Source: an uncultured Chloroflexia bacterium | GTDB taxonomy: Bacteria; Chloroflexota; Limnocylindria; Limnocylindrales; CSP1-4 | NCBI GenBank assembly: GCA_963781705.1 | Contig: CAWAGP010000010.1 | Coordinates: 997,427 to 1,061,426, forward strand | DNA: 64,000 nucleotides | Direction of reading: 5' to 3' | Shown here: positions 1 through 64,000 of the stretch, in pieces | Numbering within the stretch: position 1 is the stretch's first letter | Layout: the number at the start of each line of letters is the position of its first letter | Position numbers and translations under genes: made by a program | The notes under the pieces: model-generated | What the model saw: the letters and a program-made list of their open reading frames with translations, nothing else | Told to the model about the DNA's origin: nothing | Database searches by the model: none

Positions 1-1254
1 GACAGCCACAGCAGTACCGCGGCCAGCAGCGCGCCCAGGGGCGTCAGGAAGACCGTCGCGCGAAGGCCGATGACCAGCGCCAGCGCACCGCCGGCGAGCG
101 TGAAGACGAGCTGGGCGAGGTGGATGGCGACGCTGAACGTGGCGTTGACGCGACCCAATTCGCGGTCGTCGATGACCGTCTGGCGGAGCGACACCTCGGC
201 GATGTCGAAGACGGTGATGGAGCTGTCGCCGACCAGCTGTTGGGTGATCAGGAAACCGGCCGCGAGCGATCGGCGCGCCGGACGGCGCGAGCGGGATGAA
301 CAGGTTGCCGATGGCGGCCAACAGCAGCGATGCGACCATCGTCCGACCGAGGCCGAAGCGGCGCGTCACGCGCCCGGCCACCAGTGCTCCGACAAGTGAA
401 CCGATGCCGCCCATGGCGGCGATGATGCCGATCGCCGCCGGGCCCAGCCCCAGGTCGTTGAGCGCGAACAGGTACCAGGTGGCACCGAAGACGCCCCACA
501 ACCCGGCCATGGCCATGCTGGCGATCGTGTTGGCGCGCACGATCGGATGGCCGGCCACCAGGCGCAGGCCGATTGCGATCTCGTGCAGGACGGGCTGGCG
601 TTCGTGCTTGGGTGGGGGCGCCGGCTCGCGCGCGCGGATCGAGCCCAGCAGCACGGCCGAGATGAGGTAGGTGACGGCGTCAATGGCAATGGTCAGCGGG
701 CCGCCGATGAGCTGGACGAGGAAGCCGGCCGAGCCGAAGGACAGGAATTCCGACACCGAGCTCGACGCCGACAACGCCCCGTTCGCACGCAGCAGGTCGC
801 GCCGGGGAACGATGGTCGGCAGGTAGGCCCGGTCGGCCGCGTCGAAGAAAGTGGTCAGCATCGCCGCCAGCAGCGAGACGATGAGCAGCTGCGGCAGCGA
901 CAGCCAGCCGCCGATGGCCGCCAGGGGGATGGTAGCCAGCAGGAGGGCCCGCCCGAGATCGGCCCAGATCATCACCGGACGGCGACGCAGGCGATCAACC
1001 CAGGCGCCGGCGACAAGGCCCACGACGAGGATGGCGACGAGGTCTGTGCTGCGCACGAGGGCGACGTCGAAGGCGTTCGCCGACAGCACCAGGATGGCCA
1101 CGAACGGCAGCGCCATGCGCGTGAGCAGGCTGCCGAAGATCGAGATCGTGGCCGCGGTCCAGACACGTGCGAAGGCGCCGTTGCGCCACAGCGAGCGCCG
1201 GGGCGCGGCTTCGGGCGGCGGCAGGTGTGGGTCGGTCAGCGGCTCGGCGGCCAT
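1..1254 (-). CDS. MFS transporter, about 418 codons in window; C-terminus runs past the window start. An apparent +1 frameshift near nt 262-267 puts the last ~88 codons into another frame.
   Basis: Reverse-strand translation from ATG at 1254 reads MAAEPLTDPHLPPPEAAPRRSLWRNGAFARVWTAATISIFGS... with Ala/Leu/Gly-rich TM segments typical of MFS. The C-terminal protein-like sequence (AAGFLITQQLVGDSSITVFDIAEVSLRQTVIDDRELGRVNATFSV...) continues in a different frame below about nt 264. No in-frame stop before the window edge. Confidence 0.6.
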   Translation of the reverse strand, partial: MAAEPLTDPHLPPPEAAPRRSLWRNGAFARVWTAATISIFGSLLTRMALPFVAILVLSANAFDVALVRSTDLVAILVVGLVAGAWVDRLRRRPVMIWADLGRALLLATIPLAAIGGWLSLPQLLIVSLLAAMLTTFFDAADRAYLPTIVPRRDLLRANGALSASSSVSEFLSFGSAGFLVQLIGGPLTIAIDAVTYLISAVLLGSIRAREPAPPPKHERQPVLHEIAIGLRLVAGHPIVRANTIASMAMAGLWGVFGATWYLFALNDLGLGPAAIGIIAAMGGIGSLVGALVAGRVTRRFGLGRTMVASLLLAAIGNLFIPLAPSGAPIARGRFPDHPTAGRRQLHHRLRHRRGVAPPDGHRRPRIGSRQRHVQRRHPPRPARLHARRRCAGAGHRPSRDGLPDAPGRAAGRGTAVAV

Positions 1255-1328
1255 CCGCGGAGGGTAGGGCAGGGCCGACCTCCAGCGCGGACGCTCTGGC
1301 ACGCCAGACGGACTAGACTCGGCCACCC

Positions 1329-2661
1329 GTGTTCGACGATCTCTCCGACCGACTCCGCCATGCGCTCAGCCAGCTGACCGGCCGCGGCCGTGTCAGCGAA
1401 GCTGACGTCGATGCGGCCATGCGCGAGGTGCGCCTGGCGCTGCTCGAGGCGGACGTCAACTTCCGTGTCGTCAAGGACTTCGTGGCGCGCGTCCGCGCTC
1501 GGGCGGTCGGCACGGAAGTCCTCGAGAGCCTGAATGCCGGCCAGCAGGTGATCAAGATCGTGAACGACGAGTTGACGGCAATCCTGAGCGCCGGCGACAG
1601 CTCGTTCCGTCTGACCGGCTCACCATCGTCCGTGCTGCTCGTCGGCCTGCAGGGCTCGGGCAAGACGACGACCGCGGCCAAGCTGGCGCGCGAAGTCGTG
1701 CACCAGGGCCGCCAGCCGCTGCTCGTCGCGGCCGACCCGTATCGGCCGGCAGCGGCCGACCAATTGCAGGCGCTCGGCCGCCAGATCGACGTACCGGTGC
1801 ACCGCGCGCCGGCGGGCACGAGCGTTCCGGATATCGCGGCCGGCGCGCTCGTCGCGGCCCGCCAGACCGGGCCGCGACGTGCTCATCTTCGACACCGCCG
1901 GGCGAACCTCGATCGACCAGCCGCTGCTCGACGAAATCCGCGACCTGTCGGCCCAGGTCAAGCCGTCGGAGACGCTGCTGGTGGTCGACGCCATGGTCGG
2001 CCAGGAGTCGGTCGCCGTCGCCCAGGCGTTCGCCGACGCCGCGGCGCTGACCGGCCTGGTGCTGACCAAGATCGACGGCGACGCGCGCGGCGGCGCGGCC
2101 CTGTCGATCAGCGCCGTGACCGGGCTGCCGGTCAAGTTCCTGGGCACCGGTGAGCGGACCGACGCGCTGGAGCCGTTCCACCCCGACCGCCTGGCCGGGC
2201 GCATCCTGGGCATGGGCGACATGCTGACGCTGATCGAACGGGCGCAGGCCAACGTGGACCAGGAACAGGCCGAGGACCTGGCGCGCAAACTGCAGCGCAA
2301 CGCATTCACGCTCGAGGATTTCCTGGGCCAGATGCAGCAGCTCAAGCGCATGGGACCCATTGGCGGCCTGCTCGAGTTGATCCCGGGCATGGGCGGCGCG
2401 GCGCGCGAAGCGCAACAGGCCGTCGACCGTGGCGACCTGCGCCGCGTCGAGGCCATCATCCAGTCGATGACCCCACACGAGCGGCGCAACCCCAACGTGC
2501 TGACAGCCAGTCGTCGGCGGCGCATTGCGCGCGGCTCCGGCACCACTCAGCAGGACGTCAATCGGCTGATCAAGCAGTTCGGCGAGATGCAGCGGATGAT
2601 GCGTCAACTCGGCGGCGCCGGCGGCCGGCGTGGACTTCTGCCCTTCGGCCCACGGCGATAG
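1329..2661 (+). CDS. ffh: Signal recognition particle protein Ffh; reading frame broken by one extra G in a GGG run at about 1869-1871.
   Basis: ORF 1329..2153 (GLQGSGKTTTAAKLA, NG domain) and ORF 1879..2661 (LIFDTAGR...LTKIDGDARGGAALSI...M-domain with GMGDMLTLIE, RIARGSGT) are the N and C parts of Ffh in frames differing by +1. Deleting one G restores ...ARQTGRDVLIFDTAGR. Confidence 0.9.
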
Positions 2662-2900
2662 AGCCATAGGGCCGCGGCGGGCCGGGCAGGAAGATGCGAC
2701 CATGAGCGGTCCCATGAGCGATCCTGCAGACAGCGGCCAGACTCCAGCCGAGGAAGTCACGAATTCGCGCGTCCGGCCGGCCGGCTTCCCGTCGGTCGAC
2801 GGTACGCCAGTTGTGCCGCACGACTCCGTCGACGATGTGTTCTCGCCTACGCCCGGGCCTGCGCCAACGCCCGCCCGGCCGCATAACGCGCGCCGGGACC

Positions 2901-4560
2901 GTGCGCTGGCTCATAGCGCTCGTGGCCACCATAGCGGTTGTCGGCGTCGTCGCCGGCGTCGGCTACCTCGCCGTCCAGCGCACCGGCTCCCCGTCACCCG
3001 TGGCGCACTACGCGCCGGCCGACGCGAGCGCCTACCTCGAACTGCGGCTGGACTTCCCGGGCGACCAGCACGACCAGCTGGTCTCGTTCATGAGCCACTT
3101 TCCCGGCTTCGCCGACCCGTCGAGCTTCCAGCAGAAGATCGACGACACGCTTAACCAGGCGCTGACCAGTTCGGGCAGCGGGCTCAACTGGACGACCGAC
3201 GTCGAGCCCTGGTTCGGGGGCACAGTCGCGCTCTTCGGCAATCCAGGCGCCGGTTCGACCGTTACAGGCAGCATGACCGCCGTGTTCAGCGTCAAGGATT
3301 CGACGGCCCTCGACACAACCGTGAGGGCCCACCAGGACGCGGGCTGGACCGGCCAGCCGTATGGCGCCGACCAGATGATCTGGACCGCACCCGGCGGCAC
3401 GACTGTGCTGGCGACGACTGGTGACGCGCTGATCGTTGCGGACAACGCGGCCGATGTCGAGCGCGCGCTGGACGTCAATGCTGGCAAGCAGCCCAGCCTG
3501 GCCGATGACGACTTCTTCCTGCACCAACTGGCGGCGTTGCACGCCGACCGGCTGGCGACCTTCTACTTCGACACGAGCAGGGCGACCCAGTCGGTCACGG
3601 ATCAGCTGGGTTCGCTGGTACCGGGCATGACCTCGGTCAGCGGCCTGCTGACTGCGCCGATCAAGCTCGTCGGCGAGTTACGCGCGGAGGGCAACCATCT
3701 CGCCCTGAACGTGCGCTCCAGTTGGCCCTCGAGCCCCGGCTCGGTGCCGATGCCGTCCAACCGTCACACCGCGCTGGCCGAGCGGATGCCGCCCGACACG
3801 CTCGTCTATGTCGAGCAGCGCGATGTCGGCCAGAGCATCAAGTACGTCCTCACGCAGCTACTTACGGCAGCGCCGCTGCCCAGCGGGGGCAGCGCCAGCG
3901 GGATGAGCCTGCAGGCGATCGGTGAGCTGCTCGGCACTGACCCGCAGAGCTTCCTCGATTTCGTCCAGGACGTCGGCGTCTCCGTTTCGGACACCAACGG
4001 CGCGCTTGGCGTCGGCCTGGTGGCCACCGTTGACGACGAGACGGTCGCACGTTCGCGCGTGGAGCGGTTGGTCGGTGCCGTCCGCTCGTTTGCCGCGTTC
4101 GGCGGTGCTGGCATCACTGTCGAGGACCAGGCTCACGGGAACGCCACGATCACCCTTATCCATGTGTCGGGCGCGGTTCTCGGGGGAGCAGGGATGGCCG
4201 GCATGCCTGTCGCCGGCGTGCCCGACGTGACCATCGGCGTCAGCGTCGCCGACGGCGAGCTGTTCATCGGCAGCGGTGACTTCGTCGCCAACGCGCTCGA
4301 CCGCGGTGCGGCCGAATTCGCTCGCCGCGCAGGCGGGCTACAAGGCGGCCACCGCAGCCGCGCCAAGCGACACGGCGGGCTTCGTCTACGTCGATCTCAA
4401 CGGCGCTCGGGGCGACCTCGAATCGCTGATCCCGGCCGCCGGGCGCCAGTCGTACGATCAGAACGTCCAGCCCTTCGTGGCGCCGTTCAGCCACCTGTTC
4501 GAGTACAACATCAGCGACGGCGACGTGACCGAAGTCCACGTCTTGCTGTCGGTCGAGTAA
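2901..4560 (+). CDS. DUF3352-like membrane-anchored protein (N-terminal TM then large extracytoplasmic domain). Apparent frameshift near 4300-4330. Start uncertain: a possible Pro-rich N-terminal region lies in another frame from 2702.
   Basis: ORF 2811..4859 frame carries TM RWLIALVATIAVVGVVAGVGYLAV then a DUF3352-like domain (GLNWTTDVEPWFGGTVALFGNPG...). The C-terminal continuation (GFVYVDLNGARGDLESLIPAAGRQSYDQNVQPFVAPFSHLFEYNISDGDVTEVHVLLSVE) is in ORF 4276..4560, a different frame. Confidence 0.5.
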
Positions 4561-4598
4561 CCTTTCAGCATCGTCCCCAGGGAGGCATTTCAGAAACA

Positions 4599-4859
4599 GT
4601 GGCAGTCCGCATCCGTTTGAGCCGCGTCGGCGCAACCAAGCAGCCCAGCTATCGCTTCGTCGTATCCGATAGCCGCAACGCCCGCGATGGGCGATCGCTC
4701 GACACTCTCGGGCACTACAACCCGCGCGCCGACCCGATCGAGGTCAACGTCGACGAGCAGAAGGCGCGTGATTGGCTGAGCCGCGGCGCGCAGCCCTCGG
4801 ACACCGTCGCCCGACTCTTCCGGCGAGTGGGCGTACTGCCCGCTGAGCCGACCAAGTAG
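4599..4859 (+). CDS. rpsP: 30S ribosomal protein S16
   Basis: VAVRIRLSRVGATKQPSYRFVVSDSRNARDGRSLDTLGHYNP... matches S16. GGAGG RBS at about 4580-4584 lies 14 nt upstream of the GTG. It is the tail of six-frame ORF 2811..4859. Confidence 0.85.
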   Translation: MAVRIRLSRVGATKQPSYRFVVSDSRNARDGRSLDTLGHYNPRADPIEVNVDEQKARDWLSRGAQPSDTVARLFRRVGVLPAEPTK

Positions 4860-4866
4860 GCGCGCG

Positions 4867-5100
4867 ATGTCTGCCGAGTCGCTGGTCGAATACGTGGCCA
4901 AGTCGCTTGTCGATGAGCCTGACGAAGTTTCCGTGAAAATCCTCGACGAGGATGGTGGACGGGTGATCGAGCTCCATGTCGCCGAGGCGGATATGGGCAA
5001 GGTCATCGGCCGCAACGGCAGTGTGGCCAAGGCGATGCGCACGCTGCTCAAGGTTGTCGCTGCGCGCGAGGGAGAGCCCGTCTCGCTCGAGATCGTCTAG
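4867..5100 (+). CDS. KH-domain RNA-binding protein (YlqC/UPF0109 family)
   Basis: 77 aa. VKILDEDGGRVIELHVAEADMGKVIGRNGSVAKAMRTLLKVV is a KH fold motif. Conserved position between rpsP and rimM. Confidence 0.8.
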   Translation: MSAESLVEYVAKSLVDEPDEVSVKILDEDGGRVIELHVAEADMGKVIGRNGSVAKAMRTLLKVVAAREGEPVSLEIV

Positions 5101-5104
5101 CGCC

Positions 5105-5653
5105 ATGACCGGCGACCTGCAGCACGCGGGTCGAGACGACCGATTGGTGGTCGGCGTCGTGCGCGGCCTGCACGGGCTGCGCGGCATGGTCCGCATCGAA
5201 TCACTGACTGACAACAGCGAGCGGTTTGCGCCCGGCAGCGTGCTGTTTCGCGAAGGCGACGGTCGCCCGCTGACCGTCGCGACCGTGCAGCGCGACGGCC
5301 CGGGACTGCTCGTGCGCTTCCGTGAGATCCACGACCGCAACAGCAGTGAGCAACTGCGCGACGTGTATCTCGAAGCGGAGGCGGAGGCGAAGCTGCCCGG
5401 CGATACCTATTACTGGCACGAAATCGTGGGGTGCTTGGTGAGTGGTCTTGACGGCCGTCCGCTGGGCACGGTCAGCGACATCTTTCGCGTGGGCGAGGCG
5501 GAGGTCTACGTCGTCCGCGGCGAAGGCGCCGAATTGCTCGTGCCGGCGGTGTCGGCCTTCGTACGCGAGCTGTCGCCGGCCGAGCGGCGGATCGTGGTCG
5601 ACGAGGTAGCGCTGGGCATTGACGGCGACGATGAGTCGGAAGCACAACCATGA
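5105..5653 (+). CDS. rimM: Ribosome maturation factor RimM
   Basis: [41 protein letters not shown]...PRC-barrel C-terminus. ATG lies in frame within ORF 4976..5653. Synteny rpsP-KH-rimM-trmD. Confidence 0.85.
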
Positions 5654-6330
5654 CGGCGCTGCGCATCGACATCCTGAGCATCTTCCCCGAAGCGTTCCCG
5701 GGACCGCTCGCCGCGAGCATTCCTGGTCGTGCCCTGGAGCGCGGGCTGGCCTCGCTGACCGCACATGACCTGCGCCAGTGGGGACTCGGCCGCCATCGCA
5801 GCGTCGACGACTACCCATATGGTGGCGGCGCGGGCATGATCCTGCGGCCGGAGCCGATTGCGGCCGCTCTGGCGGCGCTGGCCGGACCGGCCACGCTGCG
5901 CATCCTGCTCGACCCCGGCGGCCGGGTCTTCGACCAGTCGATCGCCGGCGAACTCTCCGGTCACGAGCATCTGCTGCTGATCTGCCCGCGCTACGAAGGC
6001 GTCGATGCCCGGGTACGCGAGATGGTCGACCTGGAGTTGTCGATCGGCGACTACGTCGTATCGGGTGGCGAACTGCCGGCGATGGTCGTCATCGACGCCG
6101 TGCTGCGCCTGCTGCCGGGCGCCATCGACGAGCTATCGACGGTCGACGAGTCGTTCACCGACGGGCTGCTCGAATACCCGCAGTACACCCGGCCGCCGGA
6201 CTTCGAGGGTATGACCGTGCCAGACATCCTGCTCAGTGGCGACCACGGCGCCGTCGAGCGCTGGCGGCGCGAGCAGGCGCTCGAGCGCACCCGCGCCGCG
6301 CGGCCGGATCTGCTTGAGCGGCGCGACTAG
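5650..6330 (+). CDS. trmD: tRNA (guanine37-N1)-methyltransferase TrmD
   Basis: [12 protein letters not shown]...[24 protein letters not shown]...[12 protein letters not shown]...[27 protein letters not shown] is a classic SPOUT TrmD. Confidence 0.95.
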
Positions 6331-6782
6331 TCTTCAGCCTCTTCGGCAGCGTCGATGACGCAGAAACGGTTGCCCTCGGGGTCGGCCATGATTACGTAGT
6401 CGGCGTCCGCCGGCCTGCCGGCCCACTCGATCTCGGTTGCCCCCAGGCTCTTCAGGCGCTCGACCTCCGCGGCCCGGTCGGTCGCGTACAGGTCCAGGTG
6501 AATCCGCGGCGGTATCTGCAGCGAGGCGTGCCAGCGATCGAGACTGAGGTTGGGTCCCGTGCCGTTGCGCGGCCGCAGCAGGGCAAAAGAGTCATCGTCA
6601 CCGTCGCGCGGCACGTAGTCGAGCGCGGCGGCCCAGAATTGGCTCTGGCGCTCGATGTCCTTGACCCGGATAACGATCGAGCCGACCTTTATCACCGGTC
6701 GATCATACGGTCCGATATACTCGGCCGCCCGACCTGGAAATTCCGGCCGCCGTTCCGGTGCGCCAAAGTCACTGTGAGTCAA
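6327..6782 (-). CDS. VOC/glyoxalase family protein. Start uncertain: TTG at 6782, or internal GTG at about 6695 giving a 121-aa protein.
   Basis: [31 protein letters not shown]...NRFCVID is a glyoxalase/bleomycin-resistance fold. It is antisense, between trmD and rplS. Confidence 0.65.
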
Positions 6783-7133
6783 ATCGTGAGCGTCATCGAC
6801 GACATCGCCGCAGAACAGTTGCGCACCGACCTGCCTGAGCTCGCCTCAGGCGACACCGTCCGCGTCTCGGCCCGCGTACGCGAAGGCAACCGCGAGCGCA
6901 CCCAGGTCTTCGAAGGCACGGTGATGCGCCTGCGCGGCGGCGGCATCAGCCGCTCCATCACGGTTCGTGCCGTGCGCAGTGGCGTTGGCGTGGAGCGCAC
7001 CTTCAAGGTCAACTCACCGCGCATCGAAAAGATCGAGGTCGTCCGGCATGGCGTTGCACGCCGGGCGCAGCTGTACTTCCTGCGCGGTCGCGTGGGCAAG
7101 GCGGCCTCGCTCCGCGAGCGCCGACCCGGCTGA
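6774..7133 (+). CDS. rplS: 50S ribosomal protein L19
   Basis: ...[93 protein letters not shown] aligns to L19. GTG start at 6774 (or 6786) lies in frame in ORF 6498..7133. Confidence 0.85.
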
Positions 7134-7192
7134 ACCTCGGCCGCGCAGCCAGGTGCCGCGCCGGCCGCCTCCGATGATCTAGCCTTCTGCCG

Positions 7193-7897
7193 ATGGCGGT
7201 CATCGTCCCGACCAGACGCCTCGAGCTTCGCCTGTCGCGCGAGCATGGGCACCGCGTGATCCTTGGCCTCGATGAGGTCGGAGTCGCCCCTTCGTCGGGT
7301 CCAGTGGTCGCCTGTGCGCTGGCGATGCCCCTCAGGCATCGCCCGATCCGGGGAGTGCGTGACTCCAAGACGCTTTCGGCGGCGCAACGCGAACGGCTTG
7401 CCACGGCGATCCGCCGCAGTGCTTTGACGATCGGGTTGGGCGCGGCATCGGTGCGCGAGATCGACCAGATGAACATCTACTACGCCACGGTGCTGGCCAT
7501 GAAGCGCGCGATTGCCCACGCCGGCGCGCACGACTACGTGATCGTCGATGGGCGGCACATCCGTGGCTTCGAGGAGTACGCAGGTCCTTACCAGGCGGTC
7601 ATCGATGGCGACGCCCTGTGCTACTCCGTCTCCTGTGCATCGATCGTCGCCAAGGTCACGCGCGACCGACTGATGCGCCGGCTGGCCGTGCGCTACCCGG
7701 GCTATGGCTGGGAGCACAACGCGGGTTACGCGACGGCCGATCACCGCGCCGGCATGGCCGCGCTGGGCATCACGCCTCATCACCGGCGCAGCTTCATCAC
7801 CACCCAGCGTGTGCTTGCCGGCGAGCAGGCTCCGCTGCCGCTGTTCGACGAAGCACCAGCGCCGGTGCGGCCGATGCTGGCGGCGGTGGGCGTCTAA
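7193..7897 (+). CDS. rnhB: Ribonuclease HII
   Basis: ILGLDEVGVAPSSGPVVACALAM...VRDSKTLSAAQRERL...IVDG... shows the RNase HII motifs. Synteny after rplS. Confidence 0.9.
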   Translation: MAVIVPTRRLELRLSREHGHRVILGLDEVGVAPSSGPVVACALAMPLRHRPIRGVRDSKTLSAAQRERLATAIRRSALTIGLGAASVREIDQMNIYYATVLAMKRAIAHAGAHDYVIVDGRHIRGFEEYAGPYQAVIDGDALCYSVSCASIVAKVTRDRLMRRLAVRYPGYGWEHNAGYATADHRAGMAALGITPHHRRSFITTQRVLAGEQAPLPLFDEAPAPVRPMLAAVGV

Positions 7898-7944
7898 CCA
7901 CTCGACCCGTGCGGCTGCGCTCACGGCGGATAAGCGGCGCATAA

Positions 7945-8352
7945 GTGGCGCTGGCTAACGTCGCTCGGATGGCGACGATCAGGCAGCGCCACGGGGCGCT
8001 TGCGGAGGCCGAGGTTGCGCGGCATCTGGCCGTGTGCGGTTGGACCGTGCTGGCCACCAACGTCCGACTCGACGGAGTCGAGGTCGACCTGCTCGCGTTC
8101 GACCCCGGCCCGCCGCGCAGCCTGGTCATCGTGGAGGTGCGCAGCCTGGCCGCTGCGCCATTCGGTGTGCCGGAGGAGCGCGTCGATCGCAAGAAGGTGG
8201 CGCGCCTCTACCGCGCCCTGGCGGCACTCGGCGCCGCGCCGCAGGTGCCCTGCGGCGCGGCAACCCTGCCCCGGCGTGTTGACCTGATCGTCGTCGACCG
8301 GCGCCCCGGCCGATCAGCCATGCGCCACCTGCGCGGCGTCGAACCGCCCTGA
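7945..8352 (+). CDS. yraN: YraN/UPF0102 family endonuclease
   Basis: GALAEAEVARHLAVCGWTVLATNVRLDGVEVDLLAFDPG...LVIVEVR matches UPF0102. It follows rnhB as in many bacteria. Confidence 0.8.
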   Translation: MALANVARMATIRQRHGALAEAEVARHLAVCGWTVLATNVRLDGVEVDLLAFDPGPPRSLVIVEVRSLAAAPFGVPEERVDRKKVARLYRALAALGAAPQVPCGAATLPRRVDLIVVDRRPGRSAMRHLRGVEPP

Positions 8353-8539
8353 GCACAGGGCACGCGCCCCCCTTTGGTAGACTGCGTGGGCCGCATTAGC
8401 GGTAGGCGACGCCTTGGCGCTGCCCATCACACACGCGTGCTGCTCCCCGCGAGGTGCCCCAAGCGCGTCGACGCGCAGAAGGGTCCGCGGACTCACGAAG
8501 CACGCGGAGGCGAAACCGAATCAGGAGGTCACTCTTTCC

Positions 8540-9472
8540 ATGCCGTCTGTTTCCATGCGCCAGCTGCTTGAGGCGGGCATTCACTTCGGTCACCAGACGC
8601 GGCGCTGGAATCCCAAGATGCGTCCGTACATCTTTGCCGAGCGCAACGGGATCCACATCATCGACCTGGCGCAGACCGTCCGCGAGCTCGACACGGCACT
8701 GAATTTCGTGCGCGAGACGGTCGCCCGCGGCGATGCAATCCTCTTCGTGGGCACCAAGAAGCAGGCCCAGGAGCCGATCGCTGAGGAAGCGACGCGCGCA
8801 GAGATGCCGTACGTCAACCAGCGTTGGCTGGGCGGCATGCTGACCAACTTCGTGACCATCCGTAAGCGACTCGGGTTGCTCGATCAGCTCGAAGCGCGCC
8901 AGGAGAACGGCGACTTCGAGCGGATGTCCAAGAAGGAAGCCAGCCATCTCACCGAGTTGATGACCCGGCTGCAGCGCACCCTGGGCGGTATGCGCAAGAT
9001 GCGCCGCCTGCCGGGCGCGATGTTCGTCATCGATCCGCAGCGTGAGCGAATCGCGGTGGTCGAGGCGCGCAAGCTGGAGATCCCGGTTATCGGGACTGGC
9101 GACACGAACGTCGACCCTGACCTACTCGACTACGTCATCCCGGCCAACGACGACGCCATCCGGGCGATCCGGCTGCTGTGCACGCTGATCGCCGACGCGG
9201 CCGTCGAGGGCGCCCAGGAGCGCGCCGCACGTCCCACAGAGGAGCCGATGGCGGCCGTCGAGGAGCATGAAGAGGCGAGCGACGAGATGGTCGCGGCACT
9301 GGCCGCCGGCGGGACATTCAGCTTCGAGCCCGAGCCGGACGAAGACGAGCTTCTGCCGGCCGAGGCGGTCGAAGCTGAGGAGGCACCCGAGCGACCCGCA
9401 CCGGCACATGCCCGGCCGCCCGCCGCGCGACGTCCGGCAGCCGCGCACAACGAGGATGAGGCCAACGACTGA
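8540..9472 (+). CDS. rpsB: 30S ribosomal protein S2, with acidic/Pro-rich C-terminal extension
   Basis: [43 protein letters not shown]... AGGAGG RBS at about 8523-8528. In frame within ORF 8414..9472. Confidence 0.9.
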
Positions 9473-9533
9473 GCGGCGCCGGGCAACCGGCCCAACCAAC
9501 TGACCAGAGATGCGACAAGGGATGCACGACACG

Positions 9534-10139
9534 ATGACCCAGGAACCAATTCCGGCCGGCAAGGTCAAGGAGCTGCGCGAGCTCACCGGTGCCGGCTTCA
9601 TGGACTGCAAGCGCGCGCTCGAGGACGCAGCGGGTGACGTCGAGAAAGCGACCGCACTACTCAAGGAGCGCGGCATGGCGACCGCCGCGCGCAAGTCGGG
9701 CCGCGAGGCGCGCGAGGGGACGATCGCGAGCTATATCCACCCGGGTGGCCGGCTGGGCGTGCTGATCGAGGTCAACTGCGAGACGGATTTCGTGGCCCGC
9801 AACGATGATTTCCAGAAGCTCGTGCGCGACCTCGCCATGCAGGTGGCGGGTCTGGCGCCCGAGTACATGACCATCGAGTCGGTGCCTGAGGCGGTGCTGG
9901 CAGCCAAGCGCGCCGAGCTGGCGGCGGACGAGACTGCCACGCGCAAGCCCGAGCACGTGCGTGCCCAGATCGTCGACGGCCAGCTGCGCAAGTGGTACGA
10001 GTCGGTGGTGCTCTACGAGCAGTCGTTCCGCGATACCGACCAGACCGTCGGACAGTTGATCACCGACGCCATCGCGCGCATCGGGGAGAACATCGTGGTG
10101 CGCCGCTTCATGCGCTACCAGCTGGGAGAGCAGAGTTGA
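9534..10139 (+). CDS. tsf: Elongation factor Ts (short form, about 200 aa)
   Basis: [83 protein letters not shown] is EF-Ts. Start is ATG 9534, or 9510/9522. Confidence 0.85.
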
Positions 10140-10927
10140 GCGACGCGCTCGCCCAACCGAGGGAGAGCACCAAGCCGGGCGCTGCGCCGAACCGCGCCAC
10201 GTACCGGCGGATCCTGCTCAAGATCAGCGGCGAGGCACTGCTGGGTCGCCGTAGCTACGGTGTCGACCCGGAGGTGTGCTCGTTCATCGCGCACCAGGTG
10301 CACGAGGTGGTCGATCAGGGTGTGCAGGTGGCCATCGTGGTCGGCGGCGGCAACATCTTTCGCGGTATGGCCGCGTCGGCCAAGGGCATGGACCGCGCGA
10401 CGGGCGACTACATCGGCATGCTGGCCACGGTGATGAACGCCCTGGCGCTACAGGATGCTCTCGAGAAGGACAGCGTGCCGACGCGGGTCATGTCGGCCAT
10501 CAGCATGAACGAGGTGGCCGAGCCGTATATCCGCCGCAGGGCCGTGCGGCACCTCGAGAAGGGCCGCGTGATCATCCTTGCCGCCGGCACCGGCAACCCT
10601 TACTTCACCACCGACACGGCCGCCGCACTGCGCGCGGTGGAGATCGGCGCCGAGGTACTGCTCAAGGCGACCAAGGTCGACGGTGTGTACGACAGCGACC
10701 CCATGACGCACCCCGGCGCGCGGCGGCACGCGCGTCTCGACTACGCACAGATGCTGACCGATCGGCTGCAGGTAATCGATGCCACGGCCGTGACACTGTG
10801 CATGGAAAACGACCTGCCGATCATCGTCTTCGATCTGAACCAGCCGGGCCGCATCAAGGCCGCCGCCACCGGTGAGATGGTGGGCACGGTCATCGACGGC
10901 GGCGCAGCTAATGGGGGAGAGCCATGA
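10136..10927 (+). CDS. pyrH: UMP kinase
   Basis: [11 protein letters not shown]...[13 protein letters not shown]...[20 protein letters not shown]...[24 protein letters not shown]. The TTG start overlaps the tsf stop and is in frame in ORF 9992..10927. Confidence 0.85.
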
Positions 10928-11484
10928 CCGACGAGATACGCCATGATGCCGAGGCGCGCATGGCGCGTGCCCTCGAGGCGCTCGACCGGGACCTGGCCGC
11001 CATCCGCACCGGGCGTGCGGCCACCGCGCTGGTGGAACGCATACCGGTCGAGTACTACGGCACGGCCACCCCGCTCAATCAGCTGGCCAGCATCAGCGTG
11101 CCCGAGGCGCACAGCATCGTCATCCAGCCCTGGGACCGCAGCGCGCTGGGCGCGATCGAGAAGGCGATCCTCAAGAGTGACGTCGGCCTGACGCCCAACG
11201 TCGACGGCACCGTCGTACGGCTGAATATTCCGCCGCTCACCGAGGAACGTCGCAGGGACCTCGTCAAACTCGTCCACAAGCGCATGGAGGAGGCTCGTGT
11301 CGAGTTGCGTAACCACCGGCGGGACGTGGCCGATGCGATCAAGCACGCCGAGCACGACGGGCAGCTCGGCACCGATGAGAGCCGGCGCGAGCTGGAGGTG
11401 CTGCAGAAACTGATCGACCGCTGGACGGCCGAGGTCGACCGGGTCGGCAAGCACAAGGAACAGGAGATCATGGAGGTCGGATGA
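10924..11484 (+). CDS. frr: Ribosome recycling factor
   Basis: 186 aa, [49 protein letters not shown]...[18 protein letters not shown]. Confidence 0.95.
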
Positions 11485-12215
11485 CGACGGTCGAGGCTGC
11501 CGAGACGGTCGCTCCGGCTGTCGCCGAGTACGCGCCCCTGCCGCGCCATGTCGCGATCGTCATGGACGGCAACCGGCGCTGGGCAAGACTTCATGGCGTG
11601 TCCGAGGCCGAGGGCCACTCTGCCGGCGTGGATGCCATTCGGCCAATCGTCGAGCATGCCGGCGACCTGGGCATCGAAGCCCTGTCGATCTTTGCCTTCA
11701 GCCGCGAGAATTGGGCACGCAGTGACGAGGAGGTCGGCACGCTCTTCTCGCTGATGGAGGCGGCCATTCGGCGCGAGGTGCCGGACCTTGTCCGCCAGGG
11801 CGTCCAGGTGCGCGTGCTCGGACGGCTGGCGGAACTGCCGGAGACCACCCGAGAATCGATTTCGCAGGCAATCGCGGCGACCGTGCAGGGCACCCGGCTG
11901 ACACTCAACATCGCGTTCAACTACTCGGGCAGATCGGAGATCGTGGACGCCGTGAAGCGCGCGCTGGCCGACGGACTGGAGCCGGCTCAAGTCGACGAAG
12001 AGGCGATTCGCGCGCGGCTCTACACGGCGGGCCTACCCGAGCTGGATCTCCTCATCCGCACCGGCGGTGAGCAGCGCATCAGCAACTTCCTGATCTGGCA
12101 GGCGGCCTACGCCGAGCTCTACTTCACCGACATCCTGTGGCCTGACTTCTCGCCCGCCATCCTCGACGGCGCCCTGGCAGAATTCGCTCGGCGAACACGC
12201 CGTTTCGGGCGCTAG
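11481..12215 (+). CDS. uppS: Isoprenyl transferase (undecaprenyl diphosphate synthase family)
   Basis: PRHVAIVMDGNRRWA...LSIFAFSRENWARSDEEV...RVLGRLAELPE...LNIAFNYSGRSEIVDA...LLIRTGGEQRISNFLIWQAAYAELYF. Confidence 0.9.
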   Translation: MTTVEAAETVAPAVAEYAPLPRHVAIVMDGNRRWARLHGVSEAEGHSAGVDAIRPIVEHAGDLGIEALSIFAFSRENWARSDEEVGTLFSLMEAAIRREVPDLVRQGVQVRVLGRLAELPETTRESISQAIAATVQGTRLTLNIAFNYSGRSEIVDAVKRALADGLEPAQVDEEAIRARLYTAGLPELDLLIRTGGEQRISNFLIWQAAYAELYFTDILWPDFSPAILDGALAEFARRTRRFGR

Positions 12216-12225
12216 CTTCCCGGCC

Positions 12226-13142
12226 ATGCGCCAGCGCCTGATCAGCGCGGCCGTGCTCGTGCCGGTCGTGGTGATCGTCTTCCTGCTCGGAGACCCGGGC
12301 ATGGCGCTGGGCGATCGCGGTGCTCGCACTCTGGCGGCGGCCGCCGCGTTCGAGACCTGTCGTCTGTTGCGCGGTGCCGGACTGCTGGCCGCGGCCGTGG
12401 TCGCGTTGTGGCGAGCAGCGGCGATCGTCGTGGTGCCGGCCTACGTGTTCGGGACCGGGCCGTCGGCTGGCGACGCAGTACCGCATCCTGGGCGTCGTGC
12501 TGCTGGCCGGCAGCGGCGGTCTCGGCCGTGCTCGCCGTGCGCGCGGCGCGAGTCCAGCCGGCATTGGGTTCCGCATATGGACCGCGAACGGCCATCGCGC
12601 TGCTGTACGCCGCGCTGCTGGTCATTCATGTTCTGGATCAGTCGACGCTCGCCCCGGCAGTGGCGCACCGACAGCCCGGCATGCCGCTGTCGGCTGATCG
12701 ATGCCGGCCGCACGTGGTTGCTCATCCTGGTGCTGACCGTCTGGACTCTCGACACGTTCGCCTTCATCGTCGGGCGCACCTATCCGCGCGGGCGTTCATG
12801 GCGCCGCACATCTCGCCCAACAAGACCTGGAGCGGGGCCATCGGCGGAACATTGGCGGCGGTATCGTCGTGCGCCGCCGTTCTGGTCTGGTCGGACGGCC
12901 AGCAACCGCTTGGTGGCGCGGCTCTGGGATTCGTGGTCGGCGTGGTGGTCACAATCGCCGCGCAGGCCGGCGACCTGGCTGAGTCGATGCTCAAGCGCGC
13001 GGCGGGCGTCAAAGGACTCGGGCACACTGATCCCTGGCCATGGTGGCGTGCTCGATCGCGTCGACTCGTTCCTGTTCGCCGCGCCGGCATGTTCGTCGCG
13101 CTCGTCGTGCATCAACTGCTCGCAGTCGGCGGGCCGACATGA
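12226..13142 (+). CDS. cdsA: Phosphatidate cytidylyltransferase CdsA; reading frame interrupted about 4-5 times.
   Basis: CdsA segments are spread over three frames. MRQRLISAAVLVPVVVIVFLLGDPG is in ORF 12226 (frame 1). FMAPHISPNKTWSGAIGGTLAAV...GDLAESMLKRAAGVKG is in ORF 12408 (frame 0). VKDSGTLIPGHGGVLDRVDSFLFAAPA is again in frame 1. The frame-0 stop at 13142 overlaps the dxr ATG. Confidence 0.75.
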
Positions 13143-14267
13143 GCCGCGTGCGGGTCGCGGTGCTGGGCAGCACCGGATCGATCGGCCGGCAGGCGCTCGA
13201 CGTGTTGGCCGCCCTGGCCGGACCGCTTCGAGATCGTCGCCCTGGCTGCCGGCCGCGATGAAAAGGCACTCGCTGAGCAGGTCGATCGCCACCGACCGCT
13301 GGTAACGGCGCTGGCCAAGGACGGGCCGCAGCGGCTGGATGAGATTGCCGCTCGCGACGACGTCGACGTGGTACTGGTCGCCACGTCGGGCATCGTCAGC
13401 CTGGGGCCTGTGATCGCGGCGCTCAAGGCGGGCAAGGTCGTCGCAACGGCCAACAAGGAGACACTGGTGGCCGGCGGTCACCTGGTGATGCCACTGGCGC
13501 GACGCCTCAGTGCTCGACACGGTGGAGCTGACGGCGGGCTGGCATACCTGCGGCCCATCGACTCGGAGCATTCGGCTATCTGGCAGTGCCTCGCCGGCGA
13601 GCGCTGGGCGCAGGTCAGCCGGGTCATCCTGACCGCTTCGGGCGGGCCGTTTCGCAGTTGGCCGGCCGAGCAAATGGCGCGCGCCACGCCGGCCGACGCC
13701 CTGGCGCATCCGACGTGGCGAATGGGCGCCAAGATCACCGTCGACTCCGCCACGCTGATGAACAAGGCGCTGGAGGTGATCGAGGCACAGCGGCTGTACG
13801 ATGTGCCCGACGACCGGGTTGACGTCGTCGTCCACCCTCAGAGCATCGTCCACTCGATGGTCGAGTTCGCCGACGGCTCCCTGAAGGCACAGCTTGGCCT
13901 GCCAGACATGCGCATTCCCATCCAGTACGCACTGACCTACCCCGATCGACTGCCGTCGCCTGCGCCGCGGCTGTCCGGCACGATGATTCCCGATTTGGTG
14001 TTCGAGGCGGTCGACGAACAGCGCTTCCCCGCGCTTGCCATCGGCCGCGAGGCCGGCCGGCGCGGCGCGCGAGCGAGCGCGGCGCTGATCGCCGCTGACG
14101 ACGTGGCCGTCGAGCGATTCCTCAATGGCACGCTGGACTTTCCCGGTATCGCATCGTTGTGCGCCAATGCCGTCGCGCGCTTCGCAGATGACGGTGCGAG
14201 CGAGCCGGAGCTCGACGAGCTGCTCGAGCTCGACCGCGGAGTCAGGCAATGGGCGGCAACGTGCTGA
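13139..14267 (+). CDS. dxr: 1-deoxy-D-xylulose 5-phosphate reductoisomerase; one frameshift near 13210-13220.
   Basis: MSRVRVAVLGSTGSIGRQALDVLAA (ORF 13040 frame). Then PDRFEIVALAAGRDEKALAEQ...TANKETLVAGG...DSEHSAIWQ...ILTASGGPFR...LMNKALEVIEA in ORF 13368..14267. Confidence 0.9.
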
Positions 14268-15391
14268 ACTTCGCCGGCCTGGGCAATGGCCTGATCAACA
14301 TCGTCCTGCTGCTGGTCATCCTCGTCGCACTCGTCGTCATTCACGAGTTCGGCCACTTCATCGTCGCCCGCCTGTCCGGCGTGCGGGTGCACGAATTCGG
14401 CATTGGCTTCCCGCCACGCGCGCGTGTGCTGGGCAACGACGGCGAGACGACGTACACGTTGAACTGGCTGCCGATCGGCGGCTTTGTGCGGCTGGAAGGG
14501 GAGGAAGGGGAGTCAGACGACCCGCGTTCCTTCGTCCGCCAGCGTCTGCTCACTCGGGTGGTCATCCTGCTGGCCGGCGTGGCGATGAACATCCTGCTCG
14601 CCTTCGTCATCTTCACGCTCATCGCCTGGTTCGCCGATCCTGTAGCCGATGTGCGCATCGCCCAGGTCCAGCCCGACAGCCCGGCCGCGGCGGCAGGATT
14701 GCAGGGCGGCCACCAGATCGGCACGGACGCCCAGGGCAACCCGACCTACGACGACAGCGGCGACATCATCGTGGCCATCGACGGCCAGCGCTTCCCGATC
14801 TTCAACCAGATCGACCAGACGGCGCCATCGCTCGCCTACCTGCGTGCCCACGCCGGCCAGGCGGTCACGCTGACCATCGAAAACGCCGCCGGCCAGACGC
14901 GCGACGTGCCAGTCACGCTGCGCGTCCCGCAGAGTGCGGACCAGGGCACGCTGGGCATCATCGTCTACCCCGACCTGGTCCAGCGCGACATCCAGCACGA
15001 CCCGTTGACTGCCGTCCAGTTGGGCACGCAGCGCACCGTCGACGCCGCGCTGCTGATCTTTCAGGGCCTTGAGGGGCTGATCGCCAACATCGGTAATCCG
15101 CCGGTGTCCGGCCCGGTCGGCATCGTCGGCACCGTCGGCCAGATCCGTGAGCAGTTGCCGCCGGTCTACCTGATCTGGTTCATCGGGCTGCTGTCGGCCA
15201 ATCTCGCGGTGGTCAACGCGCTGCCGCTGCCGCCGCTCGACGGCGGACGCGTGGCGGTGTCCCTCATCCAGGCGGCCACCGGCAACCGGGTCAGCGAAGC
15301 AGCCGAACGCCTGGTCTACCTGACCGGCTTCTTCCTGCTGATGGCGCTGCTCGTGTGGATCACCTACTTCGACCTTCAGCGCCTCGGTTGA
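14249..15391 (+). CDS. rseP: Site-2 zinc metalloprotease RseP/Rip1 (M50 family) with PDZ domain
   Basis: [10 protein letters not shown] (HExxH), PDZ region, C-terminal LDGG motif [13 protein letters not shown]. 380 aa, intact. Confidence 0.9.
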
Positions 15392-16635
15392 TGGGCGACG
15401 TGGCGCGGCGGACCACGCCAACGGTCGACGTCGGCGGAGTCCCGGTTGGGTCGAGCCACCCGATCGTGGTCCAGTCGATGACCAATACCGACACGGCCGA
15501 TGCCGACGCGACCGCGCTGCAGGTCGCGGCGCTGGCCCATGCCGGCTCCGAGCTCGTGCGCGTGACGGTCAACAACGACGGCGCCGCCAAGGTTGTGCCG
15601 GAAATTCGGCGCAAGCTCGACGACCTGGGCGTGGGCGTCCCGCTCATCGGCGACTTCCACTACAACGGGCACCAGTTGCTGGTCGAGTATCCGGCCATGG
15701 CCGCGGCGCTGGCCAAGTACCGCATCAACCCGGGCAACGTCGGCGCCAAGCGCCACGACGAGAACTTCGTGACCATCGTGCGCATCGCGCTCGACAACGA
15801 CAAGCCCGTGCGCATCGGCGTCAACTGGGGTTCGCTCGACCAGGCGCTGCTGACGCAGCTGATGGACGAGAACGCGCGCTCGGCCGTACCGGCCGATGCG
15901 CGCGACGTGATGATCGAAGCGATGGTCCAGTCAGCCCTGCGCTCGGCCGAGCTGGCCGAGCAGACCGGGCTGGCGCACGACCGGATCATCCTGTCGGCCA
16001 AGGTCAGCGGAGTGCGTGACCTGGTGGACGTCTATCACTCGCTCGCCGCGCGTTGTGACTACCCGCTCCACCTGGGCCTGACCGAGGCCGGCATGGGCAT
16101 GAAGGGCATCGTCGCCTCGACCGCCGGCTTGTCGCTTCTACTGACCGAGGGCATCGGCGACACCATTCGCGTGTCGCTCACCCCGGCGCCCGGCGGCGAC
16201 CGGACCCAGGAAGTGCTGGTCGCCCAGCAGGTGCTCCAGTCGCTCGGGCTGCGCTCCTTCACACCGCAGGTGTCGGCCTGCCCTGGCTGTGGCCGAACGA
16301 CATCGAGCTTCTTCCAGGAGATGGCCGAGCAGATCCAGGCCTACCTGCGCGAGCAGATGCCGGCGTGGGCGGCGCGCTACCCGGGCGTCGAGGACATGCG
16401 CGTTGCGGTCATGGGCTGCGTGGTCAACGGCCCGGGCGAGTCCAAGCATGCCGACATCGGCATCTCGCTGCCGGGCACGTTCGAGGAGCCGGTCGCGCCC
16501 GTGTTCGTCGACGGCGCGCTGAGGACGACGCTGCGCGGCGAAGGGCTGGTGCAGGAGTTCATCGCGATCCTCGACCAGTATGTTGCGGACCGTTACGCCG
16601 TGGACCGGTCGCCCGATACTCCTGCGCTGGCCTGA
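15391..16635 (+). CDS. ispG: 4-hydroxy-3-methylbut-2-enyl diphosphate synthase IspG (GcpE)
   Basis: [17 protein letters not shown]...[12 protein letters not shown]...ACPGCGRT...[18 protein letters not shown]. The ATG overlaps the rseP stop (TGATG). Confidence 0.9.
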
Positions 16636-16644
16636 TCTGCCAGG

Positions 16645-17322
16645 TCAGTGACCCAGGTCGAGCACGACCAGTCGGGCTATGACCACGCCGCAGGCCATCG
16701 CCAGGACGCTGGCCATGGCGACATAGGCATAGGCTCGGTGGCGCAGCGTGGCGCCGCCGTGGCGCTGGCGGTATGTCGCATCGCGCTGCAGGAGGTCGCC
16801 CATCGACCGGTTTTCCAGCGGTGTGCCGTGACGTGCCGACAGGCTGGCAACCGTAACGCGGTGTAGCGCGATGGCAGCCTCGGGCGACTGGTCAGTGGAT
16901 GCCGCTACAAGGCCATCTCGGCAGATTTCGACACCGGTCGGAAAGAAGGTGGCCACCACGGCACCGTCTGAGAAGACACTGTGGCAGGCCATCAACACTC
17001 CACCTTTCAGCGTGTCGGTGGGCACGAGCGAGATGTACGTTGTCGTGGGCCGTCCGATCAGGGCCCATTCGAAGCGACGTCGTCGTCCTGACAGCAACGC
17101 TGCGCGAACGCCGATAGCGCTGAAGCCGGACTGCTCGAGCCGCGCCACTAGATCAGCCACGGCAGGCGGCGGGGGCGCAGCCCAGTCGGTCGCGTCAACG
17201 AGCCGGCGTCGCCTGATGCCCAGGTAGATCTGAAGGATCAGCTGCGAGGCAGGCACGAGGCTCACGGCAACGATCAGCAGGGACAGAAGGAGAACGAGAT
17301 CGAGGGTGCTCAGCAGCGGCAT
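16645..17322 (-). CDS. Hypothetical membrane protein. Probable start MPLLSTLDLVLLLSLLIVAVSLV; the ORF track extends it to 17499.
   Basis: Minus-strand ORF 16645..17499. N-terminal TM helix. No recognised family. Divergent from proS. Confidence 0.4.
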   Translation of the reverse strand: MPLLSTLDLVLLLSLLIVAVSLVPASQLILQIYLGIRRRRLVDATDWAAPPPPAVADLVARLEQSGFSAIGVRAALLSGRRRRFEWALIGRPTTTYISLVPTDTLKGGVLMACHSVFSDGAVVATFFPTGVEICRDGLVAASTDQSPEAAIALHRVTVASLSARHGTPLENRSMGDLLQRDATYRQRHGGATLRHRAYAYVAMASVLAMACGVVIARLVVLDLGH

Positions 17323-17561
17323 AGCGGGACCATAGCCGACGGTCGGGGGCTGCGAAAGGCGCCTATGGTCCCGGTGGCGATGCGACCTAGGGACTTCGCG
17401 CCCGCGGTTCCCGCGGTAATTGGCCATGGCGTTGCCGTCCTCAGCGGTCGATGAATACGATCCGCGCCCCTGAAAGCACGGGCGCTGAGTGCCAGGCAAC
17501 GCGGTTGGTCGGTTACGATTACCGCCCCCTCACGACCCCAGACCGTGGAGATCGCGCACCC

Positions 17562-19028
17562 TTGGCCGAGCAGAAGAACCGTTTCGTCACATCGATAACC
17601 GCCCAGTCGGCTGACTTTCCGGCCTGGTACAACGACGTCGTCCTCAAGGCGCAGCTGGCCGACTACTCGCCCGTGCGCGGCTGCATGGTCATTCGGCCGT
17701 ACGGCTATGCCATCTGGGAGTCGATGCGCGACGAGCTCGACCGGCACATCAAGCGGACCGGCCACGAGAACGTCTACTTCCCGCTGTTCGTGCCGCGCAG
17801 CCTGCTCGAAAAGGAAGCTGAGCACGTGGAGGGCTTCAACCCGCAGGTCGCGTGGGTCACCCACGCCGGCGGTGAGGAGCTCAGCGAATGGCTGGCCATC
17901 CGGCCGACCAGCGAGGCGCTCATCTCCGAGGTCGTCAAGGACTGGATCCAGTCGTATCGCGACCTGCCGCTGCTGCTCAACCTATGGAACAACGTGGTCC
18001 GCTGGGAGCTGCGCACGCGTCTCTTCCTGCGCACGGCCGAGTTCCTGTGGCAGGAGGCGCACACCTTCCACGCGACGGAGGAGGAAGCCGCGGACGAGGT
18101 TGCCACAGGTCTCGAGGCGTACCGCGCGGTGTCGGAGGACTGGCTGGCGATCCCGGTGGTCAAAGGCCGCAAGACCGACAACGAGAAGTTCCCGGGCGCC
18201 GTCTACAGCCACTCGATTGAGGCGATGATGCGTGATGGCAAGGCGCTCCAGGCGGGCACCAGCCACATGCTCGGACAGAACTTTGCTCGGGCGGCGGGCA
18301 TCGACTTCCTCGATCGTGACAACGTCCTCAAGGCGCCCTACGGCACGTCATGGGGCTTCTCCACGCGCATGGTCGGCGCGGTGATCATGGCCCACGGCGA
18401 CGACGCCGGGCTGGTGCTGCCGCCCAAGGTGGCGCCGGTGCAGCTGGTGATCGTGCCCATCTTCCGGACCGAGGACGATCGACGGCTGGTTGCCGAGGCG
18501 ATCGAGTCGGTCGAGAAGTCGCTGGCCGACGTCGTGACCGACTCCGGCCCGCTGCGCTGGAAGACCGACTGGCGCGAGGAGTCGCCCGGCTTCAAGTTCA
18601 GCCACTGGGAGTTGCGCGGCGTGCCCTTCCGGCTGGAGGTCGGGCCACGCGACGTGGCCGCCGGCCAGGGCATGCTGGTGCGCCGCGTGGATCGCCAGAA
18701 GTCGAGCATCGCTCTGGCCGCTCTGACGGTCGAGGTGCCGCAGCGGCTCGCCGAATACCAGGGCCTTCTGTTCCAGCGCGCCGTCGATTTCCGTGCGGCA
18801 CATACCCACCTTGCCGACGGCTACGAGGAGTTCAAGGCCGTGCTCGACAAGGAAGGCGGCTTCGTAATGGCGCACTGGTGCGGCAGCGGCGAGTGCGAGA
18901 AGCAGATCAACACCGACACCGGCGCGACCATTCGCGTCGTCCCCTTCGATGCGGCCGATGAACCGGGCAAGTGCCTGGTCGACGGCGAGCCGTCCGCCAG
19001 GCGAGTTTTGTTCGCGCGCGCCTACTGA
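17562..19028 (+). CDS. proS: Proline--tRNA ligase, archaeal/eukaryal-like type (no bacterial INS editing domain; C-terminal Cys-containing domain)
   Basis: FPAWYNDVVLKAQLADYSPVRGCMVIRPYGYAIWESM...YFPLFVP...class II motifs...C-terminal HWCGSGECEKQINTDTGATIRVVPF. TTG start at 17562 with GGAGAT 12 nt upstream; the ORF track begins at 17451. Confidence 0.85.
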   Translation: MAEQKNRFVTSITAQSADFPAWYNDVVLKAQLADYSPVRGCMVIRPYGYAIWESMRDELDRHIKRTGHENVYFPLFVPRSLLEKEAEHVEGFNPQVAWVTHAGGEELSEWLAIRPTSEALISEVVKDWIQSYRDLPLLLNLWNNVVRWELRTRLFLRTAEFLWQEAHTFHATEEEAADEVATGLEAYRAVSEDWLAIPVVKGRKTDNEKFPGAVYSHSIEAMMRDGKALQAGTSHMLGQNFARAAGIDFLDRDNVLKAPYGTSWGFSTRMVGAVIMAHGDDAGLVLPPKVAPVQLVIVPIFRTEDDRRLVAEAIESVEKSLADVVTDSGPLRWKTDWREESPGFKFSHWELRGVPFRLEVGPRDVAAGQGMLVRRVDRQKSSIALAALTVEVPQRLAEYQGLLFQRAVDFRAAHTHLADGYEEFKAVLDKEGGFVMAHWCGSGECEKQINTDTGATIRVVPFDAADEPGKCLVDGEPSARRVLFARAY

Positions 19029-19320
19029 GCCAGCACTGGACGGCGCAGCCTTTCCACGGCGCACTGGGAGTGATGGCGCCGGGGTACCAGCCCGCCCGCG
19101 ACCAGTCGCTGGCCATTCCGCGCCTGGCACGTGCACTCGGACGGGTCTTCCTGCAAACGCGGCCGTTTGCCGACCCCGACACGCAATTCGGCCGCAAACA
19201 CCGGCCTGAACGCCCTCCTGACGGCCGCCGGTCGGCAGAACTGGGCAAAGTCCCGACTGGCAGTCGGAATTCGAGCTGAAGACCACAGGACAGGATCAGA
19301 CATGCTGCCGCCCGGTCCGG
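19015..19320. repeat. Copy A of an ~300-bp diverged direct repeat (about 80% identity to 22080..22390). Starts at the proS stop codon context GCGCGCCTACTGAGC.
   Basis: Manual alignment with 22080..22390. Shared blocks: CGCCCGCGACCAG, CTTCCTGCAAACGC, TTTGCCGACCCCGACACGCAA-TCGGCCGCAA, AAAGTCCCGACTGGC-GTCGGAATTCGAGCTGA, GCTGCCGCCCGGTC. Confidence 0.75.
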
Positions 19321-19329
19321 GGGGCACGC

Positions 19330-19562
19330 TCAGCTGGGCACGCTCAGCTGGGCTATCGTCGTCGCAGCTGATCTCACAGCCGACGCTCGTCCGGGCCGCG
19401 GCGCTGATGACCTCGGCCGTGCCGGTCGTCGTGTTCCTCTTCGCCCAGCGCGCTTTCATGCGTGGCGTGGTGGTGACCGGCATGGATAAGCGACGCGCCC
19501 GATATCCTGCGGCGGGGACGGTTAGGTACAGGTCGGAACAGGATGCGCTTCGGGCACTTTGA
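19330..19562 (+). pseudogene. C-terminal remnant (about 50-60 aa) of a carbohydrate ABC-transporter permease (MalG/UgpE-like). No upstream part of the gene is present.
   Basis: ...LISQPTLVRAAALMTSAVPVVVFLFAQRAFMRGVVVTGMDK matches the conserved C-terminal end of sugar ABC permeases (...IPVVVLFLFLQRYFVQG...GMKG). It sits in ORF 19131..19562, upstream sequence is repeat-derived non-coding. Contains the 15-bp tandem duplication GGGCACGCTCAGCTG x2 at about 19321-19350. Confidence 0.65.
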
Positions 19563-21987
19563 CGACGCGGCACGCGAGTACGTCATCTCCCAACCTGATA
19601 CGCCGCTGCCCTGGATCAACTACCTCGGGAGCGAGGACTACTTCGGCCTCATCTCGAATACGGCCGGCGGCTACTCGTTCTATCGCGACGCGCGCCTGCG
19701 GCGGCTGACCCGCTATCGCTACAACAACGCGCCGCTGGATCTTGGCGGTCGCTACCTCTACGTGCGCGACACGGACGACGGTGAGTACTGGAGCCCGAGC
19801 TGGCAGCCGGTGCAGCGGCCGATCGAGGACTACAGCTGCCGCCACGGCCTGGGCTACACCGTCATCGCTTCGCGCTACCACGGGATTGGCATCGAGACCT
19901 GCTACTTCGTGCCACTCGGTCAGACGCTCGAGATCTGGCGTACACGCATTACCAACGAGCGCGACGCCGACGCCCGACTGTCGCTCTTCAGCGCGATCGA
20001 GTTCTGCCTGTGGGACGCGCAGGAAGACGCCACCAACTTCCAGCGCAACTATTCGACCGGCGAGGTCGAGGTAGCCGAAGGGGTCATCTACCACAAGACC
20101 GAATACCGGGAACGGCGCGACCATTTCGCCTACTTCGCTTGCTCTGAGCCGCTGGCCGGCTTCGACACCCAGCGCGACTCCTTCCTGGGGCCGTACCGCG
20201 GCTGGGACCGGCCGTTGACGGTCGAGTCCGGCCGGTCGACAAATTCGATCGCCCATGGCTGGCAGCCGATGGGCGCACATCACGTCGAGCTGCAGCTCGC
20301 GCCGCACGAGACGCGTGAGGTCATCTTCGTGCTCGGCTACGCGGAAAACCCCACCGATGACAAGTTCGATCCGGTGGGCTCGCAAACGATCAACAAGCGC
20401 CGTGTTCGGCCGACCATCGCGCGCTATCTGCAGCCCGGCATGGTGGCTGAGGCGCTCGACGGCCTGCGCACCCGCTGGGACGAGCTGCTGGCTGGACTGC
20501 AGGTAAAGACCGGCAATGAGCATGTCGACCGGATGGTCAACATCTGGAATCCGTACCAGTGCATGGTGACCTTCAACCTTTCGCGCTCGGCCTCGCTGTT
20601 CGAGTCGGGCATCGGCCGGGGGATGGGCTTCCGCGACTCGAACCAGGACCTGCTCGGTTTCGTGCACATGGTTCCGGGACGGGCCCGCGAGCGGATCCTG
20701 GACATCGCCGCAACGCAATTGCCGAACGGCGGCGCCTATCACCAGTACCAGCCATTGACGAAGCGCGGCAACGACGCCGTCGGCTCCGGCTTCAACGACG
20801 ACCCGGCCTGGCTGGTCCTGGCGGTTTCGGCCTACCTGCGCGAGACCGGCGACTTCTCCATCCTCGACGAGCAGGTGCCGTTCGATAACCAGCCTGGCAC
20901 TGAAACCCGGCTGTACGGGCATCTCGAACGCGCCATCAGCTACACCCTCGAACGCCTTGGGCCGCACGGCCTGCCACTCATCGGCCGCGCCGACTGGAAC
21001 GACTGTCTCAACCTGAACTGCTTCTCCGACACGCCCGGCGAGTCCTTCCAGACGACCGAGAACCGAGCCGGCGGGGTAGCCGAGTCGGTGTTCATTGCCG
21101 GGCTGTTCGTCGAGGCGGCAAACGAGATGGCCGCCATCGCCGAGCGAACGGCCGACGTGTCCGACGCAGCCCGCTACCGCGCCGCCGCGCAGCAGATGGT
21201 TGCCGCCGTGGAGCGCGATGGCTGGGATGGCGCGTGGTTCCGGCGAGCCTTCGATTTCTTTGGCCACCCGGTCGGTTCGTCGACCAATGAGGAGGGCCAG
21301 ATCTTCATCGAGCCGCAGGGCATCTGCGTCCTTGCCGGAATCGGCGTCGGCGACGGCCGCGCAACGACGGCACTGGAGTCCGTGCGCGAGCGCCTGGCGA
21401 CCAAACATGGCATTCGGCTGCAGCAGCCCGCCTACTCGCATTACTACCTCGAGCTGGGCGAGATTTCCTCATACCCGCCGGGTTACAAGGAGAACGGCGG
21501 CATCTTTTGTCACACCAACCCGTGGCTGATGATCGCCGAGGCGGTCGTCGGTAACGCCGATGGAGCGCTCGACTATTACCTGCGCATCAACCCGTCGGCG
21601 CGCGAAGAGATCTCGGAGATTCATCGCTGCGAGCCGTACGTCTACGCCCAGATGATTGCCGGCCCGGACGCGCCGACCCATGGCGAGGCCAAGAACTCGT
21701 GGCTGACCGGCACAGCGGCGTGGAACCTCGTCGCCATCAGCCAGTGGATCCTGGGCATCCGGCCGGCGTTTGATGGGCTGGAAGTAGTGCCCGTGGTACC
21801 AGATCGCTGGCCGGGCTTCAGCGCCATTCGCCGGTTCCGCGGCGTGGACTACAAGATCGAGGTTCATCGGGCCGGACCGGGTCAGACCGTCACCCTGGTT
21901 GTGGACGGTTCACCGGTCTCAGGCACCCTGGTACCCGCTCCCGCCAGGGGCGTGACGACCGTGTCGGTCGAGGCGACGATCGGCTGA
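19543..21987 (+). CDS. GH94 glycoside phosphorylase (cellobiose/cellodextrin or chitobiose phosphorylase family), 814 aa, intact
   Basis: [62 protein letters not shown]... plus length and internal catalytic-domain conservation typical of cellobiose phosphorylase. Confidence 0.85.
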   Translation: [814 protein letters not shown]

Positions 21988-22079
21988 GTGTCGCCGTCGG
22001 CGATGCGTCGGCGATGCCCGCACGCGCTGCGACAGCGGCAGCGACGCGCCTCAGTCCGACGCTCCCAGAAGGTTAGAAC

Positions 22080-22390
22080 GGCCCGCAGCTGCGCCGCGCG
22101 CCTACTGAGCAGGCGATCCACGGCGCATTTGCAGTTCTGGCGCCGGGTCGCCCGCCGCCCGCGACCAGCCCATGGCCCAATCCGCGCCTGGCGCGCGCAC
22201 TCGGATGGCTCTTCCTGCAAACGCCGCTATTTGCCGACCCCGACACGCAACTCGGCCGCAAGCAGCGCTTTGAGGGCCCTCGCGAGGGCCACCTGGTCGT
22301 AGAACTGCGCAAAGTCCCGACTGGCGGTCGGAATTCGAGCTGACTACCAAAGGCGACGATCGGAAACGCTGCCGCCCGGTCGAGACCGTG
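22080..22390. repeat. Copy B of the ~300-bp diverged direct repeat. Preceded by a degenerate copy of the proS 3' end (21988-22090).
   Basis: See copy A. Both copies start with GCGCGCCTACTGAGC and end with GCTGCCGCCCGGTC. B lies between the GH94 stop and the DUF554 stop. Confidence 0.75.
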
Positions 22391-22397
22391 AGCCCGG

Positions 22398-23132
22398 CTA
22401 TGCGAGGGCCGCGCGTACGGCGGCGGCGGCCCACACGAAAACCGGTGCCAGCACCAGCGCGGGCAGGAAGTTGGCGAGCCTCAGGCGGCGGACTTCGAGC
22501 AGGCGCAGGCCGACGCCGATGAGGATCAGCCCGCCGACCGCGCTGGTGGCGTCGATCGACAGCTGATCGAGCCCGCCGCCCGCCAGCCACGCGATTGCCG
22601 CGATGCCACCCTGGACGACCAGCACCGTGGCGGCGGCAAGGTAGACGCCGGCACCCAACGCGGCGGCGAAGGCCATGCTGGCGACGCCGTCGAGCAGGCT
22701 CTTGACCGCCAGCAGCTGGATGTCGCCGGTCAAGCCGTTCTGGATGGAACCCAGGATGGTCAGCGGTCCTACGCAGAAGACCAGGCTCGCCGTCACGAAC
22801 GCCTCGCTCACTCGCGATGCCTGATCGCCGCGCGCGAGGCGGCGCTGGAACCATTCGCCCAGGGCGTCCAAGCGGTCGGACAAGCGCAGCAGCTCGCCGA
22901 CGAGCGCACCGACGAGAAGCGAACCAAGCACGACCAGGTCGGTCCCCGCCGGCTGGCTGCTGTCGAGCAGCAGCCGCAGCGCGAGGGCAATGCCGATCAC
23001 CACCGTGAATAGCCCCAGCCCGTCGGTCAGCGTCTGCTGGATGCGTGGCGATATCCGCGCCCCGAAGAAGAGACCGACCGTCGTCCCGATCAAGACGGTG
23101 GCGACGTTGAGCAGGGTGCCGCTCAGGAACAT
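22398..23132 (-). CDS. DUF554 (YqgA-like) membrane protein
   Basis: MFLSGTLLNVATVLIGTTVGLFFGARISPRIQQTLTDGLGLFTVVIGIALALRLL... multi-TM, characteristic DUF554 N-terminus. Confidence 0.75.
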   Translation of the reverse strand: MFLSGTLLNVATVLIGTTVGLFFGARISPRIQQTLTDGLGLFTVVIGIALALRLLLDSSQPAGTDLVVLGSLLVGALVGELLRLSDRLDALGEWFQRRLARGDQASRVSEAFVTASLVFCVGPLTILGSIQNGLTGDIQLLAVKSLLDGVASMAFAAALGAGVYLAAATVLVVQGGIAAIAWLAGGGLDQLSIDATSAVGGLILIGVGLRLLEVRRLRLANFLPALVLAPVFVWAAAAVRAALA

Positions 23133-23134
23133 CG

Positions 23135-24505
23135 CTAGCGGCCCGCGGTCTCCAGTTCGCGAGCGGCCTCGGTGAATAGCCCGCCCATCACCCGCGTGGT
23201 CGTCGGGAAGGCGGTTATGGTGTCGGCCAGCACGTCGATCGGCGTCCGCGTCTTGACCGCCAGCACGGCCATGTGGATGGCCTCGCCGGCGCCCGGGCCG
23301 GCGATGAAAGCCCCGGCCAACGAACGCGATGAACGATCGACGACGATCGTCGCGTGTCCGGCGGCCTCCACGACGTAGCCCTTGGCGCTGGTGGCCAGGT
23401 CGGTGGTCTTCTCGAACGCGTCCAGTCCCTGGGCGAGCGCTTCGTCGAGGCGCAGGCCGACTCCGGCCACCTCCGGATCCGTGTATACCGCGCGCGGGAT
23501 GGCGCGGTAGTCCGGGCGCACTTCCTCGCCGAGCGCGATACGGACGACGATCTCGCCCTGGTAGTGCGCCAGGTGCGTGTGCATCTCCGGTCCGGCCGGA
23601 TCACCGATCACGAATGTGGCGGGAGCGATGCGCAGCTGCTCGTCCGGCTTCACACGGCCGTGGTCGAGCTCGACGCCCAGCGTCTCCAGCCCAAGCCGCG
23701 CCAGTGGTGCGGTCCGGCCGATGGCGAACATCACCTCGTGCCCGTCGAGGGTCGAGCCGTCATCCAGGAAGATCCGATGCGCGCCGTCATCGCCGCCGTT
23801 GCCGTCGATCCGCACGGCCCGCCGGCCCAGGTGCAGGGCGACCCCGTCCCGCCGCAGCCCGTCGGCGATGGCCGCCGAATTGCGGGGGTGGTCGCGATGG
23901 TGCACGCGCTCCTGCGGGTGGACCAGGCGCACGGTTACCCCGTAGCGCGCGAAGACCTGGGCGAGTTCCAGTCCGGTCGGGCCCCCGCCCAGGACGACCA
24001 GGCTGCGCGGCAGCGTGCGGGCGCTGGTGGCTTCGCGGTTGGACCACGGGCGAATGCTGTCCAGCCCGGGCAGTTCGGGGACCGTCGAATTGGACCCAAC
24101 GGCGATGATCAAGTTGCGGCCGACGATCTCGCGCGATCCGCCGTCAGCCAGCTCGACCGCGACGTGGCCCGGTCCGGTCACGCTGGCCGTGCCGCGGACA
24201 ACCTCCGCGCCGGCATCCTGGAGGCGGGCGATGTGGCCGCTGTCATCGGGCCACGCACGGTGCTCGCGGTTGATGATGTAGTCGCGGAAGTCGGAGGCGC
24301 GTGGCCATGCGTAGTCGCCACCTATGGCGTGGACACCAGCAGCATGCAGCAGCGCCTTTGACGGCATGCACGCCCAGAATGGGCACGATCCGCCGAACAG
24401 CTCGCGCTCTACGACCGCAACGTGGGCACCACGCCGCAGACCCTCGTGGGCCGCGGCCTCACCGGCCGCGCCGGCGCCGACGATGACGAAATCGAACCCC
24501 TCCAT
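23135..24505 (-). CDS. FAD-dependent pyridine nucleotide-disulfide oxidoreductase (dihydrolipoamide dehydrogenase / mercuric reductase-like family). Probable start MEGFDFVIVGAGAAG; the ORF track extends to 24661.
   Basis: FDFVIVGAGAAG (FAD-binding GxGxxG), redox-active GGSCPFWACMPSK, second Rossmann LVVLGGGPTGLELAQ, C-terminal dimerisation domain. Confidence 0.75.
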   Translation of the reverse strand: MEGFDFVIVGAGAAGEAAAHEGLRRGAHVAVVERELFGGSCPFWACMPSKALLHAAGVHAIGGDYAWPRASDFRDYIINREHRAWPDDSGHIARLQDAGAEVVRGTASVTGPGHVAVELADGGSREIVGRNLIIAVGSNSTVPELPGLDSIRPWSNREATSARTLPRSLVVLGGGPTGLELAQVFARYGVTVRLVHPQERVHHRDHPRNSAAIADGLRRDGVALHLGRRAVRIDGNGGDDGAHRIFLDDGSTLDGHEVMFAIGRTAPLARLGLETLGVELDHGRVKPDEQLRIAPATFVIGDPAGPEMHTHLAHYQGEIVVRIALGEEVRPDYRAIPRAVYTDPEVAGVGLRLDEALAQGLDAFEKTTDLATSAKGYVVEAAGHATIVVDRSSRSLAGAFIAGPGAGEAIHMAVLAVKTRTPIDVLADTITAFPTTTRVMGGLFTEAARELETAGR

Positions 24506-24733
24506 GCGGCGCCAACGGTAACTGGTCTGGCCGCCCGGCGGTAGGTCGGCTGGCCGCGCGGCGCGCCAGATCCGACCACCTCGGCCGAAGGGCCGATCGG
24601 GTCGCTCGGTGTATACTCCCGGCTGCATATCTGGCCGCCGCGGAACGTGGGTGACCCCCACGTTTCTTTGTGATCAGAGGGAGAACCTGGCCGAGCGGGG
24701 GAAACGACTGGCGGGACGAAAGGAGGGCGCAGC

Positions 24734-26191
24734 ATGAACCGTGATATTGCCAGCGCGCTCCTGCAACTGAATACAGAGAAGAACATCCCGCGCGAACAGC
24801 TGGTCGCCACGCTCGCCGACGCCATCCAGTCGGCCTACCGACGGGCCACTCCGGGCAACGAGAACGTCTTTGCCGAGTTCGATGCGGATAGCGGTCGTTT
24901 CAAGGCTCACCGCGCGATGTATGTCGTCGAGGAAATCGAAGACCCACAGATCGAGTTCTTACTCGCAGACGCCCATGAGTACGACCCGCAGGCGAAGGTT
25001 GGCGACCTCGTCAAGATAGCCGAGCTGGACGAGGCCTCATTCGGACGCATCCACGCGCAGATGGCTCAGCAGCTGTTTCGTCAGCGGCTGCGCGAGGTCG
25101 AGCGCGAGCAGGTGTTCGGCCAGTACGCGCAACGCGAATCGGAAATCGTCACGGGCACCGTCAGCCGGGTCGAGCCGCGCGGCGTGATCATCGAGATCGG
25201 CCGCGACTTCGAGCGCGTCGAGGCGATTCTGCCCACCACCGACCAGTCAGCCAGCGAGCATTACCGCATCGGCCAGCACGTCAAGTCATACGTCCTCGAG
25301 GTCCGGCGAACCACCAAGGGTCCACTGGTCTACCTGAGCCGTACGCACAAGAACTTCCTGCGCCGACTATTCGAGCTCGAGGTACCCGAGATCCATGCCG
25401 GCACGGTCGAAATCAAGGCCATTGCGCGCGAGGCAGGCAGCCGCTCCAAGGTCGCGGTATCCAGCCGGCAGGACGGGCTCGACCCGGTCGGCGCGACGGT
25501 GGGCCAGCGCGGCGGGCGCGTCCAGGCGGTAGTGGCCGAACTTGGGGGCGAGAAGATCGACATCATTCCGTGGAACGAGGATCCAGCCCTTTTCGTTGCC
25601 AACGCCCTGAGCCCTGCGCAGGTGGTCAACGTCGCGATCGACGAGACGGCGCGCATCGCGAGCGTGACGGTGCCCGAGCGGATGCTTTCGCTGGCCATCG
25701 GTCGCGAAGGCCAGAACGCGCGCCTCGCAGCCAAGCTGACCGGCTGGCGAATCGACATCCGCAGCGATCAGGCTCCGCCGCGAGTGGCGCCGCCAAGCTC
25801 GCCAGAGACGCCTGCGGCTGAGAAGCAGCCGGCGGCCGTGCCCGTCGAGTCGACCGCAGAGTCGGCCGCCGCAGCGTCGGCGAGTGTGCCGGCGAAGAGC
25901 GTTGCTAAGCGGGCCAAGAAGGTGGCCGCTGAACAGCCGGCACCCGACGCCCCAGTCGTGGCTGAAGCGGCACCCATGAAGAAGGCGGCTGCGGCACCGG
26001 CCAAGAAGACAGCCGTTGCTCCCACCAAGAAGACGGCCGCAGCCCCGGCCAAGAAGACAGCTGCTGCCCCGGCCAAGAAGCCGGCGGCGTCTTCGGACAA
26101 GAACCCAGCCGCCACACCGGCTGTCAAGGCACGCACCACCACGCGGCGGACGGCCAAGGCCACGGCGGCGGTCGGCAAGGAGAAGGCGTGA
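24734..26191 (+). CDS. nusA: Transcription termination/antitermination factor NusA with Lys/Ala/Pro-rich repetitive C-terminal tail
   Basis: N-terminal domain, S1 (IVTGTVSRVEPRGVIIEIG), KH1/KH2 (GSRSKVAVSS...DPVGATVGQRGGRVQAVVAELGGEKIDII; RLAAKLTGWRIDIRS). Then about 110 aa of PAKKTAAAPAKKTAAAPAKK repeats. Confidence 0.95.
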   Translation: MNRDIASALLQLNTEKNIPREQLVATLADAIQSAYRRATPGNENVFAEFDADSGRFKAHRAMYVVEEIEDPQIEFLLADAHEYDPQAKVGDLVKIAELDEASFGRIHAQMAQQLFRQRLREVEREQVFGQYAQRESEIVTGTVSRVEPRGVIIEIGRDFERVEAILPTTDQSASEHYRIGQHVKSYVLEVRRTTKGPLVYLSRTHKNFLRRLFELEVPEIHAGTVEIKAIAREAGSRSKVAVSSRQDGLDPVGATVGQRGGRVQAVVAELGGEKIDIIPWNEDPALFVANALSPAQVVNVAIDETARIASVTVPERMLSLAIGREGQNARLAAKLTGWRIDIRSDQAPPRVAPPSSPETPAAEKQPAAVPVESTAESAAAASASVPAKSVAKRAKKVAAEQPAPDAPVVAEAAPMKKAAAAPAKKTAVAPTKKTAAAPAKKTAAAPAKKPAASSDKNPAATPAVKARTTTRRTAKATAAVGKEKA

Positions 26192-26511
26192 TCGCTGCCG
26201 GGCCCGGTGAGGCGCCGTCCCAGCCACTGCCACCACGCCGCTATCCCACGCGTACCTGCGTGGCGTGCCGCACCGAGCGCCAGAAGCGTGAGTTGGTGCG
26301 CATCGTCCGCGCACCGGACGGCAGTGTCAGCTTCGATCCAACCAGACGGGCGCCCGGGCGTGGCGCCTACATCTGTGCCGACGGCTCGTGCTGGCCCGCG
26401 GCGCTCAAGCGAAAATCAATCGAACGGGCGTTGTCGGCGCCACTCCCGACCGAACTGCGCGATCAGTTGGAGCGCGGAGAACTAGAAGCGCCGATTGCCG
26501 GGGGGAGGTAG
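26188..26511 (+). CDS. ylxR: YlxR/DUF448 family RNA-binding protein
   Basis: [42 protein letters not shown]. Classic position between nusA and infB. Confidence 0.85.
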
Positions 26512-26513
26512 CC

Positions 26514-28406
26514 ATGGCCCGCAGTAGAAGTGGCACGCGCAACATGCGCGGGCCGCGCAAGCCGCCGCGTCGCTCAGACCAGTCCTCTGGTGGTGACGGC
26601 GCCGTCCAGACGCTCGACCCGGCCGTACGCGGCGCGGTTGACATCCCCAGCTCGATCACCGTCAAGGAGCTTTCCGAGTTGCTCGGTGTGAACGCCGCCG
26701 ACATCATCCGTGAGCTGATCAAGAGCGGCATCTTCGCCAACATCAACCAGCCGCTCGACCGCGACACCGCCAGCCTGGTGACAAGCGAGCTCGGCTTCGA
26801 GGTCGCCGAGGCGCGGGCGCCGGAGAAGGTCGAGACAAACGGTGACGCGCCCACGCCCGAAGCGACGAAGGAGGTCCTCTTCGATGAGGACGAGCCCGCC
26901 CAGCTCCAGGCGCGCGCGCCGATCGTGACCGTCATGGGCCACGTCGACCACGGCAAGACCAGCCTGCTCGACGCCATGCGCTCGACCACCGTCGCCGCCG
27001 GGGAGCGCGGCGGTATCACCCAGCACATCGGCGCGAGCGAGGTCGTCAAGGACGGCCGTCGCGTCGTATTCCTCGACACACCCGGTCACGAGGCGTTCAC
27101 CGCAATGCGCGCGCGCGGCGCCAGGGTGACCGATATCGCGGTGCTGGTGGTGGCGGCCGATGACGGCGTCATGCCCCAGACCCTCGAGGCGATCGACCAC
27201 GCACGCGCGGCCAAGGTGCCGATCGTCGTCGCGCTCAACAAGATCGACAAGGCGGATGCCAACGCGGAGCGCGTCAAGACCGAGCTCTCGGAGCACGGCG
27301 TGATCATCGAGGAGTACGGCGGCGACGTGCCGTTGGTTGCCGTCAGCGCACGCGATCGAACCGGTATCGAGGACCTGCTCGACACCATCCAGATCGTCGC
27401 CGACGTGCAGGAGCTCAAGGCTAATCCGAAGCGTCCCGCGGTGGGCACCGTGGTCGAGGCCGAAATGGACAAGGGTCGCGGTGCGGTGGCGACCGTGCTC
27501 GTCCAGACGGGCACGCTCAAGGTTGGTGAAATAGTCGTCGTGGGTGACACGTACGGTCGTGTCCGCGCGCTCCAGAACAGTCGCGGCGAGCGCATCACGA
27601 AGGCCGGTCCCTCCACGCCGGCCGTCGTGCTCGGCCTGTCCGAGGTTCCGGCGGCGGGCGACATCCTGCGCGTGGTCGTCGACGAAAAGGCGGCGCGCGC
27701 GATCATCGAGCAGCGCCGTGCCGGCGCGGCGCCGGAGACAACCGGTCGCGCGACGCTCGAGGACCTCTACCGCCAGATCCAGGCCGGACAGACCAAGGAG
27801 CTGCGCATCATCCTCAAGGCCGACGTGCAGGGCTCGCTTGGCGCGATCAGGCACGCCCTCGAGCAGGTGCAAACCGACGAGGTGCGCATCAACATCCTGC
27901 ACGAAGGCACCGGCGATATCAGCGACAACGACATCCTGCTCGCGTCGGCGTCGAACGCGATCGTCGTCGGCTTCAGCACCAAGCTCGACCCGCAGGCGCG
28001 CCGGACGGCTGAGGCCGAGGGTGTCGATGTTCGCCTGTACGACATCATCTACAAGCTCACCGACGAAATGGGCGCCGCTCTGCGCGGCCTGCTCGAGCCG
28101 GAGGAGATCGAGGTCGTCGAGGGCCGCGCCGAGGTTCGCCAGACGTTCCGCAGCGGCCGTAACGTGATCGCCGGCTGCTACGTGACGGAGGGCCGTATCG
28201 TGCGCGGCGGCGCGCGCATCTACCGCGGCGGCAAGCTGTTGGCGACCGACCGCGTCGAGTCGCTGCGCCGCTTCCGCGACGACGTGCGCGAAGTCCAGAC
28301 GGGCTATGAGTGTGGCATCGGCCTGGCCGGCTTCAACGAGGTCGAAGACGGCGACATCATCGAATGCTTCACGCATCAGATCGTGTCCCGCGTCGCCTCT
28401 GCCTGA
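26514..28406 (+). CDS. infB: Translation initiation factor IF-2 (short N-terminus, about 630 aa)
   Basis: [30 protein letters not shown]-domain motifs, and C-terminal beta-barrels. GGGGGAGG RBS before ATG 26514. Confidence 0.95.
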
Positions 28407-28415
28407 GCGGGCCCG

Positions 28416-28823
28416 ATGAGCGAGCGCACGGCGCGACTGGACGAGCTGCTGCGCGAAGAGATCAGCGAGGTGCTGCGCCGTGAGGTTGACGACCCGCGCA
28501 TCGGCTTCGTGACCGTGACCGACGTGGAGGTCGCGGCCGACCTTCGCCACGCCAATGTCTGGGTGTCGGTCATCGGTGTGCCAGAAGAGCGCCAGCAGAC
28601 GCTCCGCGCGCTGTCCCGGGCGATGCCCTTCGTGCGCCAGCGACTGGGTCGTCTGCGTCTCAAGCGCATTCCCGCGCTGCACGTCCGGGAAGACCAGACG
28701 GCAGTGCGCGGCACGCGCGTGCTGCGCATCCTCGATGAGCTCGAGCGCGGCGGCGAAGGTGAACTTGGCGCGCCGACCGAGACGCTGCCGACGCCTCGCA
28801 AAGGTGCGGCCAAGGATGACTGA
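28416..28823 (+). CDS. rbfA: Ribosome-binding factor A
   Basis: RLDELLREEISEVLRREVDDPRIGFVTVTDVEVAADLRHANVWVSV. Confidence 0.9.
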   Translation: MSERTARLDELLREEISEVLRREVDDPRIGFVTVTDVEVAADLRHANVWVSVIGVPEERQQTLRALSRAMPFVRQRLGRLRLKRIPALHVREDQTAVRGTRVLRILDELERGGEGELGAPTETLPTPRKGAAKDD

Positions 28824-29853
28824 CGTGGCGGTGAGGTCCTCGCTAACCGCGGCAGATCTGTCAACCGTGCCCGCTGACGTGGTCGAACGCATCCGCGCCG
28901 GCCGCGAAGTCCTGACCGTCTGTCACGAGAACCCGGAGGCCGACGCCCTGGGTTCGGCGCTCGCGGTCGCCCTGGCGGTCGAGCAGCTCGGTGGTCGCGC
29001 GACGCCCGTGTGCAGTGACGCCGTGCCGCCGATGTACGAATTCATGCCGCGCGTCAATCGCTTTCGCCAGGATCCGGAAGCGAACCGCCCGTACGACCTG
29101 ATTGTCGTCGGCGATTGCGGGGATCTGGCACGCATCGGCTCGGTGCTCGGGCGTCATGCCGAGCTCTTTGGACGCATCCCGATCGTCAACATCGACCACC
29201 ACGTCTCGAACACGGGCTTCGGCGTAATCGACTGGGTGGACCCAAGCGCAGCCGCCACGTGCGAAATGGACACCTTGCTGATGTCCGCGCTGGGCATTCC
29301 GCTTGACGCCGACGACGGCGCCATCGCTGCCGACCTGATGGCCGGGCTGGTGATCGACACGGCCAACTTCCAGCACCCCAACACCACGCCGCGCACGTTG
29401 CGCGTTGGCGCGGCGCTGCTGGCTGCGGGTGCGCCGCTCGCAGATACGGCGCGGCTGCTCTATCGCACCAAGCCCAATCGTCAGCTGAAGCTGTTCGGGC
29501 TGGTTCTCGGCCGCCTCGAGGAGGACCTCGATGGCCACCTGGTGTGGTCGGCGCTGTACGAGTCCGACTACGCCGCGACCGGCGCCACGGTCGAAGACGC
29601 CGAGGGCCTGAGCGACCTGCTCAGCCAGTCGGCCACGGGCGAGTTGGTGATCCTTTTCCGCCAGAATGGCGAGCGCACCAAGATCAGCGTGCGCACCCGC
29701 GAGGGCGGCCAGGATGCGACGGTGTTGACCGGCGCCTTCGGCGGTGGCGGTCATGCGCGCGCCGCCGGGGCGACGATCGATCTGCCCATCCGCGACGCGA
29801 CCGATGCCGTCCTGCGGGCCGCCCGAAGGATGCTCGCCTCGACCGGTGACTGA
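28816..29853 (+). CDS. nrnA: DHH/DHHA1 phosphoesterase, NrnA/CnpB-like (nanoRNase / pAp phosphatase / cyclic-dinucleotide phosphodiesterase family)
   Basis: CHENPEADALGSALAV...LIVVGDCGD...NIDHHVSNTGFG (DHH motifs), GGGHARAAGA (DHHA1). Same position after rbfA as Mycobacterium cnpB. Confidence 0.8.
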   Translation: MTDVAVRSSLTAADLSTVPADVVERIRAGREVLTVCHENPEADALGSALAVALAVEQLGGRATPVCSDAVPPMYEFMPRVNRFRQDPEANRPYDLIVVGDCGDLARIGSVLGRHAELFGRIPIVNIDHHVSNTGFGVIDWVDPSAAATCEMDTLLMSALGIPLDADDGAIAADLMAGLVIDTANFQHPNTTPRTLRVGAALLAAGAPLADTARLLYRTKPNRQLKLFGLVLGRLEEDLDGHLVWSALYESDYAATGATVEDAEGLSDLLSQSATGELVILFRQNGERTKISVRTREGGQDATVLTGAFGGGGHARAAGATIDLPIRDATDAVLRAARRMLASTGD

Positions 29854-30778
29854 CGCGCCCTCGCACAGCGCGCCCACGCCACCAGCCGTCGATCTCGACG
29901 GCGTGCTCGTCGTGGCCAAGGAACCGGGCCCGACTTCGCACGACATCGTCGCCCTGGTGCGGCGCCTGAGCGGCGTGCGACGCGTTGGTCACGGCGGCAC
30001 GCTCGATCCTTTTGCGGCCGGCGTACTGCCGGTCTTCATCGGCCGAGCCACGCGCCTGGTCGAGTACCACATGGGCGACGAGAAGGAATACCGGGCATTG
30101 GTCTGCTTCGGCAGCCGCTCGACCACTGACGATCTGGACGGCGAGCTGACGCCCGTGGGCAGCGCACCGACGCAGGACGAGACGGAGGCCGCGCTGCGGT
30201 CCTTCCGCGGCGAGATTGAGCAGGTGCCGCCCGACTACTCGGCCGTACGCGTGGCCGGGCGGCGTGCCTATGAACTGGCGCGCGGTGGTGCCAAGCCCGA
30301 GTTGCGCCCGCGGCACGTGACCGTTCATCGCCTTGACCTGATGGCGTGGGGCACCGACGATCCGACACGGCCGGTGGCGACGCTCGAGGTGCGCTGTAGT
30401 GCCGGCACCTATGTGCGTTCGCTGGCGCGCGACCTGGGTGAGAAGCTCGGTTCGGGCGCCTACCTGGCGGCGCTGACGCGCACCGCCAGCGGGCCGTTCC
30501 GGTTGGCCGACGCTCATCCGCTCGCGGCGGTGCGGGACGCATTCGGCCACGCCCGCGCGAGGGCACTGCTGTTGCCGGTAGACGCCGGGCTGGAGCGCTT
30601 CCCAGAGATTCAGATGGAGGACGCTGCGCTGCGCCATCTCGCCCGCGGCCAGCAGATTCGGCGTGCGGGTGCGCCCGGTGAGGAGGGTCTCGTGCGCGTC
30701 GTCGACCAGCGCGGCCGACTGGTGGCCATGGCGCGCCAGGAGGCCGGCTTCATCAGGCCGGCAAAGGTTCTCGCCTGA
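29846..30778 (+). CDS. truB: tRNA pseudouridine(55) synthase TruB
   Basis: GVLVVAKEPGPTSHDIVALVRRLSGVRRVGHGGTLDPFAAGVLPVFIGRATRL with catalytic Asp motif. GTG start overlaps the nrnA stop. Confidence 0.9.
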   Translation: MTDAPSHSAPTPPAVDLDGVLVVAKEPGPTSHDIVALVRRLSGVRRVGHGGTLDPFAAGVLPVFIGRATRLVEYHMGDEKEYRALVCFGSRSTTDDLDGELTPVGSAPTQDETEAALRSFRGEIEQVPPDYSAVRVAGRRAYELARGGAKPELRPRHVTVHRLDLMAWGTDDPTRPVATLEVRCSAGTYVRSLARDLGEKLGSGAYLAALTRTASGPFRLADAHPLAAVRDAFGHARARALLLPVDAGLERFPEIQMEDAALRHLARGQQIRRAGAPGEEGLVRVVDQRGRLVAMARQEAGFIRPAKVLA

Positions 30779-30795
30779 CATGACAGTCGCCTGAC

Positions 30796-31764
30796 ATGAG
30801 GGTCGTGCACAACGTCGACGAGTTGGCGCCCGGCCTGCGCTTCGCGCTCGCAATCGGCATGTTCGACGGCATCCACCGCGGACACCAGCGAGTGTTGCGC
30901 GCGCTCGCCGAGGCCGCCCGCCGGCGGGCGGCCGCTGCGGTGTTGCTCACGTTCGAGCCACATCCGGCGCAGGTGCTACGCGGTCAGCTGCCGCTGCTGC
31001 TGTGCGCCGACCGTGAGCGGCTGGCAAGGTTCGCCGGACTGGGTATCGACCTCGTGGTCATCCAGCACTTCGATCACGCCTTCGCGGCGCAGCCGCCCGA
31101 GAGTTTTCTGCGCCGCGTGTCCACTGGCCGCGACCTGGCGGCGGTCGTCATGACGCCGGAGTCGGCCTTCGGCCGCGATCGTGCCGGAGTGTTGCCGGCG
31201 GTGCGCCAGCTAGGCCGTGAGCTGGGCTTCGACATCGCCGAGGTCGCACCACTCGCCGGCGCAGGGACGATCATCTCGAGCACACGCCTGCGGAATCTCC
31301 TGGCGGCCGGCCGGTTGGCCCAGGTGCGTCGCCTGCTCGGCCGCTGGTACGCCGTCATCGGCACTGTCGTGCCCGGTGATCGGCGCGGGCGCGCCATGGG
31401 CTATCCCACTGCCAACCTGCGCTTCGATCGGCCGGTCGCACTGCCGCCTGACGGCATCTATGCCGTGCGCGCCGGCTGGGGTGGCACCGATCCGCTGAGA
31501 CCACAGCGCACTGCGGACGGCGTTGCGTCGCTCGGTGTGCGGCCCACTTTCGGCGGTGGTGAACGCGTGCTCGAGGTGCACTTGTTCGAGGTCGACGAAG
31601 ACCTCTACGGGCAGGCGTTGCGAGTTGAGTTCCTCCGGCGGCTGCGCGGCGAGAAGAGGTTCGCGTCGGTCGCCGCGCTGGTTGCGCAGATGGACCGAGA
31701 CAGTAACCGCGCGCGCACAGTTATCTCAAACATCCGTGTGCGTGAGCGTAAGCGAGAGCGGTGA
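30796..31764 (+). CDS. ribF: Bifunctional riboflavin kinase / FAD synthetase
   Basis: [14 protein letters not shown] (FMN adenylyltransferase HxGH) and C-terminal riboflavin-kinase domain [20 protein letters not shown]...[17 protein letters not shown]. Confidence 0.9.
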
Positions 31765-31822
31765 AACCGAACGCCTGTTAGACTCCCGCGGAACGAAATT
31801 TGAGGAATCATTGGAGGAACGG

Positions 31823-32092
31823 GTGCCGCTGGCGCGGGAAATGAAGGAAGGGATCGTGGCTGAACATGCGCGATCCGAGGCAGATACAGGCTCACCAGAG
31901 GTCCAGATCGCTCTCCTGACGGAGCGCATCAAGGGATTGACCGAGCACCTGCGCAGCTTCCCCAAGGACAACCACTCGCGTCGCGGCCTGCTCAAGCTCG
32001 TCGGCCAGCGTCGTCGCCTGCTTGCGTACCTGATGCGCAAGGACAACGCTCGATATCGCGCCCTGATCGGCGCCCTCGGACTGCGCCGCTAG
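31823..32092 (+). CDS. rpsO: 30S ribosomal protein S15 (start could be 31811, 31823 or 31841)
   Basis: ...[78 protein letters not shown] at about 31813-31818. Confidence 0.85.
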
Positions 32093-32127
32093 CAACGCTG
32101 AACCCGTCCTCCCCGAATGGAGGACTG

Positions 32128-34719
32128 ATGCCAGTCACAACACTGTCGACCGAGTTCGCCGGTCGTACCCTGACCATCGAGACCGGTAAGCTCGCCCTGC
32201 TCGCCGGTGGCTCGGTCACCGTCCGCTACGGCGACACGATGCTGCTCGGAACGGCCAACCGCTCCGAACCGCGACCCGGGCTCGACTTCTTCCCGATGAC
32301 GATCGAGTTCGAGGAGCGCATGTATGCCGCGGGCAAAATCCCGGGCGGCTTCATCAAGCGCGAGTCGCGCCCGTCGGAGGCGGCCATCCTCGCCGCTCGG
32401 CTGACCGACCGGCCTATCCGGCCGCTCTTCCCGGAGGGTTACAAGGACGACGTCCAGATCGTGTTGACGGTCCTGTCGACCGACCAGGAGAACGATCCCG
32501 ACATCATCGGCACCATTGCCGCATCTGCCGCGCTGACGATCAGCGAAATCCCCTTCAACGGACCGGTCGCAGCGGTTCGCGTCGGGCGCATCGACGGCGA
32601 GCTCGTGCTCAACCCGACGGTCAGCCAGCTCGCCGACTCAGAGCTGGACCTTGTCGTCTCAGGCACGCGTGACGCGATCATGATGGTCGAGGCCGGCGCC
32701 AAGATCGTGCCCGAGTCGGTCATGGCCGAGGCGATCATGTTCGGCCACCGCTCGCTGGCGCCGATCGTCGAGCTGCAGGAGCAACTCCGCGCCCAGGTCG
32801 GCAAGGCCAAGCGCATCCCCTACATCGAGCCCAGCGTCGGCTCGCTCCTCGCCTTCGTCGATGCGATGCAGAACGACCAGCCGTTCGTGGTCTTCGACGT
32901 GGAGACCACCAGCCGCGATGTCAAGCAGGGCGCGCTTGTCGAGATCGGTGCCGTCAAGGTAAATCACGGCAAGATCGAAGATCGCTGGTCGACGCTCGTC
33001 AATCCGGGCGGGTCCATCGTCGGCCGCCAACTGCACGGCATCACCGACGCCGACGTCAAGGACGCACCCGCGCCGGCCGCCGCAGCCCAGCAATTCTTCG
33101 ACTGGGCCGGTGACGCACTGCTCGTCGGCCACAACGTCGGCTTCGACATCGGCTTCCTCGAGGCGGCCACCGACAACACCCGCAAAGTCGCGCAGGGCAC
33201 CTACCTCGACACGCTGGTCATCGCCCGCGAGGCGTACCCGGACGGCGATCTGAAGCTGGGGGACCTTGCGCGGTTCTTCGAGCTCGAGACCCAGCCGAAT
33301 CATCGAGCGCTGCCCGATGCCGAGGCAACTGCCCAGCTCCTGATCCGTCTGGGCAGCGATCTGCCTGATCGGATCAACACCTATCGCGAGACGGTCGCCA
33401 ATGCCATCCGCTCACTGCGCAACGGCACCTCGAAGGCGGATGCCAACACGCAGATCGATGGCGCGCGTGCGACGGCCCGCTTCTCGAAGTCGCTTGCATC
33501 GCTGCTCCATAAGAAGGTCGTGCGCGAGTTGGTGCTCAGCGAGGGCATCCGCATGGACGGCCGCGACACGGAGACCATTCGGCCGATCTCGGTCGAGGTC
33601 GGCCTGCTGCCGCGCGCTCACGGCTCGGCGCTCTTCACACGCGGCGAGACGCAGGCGTTGAGTGTCGCCACGCTGGGCCCGTCGTCCGACGTCCAGCGCA
33701 TCGACACGATCAGCCCCGAGGAATCGAAGCGTTATCTGCATCACTACAACTTCCCGCCCTATTCGGTGGGTGAGAACAAGCCCATGCGCGGTCCGTCGCG
33801 ACGCGACATCGGTCACGGCGCGCTGGCCGAGCGGGCACTGCTGCCCGTCCTGCCCGCGCAGGAGGATTTCCCGTACGTCATCCGCGTCGTATCCGAGGCG
33901 GTCAGCTCGAACGGCTCGACCTCGATGGCCTCGACCTGCGGCTCAACGCTCGCGCTGATGGATGCCGGGGTACCGATCAAGGCCCCCGTCGCCGGCGCGG
34001 CGATGGGCCTCATCAGCGGCAGTGACGGCAAGTTCGCCGTGCTGACCGACATCATGGGTAAGGAAGACTCCTTCGGCGACATGGACTTCAAGGTCACGGG
34101 CACGTCCGAGGGCATCACCGCGGTCCAGATGGACATCAAGGTCCAGGGCATCAACGAGGACATCATCCGCACCGGGCTGGAGAAGGCTCGCGTGGCGCGC
34201 CTGTTCATCCTGGGCAAGATGCTCGAGGTGATGCCCGAGACGCGCGACGAGATGAGCGCCTATGCCCCGCGCATCATCACCATCAAGATCAACCCGGAGA
34301 AGATCCGCGACATCATCGGCAAGGGCGGTGCCACGATCCGCAAGATCCAGGAGGACACCGGCACCAACATCAACGTCGAGGACGACGGCACGGTCGAGAT
34401 CGCGGCGGTCAACGCCGACAACTCGCGTGCGGCCATCCAGATGATCGAGGGGCTGACGCGCGAGGTTGAAGTCGGCAGCCTGTACCTGGGCAAGGTGACT
34501 CGCCTTATGACCTTCGGCGCGTTCGTCGAGATCCTGCCCGGCAAGGAAGGCCTCGTGCGCATCGGCGAACTGGCCGACTACCACGTGCCCACGGTCGAGG
34601 ACGTCGTGTCCGTCGGCGACGAGATCATGGTCGTGGTGACCGAGATCGACCGCCAGGGACGCGTCAACCTGTCGCGCAAGGCGGCCATGCAGCGCCATCT
34701 GGCCAAGTCGCCCGCCTGA
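32128..34719 (+). CDS. pnp: Polyribonucleotide nucleotidyltransferase (PNPase) with an inserted DnaQ-like DEDDh 3'-5' exonuclease domain (863 aa versus about 700-740 usual)
   Basis: RNase PH-1 (res 1-230), then all-alpha linker interrupted at residues ~249-410 by FVVFDVETT...LLVGHNVGFDIGFL...HRALPDAEATAQLL (Exo I/II/III). Then RMDGRDTETIRP...LPRAHGSALFTRGETQAL (RNase PH-2), KH (IIGKGGATIRKIQEDTG), S1 (GKVTRLMTFGAFVEILPGKEGLVRI). Single uninterrupted ORF. Confidence 0.9.
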   Translation: MPVTTLSTEFAGRTLTIETGKLALLAGGSVTVRYGDTMLLGTANRSEPRPGLDFFPMTIEFEERMYAAGKIPGGFIKRESRPSEAAILAARLTDRPIRPLFPEGYKDDVQIVLTVLSTDQENDPDIIGTIAASAALTISEIPFNGPVAAVRVGRIDGELVLNPTVSQLADSELDLVVSGTRDAIMMVEAGAKIVPESVMAEAIMFGHRSLAPIVELQEQLRAQVGKAKRIPYIEPSVGSLLAFVDAMQNDQPFVVFDVETTSRDVKQGALVEIGAVKVNHGKIEDRWSTLVNPGGSIVGRQLHGITDADVKDAPAPAAAAQQFFDWAGDALLVGHNVGFDIGFLEAATDNTRKVAQGTYLDTLVIAREAYPDGDLKLGDLARFFELETQPNHRALPDAEATAQLLIRLGSDLPDRINTYRETVANAIRSLRNGTSKADANTQIDGARATARFSKSLASLLHKKVVRELVLSEGIRMDGRDTETIRPISVEVGLLPRAHGSALFTRGETQALSVATLGPSSDVQRIDTISPEESKRYLHHYNFPPYSVGENKPMRGPSRRDIGHGALAERALLPVLPAQEDFPYVIRVVSEAVSSNGSTSMASTCGSTLALMDAGVPIKAPVAGAAMGLISGSDGKFAVLTDIMGKEDSFGDMDFKVTGTSEGITAVQMDIKVQGINEDIIRTGLEKARVARLFILGKMLEVMPETRDEMSAYAPRIITIKINPEKIRDIIGKGGATIRKIQEDTGTNINVEDDGTVEIAAVNADNSRAAIQMIEGLTREVEVGSLYLGKVTRLMTFGAFVEILPGKEGLVRIGELADYHVPTVEDVVSVGDEIMVVVTEIDRQGRVNLSRKAAMQRHLAKSPA

Positions 34720-34896
34720 GCGCACCCCAATCGCACAAGCGACGGCCCGCCCTCTGGGGCGGGCCGTTCTTCATTGGCTGTCCGCGACTACCGGCCGGCC
34801 GGTATCATCATCACGCGTGCCCAACCGAACACTCGCCATGAGTCTTGCCTTGTCAAGAAGGGGTCCCGCGGGCGCGTATGGAAGCAGTCGGTTAGC

Positions 34897-35616
34897 GTGA
34901 CGCCGGACGAACGACGGCGCGTGCTCGACGGCATAGCGGCCGAAATCACGACGTGCGACCGTTGCCCGCTGCATACCGGCCGAACGCGCGCGGTGCCGGG
35001 GGAGGGCAACCCGGAGACAGAGGTCGTGTTCGTCGGTGAGGGCCCGGGGTACAACGAAGACCAGCAGGGCCGTCCGTTCGTTGGTGCGGCCGGCGGCCTG
35101 CTGACGGAGCTGCTCCGTGCCATCGGCTGGCAGCGCCAGGACGTATTCATCACCAACGTCGTGAAGTGCCGGCCGCCGGCCAACCGCGACCCGGAACCAG
35201 CCGAGATCGCTGCCTGCGCGCCTTACCTGCAACGACAGCTGGAGGCGCTCGACCCGGCTCTCATCATCACGCTCGGGCGCCACTCGCTGCAGACGTTCAT
35301 GCCGGGTGCGCGCATCGGCGCGGCGCACGGCACCGAGCGGGCAGTCGATCCGGCCACCGGCGCGCGAGACGCAACGAGCTATGCCATGTACCACCCGGCG
35401 GCCGCGCTCCGCCAGGGCAGTCTCAGGGAAACGATGTTCGAGGACATGGCCGCAGTACCGGACACGCTCATTCGCGCCCGCGAACGCCGCGCGGTGGCAG
35501 TTCCGTCGCCGGCCGACGACCCGGCCGAGCCCATCGATTTGCACCCGGCCATTGACGAGCTCGAGAGCGCGCCAGCGACCACCAGTCCTGAACCGCAACT
35601 GGAGCTATTCCGATGA
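34897..35616 (+). CDS. Uracil-DNA glycosylase, family 4 (UdgA/UdgB-like, Fe-S). Start uncertain; the ORF track begins at 34774.
   Basis: ITTCDRCPLHTGRTRAVPGEGNPETEVVFVGEGPGYNEDQQGRPFVGAAGGLL...ITNVVKCRPPANRDP...HPAAALR, the family-4 UDG motifs. Confidence 0.8.
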   Translation: MTPDERRRVLDGIAAEITTCDRCPLHTGRTRAVPGEGNPETEVVFVGEGPGYNEDQQGRPFVGAAGGLLTELLRAIGWQRQDVFITNVVKCRPPANRDPEPAEIAACAPYLQRQLEALDPALIITLGRHSLQTFMPGARIGAAHGTERAVDPATGARDATSYAMYHPAAALRQGSLRETMFEDMAAVPDTLIRARERRAVAVPSPADDPAEPIDLHPAIDELESAPATTSPEPQLELFR

Positions 35617-37277
35617 AAGAACCCGCTGCCGACACGTTGCGCATCCTGCCGCTGGGCGGCGTCGGCGAGATCGGCAAGAACATGACCGTCTTCGAGTACG
35701 GCGACGAGATCGTCATCATCGACTGTGGGCTGATGTTTCCGGAAGAGGAGATGTTCGGCATCGACTTCGTCATCCCGGACGTGACGTATCTGCGCGATCG
35801 GCACGACAAGGTCAAGGCGTTCCTGATCACCCACGCCCATGAGGACCACATCGGTGGGTTGCCGTTCATCCTGCCCTACTTCCCGGGCGTGCCCATCTAT
35901 GCCTCGACGCTGGCCCAGGGCCTGCTCGGCATCAAGATCAAGGAGCACAAACTCCACAAGAACCCGCTGATGGCCTTCGAGCCCGGCCAGACGGTATCGC
36001 TTGGCTCCTTCAGCGCCACGCCGTTCCGGATCGGCCATTCGATCCCCGACGCCATGGGCATCGCCCTGCGCACCCCGCTCGGGCTCGTCGTGCATACCGG
36101 CGACTTCAAGTTCGACCACACCCCGGTCGACGGCAAGATGTCCGATCTCCACGCCCTCGCCAACTACGGCCAGGAGGGTGTGCTGTGCCTGATGTCGGAT
36201 TCCACGCGCGCCGAGAACCCCGGTTACACGCCTTCAGAGCGGACCGTGGGAGCAGCCTTCCACGACATCATGGAGGGCCTCGAGGGACGCGTCATCGTGG
36301 CCACCTTCGCCAGCAATATCGCGCGCATTCAGCAGGTCTTCGACGCGGCGCGCACCTTCAACCGCAAGGTGGCGGTCATCGGTCGCTCGATGGAGCAGAA
36401 CGTGCGCATCGCGACCGAACTCGGCTATCTCAAGTACCCGGCCGACCAGCTCGTCAGCAAGGATCGGCTCAAGGACATTCCCGACAACGAGCTGGTTATC
36501 GCCACCACCGGCGCCCAGGGCGAGCCGATGGCCGGGCTGGCGCGCATGGCCAACCGCGATCACCGCTGGGTCGAGATCAAGCCAGGCGACACGGTCATCG
36601 TCTCGGCCAGCCCGATCCCCGGCAACGAGGAGGTTGTCGGCCGGACCATCGACAACCTGTTCAAGAACGGGGCAAATGTCTTCTACCACGACATTCGCCG
36701 CGCCCACGTATCGGGCCACGCCAGCCAGGAAGAGCTGAAGCTGATGCTCAACCTGACCCGGCCGCGCCACTTCATACCGATCCACGGCGAGTTCCGCATG
36801 CTCGTGCAGCACGGTCGCGTGGCCCAGGAGCTGGGGGTGTCGCCGGCGAACATCTTCATCATCGAGAACGGCCAGCCGATCGACTTCTCGGCCGACGGCG
36901 CCCGGCGGGCGACTCCGGTCGAGGCCGGCTACGTATACGTCGACGGGTTGTCGGTGGGCGAGGTGGGCGACGTCGTCCTGCGCGACCGGCGCATGCTCGC
37001 GTCGGACGGCATGTTCCTGGTCGTGGTGACGGTGGACAAGCAGACGGGCGCGCTCATCGGCCCGCCTGAGATCGTGACGCGCGGTTTCGTGACCGGGCCG
37101 GACGATCCGGTGGTGGCCGGCGCCGCGGAGCAGGTGGCCGCCGCAATCCACATGCCCGGCGAACACACCAGTGAGGTCGGCCTGCTCAAGGCGCAGATCA
37201 AGGACAGCCTGAGCCAGTACCTGTTCGAGCAGACCCGTCGCCGGCCGATGGTCTTTCCCGTGGTGGTCGAGGTCTAG
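35613..37277 (+). CDS. rnj: Ribonuclease J (metallo-beta-lactamase / beta-CASP)
   Basis: LRILPLGGVGEIGKNMTVFEY...ITHAHEDHIGGLP (HxHxDH)...beta-CASP and C-terminal domain, 554 aa. Confidence 0.95.
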   Translation: MKEPAADTLRILPLGGVGEIGKNMTVFEYGDEIVIIDCGLMFPEEEMFGIDFVIPDVTYLRDRHDKVKAFLITHAHEDHIGGLPFILPYFPGVPIYASTLAQGLLGIKIKEHKLHKNPLMAFEPGQTVSLGSFSATPFRIGHSIPDAMGIALRTPLGLVVHTGDFKFDHTPVDGKMSDLHALANYGQEGVLCLMSDSTRAENPGYTPSERTVGAAFHDIMEGLEGRVIVATFASNIARIQQVFDAARTFNRKVAVIGRSMEQNVRIATELGYLKYPADQLVSKDRLKDIPDNELVIATTGAQGEPMAGLARMANRDHRWVEIKPGDTVIVSASPIPGNEEVVGRTIDNLFKNGANVFYHDIRRAHVSGHASQEELKLMLNLTRPRHFIPIHGEFRMLVQHGRVAQELGVSPANIFIIENGQPIDFSADGARRATPVEAGYVYVDGLSVGEVGDVVLRDRRMLASDGMFLVVVTVDKQTGALIGPPEIVTRGFVTGPDDPVVAGAAEQVAAAIHMPGEHTSEVGLLKAQIKDSLSQYLFEQTRRRPMVFPVVVEV

Positions 37278-37280
37278 CGC

Positions 37281-39584
37281 GTGGCTCGCGCCCGGCGCGC
37301 CGGTCCGACCAGCCGCTCGCGCAGTCGCGCCTCGCGCTCGACGACGCCGTGGTACGCCGCGTTCCGGCTGCCGCCGCATGTCGCCCGCTCGTTGGTCGGC
37401 CTGACCCTGTTGGTCGTCGGCGCGATCACGTTCATCGCGCTCCTCTTCCCACAGGCGGGCGTGCTCAACCGTTACGTGTCGGACATCCTCCGCCCGGCGG
37501 TCGGCCAGGGCGCATGGCTGCTCGCGCTGCTGCTGATGGTCGCTGGCGTGCTCGTCGAGCGTCCGTCGCGCATCCAGAACGGATCACTGCTCGCCATCAG
37601 CGGCGGCATCCTGATGTTCATAGCCGGTTTGGGCCTGATCCACCTGGTGTGGGGTACGGGCACCGGGCCTAAGGCGCTCAGCGCCGGCGGCGGCGCCGTA
37701 GGCAACTCGCTGTCGACCTCGCTCACCAGCCTGCTGTCCGCGCCGGGGGCGTTCGTGGCGCTGGCGGGCATCCTTCTTGCCGGCGTGATCCTGCTCTTCA
37801 ACGTCAGCCTGCGTGCATTGGTCAGGCCGGTCGGCACCGGCGGTCGGATGCTGGCCGGGGCGATGGCTCGGCCGGTGCGCCAGATGGCCGACGAGGCTGG
37901 CCGCCGCCAGGCCGCCAGCGTCCAACAGGCGACGCCGCTCAAGGCGCCCAAGCCCGTCAAGGCAGCGCAGGCCGAGCGCGGCGTGGCGGACAAGCCGGCA
38001 ATCCCGGCACCCGAGCGGAGCTCGGCGCCGCTCAGCCAGACGATCTGGACGGCGCCGGCGGCCGGCGAACGGAACGTCTCGCCAATCAGCGCCGAGCCAC
38101 TCGCCGAGGAACGTCCCGCGCGAGTGTGGCGCCTTCCCCCTTACGACCTGCTCGACGCAGCGGAGTCGGGCGGCAACGGCCAGAAGCTCGATCACGCGCG
38201 CAACATCCGCATCATCGAGGAGAAGCTGTCCAGTTTCCAGATCCCGGCCAAGGTCATCGCCACCAACACCGGCCCGGTCGTTACCCAGTACGAGGTGCGC
38301 CCGGACGCGCACGTCAAGCTGTCGCGCATCGAGGGCCTCGCCGACGATCTGGCGATGGCGCTCGCCGCGCGGACGATCCGCATCGAGGCGCCCATTCCCG
38401 GCCGTGACGTGGTCGGCGTCGAGATTCCCAATCACTCCAGTGAGATCGTCGGCTTCCGGCAGCTGCTCGAAGACTCAAGCATGGCCGACGCCCAGAGCCG
38501 GTTGACTTTTGCCTTGGGCCGCGACGTGTCGGGCAAGGCGTACGCGGTCGACCTGGCGCGCATGCCGCACCTGCTGGTGGCTGGCGCCACCGGCTCGGGC
38601 AAGAGCGTCTGCGTCAACGCCCTGATCACCAGCCTGCTGATGCGCGCCAATCCCGACGAGCTGCGCCTGATCCTGATCGATCTCAAGCGCGTCGAACTGG
38701 CTGCCTACCGCGACCTGCCCCAGCTCGAGACGCCGGTCATCGTCGAGTCCTACGACGCGCGTGCCGTGCTGACCAACCTGGTCCACGTGATGGAGGAGCG
38801 TTACGAGCTACTGGCGGGCGCCATGGAGCGAAATATCGCCGCCTACAACATAAGTCCGCGCCGGGGCGACGCGCCGCCCATGCCCTACATCGTGGTCGTC
38901 ATCGACGAGTTGGCCGACCTGATGCTGCGCGAAGGGCGCAAGGTCGAGGATCCCGTCGTCAAGCTCGCCCAGAAGGCCCGTGCGGTGGGCATCCACCTCG
39001 TCCTCGCCACGCAACGGCCGAGCGTCAACGTGGTCACCGGTCTGATCAAGGCAAACGTGCCGTCGCGCATCGCCTTTGCCATGGCGTCCAATGTCGACTC
39101 GCGGACGGTCCTCGACGCCAACGGCGCGGAGGACCTCATCGGCCGCGGCGACATGCTCTACCAGCCGGCCGACCTGCCGCGGCCGGTCCGCCTGCAGGGC
39201 GTATTCGTGAGCGACAACGAGGTGCACGGGGTCACCAAGTCATGGCGCGATCAGGACGAGCCGCACTACAACCGCGACCTGCTCAAAGGCGCCGAGACCG
39301 AAGAAGGCCCCGACGGTGGCCAGTACGCCTGGCTGGCCAAGGCGGCCGACGACGAGCTGGCTCCGCGCGCGGCTGAGATCGTCCAGCAGACCGGCCGGGC
39401 GAGCACGTCCATGATGCAGACCAAGCTGAAGGTCGGCTTCAACCGCGCCACGCGGCTGATGGACGTGCTTGAGCGGCACGGCATCATTGGTCCGCTCGAT
39501 CCGCGCAATCCGGGCGCACCACGACAGGTGTATGGCCCGGACAACTGGATCCGCGGCCCGTCCGAAGGTGACGCCCTCGAGTAA
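37281..39584 (+). CDS. ftsK: DNA translocase FtsK/SpoIIIE
   Basis: N-terminal TM helices, linker, motor domain HLLVAGATGSGKSV (Walker A), VVVIDELADLM (Walker B), C-terminal gamma wHTH domain MMQTKLKVGFNRATRLMDVLE. Confidence 0.95.
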   Translation: MARARRAGPTSRSRSRASRSTTPWYAAFRLPPHVARSLVGLTLLVVGAITFIALLFPQAGVLNRYVSDILRPAVGQGAWLLALLLMVAGVLVERPSRIQNGSLLAISGGILMFIAGLGLIHLVWGTGTGPKALSAGGGAVGNSLSTSLTSLLSAPGAFVALAGILLAGVILLFNVSLRALVRPVGTGGRMLAGAMARPVRQMADEAGRRQAASVQQATPLKAPKPVKAAQAERGVADKPAIPAPERSSAPLSQTIWTAPAAGERNVSPISAEPLAEERPARVWRLPPYDLLDAAESGGNGQKLDHARNIRIIEEKLSSFQIPAKVIATNTGPVVTQYEVRPDAHVKLSRIEGLADDLAMALAARTIRIEAPIPGRDVVGVEIPNHSSEIVGFRQLLEDSSMADAQSRLTFALGRDVSGKAYAVDLARMPHLLVAGATGSGKSVCVNALITSLLMRANPDELRLILIDLKRVELAAYRDLPQLETPVIVESYDARAVLTNLVHVMEERYELLAGAMERNIAAYNISPRRGDAPPMPYIVVVIDELADLMLREGRKVEDPVVKLAQKARAVGIHLVLATQRPSVNVVTGLIKANVPSRIAFAMASNVDSRTVLDANGAEDLIGRGDMLYQPADLPRPVRLQGVFVSDNEVHGVTKSWRDQDEPHYNRDLLKGAETEEGPDGGQYAWLAKAADDELAPRAAEIVQQTGRASTSMMQTKLKVGFNRATRLMDVLERHGIIGPLDPRNPGAPRQVYGPDNWIRGPSEGDALE

Positions 39585-39721
39585 CCACTTCCGCCCATTT
39601 CGGTCGGTGCGGATTAGCGCGTAGACTGGCCACGCGTCAGCGCGGTTCCCATGTCAGCGTCGGCGCCTGACCATGATCAACCACGGCTCTGCCGTAATTT
39701 CAAGGGGAAGCACTCTCGGCG

Positions 39722-41176
39722 ATGACCGCCCGACGTCAGATACGTATTGGCAATCGCCGCATCGGCCGCGACCGCGCGGCAATTGACGCGACCGCGGCGC
39801 CGCGCGTCGGCGAGACGCTGCAGCTGGCTCGCGAACGCAAGGGCGTCGACCTGTTCCGCGCCGAGCGCGACACCAAGATCCGGCTGCGCTACCTGGCGGC
39901 GCTCGAGGACAGCGACTACGACGAGCTGCCTGCGGCGGTCTACACCAAGGGCTTCCTGCGCAACTATGCGATCTACCTGGGCCTGGATCCCGACGAGTTG
40001 CTCGAGCGCTGGCGAGAAGAGATGGACGCCATGCGCGCGGCCGAGCACGTCGCCGTGGCGCCTCCGCCGCGGCCCATGGTCGAGCCCGGTGGCCGCCGCC
40101 TCACGCTCACTCCGGCCATGCTCGTGGCGGGGCTCGTTCTGCTCGTTGTCCTCGCCTTCGTCGGCTATCTCGCCATCCAGCTGCTGCGCTACGCCGAGAC
40201 GACACCGATCACCCTCTCCAACCCGGCCAACGTTGTCAGCACGATCGACGCCGAGTCGATCCTGCTGTCGGGCACGGCCGGCGCCGGAGCGACGATCGTC
40301 ATCGACGGCCCGGGCGGCCAGTCGTACAACACGACCGCCGATGAACACGGCGCCTGGTCGCGCCAGGTGGATCTTGGCCTCGGTCGCAACGACTTCAGCA
40401 TCACCGCCATCGACCCGGTTACCCAGCGCCGGTCGACGCCGCTCAACCTGACCATCAACGTGCCGTTACCGCAGGCGTCCAGCTCACCGCTGCCGGGCGC
40501 GTCGGCTACCCCAGCGCCGGTGCCGGTGCTGACCATGAACGTAGCCGGCCCGACCGAGGGCCAGCAGTTCACCGACGGCTCGGTCCTCGTGAGTGGCACG
40601 ACCAATGCCGAGCGCCTCACCATTACCAGCACATACCTGGGTCCCTGGAACGCGACGCCGCCACCGAGCACGCTGCCGCTCAGCACGCCGGCGCCTTCCG
40701 GCTCACCGGGCGCGAGCCCGTCGCCCGCTCCGATTGCGCCGGCGCGCGAGGTGATCGTGCCGCCGGACGGCAGTTTCTCGGAGCAGCTCACGTTCGATGT
40801 CGGCCGCTGGCAGCTGACCATCTCGGCCTACCGCAGCGGGGATGATCCGCTCCTGCAGGTGCGCAACATCGTCGTGGCGCCGCCGGTCGCGACTTCGATC
40901 AACCTGCTGCTGCAGGTCGAAGGTCGAGATTCATGGGTGCGGCTCGTGGCCGATGGTGCCCGCGTGCCGGGCTACGCTGGCAAGACGCTCCACCCCGGCG
41001 ACAGCGCAACGGTCACCGCCAGCGACCAGGTGTGCGTGCGGACCGGCAATGCGGGCGCGCTGCACGTCTTCGTCAACGATGCGGACCTGGGGTCGCTGGG
41101 CATCAACGGACAGGTGGGCAGCTGGCTGATCACTCTGGCGAATCCACAGCCGGAGCCGGCCGACAGTCCCTGTTGA
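39722..41176 (+). CDS. RodZ-like protein: N-terminal XRE-type HTH, single TM, long Pro/Ser/Thr-rich periplasmic spacer, C-terminal DUF4115 domain
   Basis: GETLQLARERKGVDLFRAERDTKIRLRYLAALEDSDYDELPAAVYTKGFLRNYAIYLGLD (HTH_25/RodZ N-term), TM LVAGLVLLVVLAFVGYLAIQLL, C-terminal SWVRLVADGARV...LHVFVNDADLGSLG (DUF4115-like). Confidence 0.7.
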   Translation: MTARRQIRIGNRRIGRDRAAIDATAAPRVGETLQLARERKGVDLFRAERDTKIRLRYLAALEDSDYDELPAAVYTKGFLRNYAIYLGLDPDELLERWREEMDAMRAAEHVAVAPPPRPMVEPGGRRLTLTPAMLVAGLVLLVVLAFVGYLAIQLLRYAETTPITLSNPANVVSTIDAESILLSGTAGAGATIVIDGPGGQSYNTTADEHGAWSRQVDLGLGRNDFSITAIDPVTQRRSTPLNLTINVPLPQASSSPLPGASATPAPVPVLTMNVAGPTEGQQFTDGSVLVSGTTNAERLTITSTYLGPWNATPPPSTLPLSTPAPSGSPGASPSPAPIAPAREVIVPPDGSFSEQLTFDVGRWQLTISAYRSGDDPLLQVRNIVVAPPVATSINLLLQVEGRDSWVRLVADGARVPGYAGKTLHPGDSATVTASDQVCVRTGNAGALHVFVNDADLGSLGINGQVGSWLITLANPQPEPADSPC

Positions 41177-41667
41177 ACGATCCGGAGCTGGCTGACCTCG
41201 CGACGCGGCTGCAGTCGGTGTTGCTCGTGCGCGGCATGACCCTGGCCACAGCGGAGTCGTGCACCGGCGGATTGATCGGCCACACGCTGACTGAAATCCC
41301 GGGTTCGAGCGACTACTACCTTGGCGGCGTGATCAGCTACAGCGATCGGATCAAGGAGGCGCAACTGGGCGTCGACGCCCACACACTGGCCAGCCACGGT
41401 GCCGTCTCGGCGCAGACCTGCGTGGCCATGGCTGAGGGCGTCCGTGCAAGGTTCGGCGCGACGGTTGGCGTGGCAGTGACCGGCATCGCCGGGCCGTCCG
41501 GTGGGACGGCGGCCAAGCCGGTCGGCCTGACCTACGTGTGCGTCGCCGACGAGGACGGCCACGAGGTCCGCCGCCACATGTGGCAGTCGGATCGTCACGG
41601 CAACAAGCAGCTGAGCGCCGGGGCGTGCCTCGAGCTCGCGCTCGAGCGCCTCGGCGGAGAGCACTGA
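41173..41667 (+). CDS. pncC: CinA C-terminal-domain protein (PncC-type nicotinamide-nucleotide amidohydrolase); no N-terminal MoCF-type domain
   Basis: LATRLQSVLLVRGMTLATAESCTGGLIGHTLTEIPGSSDYYLGGVISYSDRIKEAQLGVD...GVAVTGIAGPSGG. TTG start overlaps the rodZ-like stop. Confidence 0.8.
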   Translation: MNDPELADLATRLQSVLLVRGMTLATAESCTGGLIGHTLTEIPGSSDYYLGGVISYSDRIKEAQLGVDAHTLASHGAVSAQTCVAMAEGVRARFGATVGVAVTGIAGPSGGTAAKPVGLTYVCVADEDGHEVRRHMWQSDRHGNKQLSAGACLELALERLGGEH

Positions 41668-41678
41668 CGGCCGCCGCC

Positions 41679-43208
41679 ATGCGCAGTGCAAGCGACATCG
41701 GCGCGGGGCTTGCAGCAGCGCGGCCCGCGCGGCCGATCCGCGCTGGCGAGCGGATCCATGTCCTCGGCGTGGCGGGTGCCGGCGCCTCGGCAGCCGCGCT
41801 CTTGGCACAGCGCGCCGGCGCCCAGGTGAGCGGCTGTGACAAGGGCGGGCCGTCGCCTTACACCGCGGCTCTTGAGAGCGCCGGCATCGAGCTTGCCTGG
41901 CAGCACTCGCCGGCGCACGTCGAGCGCGATCAGGCGATGCGGCCGGAACGCCTCGCAGTAAGCAAGGCGCTGACCGCCGTCCAGCCAGACCACCCGGAGC
42001 TGGCCGCGGCAAGGCGCCTGAAGATCCCGACCGAGCCCTGGCAACAGATCGTCGCCGACACCGCCGCAACGACCGGACAGGCTCTCATCGCCGTTGCGGG
42101 CACACACGGCAAGTCGACCACCAGCGGCTGGCTGGTGGACCTGCTGGTGCGTGCCGGCCGCGACCCATCGGCCTTCGTCGGCGCCCTCCTGCCGGCATCA
42201 CTGGCCGGCGGCGTTCCGGGCACGGCGCGCTGGGGAGCGGGCGACAGTTTCGTGGTCGAGGCCGACGAATACGCCGGCAACTTCGACCCGTACCTGCCGG
42301 TGGTGGCCGTGTTGCTCAACGCCGAATGGGACCATCCGGACGTGTTCGTGGACGAGGACGCCGTGCTACGCGCCTTCGAGGCATGGCTGCGCCGGGTGCC
42401 TGGCGCGACGCTTGTCGCCAACATCGGCGACGCCGGCGTCGCGCGCATCCTCGAGCGTCTCGGTGGCAGGAGCGGGCCGACTCTTACCGTGGCGCTTGGC
42501 ACGAGCGCCGACATGAGCGCGCAACTGGCGGTTGCCGACGGCCTTTCTCGCCTGGCCGTGGCTGATCGCCGGGTCGGCAGCGACAGCGCATTCGAGGTGG
42601 GCCTGGCGGGCCCGGCCAACGCCGCCAACGCGCTAGCCGTGGTGGGCGTTGCTCGCGCCCTCGGCCTGCCGGACGAGGCGGTGCGCGACAGCCTGGCCCA
42701 TTTCAGCGGTGTGGGCCGGCGCCTCGAGGTCAAGGGTGAGCCCGCCGGCGTGACCGTGATCGACGACTACGGCCATCATCCGACTGCGATCGCACGCACG
42801 CTCGATGCGGTGCGCATGCGTTACCCGGGCCGGCGCGTGTGGGCGGTCTACGAGCCGCTGACGTATCACCGCACGGCCCAAATGCTCGACCTGTTCGCCG
42901 ACGTTCTGGCAACGGCGGACGAGGTCGCAATCGCCGACATCTGGGCGGGCCGCGATCCGGACACGACGATCACCAGCGCCGCCAAGCTCGCGGAGGCCGT
43001 ATCTGCCCGCGGGGCCGTCACGGCCAGCGCGCCGGGCAGCGTCGAGCAGACCGCGGACTACCTCGCCCGGCGCGTACACCGCGGCGACGTGGTGCTGGTC
43101 ATGGGTGGCGGGCGTTCGTACGTGATTGCCGACCGCCTGGTCGAGCTGCTGGCTGCGCAGGACGCAGCTGGCCGCCCCGCGCCGACCGGCCGTAGACTGG
43201 GGCCATGA
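41679..43208 (+). CDS. Mur ligase family protein (MurC/Mpl-like UDP-N-acetylmuramate--amino-acid ligase)
   Basis: IHVLGVAGAGASAAALLAQRAGAQVSGCD (Mur N-term Rossmann), AVAGTHGKSTTSGWL (P-loop), VVEADEYAG..., C-terminal Mur ligase domain with VIDDYGHHPT. The ORF track begins at 41538. Confidence 0.65.
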   Translation: MRSASDIGAGLAAARPARPIRAGERIHVLGVAGAGASAAALLAQRAGAQVSGCDKGGPSPYTAALESAGIELAWQHSPAHVERDQAMRPERLAVSKALTAVQPDHPELAAARRLKIPTEPWQQIVADTAATTGQALIAVAGTHGKSTTSGWLVDLLVRAGRDPSAFVGALLPASLAGGVPGTARWGAGDSFVVEADEYAGNFDPYLPVVAVLLNAEWDHPDVFVDEDAVLRAFEAWLRRVPGATLVANIGDAGVARILERLGGRSGPTLTVALGTSADMSAQLAVADGLSRLAVADRRVGSDSAFEVGLAGPANAANALAVVGVARALGLPDEAVRDSLAHFSGVGRRLEVKGEPAGVTVIDDYGHHPTAIARTLDAVRMRYPGRRVWAVYEPLTYHRTAQMLDLFADVLATADEVAIADIWAGRDPDTTITSAAKLAEAVSARGAVTASAPGSVEQTADYLARRVHRGDVVLVMGGGRSYVIADRLVELLAAQDAAGRPAPTGRRLGP

Positions 43209-43645
43209 CACTGACACCCGGCGACGGGCAGGATCTGCTCGCCTCATTCAAGCGCGGTTGGGAGCGCCGCGATCCAGACCTGATCCTCGAGCTGTTCGAC
43301 GAGCACGCCGAGTATCGGCCTGATCCGTTCAGTGAACCGCTCAGCGGCGCCAACGCGATCCGCGAGCTTTGGAACGGCATCGCCGCCGACCAGGCCAACG
43401 TCGAGTTCGACGCCGAGCGGGTGTGGGTCAGCGGGCCGACCGTGCTGGCCAGCTTCCACGCCGCGTACACGCGGCGCACTGACGCGCAGCGCGTCCGCGT
43501 GCGCGGCTTCATGACCTTCGAGGTTGCGGCGGCGCCCGGCGACGACGATCGGCCGCTGGTCGAGCGCTTTCGGCAATGGCCGATCGAACGGGTAGTCGGC
43601 CGTGATTCGACGTTCGAGCCGGAAGGTGGAAGCGATGGCCGGTGA
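43205..43645 (+). CDS. SnoaL-like / NTF2-fold (DUF4440-like) protein
   Basis: 146 aa. DLLASFKRGWERRDPDLILELFDEHAEYRPDPFSEPLSGANAIRELW is NTF2-like. Confidence 0.55.
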   Translation: MTLTPGDGQDLLASFKRGWERRDPDLILELFDEHAEYRPDPFSEPLSGANAIRELWNGIAADQANVEFDAERVWVSGPTVLASFHAAYTRRTDAQRVRVRGFMTFEVAAAPGDDDRPLVERFRQWPIERVVGRDSTFEPEGGSDGR

Positions 43646-44132
43646 CATGTCGTTTGACGTGGTCAGCGACTTCGATCGCCAGGAGCTCGTCAATGCGCTC
43701 GACCAGGCGCGCCGCGAGATAGCCACGCGCTACGACTTCAAGGGCTCACACGCAGAGCTCGAGCTGGGCAAGGACGAGGTCATCCTGCGCGCCGACAGCG
43801 AGTCACGCGCCCGGGCGATGCGCGATCTCGTCGAATCCAAGGCGATCCGGCGTGGCCTGTCGCTCAAGATCTTCGACTGGGGCGAGATCGAGCCGGCCGG
43901 CGGCAACACTGTGCGCCAGCGCATCGGCCTGCGACGTGGGCTGCCCGACGATCTCGCGCGCAAGATCACCAAGTTGATCCGTGACGACTTTCCCAAGGTC
44001 AAGTCGCAGATCCAGGGCGACGCGATACGCGTAAACGGCAAGAGCAAGGACGAGCTGCAGCGGGTCATCGCGCGGCTGCGCGACGAAGCAGAGGCGTACC
44101 CGGTCCCGCTGCAGTTCCAGAACTACCGCTGA
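43635..44132 (+). CDS. yajQ: YajQ/UPF0234 family nucleotide-binding protein
   Basis: MSFDVVSDFDRQELVNALDQARREIATRYDFKGSHAELELGKDEVILRADSE. AAGGTGG RBS before ATG 43635. Confidence 0.8.
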   Translation: MAGDMSFDVVSDFDRQELVNALDQARREIATRYDFKGSHAELELGKDEVILRADSESRARAMRDLVESKAIRRGLSLKIFDWGEIEPAGGNTVRQRIGLRRGLPDDLARKITKLIRDDFPKVKSQIQGDAIRVNGKSKDELQRVIARLRDEAEAYPVPLQFQNYR

Positions 44133-44242
44133 ACACTGAGCCTCGGCGAGGCGGACGCCGCACGCCGGCCGGACGATCTCGGCCGCGGGGCGGCAGGTTC
44201 ACGCTGGCCGACCTGCTCGCCCGATCGCTGGCGGGCGTCGGC

Positions 44243-45850
44243 GTGAAATGGGCGTTCACCGTCCCCGGCGAAAGCTTCCTGGGCCTACTCGACGCGCTGC
44301 CGCGGTACGACATCAAGGTGGTCGCCACGCGCCACGAGGGCGGCGCGGCATTCATGGCCGAAGCCGTCGGCCAACTCACCGGCCAGCCGGCGGCATGTCT
44401 CGGCACGCGTGCGGTGGGTGGCTCGAACCTGGCCATCGGCATTCACACCGCGCGCCAGGACTCGACGCCCATGATTGCGGTACTCGGCCAGGTCGAACGC
44501 GCCCTGCTCGGCCGCGAGGCGCTGCAGGAGGCCGACCTGGCCGGCACCATCGGCGGGCTGGCCAAGTGGGCGGCGGAGATAGACGATCCGTCGACGGCAG
44601 CGACAACGATCGGGGAGGGGCTCCAGGCCATGCTCTCGGGCCGCCCGGGACCGGTGCTCTTCTCGGTGCCGGTCGACGTCTTCGGCGAGCCAGCAGTCGA
44701 CAGGTTGCCGACCGTCGAGCCGACGGCGCCCGCCGCTCCTGACGCGACACGGGTCGAGCAGATCGTCAGCATGTTGCGCGACGCAGAGCGGCCGGCCATC
44801 GTGGCTGGTGGCGGCGTGATACGCGCCGGCGCGGTTGACCTGCTGCGCGAGCTCAGCGAACGATTGGCCGTGCCCGTCTTCGCGGCGTGGCGGCGGCCGA
44901 CCTCGTTTCCCAACGACGACCCACATTACGTGGGCATGACCGGCTATGGCGCCTCGTCGACGGTGTTGCCCCGGCTCACGGCCGCCGACGCGCTGCTGGT
45001 CATCGGCTGCCGGCTCAACGAACCAGCCTCGTTCCAATACCAGATCCCGGCGCGCACCACGCGCTGGGCACACGTCGACCTCGAGCCACGGCGGGCGGGC
45101 GCGGGCCTGCGGCCGCCGACCGTTGCCCTCCCCGCCGACGCGGCGGACTTCCTGCACGCGGCGCTGGCGCACCTCGAGCCGGCCGAGGAGGCGGCCAATA
45201 CGCTGGCCCCACGGATCGCGGCGCTGGCAGCCGAGCGCGATGCCTACCTTGCCGCCAGCACGCCAGCCGTGGACGACGGCGACGGCGGGTGGCGCGGTCC
45301 GGGCCTCGACCCGGCCCGTGTGGTGGCGACGCTGCAGCAGGTGCTACCAAGCGACGCGATCCTGACCAGCGACGCGGGCAACTTCGGACTGTGGCTGGCG
45401 CGTGGCTTCCGTTTCGGCCGGGCCAATGCCTTCCTCGGCCCGACCTCCGGGGCGATGGGTTACGGCCTGCCGGCCGCCATCGCCGCGAAGCTGGTCGCGC
45501 CAGATCGAAGCGTCGTCGCCCTGTGCGGCGATGGCGGTTTCGCCATGACCATGAACGAATTGGAAACTGCGGTGCGGGTCGGGGCGCATCCGGTCGTGCT
45601 GGTGTTCGACAACCGCCGCTTCGGCACGATCGCCATGCACCAGCAATTGGAGGGCCAGGAGTACGTTGCCACCGAGCTGGGTCCGATCGACTTTGCCGCG
45701 GTAGCGCGCGCCTGCGGGGCACAGGGCGGACGGGTCGCCCGTGACGTCGAGTTCGAGCCGGCGCTGCGCGACGCGCTGGCCGCCGGCCGTCCGGCCGTCC
45801 TCCACCTCGAGATTGACCCTCGCTGGGTGTCGCCCGATCGCTTCGGATAG
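44243..45850 (+). CDS. Thiamine-diphosphate-dependent enzyme (acetolactate synthase / benzoylformate decarboxylase superfamily). Annotated start GTG 44243 probably truncates the N-terminus.
   Basis: VPGESFLGLLDAL...RHEGGAAFMAEA..., central domain, C-terminal TPP-binding LCGDGGFAMTMNELETAVR. In-frame upstream codons 44198-44242 encode FTLADLLARSLAGVGV, the normal N-terminus, but no ATG/GTG/TTG lies in that frame back to the yajQ stop. Confidence 0.75.
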   Translation: MKWAFTVPGESFLGLLDALPRYDIKVVATRHEGGAAFMAEAVGQLTGQPAACLGTRAVGGSNLAIGIHTARQDSTPMIAVLGQVERALLGREALQEADLAGTIGGLAKWAAEIDDPSTAATTIGEGLQAMLSGRPGPVLFSVPVDVFGEPAVDRLPTVEPTAPAAPDATRVEQIVSMLRDAERPAIVAGGGVIRAGAVDLLRELSERLAVPVFAAWRRPTSFPNDDPHYVGMTGYGASSTVLPRLTAADALLVIGCRLNEPASFQYQIPARTTRWAHVDLEPRRAGAGLRPPTVALPADAADFLHAALAHLEPAEEAANTLAPRIAALAAERDAYLAASTPAVDDGDGGWRGPGLDPARVVATLQQVLPSDAILTSDAGNFGLWLARGFRFGRANAFLGPTSGAMGYGLPAAIAAKLVAPDRSVVALCGDGGFAMTMNELETAVRVGAHPVVLVFDNRRFGTIAMHQQLEGQEYVATELGPIDFAAVARACGAQGGRVARDVEFEPALRDALAAGRPAVLHLEIDPRWVSPDRFG

Positions 45851-45906
45851 GCCGCCGACAGCCGGCGTTTGACCAAGCGCTTCGCTGAGCCTAGACTTCT
45901 TGGCTC

Positions 45907-46413
45907 ATGAGTACCATCAACGGCACGCTAACTAATCAGGAGAGCCGCCAGGCGCTGCTGGACGATGTGCTGAGCGAGTTGACGTCGATCAGCTTCCGGG
46001 ACTGGCTGGGTGCGCTCAAGCGCTGGCAGGAGGGGGCCCTCAGCCTCGTGCACATGCACGTGCTGATGCTGCTGCGCTCGAACGGGCCTTTGCCCATGTC
46101 ACGCCTGGCCGACCTGCTCGACGTCTCGGTCGCCAGTGCAACCGGCATCATCGACCGCATTGAGAAGCGCGGCATGGTCGAGCGGCGTCACAGCGAGACC
46201 GACCGGCGCATCGTGGAGGTCCACCTGACGGACACGGCATGGACCGTCTTCGGCGCGATGGACGCCGGTCGTCGCGAGCGCATGGCGCTGCTGATCGGCG
46301 GCATGAGCGATGAGGAACTGACGGCGTTGCGAACCGGCCTGCGTGCCATGCGCGCGGCCCGCCAGCGATTGAGCGCCGACGCTGGGCCGGAACCGGAGGC
46401 GCGCCCGGCTTGA
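45907..46413 (+). CDS. MarR family transcriptional regulator
   Basis: 168 aa. LSLVHMHVLMLLRSNGPLPMSRLADLLDVSVASATGIIDRIEKRGMVERRHSETDRRIVEVHLT, winged-helix MarR. Confidence 0.85.
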   Translation: MSTINGTLTNQESRQALLDDVLSELTSISFRDWLGALKRWQEGALSLVHMHVLMLLRSNGPLPMSRLADLLDVSVASATGIIDRIEKRGMVERRHSETDRRIVEVHLTDTAWTVFGAMDAGRRERMALLIGGMSDEELTALRTGLRAMRAARQRLSADAGPEPEARPA

Positions 46414-48149
46414 TCAAGCTGCTGCGGACCTTCCTGCGCCCCTACCGGGCACAGATCCTGGTTGTTCTTGTCCTGCTCTTCATCCAGGCGCTGACAAACC
46501 TGTATCTACCCGACCTGAACGCCGAGATCATCAACAACGGCGTGTCGACCGGCGACACCAACTACATCGTCAACACCGGCGCACTGATGCTCGGCGTGAC
46601 CGTCCTGCTCGGCATCACCTCGGTCGTGGCCGTCTTCCTCGCCGCTCGCGTGGCGATGGGCTTCGGGCGCGACGTGCGCGGCGAGGTATTCCGCAAGGTC
46701 GGGTCGTTTTCGCAGGTCGAGATGAATCGCTTCGGCACCGCGTCGCTGATCACGCGTAACACCAACGACGTGCAGCAGGTGCAGATGGTCGTGTTCATGG
46801 GCCTGACCGTCATCCTGCTGGCGCCGATCATGGGCATCGGCGGCATCATCATGGCCGTTCGCCAGGACGTGCCGCTTTCGAGCCTGCTGGTCGTGATCCT
46901 GCCGATCATGTTCGTATTCATCGGGCTGGTCATGCGCCAGGCGATCCCGCTGTTCCGGGCTATGCAGGTCAAGATCGACCGCATCAACCAGGTCATGCGC
47001 GAGGCGCTCGCCGGCGTCCGCGTCATCCGTGCCTTCGTGCGCGTCGACCACGAAGAGAAGCGCTTCGACGTCGCCAACCAGGACCTGTTCGAGACGGCCC
47101 TGCGCGTAAACCGCCTGTTCGCGGTGACGATCCCGACGATGATGATCATCCTCAACCTGTCGCAGGTCGCGGTGATGTGGTTCGGCGCCGAACGCATATC
47201 CGCCGGCGGCATGCCCATCGGCAACCTGACCGCCTTCCTGACCTACCTGATGCAGATCCTCTTCTCAGTGCTGATGGCAGTGCTGATGTTCATCTTCGTG
47301 CCGCGCGCGGCGGTCTCGGCCGACCGCATCCGCGAGGTGCTCGACACCCACCCGATGATCAGCGACCCGGTCGAGCCAGTCTCGATAGTGCCCGCGCGCG
47401 GCGCCCGGATCGAGTTCCGCAACGTCCAGTTCGGCTATCCCGGTGCCGAGCAGCCGGTGCTGCACGACATCTCGTTCGTGGCTGAGCCGGGCCAGACGAC
47501 GGCCATCGTGGGCAGCACCGGCAGCGGCAAGTCGACACTCATCAACCTCATCCCGCGCTTCTACGACGTGACCGGCGGCGAGGTGCTGATCGACGGCATC
47601 GACGTGCGCCAGCTGCGTCGCGAAGACCTGTGGCGGATGATCGGCGTCGTGCCGCAGAACGCCTTCCTGTTCAGTGGCACAGTGGCTTCCAACCTGCGCT
47701 ACGGCGACGAACAGGCGACCGACGACGACCTGCAGCACGCGCTCGAGATTGCCCAGGGCAGCGAGTTCGTGGCCGAGATGACCGGCGGCCTCGAGGCAGA
47801 GATCGACCAGGGCGGCAGCAATGTCTCCGGTGGCCAGCGTCAGCGGCTGGCCATTGCCCGGGCGCTGGTCAAGCGCGCGCCGCTGTACGTTTTCGACGAT
47901 AGCTTCTCCGCACTCGACTTCCGCACCGACGCGCGCCTGCGGGCGGCGCTGCGCCGCGAGCTGGCCGGCGCGACGGCGATCATCGTCGCCCAGCGCGTGG
48001 GCACCATTCTCAACGCCGAGCGCATCGTGGTCATGGACGAAGGTCGCGTGGTGGGTGTCGGCACGCATAGCGAATTGATGACGAGCTGCGAGACGTATCG
48101 CGAAATCGTCTACTCGCAGCTCACCCCGGCCGAGGCGCAGGCCGCATGA
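46410..48149 (+). CDS. ABC transporter (type I exporter: 6-TM domain fused to ATP-binding domain), half of a heterodimeric efflux pump
   Basis: TMD followed by GSTGSGKST (Walker A), LSGGQRQRLAIARAL (signature), LYVFDDSFSALD (Walker B). Start overlaps the marR stop. Confidence 0.9.
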   Translation: MIKLLRTFLRPYRAQILVVLVLLFIQALTNLYLPDLNAEIINNGVSTGDTNYIVNTGALMLGVTVLLGITSVVAVFLAARVAMGFGRDVRGEVFRKVGSFSQVEMNRFGTASLITRNTNDVQQVQMVVFMGLTVILLAPIMGIGGIIMAVRQDVPLSSLLVVILPIMFVFIGLVMRQAIPLFRAMQVKIDRINQVMREALAGVRVIRAFVRVDHEEKRFDVANQDLFETALRVNRLFAVTIPTMMIILNLSQVAVMWFGAERISAGGMPIGNLTAFLTYLMQILFSVLMAVLMFIFVPRAAVSADRIREVLDTHPMISDPVEPVSIVPARGARIEFRNVQFGYPGAEQPVLHDISFVAEPGQTTAIVGSTGSGKSTLINLIPRFYDVTGGEVLIDGIDVRQLRREDLWRMIGVVPQNAFLFSGTVASNLRYGDEQATDDDLQHALEIAQGSEFVAEMTGGLEAEIDQGGSNVSGGQRQRLAIARALVKRAPLYVFDDSFSALDFRTDARLRAALRRELAGATAIIVAQRVGTILNAERIVVMDEGRVVGVGTHSELMTSCETYREIVYSQLTPAEAQAA

Positions 48150-50143
48150 GCGGGCAGTTCGCCCGCGGTCGGGGCGCGGCTGGCAGTAGGCCCGCGGCCG
48201 GGGGCGGGCCGCGGCGCGGTGGTTTCGGACCGGGTCACATGATGATGGGCGGCGCGCCGCCGGAGAAACCGAAGGACTTCGGCAATTCCTTCCGGCGGTT
48301 GATCGGCCGGCTCCGCCCAGAGCGTGCCCGGCTGGTGCTGGTCATCGCGCTGGCCGTCGTGAGTGTCATCTTCGCGGTGCTCGGACCGAAGATCCTGGGC
48401 GACGCCACGAACATAATCTTCTCGGGCGTCATCAGCCAGAACCTGCCCGCGGGCGTAAGCCAGGCGGACATCGAGGCCGGCCTGCGCGCCAGCGGGCAAA
48501 ATCAGCTCGCCGACATGCTCAGCGGCATGACGCTCACCCCGGGCCTGGGCATCGATTTCGGCGCCCTGGCCAACATCCTCGTGGTGCTCATCGGCATCTT
48601 CGTCGTCAGCGCCCTGTTCGCCTGGGCACAGGCCTACATCATGGCCGGCGTCACTCAGCGCACGGTCTACCGGCTGCGCCAGGACATCGACGTCAAGCTG
48701 GGCAAGCTGCCCCTCAGGTACTTCGACGACCACTCGCGCGGCGACCTGCTCAGCCGCGTGACGAACGACATCGACAACATCGGCCAGACACTCCAGCAGA
48801 GCCTGACCCAGCTCATCACCTCGATCCTGACGGTGATCGGCGTGCTCGTGATGATGCTCACCATCAGCTGGGAGCTGGCGCTCATATCGGTCCTCGCGGT
48901 GCCCGCCGCACTGATCGTGACCCTGTTCATCATCCGCCGCTCACAGCGCCAGTTTGTCGCCCAGTGGGCCTCGACCGGCGCGCTCAACGGACAGGTCGAG
49001 GAGATGCATACCGGCCACAACATCGTGACCGTCTTCGGCCGCCACAAGGAGGCGATGGAGCGCTTCACAGAAGAGAACGAGCGCCTCTATGACGCCAGCT
49101 ACAGGGCGCAGTTCATCTCCGGGATCATCCAGCCGGCGATGAACCTGATCAGCAACTTCAACTATGTCGCCATCGCCGTCATCGGCGGCGTGCGCGTGGC
49201 GAGCGGTCAGATGTCGCTGGGCGACGTGGTTGCGTTCATCCAGTATTCGCGCCAGTTTACGCAGCCCATCGTGCAGGCGGCCAGCATCGCCAACGTGCTG
49301 CAGTCGGCGGTTGCTTCGGCCGAGCGCGTGTTCGAGTTGCTCGACGAGGGCGAGTTGACGCAGCAAACGGACAATCCGCGGCAGCTGGGCGACGTTGTCG
49401 GACGAGTCGGCTTCGACGATGTGTCCTTCCGTTACCGGCCCGAAGCACCGCTCATCGAGCATCTCAGCCTGGTCGCCGAGCCGGGTGCCACGGTGGCCAT
49501 CGTTGGCCCGACGGGCGCCGGCAAGACGACGCTGGTCAACCTGCTGATGCGCTTCTATGAGATCGACGGAGGGAGCATCACGGTCGACGGCATCGACACG
49601 CGCGACGTTACCCGCGAGGACCTGCGGCGCGAGTTTGGCATGGTCCTGCAGGACACGTGGCTGTTCCACGGCACGATCCGCGAGAACATCGCCTACGGCC
49701 GCGAGGATGCGACCGAGGAGCAGATCGTCGCCGCCGCCGAGGAGGCCCACGTCGACCACTTCGTGCGCACCCTGCCGGCCGGCTACGAGACGGTCGTCGA
49801 CGACGATGCGACCAACCTGTCACAGGGCGAGAAGCAGCTGATGACCATTGCACGGGCCTTCCTCGCCGACCCGCGCATCCTCATCCTCGATGAGGCGACG
49901 AGCTCGGTCGACACTCGTACCGAAGTGCTCATCCAGCGCGCCATGGCCAAGCTGATGGCCGGCCGGACGACCTTCGTCATCGCGCACCGCCTATCGACCA
50001 TTCGCGATGCCGACCTGATCGTGGTCATGGATCACGGCAAGATCGTCGAGACGGGCACGCATACCGAACTGCTCGACCGGCGCGGCTTCTACTACGAGCT
50101 CTATCAGAGCCAGTTCGTGGAGGCGCTCGCCGACGTCGCCTGA
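48146..50143 (+). CDS. ABC transporter (type I exporter, TMD-NBD), partner half. Gly/Arg-rich N-terminal 45 aa may be untranslated (alternative start about 48239, MMMGG...).
   Basis: GPTGAGKTT (Walker A), LSQGEKQLMTIARAF (signature), ILILDEATSSVD (Walker B). ATGA overlap with the upstream gene stop. Confidence 0.9.
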   Translation: MSGQFARGRGAAGSRPAAGGGPRRGGFGPGHMMMGGAPPEKPKDFGNSFRRLIGRLRPERARLVLVIALAVVSVIFAVLGPKILGDATNIIFSGVISQNLPAGVSQADIEAGLRASGQNQLADMLSGMTLTPGLGIDFGALANILVVLIGIFVVSALFAWAQAYIMAGVTQRTVYRLRQDIDVKLGKLPLRYFDDHSRGDLLSRVTNDIDNIGQTLQQSLTQLITSILTVIGVLVMMLTISWELALISVLAVPAALIVTLFIIRRSQRQFVAQWASTGALNGQVEEMHTGHNIVTVFGRHKEAMERFTEENERLYDASYRAQFISGIIQPAMNLISNFNYVAIAVIGGVRVASGQMSLGDVVAFIQYSRQFTQPIVQAASIANVLQSAVASAERVFELLDEGELTQQTDNPRQLGDVVGRVGFDDVSFRYRPEAPLIEHLSLVAEPGATVAIVGPTGAGKTTLVNLLMRFYEIDGGSITVDGIDTRDVTREDLRREFGMVLQDTWLFHGTIRENIAYGREDATEEQIVAAAEEAHVDHFVRTLPAGYETVVDDDATNLSQGEKQLMTIARAFLADPRILILDEATSSVDTRTEVLIQRAMAKLMAGRTTFVIAHRLSTIRDADLIVVMDHGKIVETGTHTELLDRRGFYYELYQSQFVEALADVA

Positions 50144-50172
50144 CGGCTGCAATGCCCCGATCTGCGGATCAG

Positions 50173-50688
50173 TCAGATGGGCGGGATGTCGCGCTCCATC
50201 GCGAGCGCGCCGTAGGAGCGGCCCGATTCGGCCTCCGGCCCGTCGTTGAGCAGTCGGAAGCCGATGCGCTCGTAGAAGCGCTGCGCGCCGGCGTTGACGC
50301 CGGTGACCCACAGCACGACGCGACGTGCGCCCCAACCGGCACCCCAGTCGGCGACCGCCTGCACCAGCCCGCGCCCCGCGCCGCCGCGGCGCACCTCGGG
50401 CGCCACCCACATCGAGAACAGCAGGCAGTCGGTCGGCGGTCGGCGGCGGGCCTGGACCATGCCCACCGGCCAATCGGGCCCCGTCTCGCTATCGAACGCG
50501 AGGAAATAGGTGCGCCGACTGCCGCGTGACGAGGCGCGCGCGATCGAGGTCCATTCGTCGTTGGGCTGATCGACAGCGTCCTCGTAGCGCGTGCCGAACG
50601 CGTATGGCGCCTCGCGCAAGGCGCGCAGGCGCACCTGCCGCAGCAGTTCGCCCTGCTGTGGCGTGATGCGCTCAATCGTGACCGGCAT
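50173..50688 (-). CDS. GNAT family N-acetyltransferase
   Basis: 171 aa. ...LLFSMWVAPEVRRGGAGRGLVQAVADWGAGWGARRVVLWV...NAGAQRFYERIGF, GNAT motifs A/B. Confidence 0.8.
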   Translation of the reverse strand: MPVTIERITPQQGELLRQVRLRALREAPYAFGTRYEDAVDQPNDEWTSIARASSRGSRRTYFLAFDSETGPDWPVGMVQARRRPPTDCLLFSMWVAPEVRRGGAGRGLVQAVADWGAGWGARRVVLWVTGVNAGAQRFYERIGFRLLNDGPEAESGRSYGALAMERDIPPI

Positions 50689-50829
50689 GTCGCCCCATGG
50701 CGGCAGCGTAATTGCCCGACAGGTGGCTTGTCCCTCGGAATCCGCGGGGCGTGACCGGCCGGTGCCGGCGACGCGATCACGACCTTAGGCTCTCACCACG
50801 TTTTGTCGGGATTGGTCACACTAACAGCG

Positions 50830-52980
50830 ATGTTGCTGGATCGATTGAGCTGCGCCTGGCGTCAGGTTGCGGCGACACTGCTGGTCGGGCTGGCGCTGTT
50901 GCTGGCCGGCGCCGGGGCAGTGCGCGCGGTCGACATTCCCTCGCTCCAGAGCGCGGTCACCGACCAGACCGGCGCACTCAGCGGGCAGGAGCCGCAGATC
51001 CAGGATGCGCTCCAGCAACTCTTCACGCGCACCGGCGTGCAGGTGTACGTGCTGTTCGTGCCGACGACGGGCGGCATGGATATCGGCGCGTACGCGGCCG
51101 CTGTCGGCGAACAGAGCCTCGGACCCGACGACGCGCTGCTGACGGTTGCGTTGCAGGAACGCGCGGACAACATCACCACCGGCGTCAACCTGCGCAGCCG
51201 CGTCTCGCAGTCGAGCCTCGACCAGGTGCGCACCAATGTGCTCGAACCCGGCCTCGCGTCCGGTGACTATGGGGGCGCGGTGATAAGCACGGTCAACGCC
51301 CTGGGCAACGTCTTCCCGCCGCTCACACCGCCATCTGTGGCACCCACCGCTGCACCGACGCCCACTGCCACACCGCCGCCCGGCGAACCGGCGCAGGGGT
51401 CATCCGGCACGGCGGCCTTCCTGATCCTGCTGATCATCGCCATCGTCATCGTCGTTGGCGCGGCCTGGCTGATCGCGCGCATGCGCCAGTTGCGGTCTGA
51501 TCGCCAGGCGGCGTTCGAGGAGGCCAAGACCCAGGAACAACTGGGGCGGCAGGCGAACAAGACGCTGATCAAGACGGATGACGACCTGCGTGATGCGGAG
51601 CAGCAGTTGGGCTTCGCCGAGACCGAGTTCGGTAGCGAGCGAGCCAAGCCACTGCGCGACTCCCTGGCCGGTGCGCGCGACGAACTGAACGCCGCGTTCA
51701 CCATCGGCCAGAAGCTCGATGACGACGAGCCTGAAACGCCCGACCAGCGGCGGCAGATGATCCAGGACATCATCACCGGCTGCCAGAAGGCGGAAGCGGT
51801 CATCGCCGCACAAACGGCCGAACTGGGCAGGCTGCGCGACCTGGAACGCAACGCCGCCGACGTGCTCACGCGGCTGGATGGCGACCTCGCCAGCGCACAG
51901 GAGCAGCTCACGACGGCGGCCGCCGACAAGCAGCGCCTGACCAAGTACGCCGACGCAAGCACGGCCTCGGTGGCGGGCAACCTGGACAAGGCACGCGACA
52001 AACTCGCTCTCGCCCAGGACACGGATCGCTGCGGGACACGCGGCGATCACGGCCAACGACAAGGCGGCCGCGGCGAGCGCGGCGAGCGACGCACAGGTCG
52101 CGCTCCAGGATGCGACGGCGATGCTGACGGCGGTGAGCACGCTGGCCGACTCACTCGACCAGACGGCGACCAAGTTGCAGGCCGAACTGAAGGACGCGGC
52201 GGCCGATATCGCCACCGCGCAGGCGGCGGCGAAGAAACAGCCGCCGGCACAGCCGCAAGCCCTGGCCGACGCCCAGACAGCGCTGACTGAAGCCCAAGAG
52301 AAGGGCACGGGCGACCGGCCTGACGTGTTGGCCGCCTTCCAGCGTGCGACGGACGCCCACGCGCTGGCCGACAAGGTCCTTGCCGACGTGCGCGAGCGGC
52401 AGGCTGCCGTGCAGCGCGCCTATCTGGGCGCGCAGTCGGCCATCGCGGCTGCCGACGCGAGCGTCAGCCGCGCGCGTGACTTCATTGCCACCTATCGGCG
52501 CGAGCAGGACATCGGACGCGAGGCACGCAACCGATTGGCCGAAGCGGAACGTCACCTGGCCGCAGCCAAGCCGCTGCTGGATACGGACGCGGCCCAGGCG
52601 CTGGCGGAAGCGCAGGCCGCCAGCCAATACGCCGGCCAGGCGTACGCGCTCGCCCAGCAGGTGCCGCCCAGTTACGGACCTTTCGACCCCAACCAATACC
52701 GACCCGACAACGGCCTGGGCACGCTGCTGGCGGGCGCCATCCTGGGCTCGGTCCTGTCGGGCGGACGCCGTGGCGGTCGGGGCGGTGGTGGCTGGGGAGG
52801 GCCAACCCGGCACGGCGGCAACTGGGGCGGCGGTTTCGGCGGCGGCCGCTCCAGTGGCGGCGGATTTGGTTCGGGCGGTTTCGGGGGAGGGTTTGGTTCA
52901 GGCGGTTTCGGGGGCGGCCACGGCGGCGGTTTCGGCGGCGGCCGATCGAGCAGCCACTTTGGCGGCAACTCGCTCAGTTT
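50830..52980 (+). CDS. YgcG-like TPM-domain protein: signal/anchor, TPM (DUF477) domain, TM helix, about 350-aa coiled-coil region, Gly-rich (GGGF) C-terminal tail. One +1 frameshift near 52020-52030. True 3' end uncertain (about 52975-53020).
   Basis: ORF 50803..52290: DQTGALSGQEPQIQDALQQLFTRTGVQVYVLFVPTTGG...DDALLTVALQERADNITTGVNL (TPM), TM AAFLILLIIAIVIVVGAAWLIA, coiled-coil. Continued in ORF 52121..53491 frame: ...GGGFGGGRSSGGGFGSGGFGGGFGSGGFGGGHGGGFGGG. Frames join if one G is removed at CAGGACACGGATCGC. Confidence 0.65.
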
Positions 52981-53093
52981 AGAGGGCCTAACGGCACTAC
53001 ATCCTCTCGGACCCGCTGACCTACAGTCGCGCCACCGGAGCGCCGAGGCGGCCGTTCACGCATGCCTGGCGTGCGGGGAAAAGGAGCGTCACG

Positions 53094-54425
53094 ATGGGCG
53101 CCACCCTCGGAATCCTGATCGTCATCGGCTTGGCGGCTGCCGGACTCGGCACCCTGATCGATGCGCGCGTGCACGGCGATCCACCTGTGGTCGGGTGGCT
53201 CCTGCTGGTGATCCCGCTACTCGTCGTGGCCTGGATCGCTCGTGCCGTGTACCGCGCGATCGTGATCCGCGGGGATTCGCTCCGCCGCCTCCAGTACCAC
53301 GGCGGATCGAAGGAGGCGCTGGCCGCGATCAGCGTGGTGGCGCTCGTTGTCGGCGGACTGCACTTCGGTATCCAGGCGGCCTACCAGTCGCAGCGCCCCG
53401 GCGCCGAACTCACCGCGGCACTCGCTCCGGCATGCTCCGGGGTGGCCGTCGCCGGCGCCGGCGCGGTCGCGGCACCCGGTACCGCGGCTAACCACCTGGT
53501 TGTCCTCTCCAGCGACGGCACAGAACACGCCTGGACGGGCTATCCGCCGATGGCATGGCGACCGTTGACGCTCGACGATGCCGAATTCGTGGCCTGCATA
53601 TCACCCGAGACGACGTATACGCAGATCCAGGTGTGCAGCTACTCCAACGGGCCGGCGATCACTCGCTACAGCGCTAACCGCGACGTGAAGGTGGTCGAAG
53701 CCGCCACCGGCCGCACGATCGCGTCCTTCACATTGAGCGACAACCCACGCGCGTGCGGCCAGACGGAGAAGCGCGACCTGACCGAGCTGCGCGGCGATGT
53801 CGGCTGGGCGGACTTCCAGGAGCGTGCCACGACCATCGTTGAGACCGGCTCCTACCACTACACCGAGGCCTCAGGAGAACCAACGGTCGCGCCGCAGCCA
53901 ACAATCGCCTCCGGCACGCCGTTGACCCCTGTCAGTCCGGAGCCGACCGAGCAGTCTAAGTCGACTGCGAAGCCCGGGACCGGGTACGGGTCGCGCGACC
54001 TGCCGGTGCCGCTGGGCACCGAATTTGTGGTCGATGGCTGGCGGGTCACGATTGATCGCGTGATGGCGAACGCCAACCAGGCGATGGCCCGGGCAAACCG
54101 CTTCAACGACCCGCCGGCCGCCGGTCACCAGTACTACATGATCTCCGTGACGGCCAAGTTCGTGGGCAGCGGCTCGGACAATCTGCACGCGAGCTTCTCG
54201 ATGCGCGCCATGGGTCAGCTTGCGGTCGAATACTCCACCTTCGAGAACAGCTGCGGAGTGCCGCCTGACCCGGAGATCGAGATCAGCGATCCAACTGTCC
54301 ACAGCGGGGGCATCATCTCCGGCTGGGCGGCGTGCTGGGAGATCGACAAGGAGGACGCGGGCTCGCTCCAGATGGTGATGAAGCCATTCACCACCGACGA
54401 GGAGGTCTGGTTCGCCCTCAGCTGA
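53094..54425 (+). CDS. Hypothetical membrane protein: 3 N-terminal TM helices plus about 330-aa Cys-containing extracytoplasmic domain
   Basis: AAGGAG RBS 7 nt before ATG 53094. MGATLGILIVIGLAAAGLGTLIDA...VVGWLLLVIPLLVVAWIARAVY...ALAAISVVALVVGGLHFGIQAAY, then soluble domain with conserved-looking Cys (CISPETTYTQIQVCSYSNG, ACGQTEK, NSCGVPPDPE). No family recognised. Confidence 0.6.
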   Translation: MGATLGILIVIGLAAAGLGTLIDARVHGDPPVVGWLLLVIPLLVVAWIARAVYRAIVIRGDSLRRLQYHGGSKEALAAISVVALVVGGLHFGIQAAYQSQRPGAELTAALAPACSGVAVAGAGAVAAPGTAANHLVVLSSDGTEHAWTGYPPMAWRPLTLDDAEFVACISPETTYTQIQVCSYSNGPAITRYSANRDVKVVEAATGRTIASFTLSDNPRACGQTEKRDLTELRGDVGWADFQERATTIVETGSYHYTEASGEPTVAPQPTIASGTPLTPVSPEPTEQSKSTAKPGTGYGSRDLPVPLGTEFVVDGWRVTIDRVMANANQAMARANRFNDPPAAGHQYYMISVTAKFVGSGSDNLHASFSMRAMGQLAVEYSTFENSCGVPPDPEIEISDPTVHSGGIISGWAACWEIDKEDAGSLQMVMKPFTTDEEVWFALS

Positions 54426-54437
54426 TGCGTATGTGGG

Positions 54438-55337
54438 TCAGTGCCTGGTGCGTGCGGCGATGCGTCGTAACGCGTCGCCCCAGCCGGCGTCGAGCGGCGC
54501 CCCCGGCTGATCGAGGTCGATCAACAGCGGCGCGTGGTCGGATGGCACCGGCTGGCCCTTGCGCGCCTCGCGGTCGATCTCGGCCCAGATGACCCGTTCG
54601 GCGACCGACCGCGTGACCAGCAGGTGGTCGATGCGCATGCCCAGGTTCTTGTGGAAGTTGCCGGCGCGGTAATCCCACCAGCTGAAACGACTTGGTTCTG
54701 AATGCTGGGCGCGATAGGCGTCGACCAGGCCCCACTTGATGAGTGTCGCGAAGGCATCGCGCTCGCGAGTCGAGACGTGCGTGCCGCCATGTGCCGCGGC
54801 CTCGTTCCAGACGTCGATCGGCTGCGGCGCGATGTTCAGGTCGCCGCCCAGTACCAGCGGCTCGCCCGGCCGCGTCGTCTCGGCCAGCCACCTGTCCAGG
54901 CGCTCGAACCACGCCAGCTTGCCGGTATAGAAGGGCGAGTCAACGACGCGGCCGTTGGGGGCGTAGAGGCACACGAAACGGATGCCGGCCACGACCGCGC
55001 TGACCATGCGTGCCTCGTCGAACGGATTGAAATCCTCCTCGGCGATGCTCGTGTCGGCGCCGGCTGCGCTGTTGCGCACAGGGCCGTCACCGAAATTGGT
55101 GATGATGCTTGTCGCGTCAACGGGCAGGCGCGAGGCGATAGCCACACCGTTCCAACGGCCCTCGCCGTGGTGGACGAGCTCGTAGCCGCGCATGCGGAAG
55201 GGGAGCAGCGGCGCGTCGTCGTCGGCCAGCTTGGTCTCCTGCAGCAGCAGCACGTCCGGCTGGCCGCGCTCCAGCCACTCGAGCACGCGCTCCATGCGCG
55301 CCTTGAGCGAGTTGACGTTCCAGGTGGCGATGCGCAC
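54438..55337 (-). CDS. xthA: Exodeoxyribonuclease III (Xth, EEP superfamily). Start GTG about 55337; the ORF track extends to 55574.
   Basis: VRIATWNVNSLKARMERVLEWLERGQPDVLLLQETK...VLGGDLNIAPQPIDVW...FSWWDYRAGNFHKNLGMRIDHLL. Confidence 0.85.
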   Translation of the reverse strand: MRIATWNVNSLKARMERVLEWLERGQPDVLLLQETKLADDDAPLLPFRMRGYELVHHGEGRWNGVAIASRLPVDATSIITNFGDGPVRNSAAGADTSIAEEDFNPFDEARMVSAVVAGIRFVCLYAPNGRVVDSPFYTGKLAWFERLDRWLAETTRPGEPLVLGGDLNIAPQPIDVWNEAAAHGGTHVSTRERDAFATLIKWGLVDAYRAQHSEPSRFSWWDYRAGNFHKNLGMRIDHLLVTRSVAERVIWAEIDREARKGQPVPSDHAPLLIDLDQPGAPLDAGWGDALRRIAARTRH

Positions 55338-55411
55338 GACGCGATTATCGGCGGTCCGCCCGCGTGCGGCCGGAACTGGCGGTCCGAGCGGCTCCGCGTC
55401 AAAATGCGCTG

Positions 55412-56101
55412 ATGGACATCGCCCTCGTTCACGGCGCCTACCACGGCGCCTGGTGTTGGGATCTCCTGCGGCCCGAGCTCGAACGGCGCGGGCACCGGGT
55501 GATCGCCATGGACTTGCCCGTCTCCGAACCGGCGCTGGGCGCGGCCGACTACGCCAGGGTTGTCGAGGAGGCACTGGGCGACAGCGCCAACCCGGTGATC
55601 GTCGGCCACTCAGCCGGCGGACTGGTCATTCCGTTGGTGGCCGCCCGACGGCCGGTGCGCAAGCTCATCTTCCTGGCCGCGTTCATCCCGCAGCCGGGCC
55701 TGAGCGCAGGCGAGCAGCGTGCCGCCGAGCCTATCGACGCCAGTTTTGCGCCGACCACGTCCGAGTGGACCGACCTGGGCAACGACGTCTGGATGGTCGG
55801 GCCGAACACGGCGACGGAGATGTTCTACAGCGACGTGCCGAGCGAACTGGCCGGCTGGGCGACGGGACGGCTGCGCCCGCAGTGCTACCAGCTGATGAGC
55901 GAGCCCACGCCACTCAGAGCGTGGCCGGACGTCGAGAGCGGCGCGATCGTGTGCGCGGACGACCATGCCATCAACCCCGACTGGGTCCGGTCCGCGGCCC
56001 GCGCGCGGCTGGGCGCGGCAGCGGTCGAAATCGCGGGCGGCCACTCGCCCTTCCTGTCTCGTCCAGCCGAGCTGGCCCAGCTAATCGACTCCCTGCTCTG
56101 A
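55412..56101 (+). CDS. Alpha/beta-hydrolase (esterase, AB_hydrolase_6-like)
   Basis: MDIALVHGAYHGAWCWDLLRPELERRGHRVIAMDLP...VIVGHSAGG (GxSxG nucleophile elbow)...GGHSPFLSRP. Confidence 0.75.
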   Translation: MDIALVHGAYHGAWCWDLLRPELERRGHRVIAMDLPVSEPALGAADYARVVEEALGDSANPVIVGHSAGGLVIPLVAARRPVRKLIFLAAFIPQPGLSAGEQRAAEPIDASFAPTTSEWTDLGNDVWMVGPNTATEMFYSDVPSELAGWATGRLRPQCYQLMSEPTPLRAWPDVESGAIVCADDHAINPDWVRSAARARLGAAAVEIAGGHSPFLSRPAELAQLIDSLL

Positions 56102-56118
56102 GGGCTAAGGTAAGCACG

Positions 56119-57351
56119 ATGGCCGTCACGTACCGCATCCCCGGCGCGATCCTCACCGAGCGCGAGCACACCGTTCCCCTCGACCATGACCAGTCCGGCG
56201 GCGCAACCATCACGGTTTTCACCCGCGAAGTCGCCGTGCCGGGCGGCGAGGACAGGCCATATCTCGTCTTCCTGCAGGGCGGTCCGGGCATGGAGGCGGC
56301 CCGGCCGACCAGTCCGCCAGGCGGCTGGCTCAAGCGCGCGCTGCAGGAGTACCGCGTGTTGCTGCTCGACCAGCGCGGCACCGGCCGATCGACGCCAGTG
56401 GGCACCGGCATCCCGGGCGACACCGCCGAGCAGCAGGCCGATTACCTGACCCACTTCCGGGCCGACTCGATCGTCCGCGACGCCGAACTCATTCGCCAGG
56501 AACTGGGCGTCGAGCGCTGGAGCATCCTGGGCCAGAGTTTCGGCGGATTTACTTCGCTGACCTACCTTTCGTTTGCCCCGGAGGGGTTGCGCGAGGCGCT
56601 CATCACCGGCGGCCTGTCGCCCGTCGGCCGGCCGGTCGACGATGTGTATGGCGCGACCTATCGACGCCTGATCCAGAAGAACAGGCAGTACTACGAGCGT
56701 TACCCGGACGACCAGCAGCGCGCGCGCGAGATCTTCACGCGGCTCGACGGTGAGGACGTGCGCCTGCCCAATGGCGACCGGCTGACCGCGCGACGCTTCC
56801 GCCAGCTGGGCATGTTCCTGGGCGCGAGCGACGGCTTCGAAAGCATCCACCATGTGCTCGAGCTGCCCTTCGGCTCGAACGGCTTCCTGTACGACGCGCA
56901 GAAGGGCGCCTCGAGCTGGGAGCGCAACCCCATCTACGCCACGATGCACGAGTCGTCGTACGCCGACGGAGTGGCTACCCGATGGTCGTCTGCGCGGCTG
57001 CAGCCCGCCGAGATCGAGACCGAGGGCTACTTCACCGCCGAACACGTCTTCCCGTGGATGTGGGAGGACTACGCCGGGCTGCGCCCGCAGCGCGAGGCGG
57101 CCGAGATCCTGGCCGAGCACCAGTGGCCGCGACTGTACGACGCCGACCAGTTGCGCCACAACGAGGTGCCCGTGGCGGCGACCATCTATGCCTACGATCT
57201 GTACGTCGAGCGCGAATTCGCCGAGGAAACGGCAGCGCTGGTGCGCGGCCTGAAGCCATGGCTGACCAGCGAATACGAGCACAATGGCCTGCGCGCGAAC
57301 GGCGAGCACGTGCTCGGTCGCCTGATCGACCTTGCGCGCGGCCGAGCCTGA
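56119..57351 (+). CDS. pip: Prolyl aminopeptidase (proline iminopeptidase, S33 family)
   Basis: PYLVFLQGGPGMEA...LLLDQRGTGRSTP...WSILGQSFGGFTSLTYL (GQSFGG nucleophile). Tail of six-frame ORF 55192..57351. Confidence 0.85.
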   Translation: MAVTYRIPGAILTEREHTVPLDHDQSGGATITVFTREVAVPGGEDRPYLVFLQGGPGMEAARPTSPPGGWLKRALQEYRVLLLDQRGTGRSTPVGTGIPGDTAEQQADYLTHFRADSIVRDAELIRQELGVERWSILGQSFGGFTSLTYLSFAPEGLREALITGGLSPVGRPVDDVYGATYRRLIQKNRQYYERYPDDQQRAREIFTRLDGEDVRLPNGDRLTARRFRQLGMFLGASDGFESIHHVLELPFGSNGFLYDAQKGASSWERNPIYATMHESSYADGVATRWSSARLQPAEIETEGYFTAEHVFPWMWEDYAGLRPQREAAEILAEHQWPRLYDADQLRHNEVPVAATIYAYDLYVEREFAEETAALVRGLKPWLTSEYEHNGLRANGEHVLGRLIDLARGRA

Positions 57352-57448
57352 GCCGGTCGCGCTAAGCTGTTGCGCGTCATGACCATTCCGCTCGGCGGGC
57401 GTGCCTTGTACGCCTGGCTGGCCACGCTCACTCGCCAGAACGGCTGAT

Positions 57449-57484
57449 CCGCCCCTTCCCATCAAGCGTCGGAGGAAGGGGCGG
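57449..57484. terminator. Perfect 11-bp GC-rich stem-loop (CCGCCCCTTCC-N14-GGAAGGGGCGG) in the pip/GTPase intergenic region. Candidate intrinsic terminator or structured 5' leader element.
   Basis: Inverted repeat read directly in the sequence. No U-tract follows, which is common in high-GC actinobacteria. Confidence 0.45.
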
Positions 57485-57559
57485 GACAGACGCGCGCTGC
57501 CCCACATCGACGTGTGGGCGTGCTCAGCGCGTCGTCTCGCGGAGTGCGAGGAGTAGGTC

Positions 57560-58492
57560 ATGCCGATGCCACATCGGACCTTCGCCCAGGTAGCCAAGCG
57601 CCGGCTGACGGGCACGGAGGGCAAGGAGCGCATCAAGGTCGTCAGGGAGCTGCTTTCGGAGCTGCCCGACTACAAGAACGGACCCTATGCCGACCTGCGC
57701 AAATGGCTGGTCGGCGAAATCGAGGACACCCGCGTACGGTCCCGGGCGGTGCACCGCGACTCGATCGCCGTGCGCCGCGAAGGTGCCGCGCAGGTCGCGC
57801 TGGTGGGCCCGCCCAATGTCGGCAAGTCGTCCCTGCTGCAGGCGCTCTCGGAGATCCAGATCAAGACCGGTGACTACCCCTTCACGACGCTGCGGCCGAT
57901 ACCGGCGCTGACGCGGATCGGCGGCGTGCTGGTGCAATTGCTCGAGATCCCTGGCTTGATCGCGGGCGCCGGCGACGACCGAGGCGGCGGCCGCGCCCTG
58001 CTTGGCGTGCTCCGCTCGGCCGACGCGATCGTCTATTGCCTGCGCGCGTCGGGTGACCCGGCCGAGCTCCACGCCGTGCGGGAAGAGATCGAGCTCGCCG
58101 GCATCGATCTGCCCGCCTTCCTCGCGGCGACACGGGCCGACGAGGCGGCCGAGGACGACTTCGACCGGCTGCGACGCGCCTTCCCTGACCTCGAGGTGCT
58201 GCCGGTCTCGGTGCTCGACGATGGATCGCTGGATGCGCTACGCGCCCACGTCTGGCGGCTGACCGGCCTCATTCGCGTCTACCTGCACACCAACGGCGTG
58301 GTGGCCGAGACGCCCCTGGCGCTCACTCCACCGGCGAGCGTGGCCGACGTGGCCGATGCCGTCCACCACGATCTCGCCGAGAGCTTTGTCGGCGCGCTGT
58401 TGTGGGGCCCCTCCGCGCGCTTCGACGGCCAGCGCGTCGGTCGCACGCAACCAGTCCAGGATGGCGACGTGGTGGAGATACTCAAGGCATGA
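57560..58492 (+). CDS. OBG-type GTPase of the DRG/Rbg-like group with C-terminal TGS domain
   Basis: VALVGPPNVGKSSLL (G1), DYPFTTLRP (G2), EIPGLIAG (G3), C-terminal TGS-like RVYLHTNG...VQDGDVVEI. GAGGAG RBS before ATG. Confidence 0.7.
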   Translation: MPMPHRTFAQVAKRRLTGTEGKERIKVVRELLSELPDYKNGPYADLRKWLVGEIEDTRVRSRAVHRDSIAVRREGAAQVALVGPPNVGKSSLLQALSEIQIKTGDYPFTTLRPIPALTRIGGVLVQLLEIPGLIAGAGDDRGGGRALLGVLRSADAIVYCLRASGDPAELHAVREEIELAGIDLPAFLAATRADEAAEDDFDRLRRAFPDLEVLPVSVLDDGSLDALRAHVWRLTGLIRVYLHTNGVVAETPLALTPPASVADVADAVHHDLAESFVGALLWGPSARFDGQRVGRTQPVQDGDVVEILKA

Positions 58493-58911
58493 CAGTCACC
58501 CAGAACAAGGACCTCGTGCGCCTCTTCGTGCAGCAGGTCTTCGAGGAACGCCGGCCGGCTGCGGTCGACCAGTTGGTCGCCGCCGACTTTGTCTCGCATA
58601 CCTGGCCCGCCGCCGGCGGTGACAGCCGCGCCTACCTGCGCCAGGCGGCCGAGCGCATGAGCAAGATGCCCGGCAAGGTGATCTTCACCGTTGAGGACCT
58701 GATCGCGGAGGGCGACCAGGTCGTGGCCCGCCTGCGCGTCACGGCAGCGATGGGCGACAAGGGCTACGAGATCGGTGAGATCCACATCTTTCGCGTTCGC
58801 AACGGACTGATCGTGGAGCACTGGCACCAGTACGACGGGCTGGGCATGCAGCGGCAGCTCAATCCGATCGCTCGCCCTACCAGGCGTCGCCGGGACGCCA
58901 CGCGCAACTGA
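58489..58911 (+). CDS. SnoaL-like / ester-cyclase (NTF2 fold) protein
   Basis: MTVTQNKDLVRLFVQQVFEERRPAAVDQLVAADFVSHTWP...IAEGDQVVARLRVTA...IFRVRNGLIVEHWH. ATG overlaps the upstream stop. Confidence 0.7.
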   Translation: MTVTQNKDLVRLFVQQVFEERRPAAVDQLVAADFVSHTWPAAGGDSRAYLRQAAERMSKMPGKVIFTVEDLIAEGDQVVARLRVTAAMGDKGYEIGEIHIFRVRNGLIVEHWHQYDGLGMQRQLNPIARPTRRRRDATRN

Positions 58912-59389
58912 TTGGCGCGGTCAGGTCCACGGCACGGGAGGACGGCACCAGCAGCACCATGACGTAGCCGTCCTCGTCGGCTGAACGTTCCGGCCCGTGG
59001 TCCGTACGCACGTACGTCGGTCCACGCCAGACCTGCCAACCCAGCCGCTCGTAGAAGCCCTGGCTGCCGGTGCCCAGCGCGCCCATTTCGAAATGCTCGC
59101 CGACGTACGCGTCGACCTGGCGCATGACGGTGCTGCCGTAGCCGCGTCCCTGCAGAGCGGGCGCGGTCGCCACAGCCTCGACGTAGCCTGTCCGTAGCGG
59201 CTGATCGGCCACGTGCAGCTCGCGCTCGACCACGCTGGCGTGGCTGACGATCGTGCCACCCAGGTCGAGCACAAAGTGCATGCCGCCAATGGAGTGTCGC
59301 CAATCCTCTTCGGTGAAGTCACCGTGCTCGTCGCCGGCAAAGGCGGCGTACAGCAGCTCCTTGATGGCCGCCGTCTCGGCGGCCGTCAA
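58877..59389 (-). CDS. aac(2'): Aminoglycoside 2'-N-acetyltransferase AAC(2')-like GNAT
   Basis: FTEEDWRHSIGGMHFVL...YVEAVATAPALQGRGYGSTVM...C-terminal SCAWRPGDAW, collinear with AAC(2')-I signatures (TETDWEHTLGGMHALI ... CDWRAGDVW). Confidence 0.75.
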   Translation of the reverse strand: MTAAETAAIKELLYAAFAGDEHGDFTEEDWRHSIGGMHFVLDLGGTIVSHASVVERELHVADQPLRTGYVEAVATAPALQGRGYGSTVMRQVDAYVGEHFEMGALGTGSQGFYERLGWQVWRGPTYVRTDHGPERSADEDGYVMVLLVPSSRAVDLTAPISCAWRPGDAW

Positions 59390-59465
59390 CTCCGCCGTGG
59401 GTAGCTGCCGAACGCGAGACGTCGGGTACGGCTGGCGTCATGTCGCCACGCACCATACTTGGCGC

Positions 59466-60575
59466 GTGGGTGATCGGCCTCGTCTGCTGGCGATCATCGG
59501 CTCAGGCGAGATGGCGCCGCGCATGGGCCAGGTCCATCGCGAGATCGTTCGCCGTCTGGCGGCTGACCGCACGGCCGTCCGGCAGACGATCCGCGCCGCG
59601 ATCATCGACACGCCGTACGGCTTCCAACCCAACGCCGACGCATTGAGCGCCGACCAGCTCGACTACTTCGGCCGACGGCTGGGCATGACGGCGTCGATCG
59701 CATCCTTCCGACGCTCAGATGACGATGTTCTCGCTCGCGAGGCCGCGTTTGCGCACATCCGCAGTGCAGACTTCGTATTCAGCGGTCCGGGCAGCCCAAC
59801 CTACGCGCTGCGGCAGTGGTCGGGAACTCTGGTTCCGCGGCTGATGGTTGACAAGTTGCGCAACGGGGGCGCGCTGGTCGCCGCCAGCGCTGCGGCCCTG
59901 ACGTTGGGGCGCCTGACCGTGCCGGTCTATGAGATCTACAAGTCGGGCGCGGACCCGTCCTGGGCCGATGGGCTGGACGTGCTCTCGACGATCGGACTCA
60001 ACGTGGCCGTGATTCCGCACTGGGACAACGCCGAGGGAGGCGGGCACGACACGCGTTACTGCTGGCTGGGTGAACGGCGTCTCAGGAGCCTCGAGGAACA
60101 GATGCCGCCAGACACTTTCATCCTGGGCGTGGACGAGCACACGGCCCTGCTGGTGGACCTCAATGCGGATCGGGCGAGCGTGCGCGGTCGCGGCCGCGTC
60201 ACCGCCAGGTACCGTGGAAAGGAACTGACTTTCGCGGCGGGGGAGGAAGTCACGCTCGATCAGCTGCGGCAGGTAGCCGATGCACCAGCCCCGGGGGCCG
60301 GCCTCGCGGCGGCTCCCGCCCTCGTGGCGCCCGAAGCGCCGCTGGTCGAGCAACTTCTCGCCGCGCAACGAGACGCAAGTACGGCTGACGCGCGCGCCGC
60401 CCTGGTCGAACCGCTGGTCGAGGTCCTGCTCGGCATCCGCGCGACGGCACGGGCAAGCGGAGACTACGCGACCGCCGATGCGATCCGTGACCGCCTGCTG
60501 GGCCTCGGCCTCGAGCTCAGGGACTCTGCCGGCAGTCCCACAACCTTCCGACTACCGCCGACCGACCGAAGCTGA
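59466..60575 (+). CDS. Hypothetical two-domain protein: N-terminal peptidase-S51/class-I-glutamine-amidotransferase-like domain plus C-terminal helical segment resembling the CysRS/MshC C-terminal tail
   Basis: LLAIIGSGEMAP...FVFSGPGSPTYALRQW...ALVAASAAALTLG... and C-terminal RASGDYATADAIRDRLLGLGLELRDSAGSPTTFRLP versus CysRS ...[31 protein letters not shown]. GTG start in frame; the ORF track begins at 59253. Confidence 0.55.
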   Translation: MGDRPRLLAIIGSGEMAPRMGQVHREIVRRLAADRTAVRQTIRAAIIDTPYGFQPNADALSADQLDYFGRRLGMTASIASFRRSDDDVLAREAAFAHIRSADFVFSGPGSPTYALRQWSGTLVPRLMVDKLRNGGALVAASAAALTLGRLTVPVYEIYKSGADPSWADGLDVLSTIGLNVAVIPHWDNAEGGGHDTRYCWLGERRLRSLEEQMPPDTFILGVDEHTALLVDLNADRASVRGRGRVTARYRGKELTFAAGEEVTLDQLRQVADAPAPGAGLAAAPALVAPEAPLVEQLLAAQRDASTADARAALVEPLVEVLLGIRATARASGDYATADAIRDRLLGLGLELRDSAGSPTTFRLPPTDRS

Positions 60576-60597
60576 CGCACCGCGCGACTCGTTCGGT

Positions 60598-60957
60598 CTA
60601 TGCAGACATCTCGGCGATGCGCATCCGCACGATGCGCGTGACAAGGTCGTCGGGCAGCGGCCGTTCGGTCGTGAAGCGCAGCGTCGCGCGGCCGCTCAGA
60701 AACGGCTTCAGCTCATCATGCAGCGCGTCCATGACTGCGTAGCTTGCCGGGTAGAGACTGCAGTGGCCGCCGAACGCGGCGTAGTAGACCAGCCGCCGGC
60801 CGCCGTACCTGAACGCCGGCATGCGGTAGCTGATGAGCTCGTCGGCGTCCGGCGCGGCGGCGGCGATCGTCGTCCGCAGATGGTCGAGCAGGGCTCGTTG
60901 CTCCGGTGCCAGAGCAGCCAGGTATGCCGCGACACCCGGATCGGCGCTGTCGGCCAT
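60598..60957 (-). CDS. DUF1801 (YdhG-like) domain protein
   Basis: MADSADPGVAAYLAALAPEQRALLDHLRTTIAAAAPDADELISYRMPAFRYGGRRLVYYAAFGGHCSLYP. Confidence 0.75.
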   Translation of the reverse strand: MADSADPGVAAYLAALAPEQRALLDHLRTTIAAAAPDADELISYRMPAFRYGGRRLVYYAAFGGHCSLYPASYAVMDALHDELKPFLSGRATLRFTTERPLPDDLVTRIVRMRIAEMSA

Positions 60958-60958
60958 C

Positions 60959-61904
60959 TCAGCCACCGATCAGGCGCAGCGTCTCGCCGACGCGCTCGAT
61001 CGCCTGCGGCGTGCGCACCACGGTGTTGCTGAAGGTGAAGCCGACGAAGCCTGCGTCGAGATACGGCCGCAGGCCATCGGCGCACTTCGCGGGTGGGCCA
61101 ACGATCATGTGTTGGCGGCGCTCCTCCGGTATCAGCTGCGAGATAGTCGTCAGCCTCGTGCTCGTCGCCGACCACGACCACCGGCGCGTTCATCGCCCGC
61201 TCGATCTCGGACGGGTCGCGACCGATCTCCGCGCAGTAGCCGAACAGGATTTCCGTCTTGTGCTTGAGCCCCGCCACACCTTCTGACGCGAACCAATGGG
61301 TGATGTCGGCGAAGCGCGCCGCGATGCGCAGGGTGCGCTGTTCGCCACCACCACCGACCATGATCGGCGGGCCGCCTGGCTGGATGGGGCGCGGATAGTT
61401 GAACGCCTCCTGGGCACGGTAGTAGTGACCGTCGAAGGTGGTCTGGTCCTGGGTGAACATGCCCTTGATTATGGTCAGCGCCTCGGTCAGCCGATCCATC
61501 CGCTCGCGCACGGACGGAAAGTCGTAGCCATAGCCCACGTGCTCCTGCTCGTTCCACGCCGCGCCGATGCCGAGCATCGCCCGGCCGGCGGAGATGACGT
61601 CGAGCGTCGTGGCCAGCTTGGCCAGCAGCGCCGGGTTGCGATATGTCACGCCGGTCACTTGGGTACCAAGCCGCACGCGCGACGTCTCGCGCGCGAGCGC
61701 GTCGAGCACGGACCAGCCCTCGAGCATGGCCGCGTCGGCCGGCCCCACGCCCTGGATCTGGTACAGGTGATCCATCACCGTCACCTGGCGAAAACCGGCC
61801 TCCTCCGCCGCTTTGGCCTGCTCGACGACGCGCTCGAAGAGCTGCTCAGGTGGCGTGTCGGGGAAGGTGTAGCTGGGCATGTGGAATCCGAACCATGGCT
61901 TCAT
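60959..61904 (-). CDS. LLM-class F420-dependent oxidoreductase (luciferase-like monooxygenase family); one frameshift at about 61100-61130.
   Basis: MKPWFGFHMPSYTFPDTPPEQLFERVVEQAKAAEEAGFRQVTVMDHLYQIQGVGP...LGTQVTGVTYRNPALLAKLATTLDVISAGRAMLGIGAAWNEQEH...PIMVGGGGEQRTLRIAARFADI. The C-terminus ...ISQLIPEERRQHMIVGPPAKCADGLRPYLDAGFVGFTFSNTVVRTPQAIERVGETLRLIGG is in an adjacent frame. Confidence 0.8.
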
Positions 61905-61939
61905 GGTCCGGATCCTACGCGCCGAGGCGACGGTGCTCG

Positions 61940-62954
61940 CTAGGCGTATGTGTCGGGGGCTGCCACCTTGCCGACGAAGCGGCGGTACACGAACGCCGTG
62001 TAGGCAAGCACGATCGGCACGCCGATCAGCGCGACGATGAGCATTACCGAGAGCGACAGGTCGGACGATGAGGCATTGCTGACGGTCAGGTCGGCACCGG
62101 CGATGCGATCGGGCACCAGCGCCGGGTAGAGCGCCTGGCCGACGATGGCGATCAGGGCGGCGATGCTCAATGACGAGCCCAGGATGGGGCCGCGCTCCGA
62201 CGAGCCCCACAGCGCACGCCCGGTCAGGCCCAGCGCGATGACGAAGAGGATTGGCGCGATCCACGCCAGCGGCTGGCCGTAGTTCGCCCACAGATCGGGC
62301 GCATCGATGGTCGAGAAGACGGTGACCGCCACCCACAGACACGGCGAAGGCAGCCCAGGCCGTCCGGCCGACTGTCCGGGCGCGGCGCTGCAGCTCGCCT
62401 TCCGTGCGCAGGACCAGCCACGCCGAACCCTGCATCAGGAACATGGCCAGGCCGGTCAGGCCGACGGCGAGGCTGAAGGGATTGAGCAGGCCCAGCAGGC
62501 CGTCGTGGTACGCGCCGTCGACGAGCGGCAGGCCGCGGAGTACGTTGCCCAGCGCCACGCCGAGCAGCAGCGCCGGCAGGAACGACCCCAGGAAGAAGGC
62601 GCCGTCCCAGAAGCGCAACCAGCGCGGGTCGGTCAGCTGGTGACGAAACTCCATCGCCACCGCACGCAGGATCAACCCCAGCAGGAGCAGCATCAGCGCG
62701 AGGTAGAAGCCGGAGAAGACGGTCGAGTAGACGATCGGGAAGGCCGCGAACAACGCGCCGCCCAGGGTCAGCAGCCACACCTCGTTGCCGTCCCAGACCG
62801 GGCCGATGCTCTCCATCAGCGTGGCGCGGTCGGCCGACGAACGGCCCAGGAACGGGCTCAGCACGCCGACGCCCAGGTCGAAGCCGTCGAGCACGGCGTA
62901 ACCGACGAGCAGGACGCCGATCAGCAGGAACCAGATCGTGGCCAGGTCGATCAC
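61940..62954 (-). CDS. cydB: Cytochrome bd ubiquinol oxidase subunit II; one frameshift near 62330-62345.
   Basis: MIDLATIWFLLIGVLLVGYAVLDGFDLGVGVL... (big ORF 60708..62954 N-terminal part). C-terminal part AVTVFSTIDAPDLWANYGQ...LIGVPIVLAYTAFVYRRFVGKV is in ORF 61940..62332. Confidence 0.85.
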
Positions 62955-64000
62955 GAGAGCACCTCCGCGGGTGTGGGCCGGCCGTGTTCGGGCAGTGGCC
63001 GTGGTGGCGACTCAGCCACGGCACCCGCGGGCGGCGGTTCGGGTCCCGCCATCAGCACGCGGCGAACAAGGAACAGCCACAGCGCAAAGAGGGCGACGTA
63101 CACGCCGATGAAGCCGAGGAGCGAAACGAGCACCTCCGGTGTGGTGACGAGCGGCGAGACGCCGTCGGCCGTCTTCATCACGCCGTAGACGATCCACGGC
63201 TGGCGGCCGATCTCGGCCGTGGCCCAGCCCAGCTCGACGGCGATCAGCGGCGCCGGGGTCAACGATCACCGCTATCCACAGCCACGAGCGCCACGTCTCG
63301 AGGCGGCCGCGCACCCAGGCAAGCAGGCCGAGCAGCATGGCCAGCAGCATCAGCGTGCCCAGCACGACCATAGTTGTGGTAGCTCAGGAAGGACATCGCC
63401 CACCGGGGGCCACTGGTCCTGCGGGAACGAGTCTGAGGCCCTGCACTGGTGGCGTTGGAGTCGCCGTGGGTCAGCCAGGCTGAGCAGGCTGGTGATGGCA
63501 ATGCTCGGCGCGGTCGCCGCGCCCTCCTGGCTGGGCGGCAACGCGAAGATGATCATCGGCGCGCCCTGGGTCGTCTCGAACAGCCCTGCATGGCGGCGAA
63601 CTTGACCGGCTGCGTGTTCGCCACCTGGCGCGAGTGCCAGTCGCCGGTCAGGAACATGCCGACCGACGCGACGAGCGCGACCACCAGGCCCAGGCGGATG
63701 CTGCGCCGGGCGACGTCGTAGTGGCGGTGCTTGAGCAGATACCACGCGCCGACGCCGACCATCAGCGAAGGACGCGACCGCCCACGCGGAGATGATCGTG
63801 TGCGTAAAGCGGGGCATGGTGGAGGGGTTGAAGACGGCGGCCATGAAGTCGGTCAGCACGGCCTTGTCACCCTGGACCTCGTAACCGGCCGGGGTCTGCA
63901 TCCAGGAGTTGGCGACGATGATCCAGAAGCCGGACATGATCGCGCCGAACGCCACCAGCACCGCCGACGCGGCGCGCAGGCCCGAGCCCATGCGCTTGCG
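62951..64000 (-). CDS. cydA: Cytochrome bd ubiquinol oxidase subunit I (3' two-thirds in window, N-terminus beyond window end); fragmented over at least 4 frames.
   Basis: CydA pieces in separate minus-strand ORFs: 63350..63991 (FGAIMSGFWIIVANSWMQTPAGYEV...), 63553..63762 (GAWYLLKHRHYDVARRSIRLGLVVALV...TGDWHSRQVANTQPVKFAAMQG), 63012..63371 (VVLGTLMLLAMLLGLLAWVRGRL), 62951..63262 (EIGRQPWIVYGVMKTADGVSPLV...). Confidence 0.8.

Follow-up and report, generated by a model that had tools for sequence, protein, structure and literature searches.

The gene for prolyl-tRNA synthetase, proS, is followed in this uncultured Chloroflexota genome by an intact cellobiose phosphorylase gene that lies between two diverged copies of a sequence of about 290 bp. 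The question is how this arrangement arose, whether by integration of a circular DNA through a single (Campbell-type) crossover, as proposed in a preliminary description, or by the decay of an operon that was already in place. The window, that is, the whole stretch of 64,000 nucleotides, was analyzed together with the corresponding loci of relatives in Chloroflexota, Ca. Limnocylindria, the site of interest being that between the convergent proS and DUF554 genes. The features of the locus are listed in Table 1.

Table 1. Features of the proS-DUF554 locus, in window coordinates.
Feature	Position	Strand	Evidence or remark
proS, archaeal-type prolyl-tRNA synthetase	17451..19028	+	Pfam tRNA-synt_2b, HGTP_anticodon, ProRS-C_1
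16-mer CGCGCGCCTACTGAGC, copy 1	19015..19030	+	last 4 proS codons, stop, GC
Repeat unit E, copy A	19031..19317	+	non-coding
Segment found in copy A only, 53 nt	19318..19370	+	terminates at deletion joint J1
Permease P2 remnant, last 40 codons	19371..19490	+	85% aa identity (E 9e-17) to the second permease of relatives
GH94 cellobiose phosphorylase, intact, 814 aa	19543..21987	+	Pfam, PDB matches, dN/dS
Start of downstream X292 gene, then deletion joint J3	21984..21997	+	collinear with L001
GH116 3'-end remnant and spacer, small tandem insertions	22022..22067	+	
Second DUF554 3'-end stub	22068..22097	-	AAQLRAVLTF vs L001 AAQVRAALTF*; stop mutated
16-mer copy 2, proS tail stub	22095..22110	+	3-nt overlap (CGC) with DUF554 stub, joint J2
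Repeat unit E, copy B	22111..22381	+	carries 16-nt perfect palindrome GGCCCTCGCGAGGGCC
16-nt spacer, E copy B to resident DUF554 stop	22382..22397	.	
Resident DUF554 gene	22398..23132	-	C-terminus ..AAAVRAALA*
Pyridine-nucleotide disulfide oxidoreductase	23135..24661	-	

The direct repeat

Comparison of the window against itself gave a direct repeat of 81.5% identity over 275 columns (19045-19317 vs 22109-22381; E 5e-67), with a z of 115 relative to dinucleotide shuffles. The diverged repeat described earlier is therefore real, except that copy B spans 22095-22381 and does not start at 22080. The repeat unit, E, has a copy number of two within the 64-kb window, no third copy being found in the self-comparison. 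Both copies are headed, as had been described, by a sequence holding a TGA, in copy A the stop codon of proS; this sequence is the exact 16-mer CGCGCGCCTACTGAGC (19015-19030 and 22095-22110). A 16-nt indel lies directly 3' of the 16-mer and is accounted for by slippage between two ACGGCGCA octamers. The longest run identical in the two E copies is 21 nt, and the mismatches are scattered at random between them without clustering. In relatives with an empty site, proS and DUF554 overlap tail to tail at their stops, and the 16-mer sequence is that overlap; the 16-mer and the first ~12 nt of E copy A (CTACTGAGCCAG) together match the ancestral DUF554 end, as in L086. The segment found in copy A only contains a 14-nt tandem duplication (GCACGCTCAGCTGG twice, at 19324-19351). 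The true start of proS is probably at about 17565, since the homologs are 486-490 aa long.

E is neutral, non-coding DNA, probably a leftover of rearrangement without a function of its own. A protein-coding fragment was rejected, as there was no codon periodicity and no synonymous excess in any frame, and Pfam gave no match to E in any frame. An Rfam search of 17000-24000, which covers E, returned no match, even at E<=1. E was also rejected as a decayed 3' region of DUF554: an nhmmer profile built from six DUF554 genes was silent over E and picked up only a separate 30-nt stub. When E was compared with the proS-LacI intergenic region of relatives, the alignments scored below those of shuffles (z<0); the L001 and L004 intergenic regions match each other with z=7.9. 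E was absent from 91 related or fetched loci, and comparison with plasmids, phages and viral contigs was negative as well. A metagenome 20-mer scan for E homologs gave 3 matches, all of them chance, and none of the loci compared has E downstream of proS. In the MAFFT alignment with the proS-LacI intergenic region, the TTTGCCGAC of E was set beneath the -35-like box of the relatives, and the palindrome of E(B) beneath their operator.

Remnants of a cellobiose-utilisation islet

The GH94 product is full length, with PF06165 at residues 21-265 (9e-89) and PF17167 at residues 312-738 (8e-157). Its best PDB matches are the cellobiose phosphorylases 3rrs, 2cqs and 3qde (~1100 bits, end to end), as compared with 465 bits for the chitobiose phosphorylase 1v7v and 167 bits for 4zle. 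The dN/dS of 0.12 against L001 indicates purifying selection and, by implication, suggests that function has been kept. The gene is an orphan immediately 3' of proS. There is no terminator-like site between the two genes (19029-19542) and the LacI promoter and operator are deleted, so that transcription of GH94 probably depends on read-through from proS.

In the GH94 tree, the window gene is sister to that of L001 with 100% bootstrap. The distance between the two (87.3% aa, dS 0.61) is that of the backbone (85.6% aa; ProRS dS 0.71), and the GC3 of 0.85 falls within the backbone range of 0.80-0.89. A compositional anomaly was therefore rejected, and the composition check suggested in the preliminary description gave no signal of import. 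An apparent incongruence between GH94 and the backbone, with the window nearer L001 than L004, was dismissed because per-gene identities show L004 to be more distant genome-wide. A GH94 distance equal to that of the backbone, combined with normal composition, favours vertical inheritance plus decay.

A search of the relatives for empty sites downstream of proS, also suggested earlier, was productive: the site is empty in about seven genomes (L010, L012, L086/87, L089, L090 and L091), where the proS and DUF554 stops overlap or stand 3-36 nt apart. In L001 and L004 it is occupied by a LacI-ABC transporter-GH94-X292(-GH116) operon in which LacI, the SBP and two permeases are all intact. Relatives thus have this cassette in this position with its transporter genes intact, an arrangement that the preliminary description had named as refuting its own reading. 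No integrase or recombinase was found in the window islet, the flanking genes or the relatives' islets, the full islet of L001 included, and the right junctions of L001 and L004 carry no significant proS-end stub that could represent an att site or target-site duplication. The backbone tree groups L001, the window, L010 and L087 at 100%, and joins the window to the empty-site pair at 90% with three genes and 50% with seven; its bootstrap labels were read after re-rooting, and only groupings that agree with pairwise identities were used. The split between the window, L010 and L001 is nearly a trichotomy (86.6% vs 85.6% aa), so that the support for one gain with later losses is modest.

The window is collinear with L001 except for the deleted genes. 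In the permease remnant, the stop has changed from TGA to CGA, so that the frame continues to 19571, and its pN of 0.080 indicates relaxed constraint, the corresponding codons giving 0.011 in the comparison of L001 with L004. Joint J3 (21998-22021) removed X292 and most of GH116, about 3.1 kb in L001. The region of the GH116 remnant shares the 16-nt exact match ACGCGCTGCGACAGCG with L001, and 21988-22090 as a whole aligns with the L001 junction between the GH116 and DUF554 ends (score 48 vs 22.5 +/- 4.7; 0 of 3000 random segments reach 48). A decayed proS 3' end had been proposed for 21988-22090 and is not borne out in 21988-22094, the local alignment score being 11 against 11.0 +/- 1.8 for random genomic segments. 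The earlier statement that only a permease fragment and an intact GH94 gene lie between the copies is right as to these two but incomplete, because this alignment reveals stubs of GH116 and DUF554 as well. Taken together, the comparison shows the locus to be a deletion derivative of an L001-type cellobiose-utilisation islet. As a case of operon loss it is ordinary and well preserved, the phosphorylase gene being the sole survivor.

Origin of the two junction units

Joint J2 (about 22092-22098) fuses the 30-nt DUF554 3' stub to a second proS tail and its downstream DNA, with a microhomology of 3-4 nt (CGC overlap) that is weak evidence of illegitimate joining in DNA of 68% GC. The order of elements is proS tail, E(A), operon remnant, DUF554' stub, proS tail', E(B) and resident DUF554. 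This arrangement shows that the locus consists of two tandem junction units, one with the operon remnant and one almost empty, and that the DNA reaching from the proS tail to the DUF554 tail has at some time been duplicated or rejoined. J2 is the novel junction expected of a tandem duplication, of the integration of a circle (Campbell) or of a one-sided illegitimate integration. The two DUF554 ends differ: the stub is of the L001 type (..LTF), and the resident gene has the ancestral type of end (..ALA*) less one codon, the ends of L010, L086 and L012 being ..ALAQ*. This difference fits the involvement of a second allele, or else a composite structure of greater age.

The best explanation, to which we give a slightly better than even chance as a whole, is that the islet was inherited vertically and then underwent duplicative rearrangement, deletions and drift. 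The islet would have passed vertically from an ancestor common with L001. A lineage-specific duplicative rearrangement would have fused a 3' end of DUF554 with the final 13 nt of proS at J2, yielding the second copy of the proS tail and E. Deletions of LacI to permease-2 (J1), of X292 to GH116 (J3) and of nearly the whole second unit may have followed, while the E copies drifted apart to a K of about 0.21. That drift would be about as old as the decay of the P2 stub (~0.10 per E copy vs ~0.07 per site of excess non-synonymous change). The sister lineages L010 and L086/L087 would have lost the islet entirely. A pure in-situ tandem duplication of an L001-type locus, however, predicts the same type of DUF554 end in both units, and two types are seen; the 19% divergence of E could equally reflect divergence between a donor and a recipient. 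The loss of the islet from L010 and L086, with their clean overlapping stops, would moreover require precise excision or allelic replacement.

That a close relative supplied a second, diverged allele by integration is regarded as unlikely, though with an appreciable chance. It could have occurred by a Campbell single crossover or, more plausibly, by homology-facilitated illegitimate recombination (HFIR). The circle would carry the proS tail, E, the operon and the DUF554 stub; in the HFIR form, one end would be anchored in a conserved flanking gene and J2 would be the illegitimate joint at the other. In either case one intergenic DNA would be present in its donor and recipient forms as E(A) and E(B). 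J2 with its 3-nt microhomology is the type of junction that such events produce, and HFIR that leaves displaced 'orphan' 3' stubs is documented (PMC5361080, which cites PMC122324 and PMC122325). The two types of DUF554 end and the 19% divergence of E point the same way, as does the resident DUF554-PyrRedox backbone, common only to empty-site genomes (among relatives, the oxidoreductase is shared with L010, L086 and L087 alone). The duplicative joint, with a DUF554 stub that fits a second allele, is the part of the original integration proposal that is supported. Nothing marks the cassette as an import, GH94 having no phylogenetic or compositional signal of transfer. An integrase is absent, and the decayed proS end is not there. 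A recipient allele that already had E is needed and was not observed, every empty-site relative being without it, and a single crossover is mechanistically unfavourable in a 300-bp stretch of 81% identity whose longest identical run is 21 nt. A gradient of informative sites along proS (p=0.03) was considered as a mosaic breakpoint left by an HFIR anchor. The gradient also appears with control references, indicating that it is caused by L010 itself, and with relatives as distant as these it gives no support to a breakpoint.

It is most improbable, and already largely refuted, that E is a functional or mobile unit such as a small RNA, terminator module, MITE-like repeat or att-like module. Its position exactly where members of the clade differ in carrying the islet would suit such a unit, as would its two conserved hairpins. 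One of these, CCGACTGGC(A/G)GTCGG, occurs in both copies, and the other is a 16-nt palindrome that is perfect in E(B) (GGCCCTCGCGAGGGCC, 22275-22290). Yet the palindrome has decayed in copy A, the mismatches are random, the 3-5 compensatory pairs or double changes are uninformative with only two sequences compared, and the Rfam result and the confinement of E to two copies in 64 kb speak against it. No terminal inverted repeats were seen when the E termini were read by eye, and no inverted pair matches the E ends. The source is a contig of 1.2 Mb from a MAG and the structure formally equals one haplotype followed by another, so that operon-bearing and operon-less strain haplotypes might have been concatenated in tandem by the assembly. 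The chance of such an artefact is slimmer still: J2 links non-homologous positions (DUF554 -30 to proS -13), whereas haplotype collapse expects a homologous switch point, and the decay of the stubs, with mutated stops, small tandem insertions and an internal 3.1-kb deletion, fits real age. It is conceivable, but quite improbable, that the proS/DUF554 junction is a dedicated hotspot of gain and loss in Ca. Limnocylindria, with the duplicated proS tail and E as an integrase-free module for the insertion and precise excision of a cellobiose islet and the window, which retains the composite DUF554'|proS' joint, as its only surviving intermediate.

Comparison with known systems and significance

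The LacI-regulated ABC-transporter/GH94 operons of cellulolytic and saprophytic bacteria have their canonical layout in L001, L004 and L088, with LacI and a palindromic operator, an SBP, two BPD_transp_1 permeases and then GH94. In contrast, the window has lost the regulator, the binding protein and the two permeases, together with GH116 farther downstream. The closest stub arrays are the V. cholerae T6SS immunity arrays and the Rhs/CDI orphan 3' ends attributed to HFIR (PMC5361080), which likewise have a unit upstream of a displaced older unit, short duplicated flank stubs and an illegitimate joint. The window differs from them in having a single duplication and no selection logic of toxin and immunity, and transfer and its direction are unproven. 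As in Campbell or site-specific islands that integrate at gene 3' ends and duplicate them, the variable DNA is flanked by direct repeats that take in the final codons and stop of the target gene, and some relatives have an empty site where others have an occupied one. Unlike such islands, the window has no integrase, excisionase or mobility gene, and in place of a short identical core it has repeats of 300 bp that are 81% identical. Moreover, the second copy of the 16-mer sits inside the window locus beside the DUF554 stub, and the right junctions of L001 and L004 have no significant proS stub. Tandem segmental duplication with deletion, or reductive operon decay, provides a novel head-to-tail joint, pseudogene stubs, filler and short tandem duplications at deletion joints, and one selected gene that is retained, all of which are seen here; the two types of DUF554 3' end are unlike a simple in-situ duplication.

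The locus opens no new mechanism and no long-standing question. As a warning for annotation, GH94 has no dedicated uptake system here, and the locus alone is therefore no evidence of growth on cellobiose. It is a clear, datable snapshot of the dismantling of a sugar-utilisation operon in an uncultured freshwater and soil lineage of Chloroflexota, with the full, partly decayed and fully lost states present at one site across relatives, and in the window the catabolic enzyme has been kept after the loss of its regulator and transporter.

The repeat and the DNA that it brackets

The diverged direct repeat of about 300 bp noted in the preliminary description is real. E(A), the copy beside proS, and E(B), the copy beside the resident DUF554 gene, are 81.5% identical in a 275-column alignment (E 5e-67; z=115 against shuffles), and self-comparison of the entire 64-kb window gave no third copy. 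Each copy is headed by the exact 16-mer CGCGCGCCTACTGAGC; in copy A, proS ends on the TGA within it. The 16-mer is followed by a 16-nt indel placed between two ACGGCGCA octamers, so slippage accounts for it. The sole other internal repeat, 47478-47680 and 49472-49674 (68% identity), consists of the ATPase domains of two adjacent ABC_membrane+ABC_tran genes of a heterodimeric exporter (46410-50143) and has no relation to E.

Features of the proS-nusA region in window coordinates
Feature	Position	Strand	Basis
Archaeal-type ProRS (proS)	17451-19028		Pfam
16-mer, copy A	19015-19030		exact match
E(A)	19045-19317		window self-comparison
Permease stub	19371-19490		85% identical (E 9e-17) to the C-terminal 40 residues of permease 2 of relatives
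GH94, intact, 814 aa	19543-21987		Pfam
GH116-stop/DUF554-stop junction remnant	22022-22093		alignment to L001
DUF554' stub (second 3' end)	22068-22097	minus	peptide match to L001
16-mer, copy B	22095-22110		exact match
E(B)	22109-22381		window self-comparison
DUF554 (resident)	22398-23132	minus	Pfam
Pyridine-nucleotide disulfide oxidoreductase	23135-24661	minus	Pfam
nusA	from 24734		Pfam

All tests point to E being neutral non-coding DNA. Mismatches by codon position were 5/9/5, 5/3/7 and 3/4/5; synonymous change was enriched in no frame and no frame had a Pfam match. The longest identical run was 21 nt (P=0.49) and the mismatches are randomly spread, thus giving no sign of constraint. A known RNA was ruled out by RNA-family search, and a decayed DUF554 by comparison with DUF554 genes. 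Nor does E resemble the proS-LacI promoter/operator region of the relatives (z<0), whereas those of the related loci L001 and L004 have GCTTGACAAC...GTGAGAGCGCTCTCAC in common (z=7.9). Homologs of E were absent from 91 other fetched loci, plasmids, phages and viral contigs, and a 20-mer scan of metagenomes returned chance matches only.

The permease fragment and the intact GH94 gene described earlier were both borne out. E(A) is followed by 53 nt holding a 14-nt tandem duplication, then by the permease stub, GH94 and a deletion joint. Beyond the joint lie the GH116 stub, the DUF554' stub, a second proS tail (proS'), E(B), 16 nt and the resident DUF554. Loss of the permease stop (TGA to CGA) has opened a 90-codon reading frame (19302-19571) that extends from an ATG within E(A) across the stub and 29 nt into GH94; this frame may be meaningless or may affect GH94 translation.

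A decayed proS 3' end had also been proposed upstream of copy B, but 21988-22094 scores 11 against the proS 3' end, no better than random genomic DNA (11.0 +/- 1.8). Collinearity with L001 reaches the first bases of the next gene, X292, 10 nt beyond the GH94 stop, and then breaks. The junction remnant aligns with the L001 GH116/DUF554 junction with a score of 48 versus 22.5 +/- 4.7, a score reached by none of 3000 random segments, and includes a 16-nt exact match. The DUF554' stub encodes AAQLRAVLTF, compared with AAQVRAALTF* at the C-terminus of L001 DUF554, and shares 3 nt with the second 16-mer. By these alignments, the supposed proS pseudo-end is GH116 and DUF554 debris.

Read from its first ATG, proS itself encodes 525 aa; homologs have 486-490 aa, and similarity begins around residue 39 (..AEQKNRFVTSIT). 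Translation probably starts about 110 nt further downstream (17451-17565). Between ispG and proS, a 284-aa minus-strand ORF (16645-17499) has no Pfam match; in its place L001, L090 and L091 have a small plus-strand YjbR gene, and L086 a 255-aa ORF without a recorded match. The interval looks like a second variable spot adjoining proS.

Empty and occupied sites in related genomes

Source names place the organism in Chloroflexota, Ca. Limnocylindria. Neighbourhoods of proS were gathered by exact-protein look-ups and one genome-collection scan. Two states, empty and occupied, were found between convergent proS and DUF554. At the empty sites of L010, L012 and L086/L087 both stop codons overlap in CTACTGA (a 7-nt overlap in L010, L012 and L086), which identifies the window 16-mer as the ancestral proS/DUF554 junction. 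L089, L090 and L091 are also empty, with stops 7, 3 and 36 nt apart (L089:10442-10485, L090:10440-10510, L091:7665-7765); in L089 they are pushed apart by a 14-nt tandem duplication, CTACTGAGCCACGT and CTACTGAAC.

The occupied site of L001 contains LacI-SBP-permease-permease-GH94-X292-GH116, that of L004 the same set without GH116, and the short contig L088 SBP-P1-P2-GH94-X287. The preliminary description had listed such an arrangement in relatives, with the transporter genes intact, as refuting its interpretation. Three blocks present in L001 are missing from the window, which also has the E copies; otherwise the two are collinear. In both proS-LacI intergenic regions (L001:4975-5005, L004:11600-11630) a TTGACA box precedes the perfect 16-nt palindrome GTGAGAGCGCTCTCAC, a probable LacI operator for the cellobiose operon; the window lacks this palindrome.

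Gene content between DUF554 and nusA differs among these genomes as well. The disulfide oxidoreductase is common only to the window, L010 and L086/L087, which fits a grouping of the window with L010/L087. L089-L091 have an unrelated gene of about 320 aa with no Pfam match on record (L089:11209-12171, L090:11211-12185, L091:8670-9620), and L001, L004 and L012 have none.

Origin of the arrangement

The GH94 tree joined the window to L001 with 100% bootstrap and then to L088 (99%); the L004 protein belongs to another subclade, and L004 is the genome further removed, as in M50 protease (74.5% versus 83.0%). The backbone agrees: the seven flanking window proteins are 85.6% identical to L001 and 86.6% to L010. 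The backbone tree supported L001, window, L010 and L087 at 100%, and the window with the empty-site pair at 90% (3 genes) or 50% (7 genes). The dS to L001 was 0.61 for GH94; that of ProRS was 0.71 to both L001 and L010. GC3 of GH94 is 0.85, within the backbone range of 0.80-0.89. Phylogeny, dS and GC3 gave no mark of foreign origin in GH94, and these comparisons favor an inherited rather than an imported cassette. On the simplest reading, the cassette was gained once before L001 and the window diverged, was lost completely in L010/L087 and has partly decayed in the window.

A site that is simply occupied or empty cannot contain the DUF554'/proS' joint, which would represent the head-to-tail junction of a duplicated interval reaching from the last 13 nt of proS to the last ~30 nt of DUF554. 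Duplication could have occurred in situ, by circle integration, or by recombination that is homologous on one side and illegitimate on the other (HFIR), a mechanism summarised in PMC5361080. Three deletions would have followed, removing LacI to permease 2, X292 to GH116, and nearly all of the second unit. In the permease stub, with its mutated stop, pN was 0.080 versus 0.011 for the same codons between L001 and L004, showing relaxed constraint. The excess, about 0.07 per site, is comparable in magnitude with the divergence of each E copy (K 0.21 / 2), compatible with one rearrangement period in the window lineage.

The DUF554' stub is of the L001 type (..LTF), whereas the resident gene ends in ..AALA* with the stop CTA, the ancestral type of the empty sites. 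This mismatch argues against a purely in-situ history and keeps an event between two alleles, including the Campbell-type integration originally proposed, plausible though less likely than not. A duplicative joint is present, but the operon that holds it is resident in the clade and is being lost; it is no freshly imported cassette. Neither L001 nor L004 has a detectable proS stub at its right junction. When proS was examined for a breakpoint, the gradient seen along it was a property of L010 itself. The L010 proS 3' half (L010:10700-11452) stands unusually far from every other member of the clade (71% versus 76-82% over the last 300 nt) and may be a recombination tract beside its empty site.

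The remaining phosphorylase

GH94 matches solved cellobiose phosphorylases at about 1100 bits and, by sequence, is a bona fide cellobiose phosphorylase. Its dN/dS against L001 was 0.12, and the gene is still under purifying selection. It is now without regulator, operator or transporter at the locus. There is no terminator-like site between proS and GH94, so read-through from proS would be the likeliest source of its expression. The original observation was largely right and its interpretation partly so. The locus is an instance of known processes, namely segmental duplication, deletion and operon decay.

Follow-up and report, generated by a model that had tools for sequence, protein, structure and literature searches.

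The rpsO-pnp locus and its PNPase

The window, i.e. the whole stretch of 64,000 nucleotides that was analysed, contains an uninterrupted pnp reading frame of 863 aa plus stop, encoding a polynucleotide phosphorylase (PNPase) with an inserted DEDDh exonuclease domain. The rpsO gene for ribosomal protein S15, the canonical partner of pnp, lies upstream (Table 1). Synteny was checked over 80 loci; rpsO and pnp were adjoining and co-oriented in 76 of them, and the remaining four showed either pnp alone or pnp plus genes downstream of it. A family-4 uracil-DNA glycosylase (UDG) gene is found 3' of pnp in the lineage, either directly or a few genes on. The insert-bearing protein is the single housekeeping PNPase of its Limnocylindria subgroup and occupies the rpsO-pnp position. 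A preliminary description made from the sequence had read an 863-aa ORF without stop or frameshift and had called it the housekeeping copy in its normal rpsO-pnp context. Both statements were borne out, by ORF reading and by the neighbouring genes (Ribosomal_S15 match and synteny), respectively.

Table 1. Features of the rpsO-pnp locus. Positions are those of the window; aa numbers refer to the PNPase.
Feature	Position	Strand	Evidence
rpsO (ribosomal protein S15), GTG start, GGAGGA ahead	31823..32092	+	Ribosomal_S15 E=4e-35, sequence reading
pnp ORF, PNPase with inserted DEDDh domain	32128..34719	+	ORF reading, TIGR03591, model superposition
First RNase PH-like domain and RNase_PH_C, aa 1-227	32128..32808	+	Pfam, alignment to solved PNPase
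First helix of helical linker, aa 228-249 (modelled helix 238-248)	32809..32874	+	Modelled secondary structure
Inserted DEDDh 3'-5' exonuclease domain, aa 250-410	32875..33357	+	Pfam RNase_T, TIGR00573, model
Exo I, F-D257-V-E259-T-T	32893..32910	+	D257, E259, T260, T261 invariant, 120/120 orthologs
Exo II, G-H335-N-V-G-F-D340	33127..33147	+	H335, D340 invariant
Exo III, H392-R-A-L-P-D397	33301..33318	+	H392, D397 invariant
Continuous 38-residue helix (predicted), aa 394-431	33307..33420	+	Both independent models, pLDDT ~88-95
Rest of helical linker, aa 411-472 (modelled helices to 431, 436-450, 454-472)	33358..33543	+	Models
Second, catalytic RNase PH domain, aa 473-705	33544..34242	+	Pfam, residue conservation
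KH (aa 706-775) and S1 (aa 776-855) RNA-binding domains	34243..34692	+	KH_1 E=5.7e-13; S1 E=2.2e-16

As shown in profile searches, the protein scored 952 bits against the NCBIfam PNPase equivalog TIGR03591 (cut-off 525) and 947 bits against NF008805 (cut-off 471), in both cases as two stretches flanking the insert. Pfam searches found RNase_PH and RNase_PH_C twice each, KH_1 and S1, in agreement with the normal RNase PH-1, RNase PH-2, KH and S1 modules of the preliminary description. The modelled core superimposed on solved PNPases with TM-scores of 0.85-0.92 (3cdi, 0.92 with an rmsd of 2.8 Å; 3gcm, about 0.9). The PH1-helical-PH2-KH-S1 order, the catalytic and phosphate motifs, the rpsO-pnp synteny and the core fold are all shared with canonical PNPases (E. 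coli, C. crescentus and S. antibioticus; TIGR03591). The end of the first PH domain is marked by G225-K-x-K228, which is conserved in the alignment. The second PH domain contains RRDIGHG (558-564), SSNGS (593-597) and E646-D647-x3-D651-M-D653-F-K655, in which we take D647, D653 and K655 to be the equivalents of E. coli D486, D492 and K494. Its catalytic and phosphate-binding residues showed no variation among 120 orthologs, between the two major subclades or relative to an insert-less sister group. S1 was the most conserved segment of the protein, and its AlphaFold model was poor. A homotrimeric ring with phosphorolytic activity would be expected, as for the PNPase family.

Compared with canonical PNPases, the channel-aperture loop of the first PH domain reads F75-I-K-R78 instead of FFRR, the rpsO-pnp spacer is only 35 nt, and the helical domain is interrupted behind its first helix by a 161-aa DEDDh domain. 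This insert was absent from all solved PNPases and from the rest of the top 150 representatives at 50% identity.

The inserted DEDDh domain and its attachment

The solved PNPase 5yjj aligned only to aa 6-227 and 459-854, which indicates that aa 228-458 replace a helical domain of about 73 aa. The insertion point was located between helices 1 and 2 of the helical linker domain. In the models, a 4-residue link joins linker helix 1 to strand 1 of the exonuclease domain, and the 38-residue helix belongs to two domains at once, as the Exo III helix of the exonuclease and as part of the helical domain of PNPase. It is possible that this helix serves as a rigid mount for the exonuclease domain. The linker helices were still predicted (238-248, 411-431, 436-450 and 454-472) although the exonuclease domain splits the linker. 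Of the linker profile PF03726, only positions 55-81 matched (aa 454-480), and the score of 20.2 bits stayed below the cut-off (24.6). Conservation was low in the first linker helix, with a relative dN/dS of 0.58 and a mean top-residue frequency of 0.67, and the remainder (aa 411-472) was the least conserved part of the protein.

Pfam RNase_T (PF00929) matched aa 254-405 over its whole profile (1-164 of 164; E=2.4e-28; 100.2 bits, cut-off 24). The insert alone also exceeded the cut-off of TIGR00573, the domain-level model for epsilon-family exonucleases (90.3 bits against 71.5). It missed the equivalog cut-offs for epsilon proper (TIGR01406, dnaQ_proteo; 77.6 against 222.7), PolC (118 against 873), DinG exo (113 against 789) and PRK07883 (140 against 495). 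Since these equivalogs imply full-length partner domains, the insert shares only the exonuclease domain with them. The insert model (pLDDT 84) had a predicted RNase H-like alpha/beta fold. Foldseek placed the exonuclease domains of DinG and PolC and the epsilon subunit nearest to it (probability 1.00; TM-scores up to 0.81, relative to the target), and Pol III epsilon matched with TM-scores of 0.78-0.80 and an rmsd of 2.8 Å. Taking sequence and structure together, the nearest relatives were all DNA enzymes, namely PolC exo, DinG exo, Pol III epsilon, ExoX and the actinobacterial-type DEDD exonuclease family PRK07883. By sequence and by fold, the insert belongs to the Pol III epsilon/PolC/DinG-exo subgroup.

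Equivalogs of Orn, RNase T and other nanoRNases were absent among the 25 listed of the 28 NCBIfam matches to the insert. In Foldseek, Orn and RNase T appeared from rank 18 with TM-scores of about 0.6, below DinG, PolC, epsilon and ExoX. By the families listed and this weaker structural match, the insert is not of the Orn or RNase T type.

The five catalytic residues D257, E259, D340, H392 and D397 were invariant in 120 of 120 orthologs, and the DEDHD pattern was present in all 79 species having coverage at these positions. The D and E of Exo I were retained in all 80 species loci, including a truncated one (L078). The H-x4-D spacing in Exo III assigns the domain to the 'h' subtype. The epsilon, PolC and DinG exo domains have the same fold, the same D-E-D-D and H-x4-D residues and also the motifs HGI(T) and GHN; in SaDinG a His equivalent to H335, H90, touches the phosphate of the second nucleotide (PMC12345164). 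In contrast to these relatives, the host protein is neither a DNA polymerase nor a helicase; it is an RNA phosphorylase, and the modelled C-terminal helix has 38 residues and is fused into the helical bundle of the host. The preliminary description had placed a complete DEDDh domain inside the linker of an intact PNPase, at 32872-33357 (corresponding to aa 249-410). Pfam and NCBIfam matches to both the RNase_T and the PNPase domains, together with residue conservation, confirmed this reading. All the exo motifs that it quoted were present, and only its numbering of the Exo I residues as D254/E256 was off by three.

Recurrence, probable single gain and selection

The same architecture was found in at least 240 independent clusters at 90% identity (120 + 120; NCBI, ENA and JGI) and in 131 species-representative genomes, some of them on multi-megabase contigs. 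The carriers were all Chloroflexota MAGs, mostly labelled Limnocylindria. Some insert-bearing contigs carry labels of other phyla given by their submitters. In all 80 retained loci the insert lay inside pnp at one identical site.

The preliminary description had raised the concern of a chimeric assembly; in such a case, a dnaQ-like gene would have been joined into pnp during assembly or binning. Hundreds of independent assemblies, drawn from three archives and including multi-megabase contigs, show the identical architecture at the same site, which refutes such a join, and the continuous reading frame and uniform GC3 also argue against it; we give this explanation practically no chance. GC and GC3 of the insert were those of the remaining gene. 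A few related MAG copies were frameshifted. The frameshifts were scattered over the whole gene, and 5 of the 6 affected loci came from one MAG series (MFD), which fits indel errors.

The carriers formed one clade with bootstrap support of 100/100. The insert-less sister group, also supported at 100/100 (P0123, P0442 and about 120 clusters), has its PNPase gene in the orthologous rpsO-pnp...UDG-RNase J-FtsK position. The sister proteins are 55-57% identical to the insert-bearing ones and have the same catalytic residues. They differ in that their PF03726 helical domain (about 75-80 aa) is unbroken and has no exonuclease domain, and in that they end in an Arg/Gly-rich C-terminal tail, which is missing from the insert-bearing proteins. 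The fact that the carriers are monophyletic and the sister has the orthologous gene without insert indicates that the domain was most likely gained once; most parsimoniously, it was acquired in the common ancestor of the Limnocylindria subgroup. The insert-less ortholog in the same neighbourhood provides a natural control.

The relative dN/dS was 0.39 for the insert, 0.16-0.18 for the PH cores and 0.58-0.81 for the helical linkers. Purifying selection on the insert was thus intermediate between cores and linkers, and the insert's rate of evolution was about 2.5 times that of the PH cores. This faster evolution could suit a non-catalytic role, with the insert as a binding platform or as a structural element that caps or gates the pore of the helical domain. 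The helical domain is also a hotspot of length variation in other PNPases (P0157, P0184), and it affects activity. However, the five catalytic residues together with T260, T261 and H335 were invariant even in the subclade whose insert region (insert and flanking helices) is only 37-41% identical. This indicates that catalysis is selected, and a non-catalytic role is very improbable. The insert is very probably a real exonuclease domain that is under selection and catalytically competent.

Possible roles of the insert

PNPase is a universal RNA-degrading enzyme, and Limnocylindria are uncultivated bacteria of soil and freshwater. We propose that the insert-bearing protein would be a bifunctional 3'-5' exonuclease. 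RNA would enter through the S1/KH face, and phosphorolysis within the ring would turn it into NDPs. The hydrolytic domain, fixed by the shared 38-residue helix on the opposite face near the side pore to the phosphorolytic site, would hydrolyse the 3' ends left unfinished by phosphorolysis. Its most probable substrates would be the short limit oligonucleotides released by PNPase, which would be converted to NMPs with no need for phosphate. The outcome would be a built-in finishing activity resembling that of nanoRNases. We give an even chance to this explanation as a whole, i.e. a DEDDh domain acquired once, a bifunctional enzyme and hydrolytic finishing after phosphorolysis. The specific role in finishing oligonucleotides is proposed tentatively.

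Short oligoribonucleotides remain after the action of exoribonucleases, and a dedicated enzyme is needed for them (PMC9779919, PMC10570053). Clearing PNPase leftovers, the role suggested here by analogy, is what nanoRNases do. Orn/REXO2 and RNase T share the predicted 3'-5' hydrolytic mechanism of the insert, and Orn and RNase T also its DEDDh superfamily, but the insert falls in another subgroup, which weakens the short-oligonucleotide argument. A preference for DNA among its nearest characterised relatives and its faster evolution relative to the PH cores also count against oligonucleotide finishing. The PNPase helical domain lies opposite the S1/KH face and contributes to a pore through which the active site can be reached by a second path (PMC2723993). 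Nurmohamed et al. viewed this side pore as a route for NDP and phosphate rather than RNA (PMC2723993), which is a further point against the finishing role. The preliminary description had based that role on Orn and RNase T. The epsilon/PolC/DinG subgroup weakens this rationale; the role itself is still plausible, but membership of the family does not imply it. Orn and RNase T are obligate homodimers, whereas the domain here would come as three copies on a trimer.

The characterised members of the Pol III epsilon/PolC/DinG-exo subgroup act mainly on ssDNA, and some of them on RNA too. The domain might therefore act on DNA or RNA:DNA hybrids, as an ssDNA exonuclease or in the removal of R-loop RNA during repair or replication stress. 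Bacterial PNPases have been implicated in DNA repair, and a UDG gene lies downstream of pnp in the lineage. BsDinG favours ssDNA, needs Mn2+ to cleave ssRNA, and can degrade RNA that is paired with DNA in a hybrid. However, the neighbourhood with UDG and RNase J also occurs in the insert-less sister and does not track the insert. The host is an rpsO-linked RNA-decay enzyme with fully conserved KH/S1 and phosphorolytic site. The sugar specificity of DEDDh enzymes is not readable from the subgroup; the SaDinG exo domain digests to mononucleotides and accepts RNA as well as DNA (PMC12345164). We consider a role on DNA unlikely.

It is also conceivable, with a rather low probability, that the domain works in parallel on the 3' ends of full-length RNA. 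It would then trim tails, including heteropolymeric tails made by PNPase, or nibble ends that cannot be threaded, much like PolC or a degradosome partner that is covalently attached. In PolC the exonuclease domain is likewise embedded in a larger nucleotidyl-transfer enzyme, the polymerase polypeptide (NCBIfam PolC 415-601 of 1445; 9qpc), and the short, rigid junctions of the models suggest a fixed geometry. RNase D is the DEDD partner of PNPase in the Caulobacter degradosome (PMC4245959), a partnership that is here covalent in one polypeptide, and REXO2 acts downstream of the human PNPase-SUV3 complex (PMC7261184). Against such parallel action, the helical face lies opposite the S1/KH entry, so that a long substrate bound by KH/S1 must pass through or around the ring.

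Under the preferred reading, hydrolytic finishing after phosphorolysis, a comparison with the eukaryotic exosome suggests itself. The exosome has an inert PH ring, the hydrolytic enzyme Rrp44, which sits where the channel ends, opposite the S1/KH cap, and the DEDD enzyme Rrp6. By analogy, the protein described here would likewise join a hydrolytic 3'-5' exonuclease to a PH-domain ring, on the face opposite S1/KH. It differs in that the ring keeps its phosphorolytic sites and RNA threading to the hydrolytic site is only putative. The nuclease class also differs, being DEDDh here, RNase II-like in Rrp44, and DEDDy in Rrp6 and RNase D. A full convergence would have the exonuclease held rigidly at the far end of the channel, RNA or its last few nucleotides passed from the phosphorolytic to the DEDDh sites inside a single trimeric particle, and a switch between phosphorolysis and hydrolysis set by phosphate and NDP supply. 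RNA would be degraded completely to mononucleotides and a separate nanoRNase would be dispensable in the lineage. This extension is speculative and we think it improbable. If the insert finishes limit products, it would represent a new solution to nanoRNA beside the stand-alone Orn, NrnA, NrnB and NrnC, and a bacterial parallel to the recruitment of hydrolytic nucleases by the exosome.

Bacterial and human PNPase structures have been described with the same PH-helical-PH-KH-S1 organisation (PMC2723993). The insert-bearing protein is an exception to an architecture regarded as fixed, and the lineage-wide, selected insertion would bring phosphorolytic and hydrolytic 3'-5' activities together in a single polypeptide. 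In the searchable literature, a recent Limnocylindria genomics paper included, we found no publication on a PNPase with this insertion, in line with the preliminary description, which knew of none. Its suggestion of a new architecture holds in so far as the architecture is undescribed in that literature; it is not unique to this genome and was already present in public databases. Wide occurrence lowers the rarity of the insertion, not its biology.

Insert-bearing genes are named 'polyribonucleotide nucleotidyltransferase' in NCBI, and either this or 'DNA polymerase III epsilon subunit family exonuclease' in JGI. The latter name, given to many such genes, could mislead automated inventories of replication and repair in Limnocylindria. 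The insert itself may be a clean marker for the subgroup, including contigs submitted under other phyla.

Domains and catalytic centres of the PNPase

The pnp ORF encodes an uninterrupted protein in which Pfam recognised the complete PNPase set (two RNase_PH, two RNase_PH_C, KH_1 and S1). TIGR03591, the NCBIfam PNPase equivalog, scored 952 bits against a cut-off of 525, in two matched stretches on either side of the insert. The solved PNPase 5yjj aligned with residues 6-227 and 459-854 of the protein, so that residues 228-458 stand in place of the helical domain of about 73 residues. The phosphorolytic centre was intact, with all its motifs conserved and, as shown by alignment, common to insert-bearing proteins and insert-less orthologs. 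By every testable criterion the protein is a PNPase, save that its helical domain is non-contiguous.

Coordinates of features in the window, in the encoded PNPase and in related sequences
Feature	Nucleotide position	Residues	Particulars
rpsO-pnp spacer	32093-32127		35 nt
Spacer hairpin	32106-32125		perfect 7-bp stem, GTCCTCC - CCGAAT - GGAGGAC
pnp ORF	32128..34719 (+)		863 aa
Channel-aperture loop	32350-32361	75-78	F-I-K-R in insert-bearing group
Exonuclease insert, limits as first described	32872-33357	249-410
Exo I		D257, E259	FDVETT, present by alignment
Exo II		D340	GHNVGFD, present by alignment
Exo III		H392, D397	HRALPD, present by alignment
Phosphorolytic centre		558-564	RRDIGHG
Phosphorolytic centre		593-597	SSNGS
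Phosphorolytic centre			E646-D647...D651-M-D653-F-K655
S1 domain	34465-34716	780-863
UDG and RNase J genes	34774-37277
UDG stop/rnj start overlap	35613-35616
UDG and RNase J region, locus L073	12015-14350
UDG and RNase J region, locus L081	11474-13766
Arg/Gly-rich tail, sister lineage		alignment A3 columns ~872-927	C-termini of P0442, P0123, P0472, P0497

The domain search bore out the DEDDh exonuclease domain that the preliminary description had proposed within this PNPase. RNase_T (PF00929) matched residues 254-405 over its entire profile (1-164 of 164; E=2.4e-28; 100 bits against a gathering score of 24), and the insert alone passed TIGR00573, a domain-level model of epsilon-family exonucleases (90 bits against a cut-off of 71.5). 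All the claimed motifs were found in the ORF at the residues listed in the table; the earlier numbering of Exo I was wrong by three.

T260, T261 and H335 as well as the five DEDDh residues were invariant in 120 of 120 orthologs, and the D-E-D-H-D pattern was kept in all 79 species with coverage at these positions, including a subclade in which the insert has elsewhere diverged to 37-41% identity. Apparent motif loss in 19 of the 80 related pnp loci, indicated by a strict regular-expression screen, was overturned by direct alignment. The intact loci failing the screen vary only at neighbouring residues (VVVDVETTG, PDVEAT), two others run off the end of a contig and six carry frameshifts across the whole gene; the catalytic residues of the insert were present wherever sequence coverage exists.

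Mean top-residue frequency was 0.91 in the PH cores, 0.82 in the exonuclease insert and 0.62-0.67 in the helical flanks. The corresponding relative dN/dS values were 0.16-0.18, 0.39 and 0.58-0.81, of which the ranking is meaningful and the absolute values are unreliable because a GC3 of about 0.9 compresses dS. The insert thus is under purifying selection, less strict than in the PH cores and stricter than in the linker, and its catalytic residues are constrained absolutely. This pattern argues against a purely structural role, and that the insert is a non-catalytic gate is very unlikely for the same reason. Judged from sequence, the insert is very probably a real, selected and catalytically competent exonuclease, and one housekeeping polypeptide was shown by alignment to carry two conserved, predicted catalytic centres.

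The loop at the channel aperture, the FFRR loop of E. coli PNPase, was invariant from F75 to R78 in two insert-bearing subclades; the Limnocylindrus type is Y-I-K-R and the insert-less sister lineage has F-P-R-R. The second aromatic residue of this loop, which stacks on RNA in other PNPases, was absent from insert-bearing and sister PNPases.

Distribution and origin of the insert

The best 120 database clusters (NCBI, ENA and JGI; 78-100% identity) all carried PF00929 together with PNPase domains, and 131 species proved to encode the insert when one genome of each species was scanned. A second subclade, typified by locus L073, has about 62% identity overall and 37-41% over the insert and flanking helices and adds at least 120 clusters of the same architecture; a third includes 'Candidatus Limnocylindrus sp.'. 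The search for insert-bearing orthologs proposed in the preliminary description yielded these species and at least 240 clusters in total, and the architecture proved widespread in the lineage, an outcome which that description had said would reduce its novelty and leave the biology untouched. All 80 retained loci come from Chloroflexota MAGs, most of them under the label Candidatus Limnocylindria or Limnocylindrales, and every locus has the insert at the identical site inside pnp. That a chimeric assembly join placed the insert in pnp is hardly conceivable, given its recurrence at one site in so many species, in three archives and on some multi-megabase contigs. The insert may be useful for rapid recognition of the lineage.

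Six related pnp copies (L062, L065-L068 and L070), five of them from the MFD MAG series, were frameshifted, and the ORF was truncated in L003, L005, L011, L054, L056 and L079; most of this combined set came from MFD MAGs. The shifts are scattered over the whole gene, as indel errors would be, and this looks unlike decay of the insert or pseudogenisation. Two contigs of MAG STL-CHL39 (L056 and L057) each carried an insert-bearing pnp, one intact and the other with a truncated ORF (~520 aa), which may reflect either a duplication or a mixture of strains in the bin. Labels of other taxa on insert-bearing contigs (Dormiibacterota for L032 and L074; Sulfotelmatobacter for L035; Anaerolineaceae for L006, L010, L018, L030 and L064), some from other phyla, suggest mis-binning or coarse labelling.

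We searched 1.84 billion representatives (50% identity) exhaustively. The best 150 matches, among which an independent DEDDh insertion in a very distant PNPase would not rank, contained one full-length insert-bearing representative (P0121) and fragments; all others aligned in at least two stretches with a gap at the insert position. RNase_T was found in none of the over-long PNPases considered as candidates for an independent insertion (P0124, P0128, P0130, P0133, P0157, P0184, P0240 and P0267), the extra length of which consisted of additional S1/KH copies, tails, helical repeats or low-complexity linkers. Each of P0130 and P0133 contains three S1 domains. In P0157, from marine sediment, a K/E-rich helical motif, 'IEDxxER', occurs three times at residues ~209-368 and the helical domain is about 160 aa longer; P0184 has a low-complexity Ala/Ser/Gly linker at the helical domain (residues ~209-378) and three KH domains. 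Changes of length seem to be readily tolerated at the helical domain of PNPase.

The closest insert-less PNPases (about 740 aa; 55-57% identity by full-length alignment) have an intact PF03726 helical domain, and several are labelled Candidatus Limnocylindria. Their locus, rpsO-pnp-(three genes)-UDG-RNase J-FtsK, is orthologous to the insert-bearing one, which makes them sister-lineage orthologs and not paralogs. A second PNPase copy in the same genomes is ruled out by this synteny, since the insert-less gene occupies the rpsO-pnp...UDG-RNase J locus itself. A neighbour-joining tree was built from the 669 columns of the PNPase core left after those of the insert had been taken out. In it the insert-bearing sequences and the sister group were each monophyletic with a bootstrap of 100/100, and the two grouped together with 85/100. 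The simplest history would be that the ancestor of the insert-bearing group acquired the domain once. GC (0.665) and GC3 (0.85) of the insert equal those of the rest of the gene, as expected of an old event; a recent horizontal insertion is ruled out by this match, the monophyly of the carriers and the deep divergence of the insert region between subclades.

Four sister PNPases bear an Arg/Gly-rich tail of about 40-50 residues after S1 (...ERQRAERARY..RGGG..GGGGGFRRGGPPR), which is missing from all insert-bearing PNPases. It is possible that the tail and the exonuclease insert are alternative lineage-specific additions.

Full-text literature searches, and a 2026 paper on Limnocylindria genomics that was screened for matching terms, gave no description of a PNPase-DEDDh fusion. 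Insert-bearing sequences (among them P0003-P0120 and P0298-P0417) are already public, named 'polyribonucleotide nucleotidyltransferase' by NCBI and, in JGI/IMG, either PNPase or, for many, 'DNA polymerase III epsilon subunit family exonuclease'. Automated inventories could count pnp as dnaQ, or overlook the extra domain. The domain insertion defines a lineage, affects a very conserved enzyme and has gone unreported, and a natural insert-less control is available for it. It would be of interest for RNA-decay specialists; the hosts are uncultivated, and any function of the insert is a prediction.

Subgroup, geometry and predicted role of the inserted domain

The best sequence models for the insert were the N-terminal exonuclease of the PRK07883 'DEDD exonuclease domain-containing' family and the exonucleases of PolC and DinG; scores lay far under the full-length cut-offs, so only the exonuclease domain is held in common. 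Models of Orn or RNase T were absent from the 25 families listed out of 28 NCBIfam hits. The nearest solved folds to a model of residues 228-470 (pLDDT 84.3, pTM 0.81) were the exonucleases of S. aureus DinG and of PolC, Pol III epsilon (TM 0.78-0.80, rmsd 2.8 A), a Cas2-fused DnaQ domain and ExoX; Orn, REXO2 and RNase T fitted less well (TM ~0.6). The insert belongs with the DEDDh domains of the epsilon/PolC/DinG type and falls outside the Orn and RNase T families. The DnaQ-like assignment first given to it held at the superfamily level, and the functional analogy with Orn and RNase T drew no backing from its subgroup.

In the full-length model (pLDDT 76.7, pTM 0.73) the PNPase core fitted the solved PNPases 3cdi (TM 0.92, rmsd 2.8 A) and 3gcm (TM 0.90); the extra domain was absent from every solved PNPase matched. 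S1 had a pLDDT below 50 despite a clear Pfam match and the highest conservation of any segment, probably a modelling quirk of a shallow alignment and not disorder. The insert starts four residues after modelled helix 238-248. The Exo III helix with H392 and D397 continues unbroken into the helical domain as one 38-residue helix (394-431), reproduced in the domain-only model and followed by helices 436-450 and 454-472. These short junctions and the shared helix suggest that the orientation of the insert is fixed, not loosely tethered. The helical domain of E. coli PNPase occupies the ring face opposite S1/KH and is part of a pore forming a second active-site route, proposed for NDP and phosphate traffic (PMC2723993). 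From this position, three exonuclease domains per trimer should sit on the exit side of the ring near the pores.

As the likeliest mechanism we tentatively propose a finishing role for the DEDDh domain. RNA would thread in from the S1/KH face and be phosphorolysed to NDPs, and the DEDDh domain on the opposite face would hydrolyse 3' ends left incomplete by phosphorolysis, giving NMPs with no phosphate required. The likeliest substrates would be short limit oligonucleotides. Exoribonucleases leave oligonucleotides of this kind, and cells otherwise require a dedicated nanoRNase for clearing them (PMC9779919; PMC10570053).

The exonuclease domain of SaDinG was reported to be active on ssDNA and RNA and to digest ssDNA to mononucleotides (PMC12345164), and BsDinG, whose preferred substrate is ssDNA, also digests RNA within hybrids and needs Mn2+ to cleave ssRNA (PMC12525004). 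Substrate choice of the insert is not readable from its subgroup membership; action on DNA or R-loops is considered unlikely.

The nearest functional parallels are, by analogy, partnerships between a PH-ring enzyme and a hydrolytic exonuclease. In the eukaryotic exosome a PH ring is paired with the hydrolytic Rrp44 and Rrp6. The Caulobacter degradosome joins the same two kinds of enzyme through a partnership with RNase D (PMC4245959). Human PNPase-SUV3, with REXO2 acting afterwards (PMC7261184), is a third such parallel. In the PNPase described here the partnership is covalent. A rather improbable alternative to the finishing role is that the domain works in parallel and trims the 3' ends or tails of long RNAs, as a PolC-type built-in exonuclease or a covalent degradosome partner would.

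Gene neighbourhood and the rpsO-pnp spacer

The ORF for ribosomal protein S15, preceded by ribF, lies upstream of pnp, and genes for a family-4 uracil-DNA glycosylase (UDG) and RNase J follow it. The order ribF-rpsO-pnp-UDG-rnj was complete in 49 of the 80 loci; the others have part of this set in unchanged order, as would result from contigs cut short, and the divergent subclade conforms as well. The neighbourhood across the 80 loci agrees with the earlier view of this gene as the housekeeping copy in its rpsO-pnp context.

The 3' arm of the spacer hairpin is the pnp Shine-Dalgarno sequence and ends 4 nt ahead of the ATG. The same stem with other loop sequences was found upstream of pnp in most of the loci inspected in the window's own subclade (L001, L002, L009, L020, L025 and L036) and was not evident in the L073 subclade or the insert-less sister. 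Rfam gave no match anywhere in the 64-kb window, hairpin included. The hairpin could be a translational control element for pnp.

The UDG-RNase J pair, whose reading frames overlap, was kept in insert-bearing and insert-less lineages, with FtsK next in sister loci and extra genes sometimes between pnp and UDG. This conservation near pnp indicates that the class has two major enzymes of RNA decay, PNPase and RNase J, encoded in one cluster with a DNA-repair gene between them.
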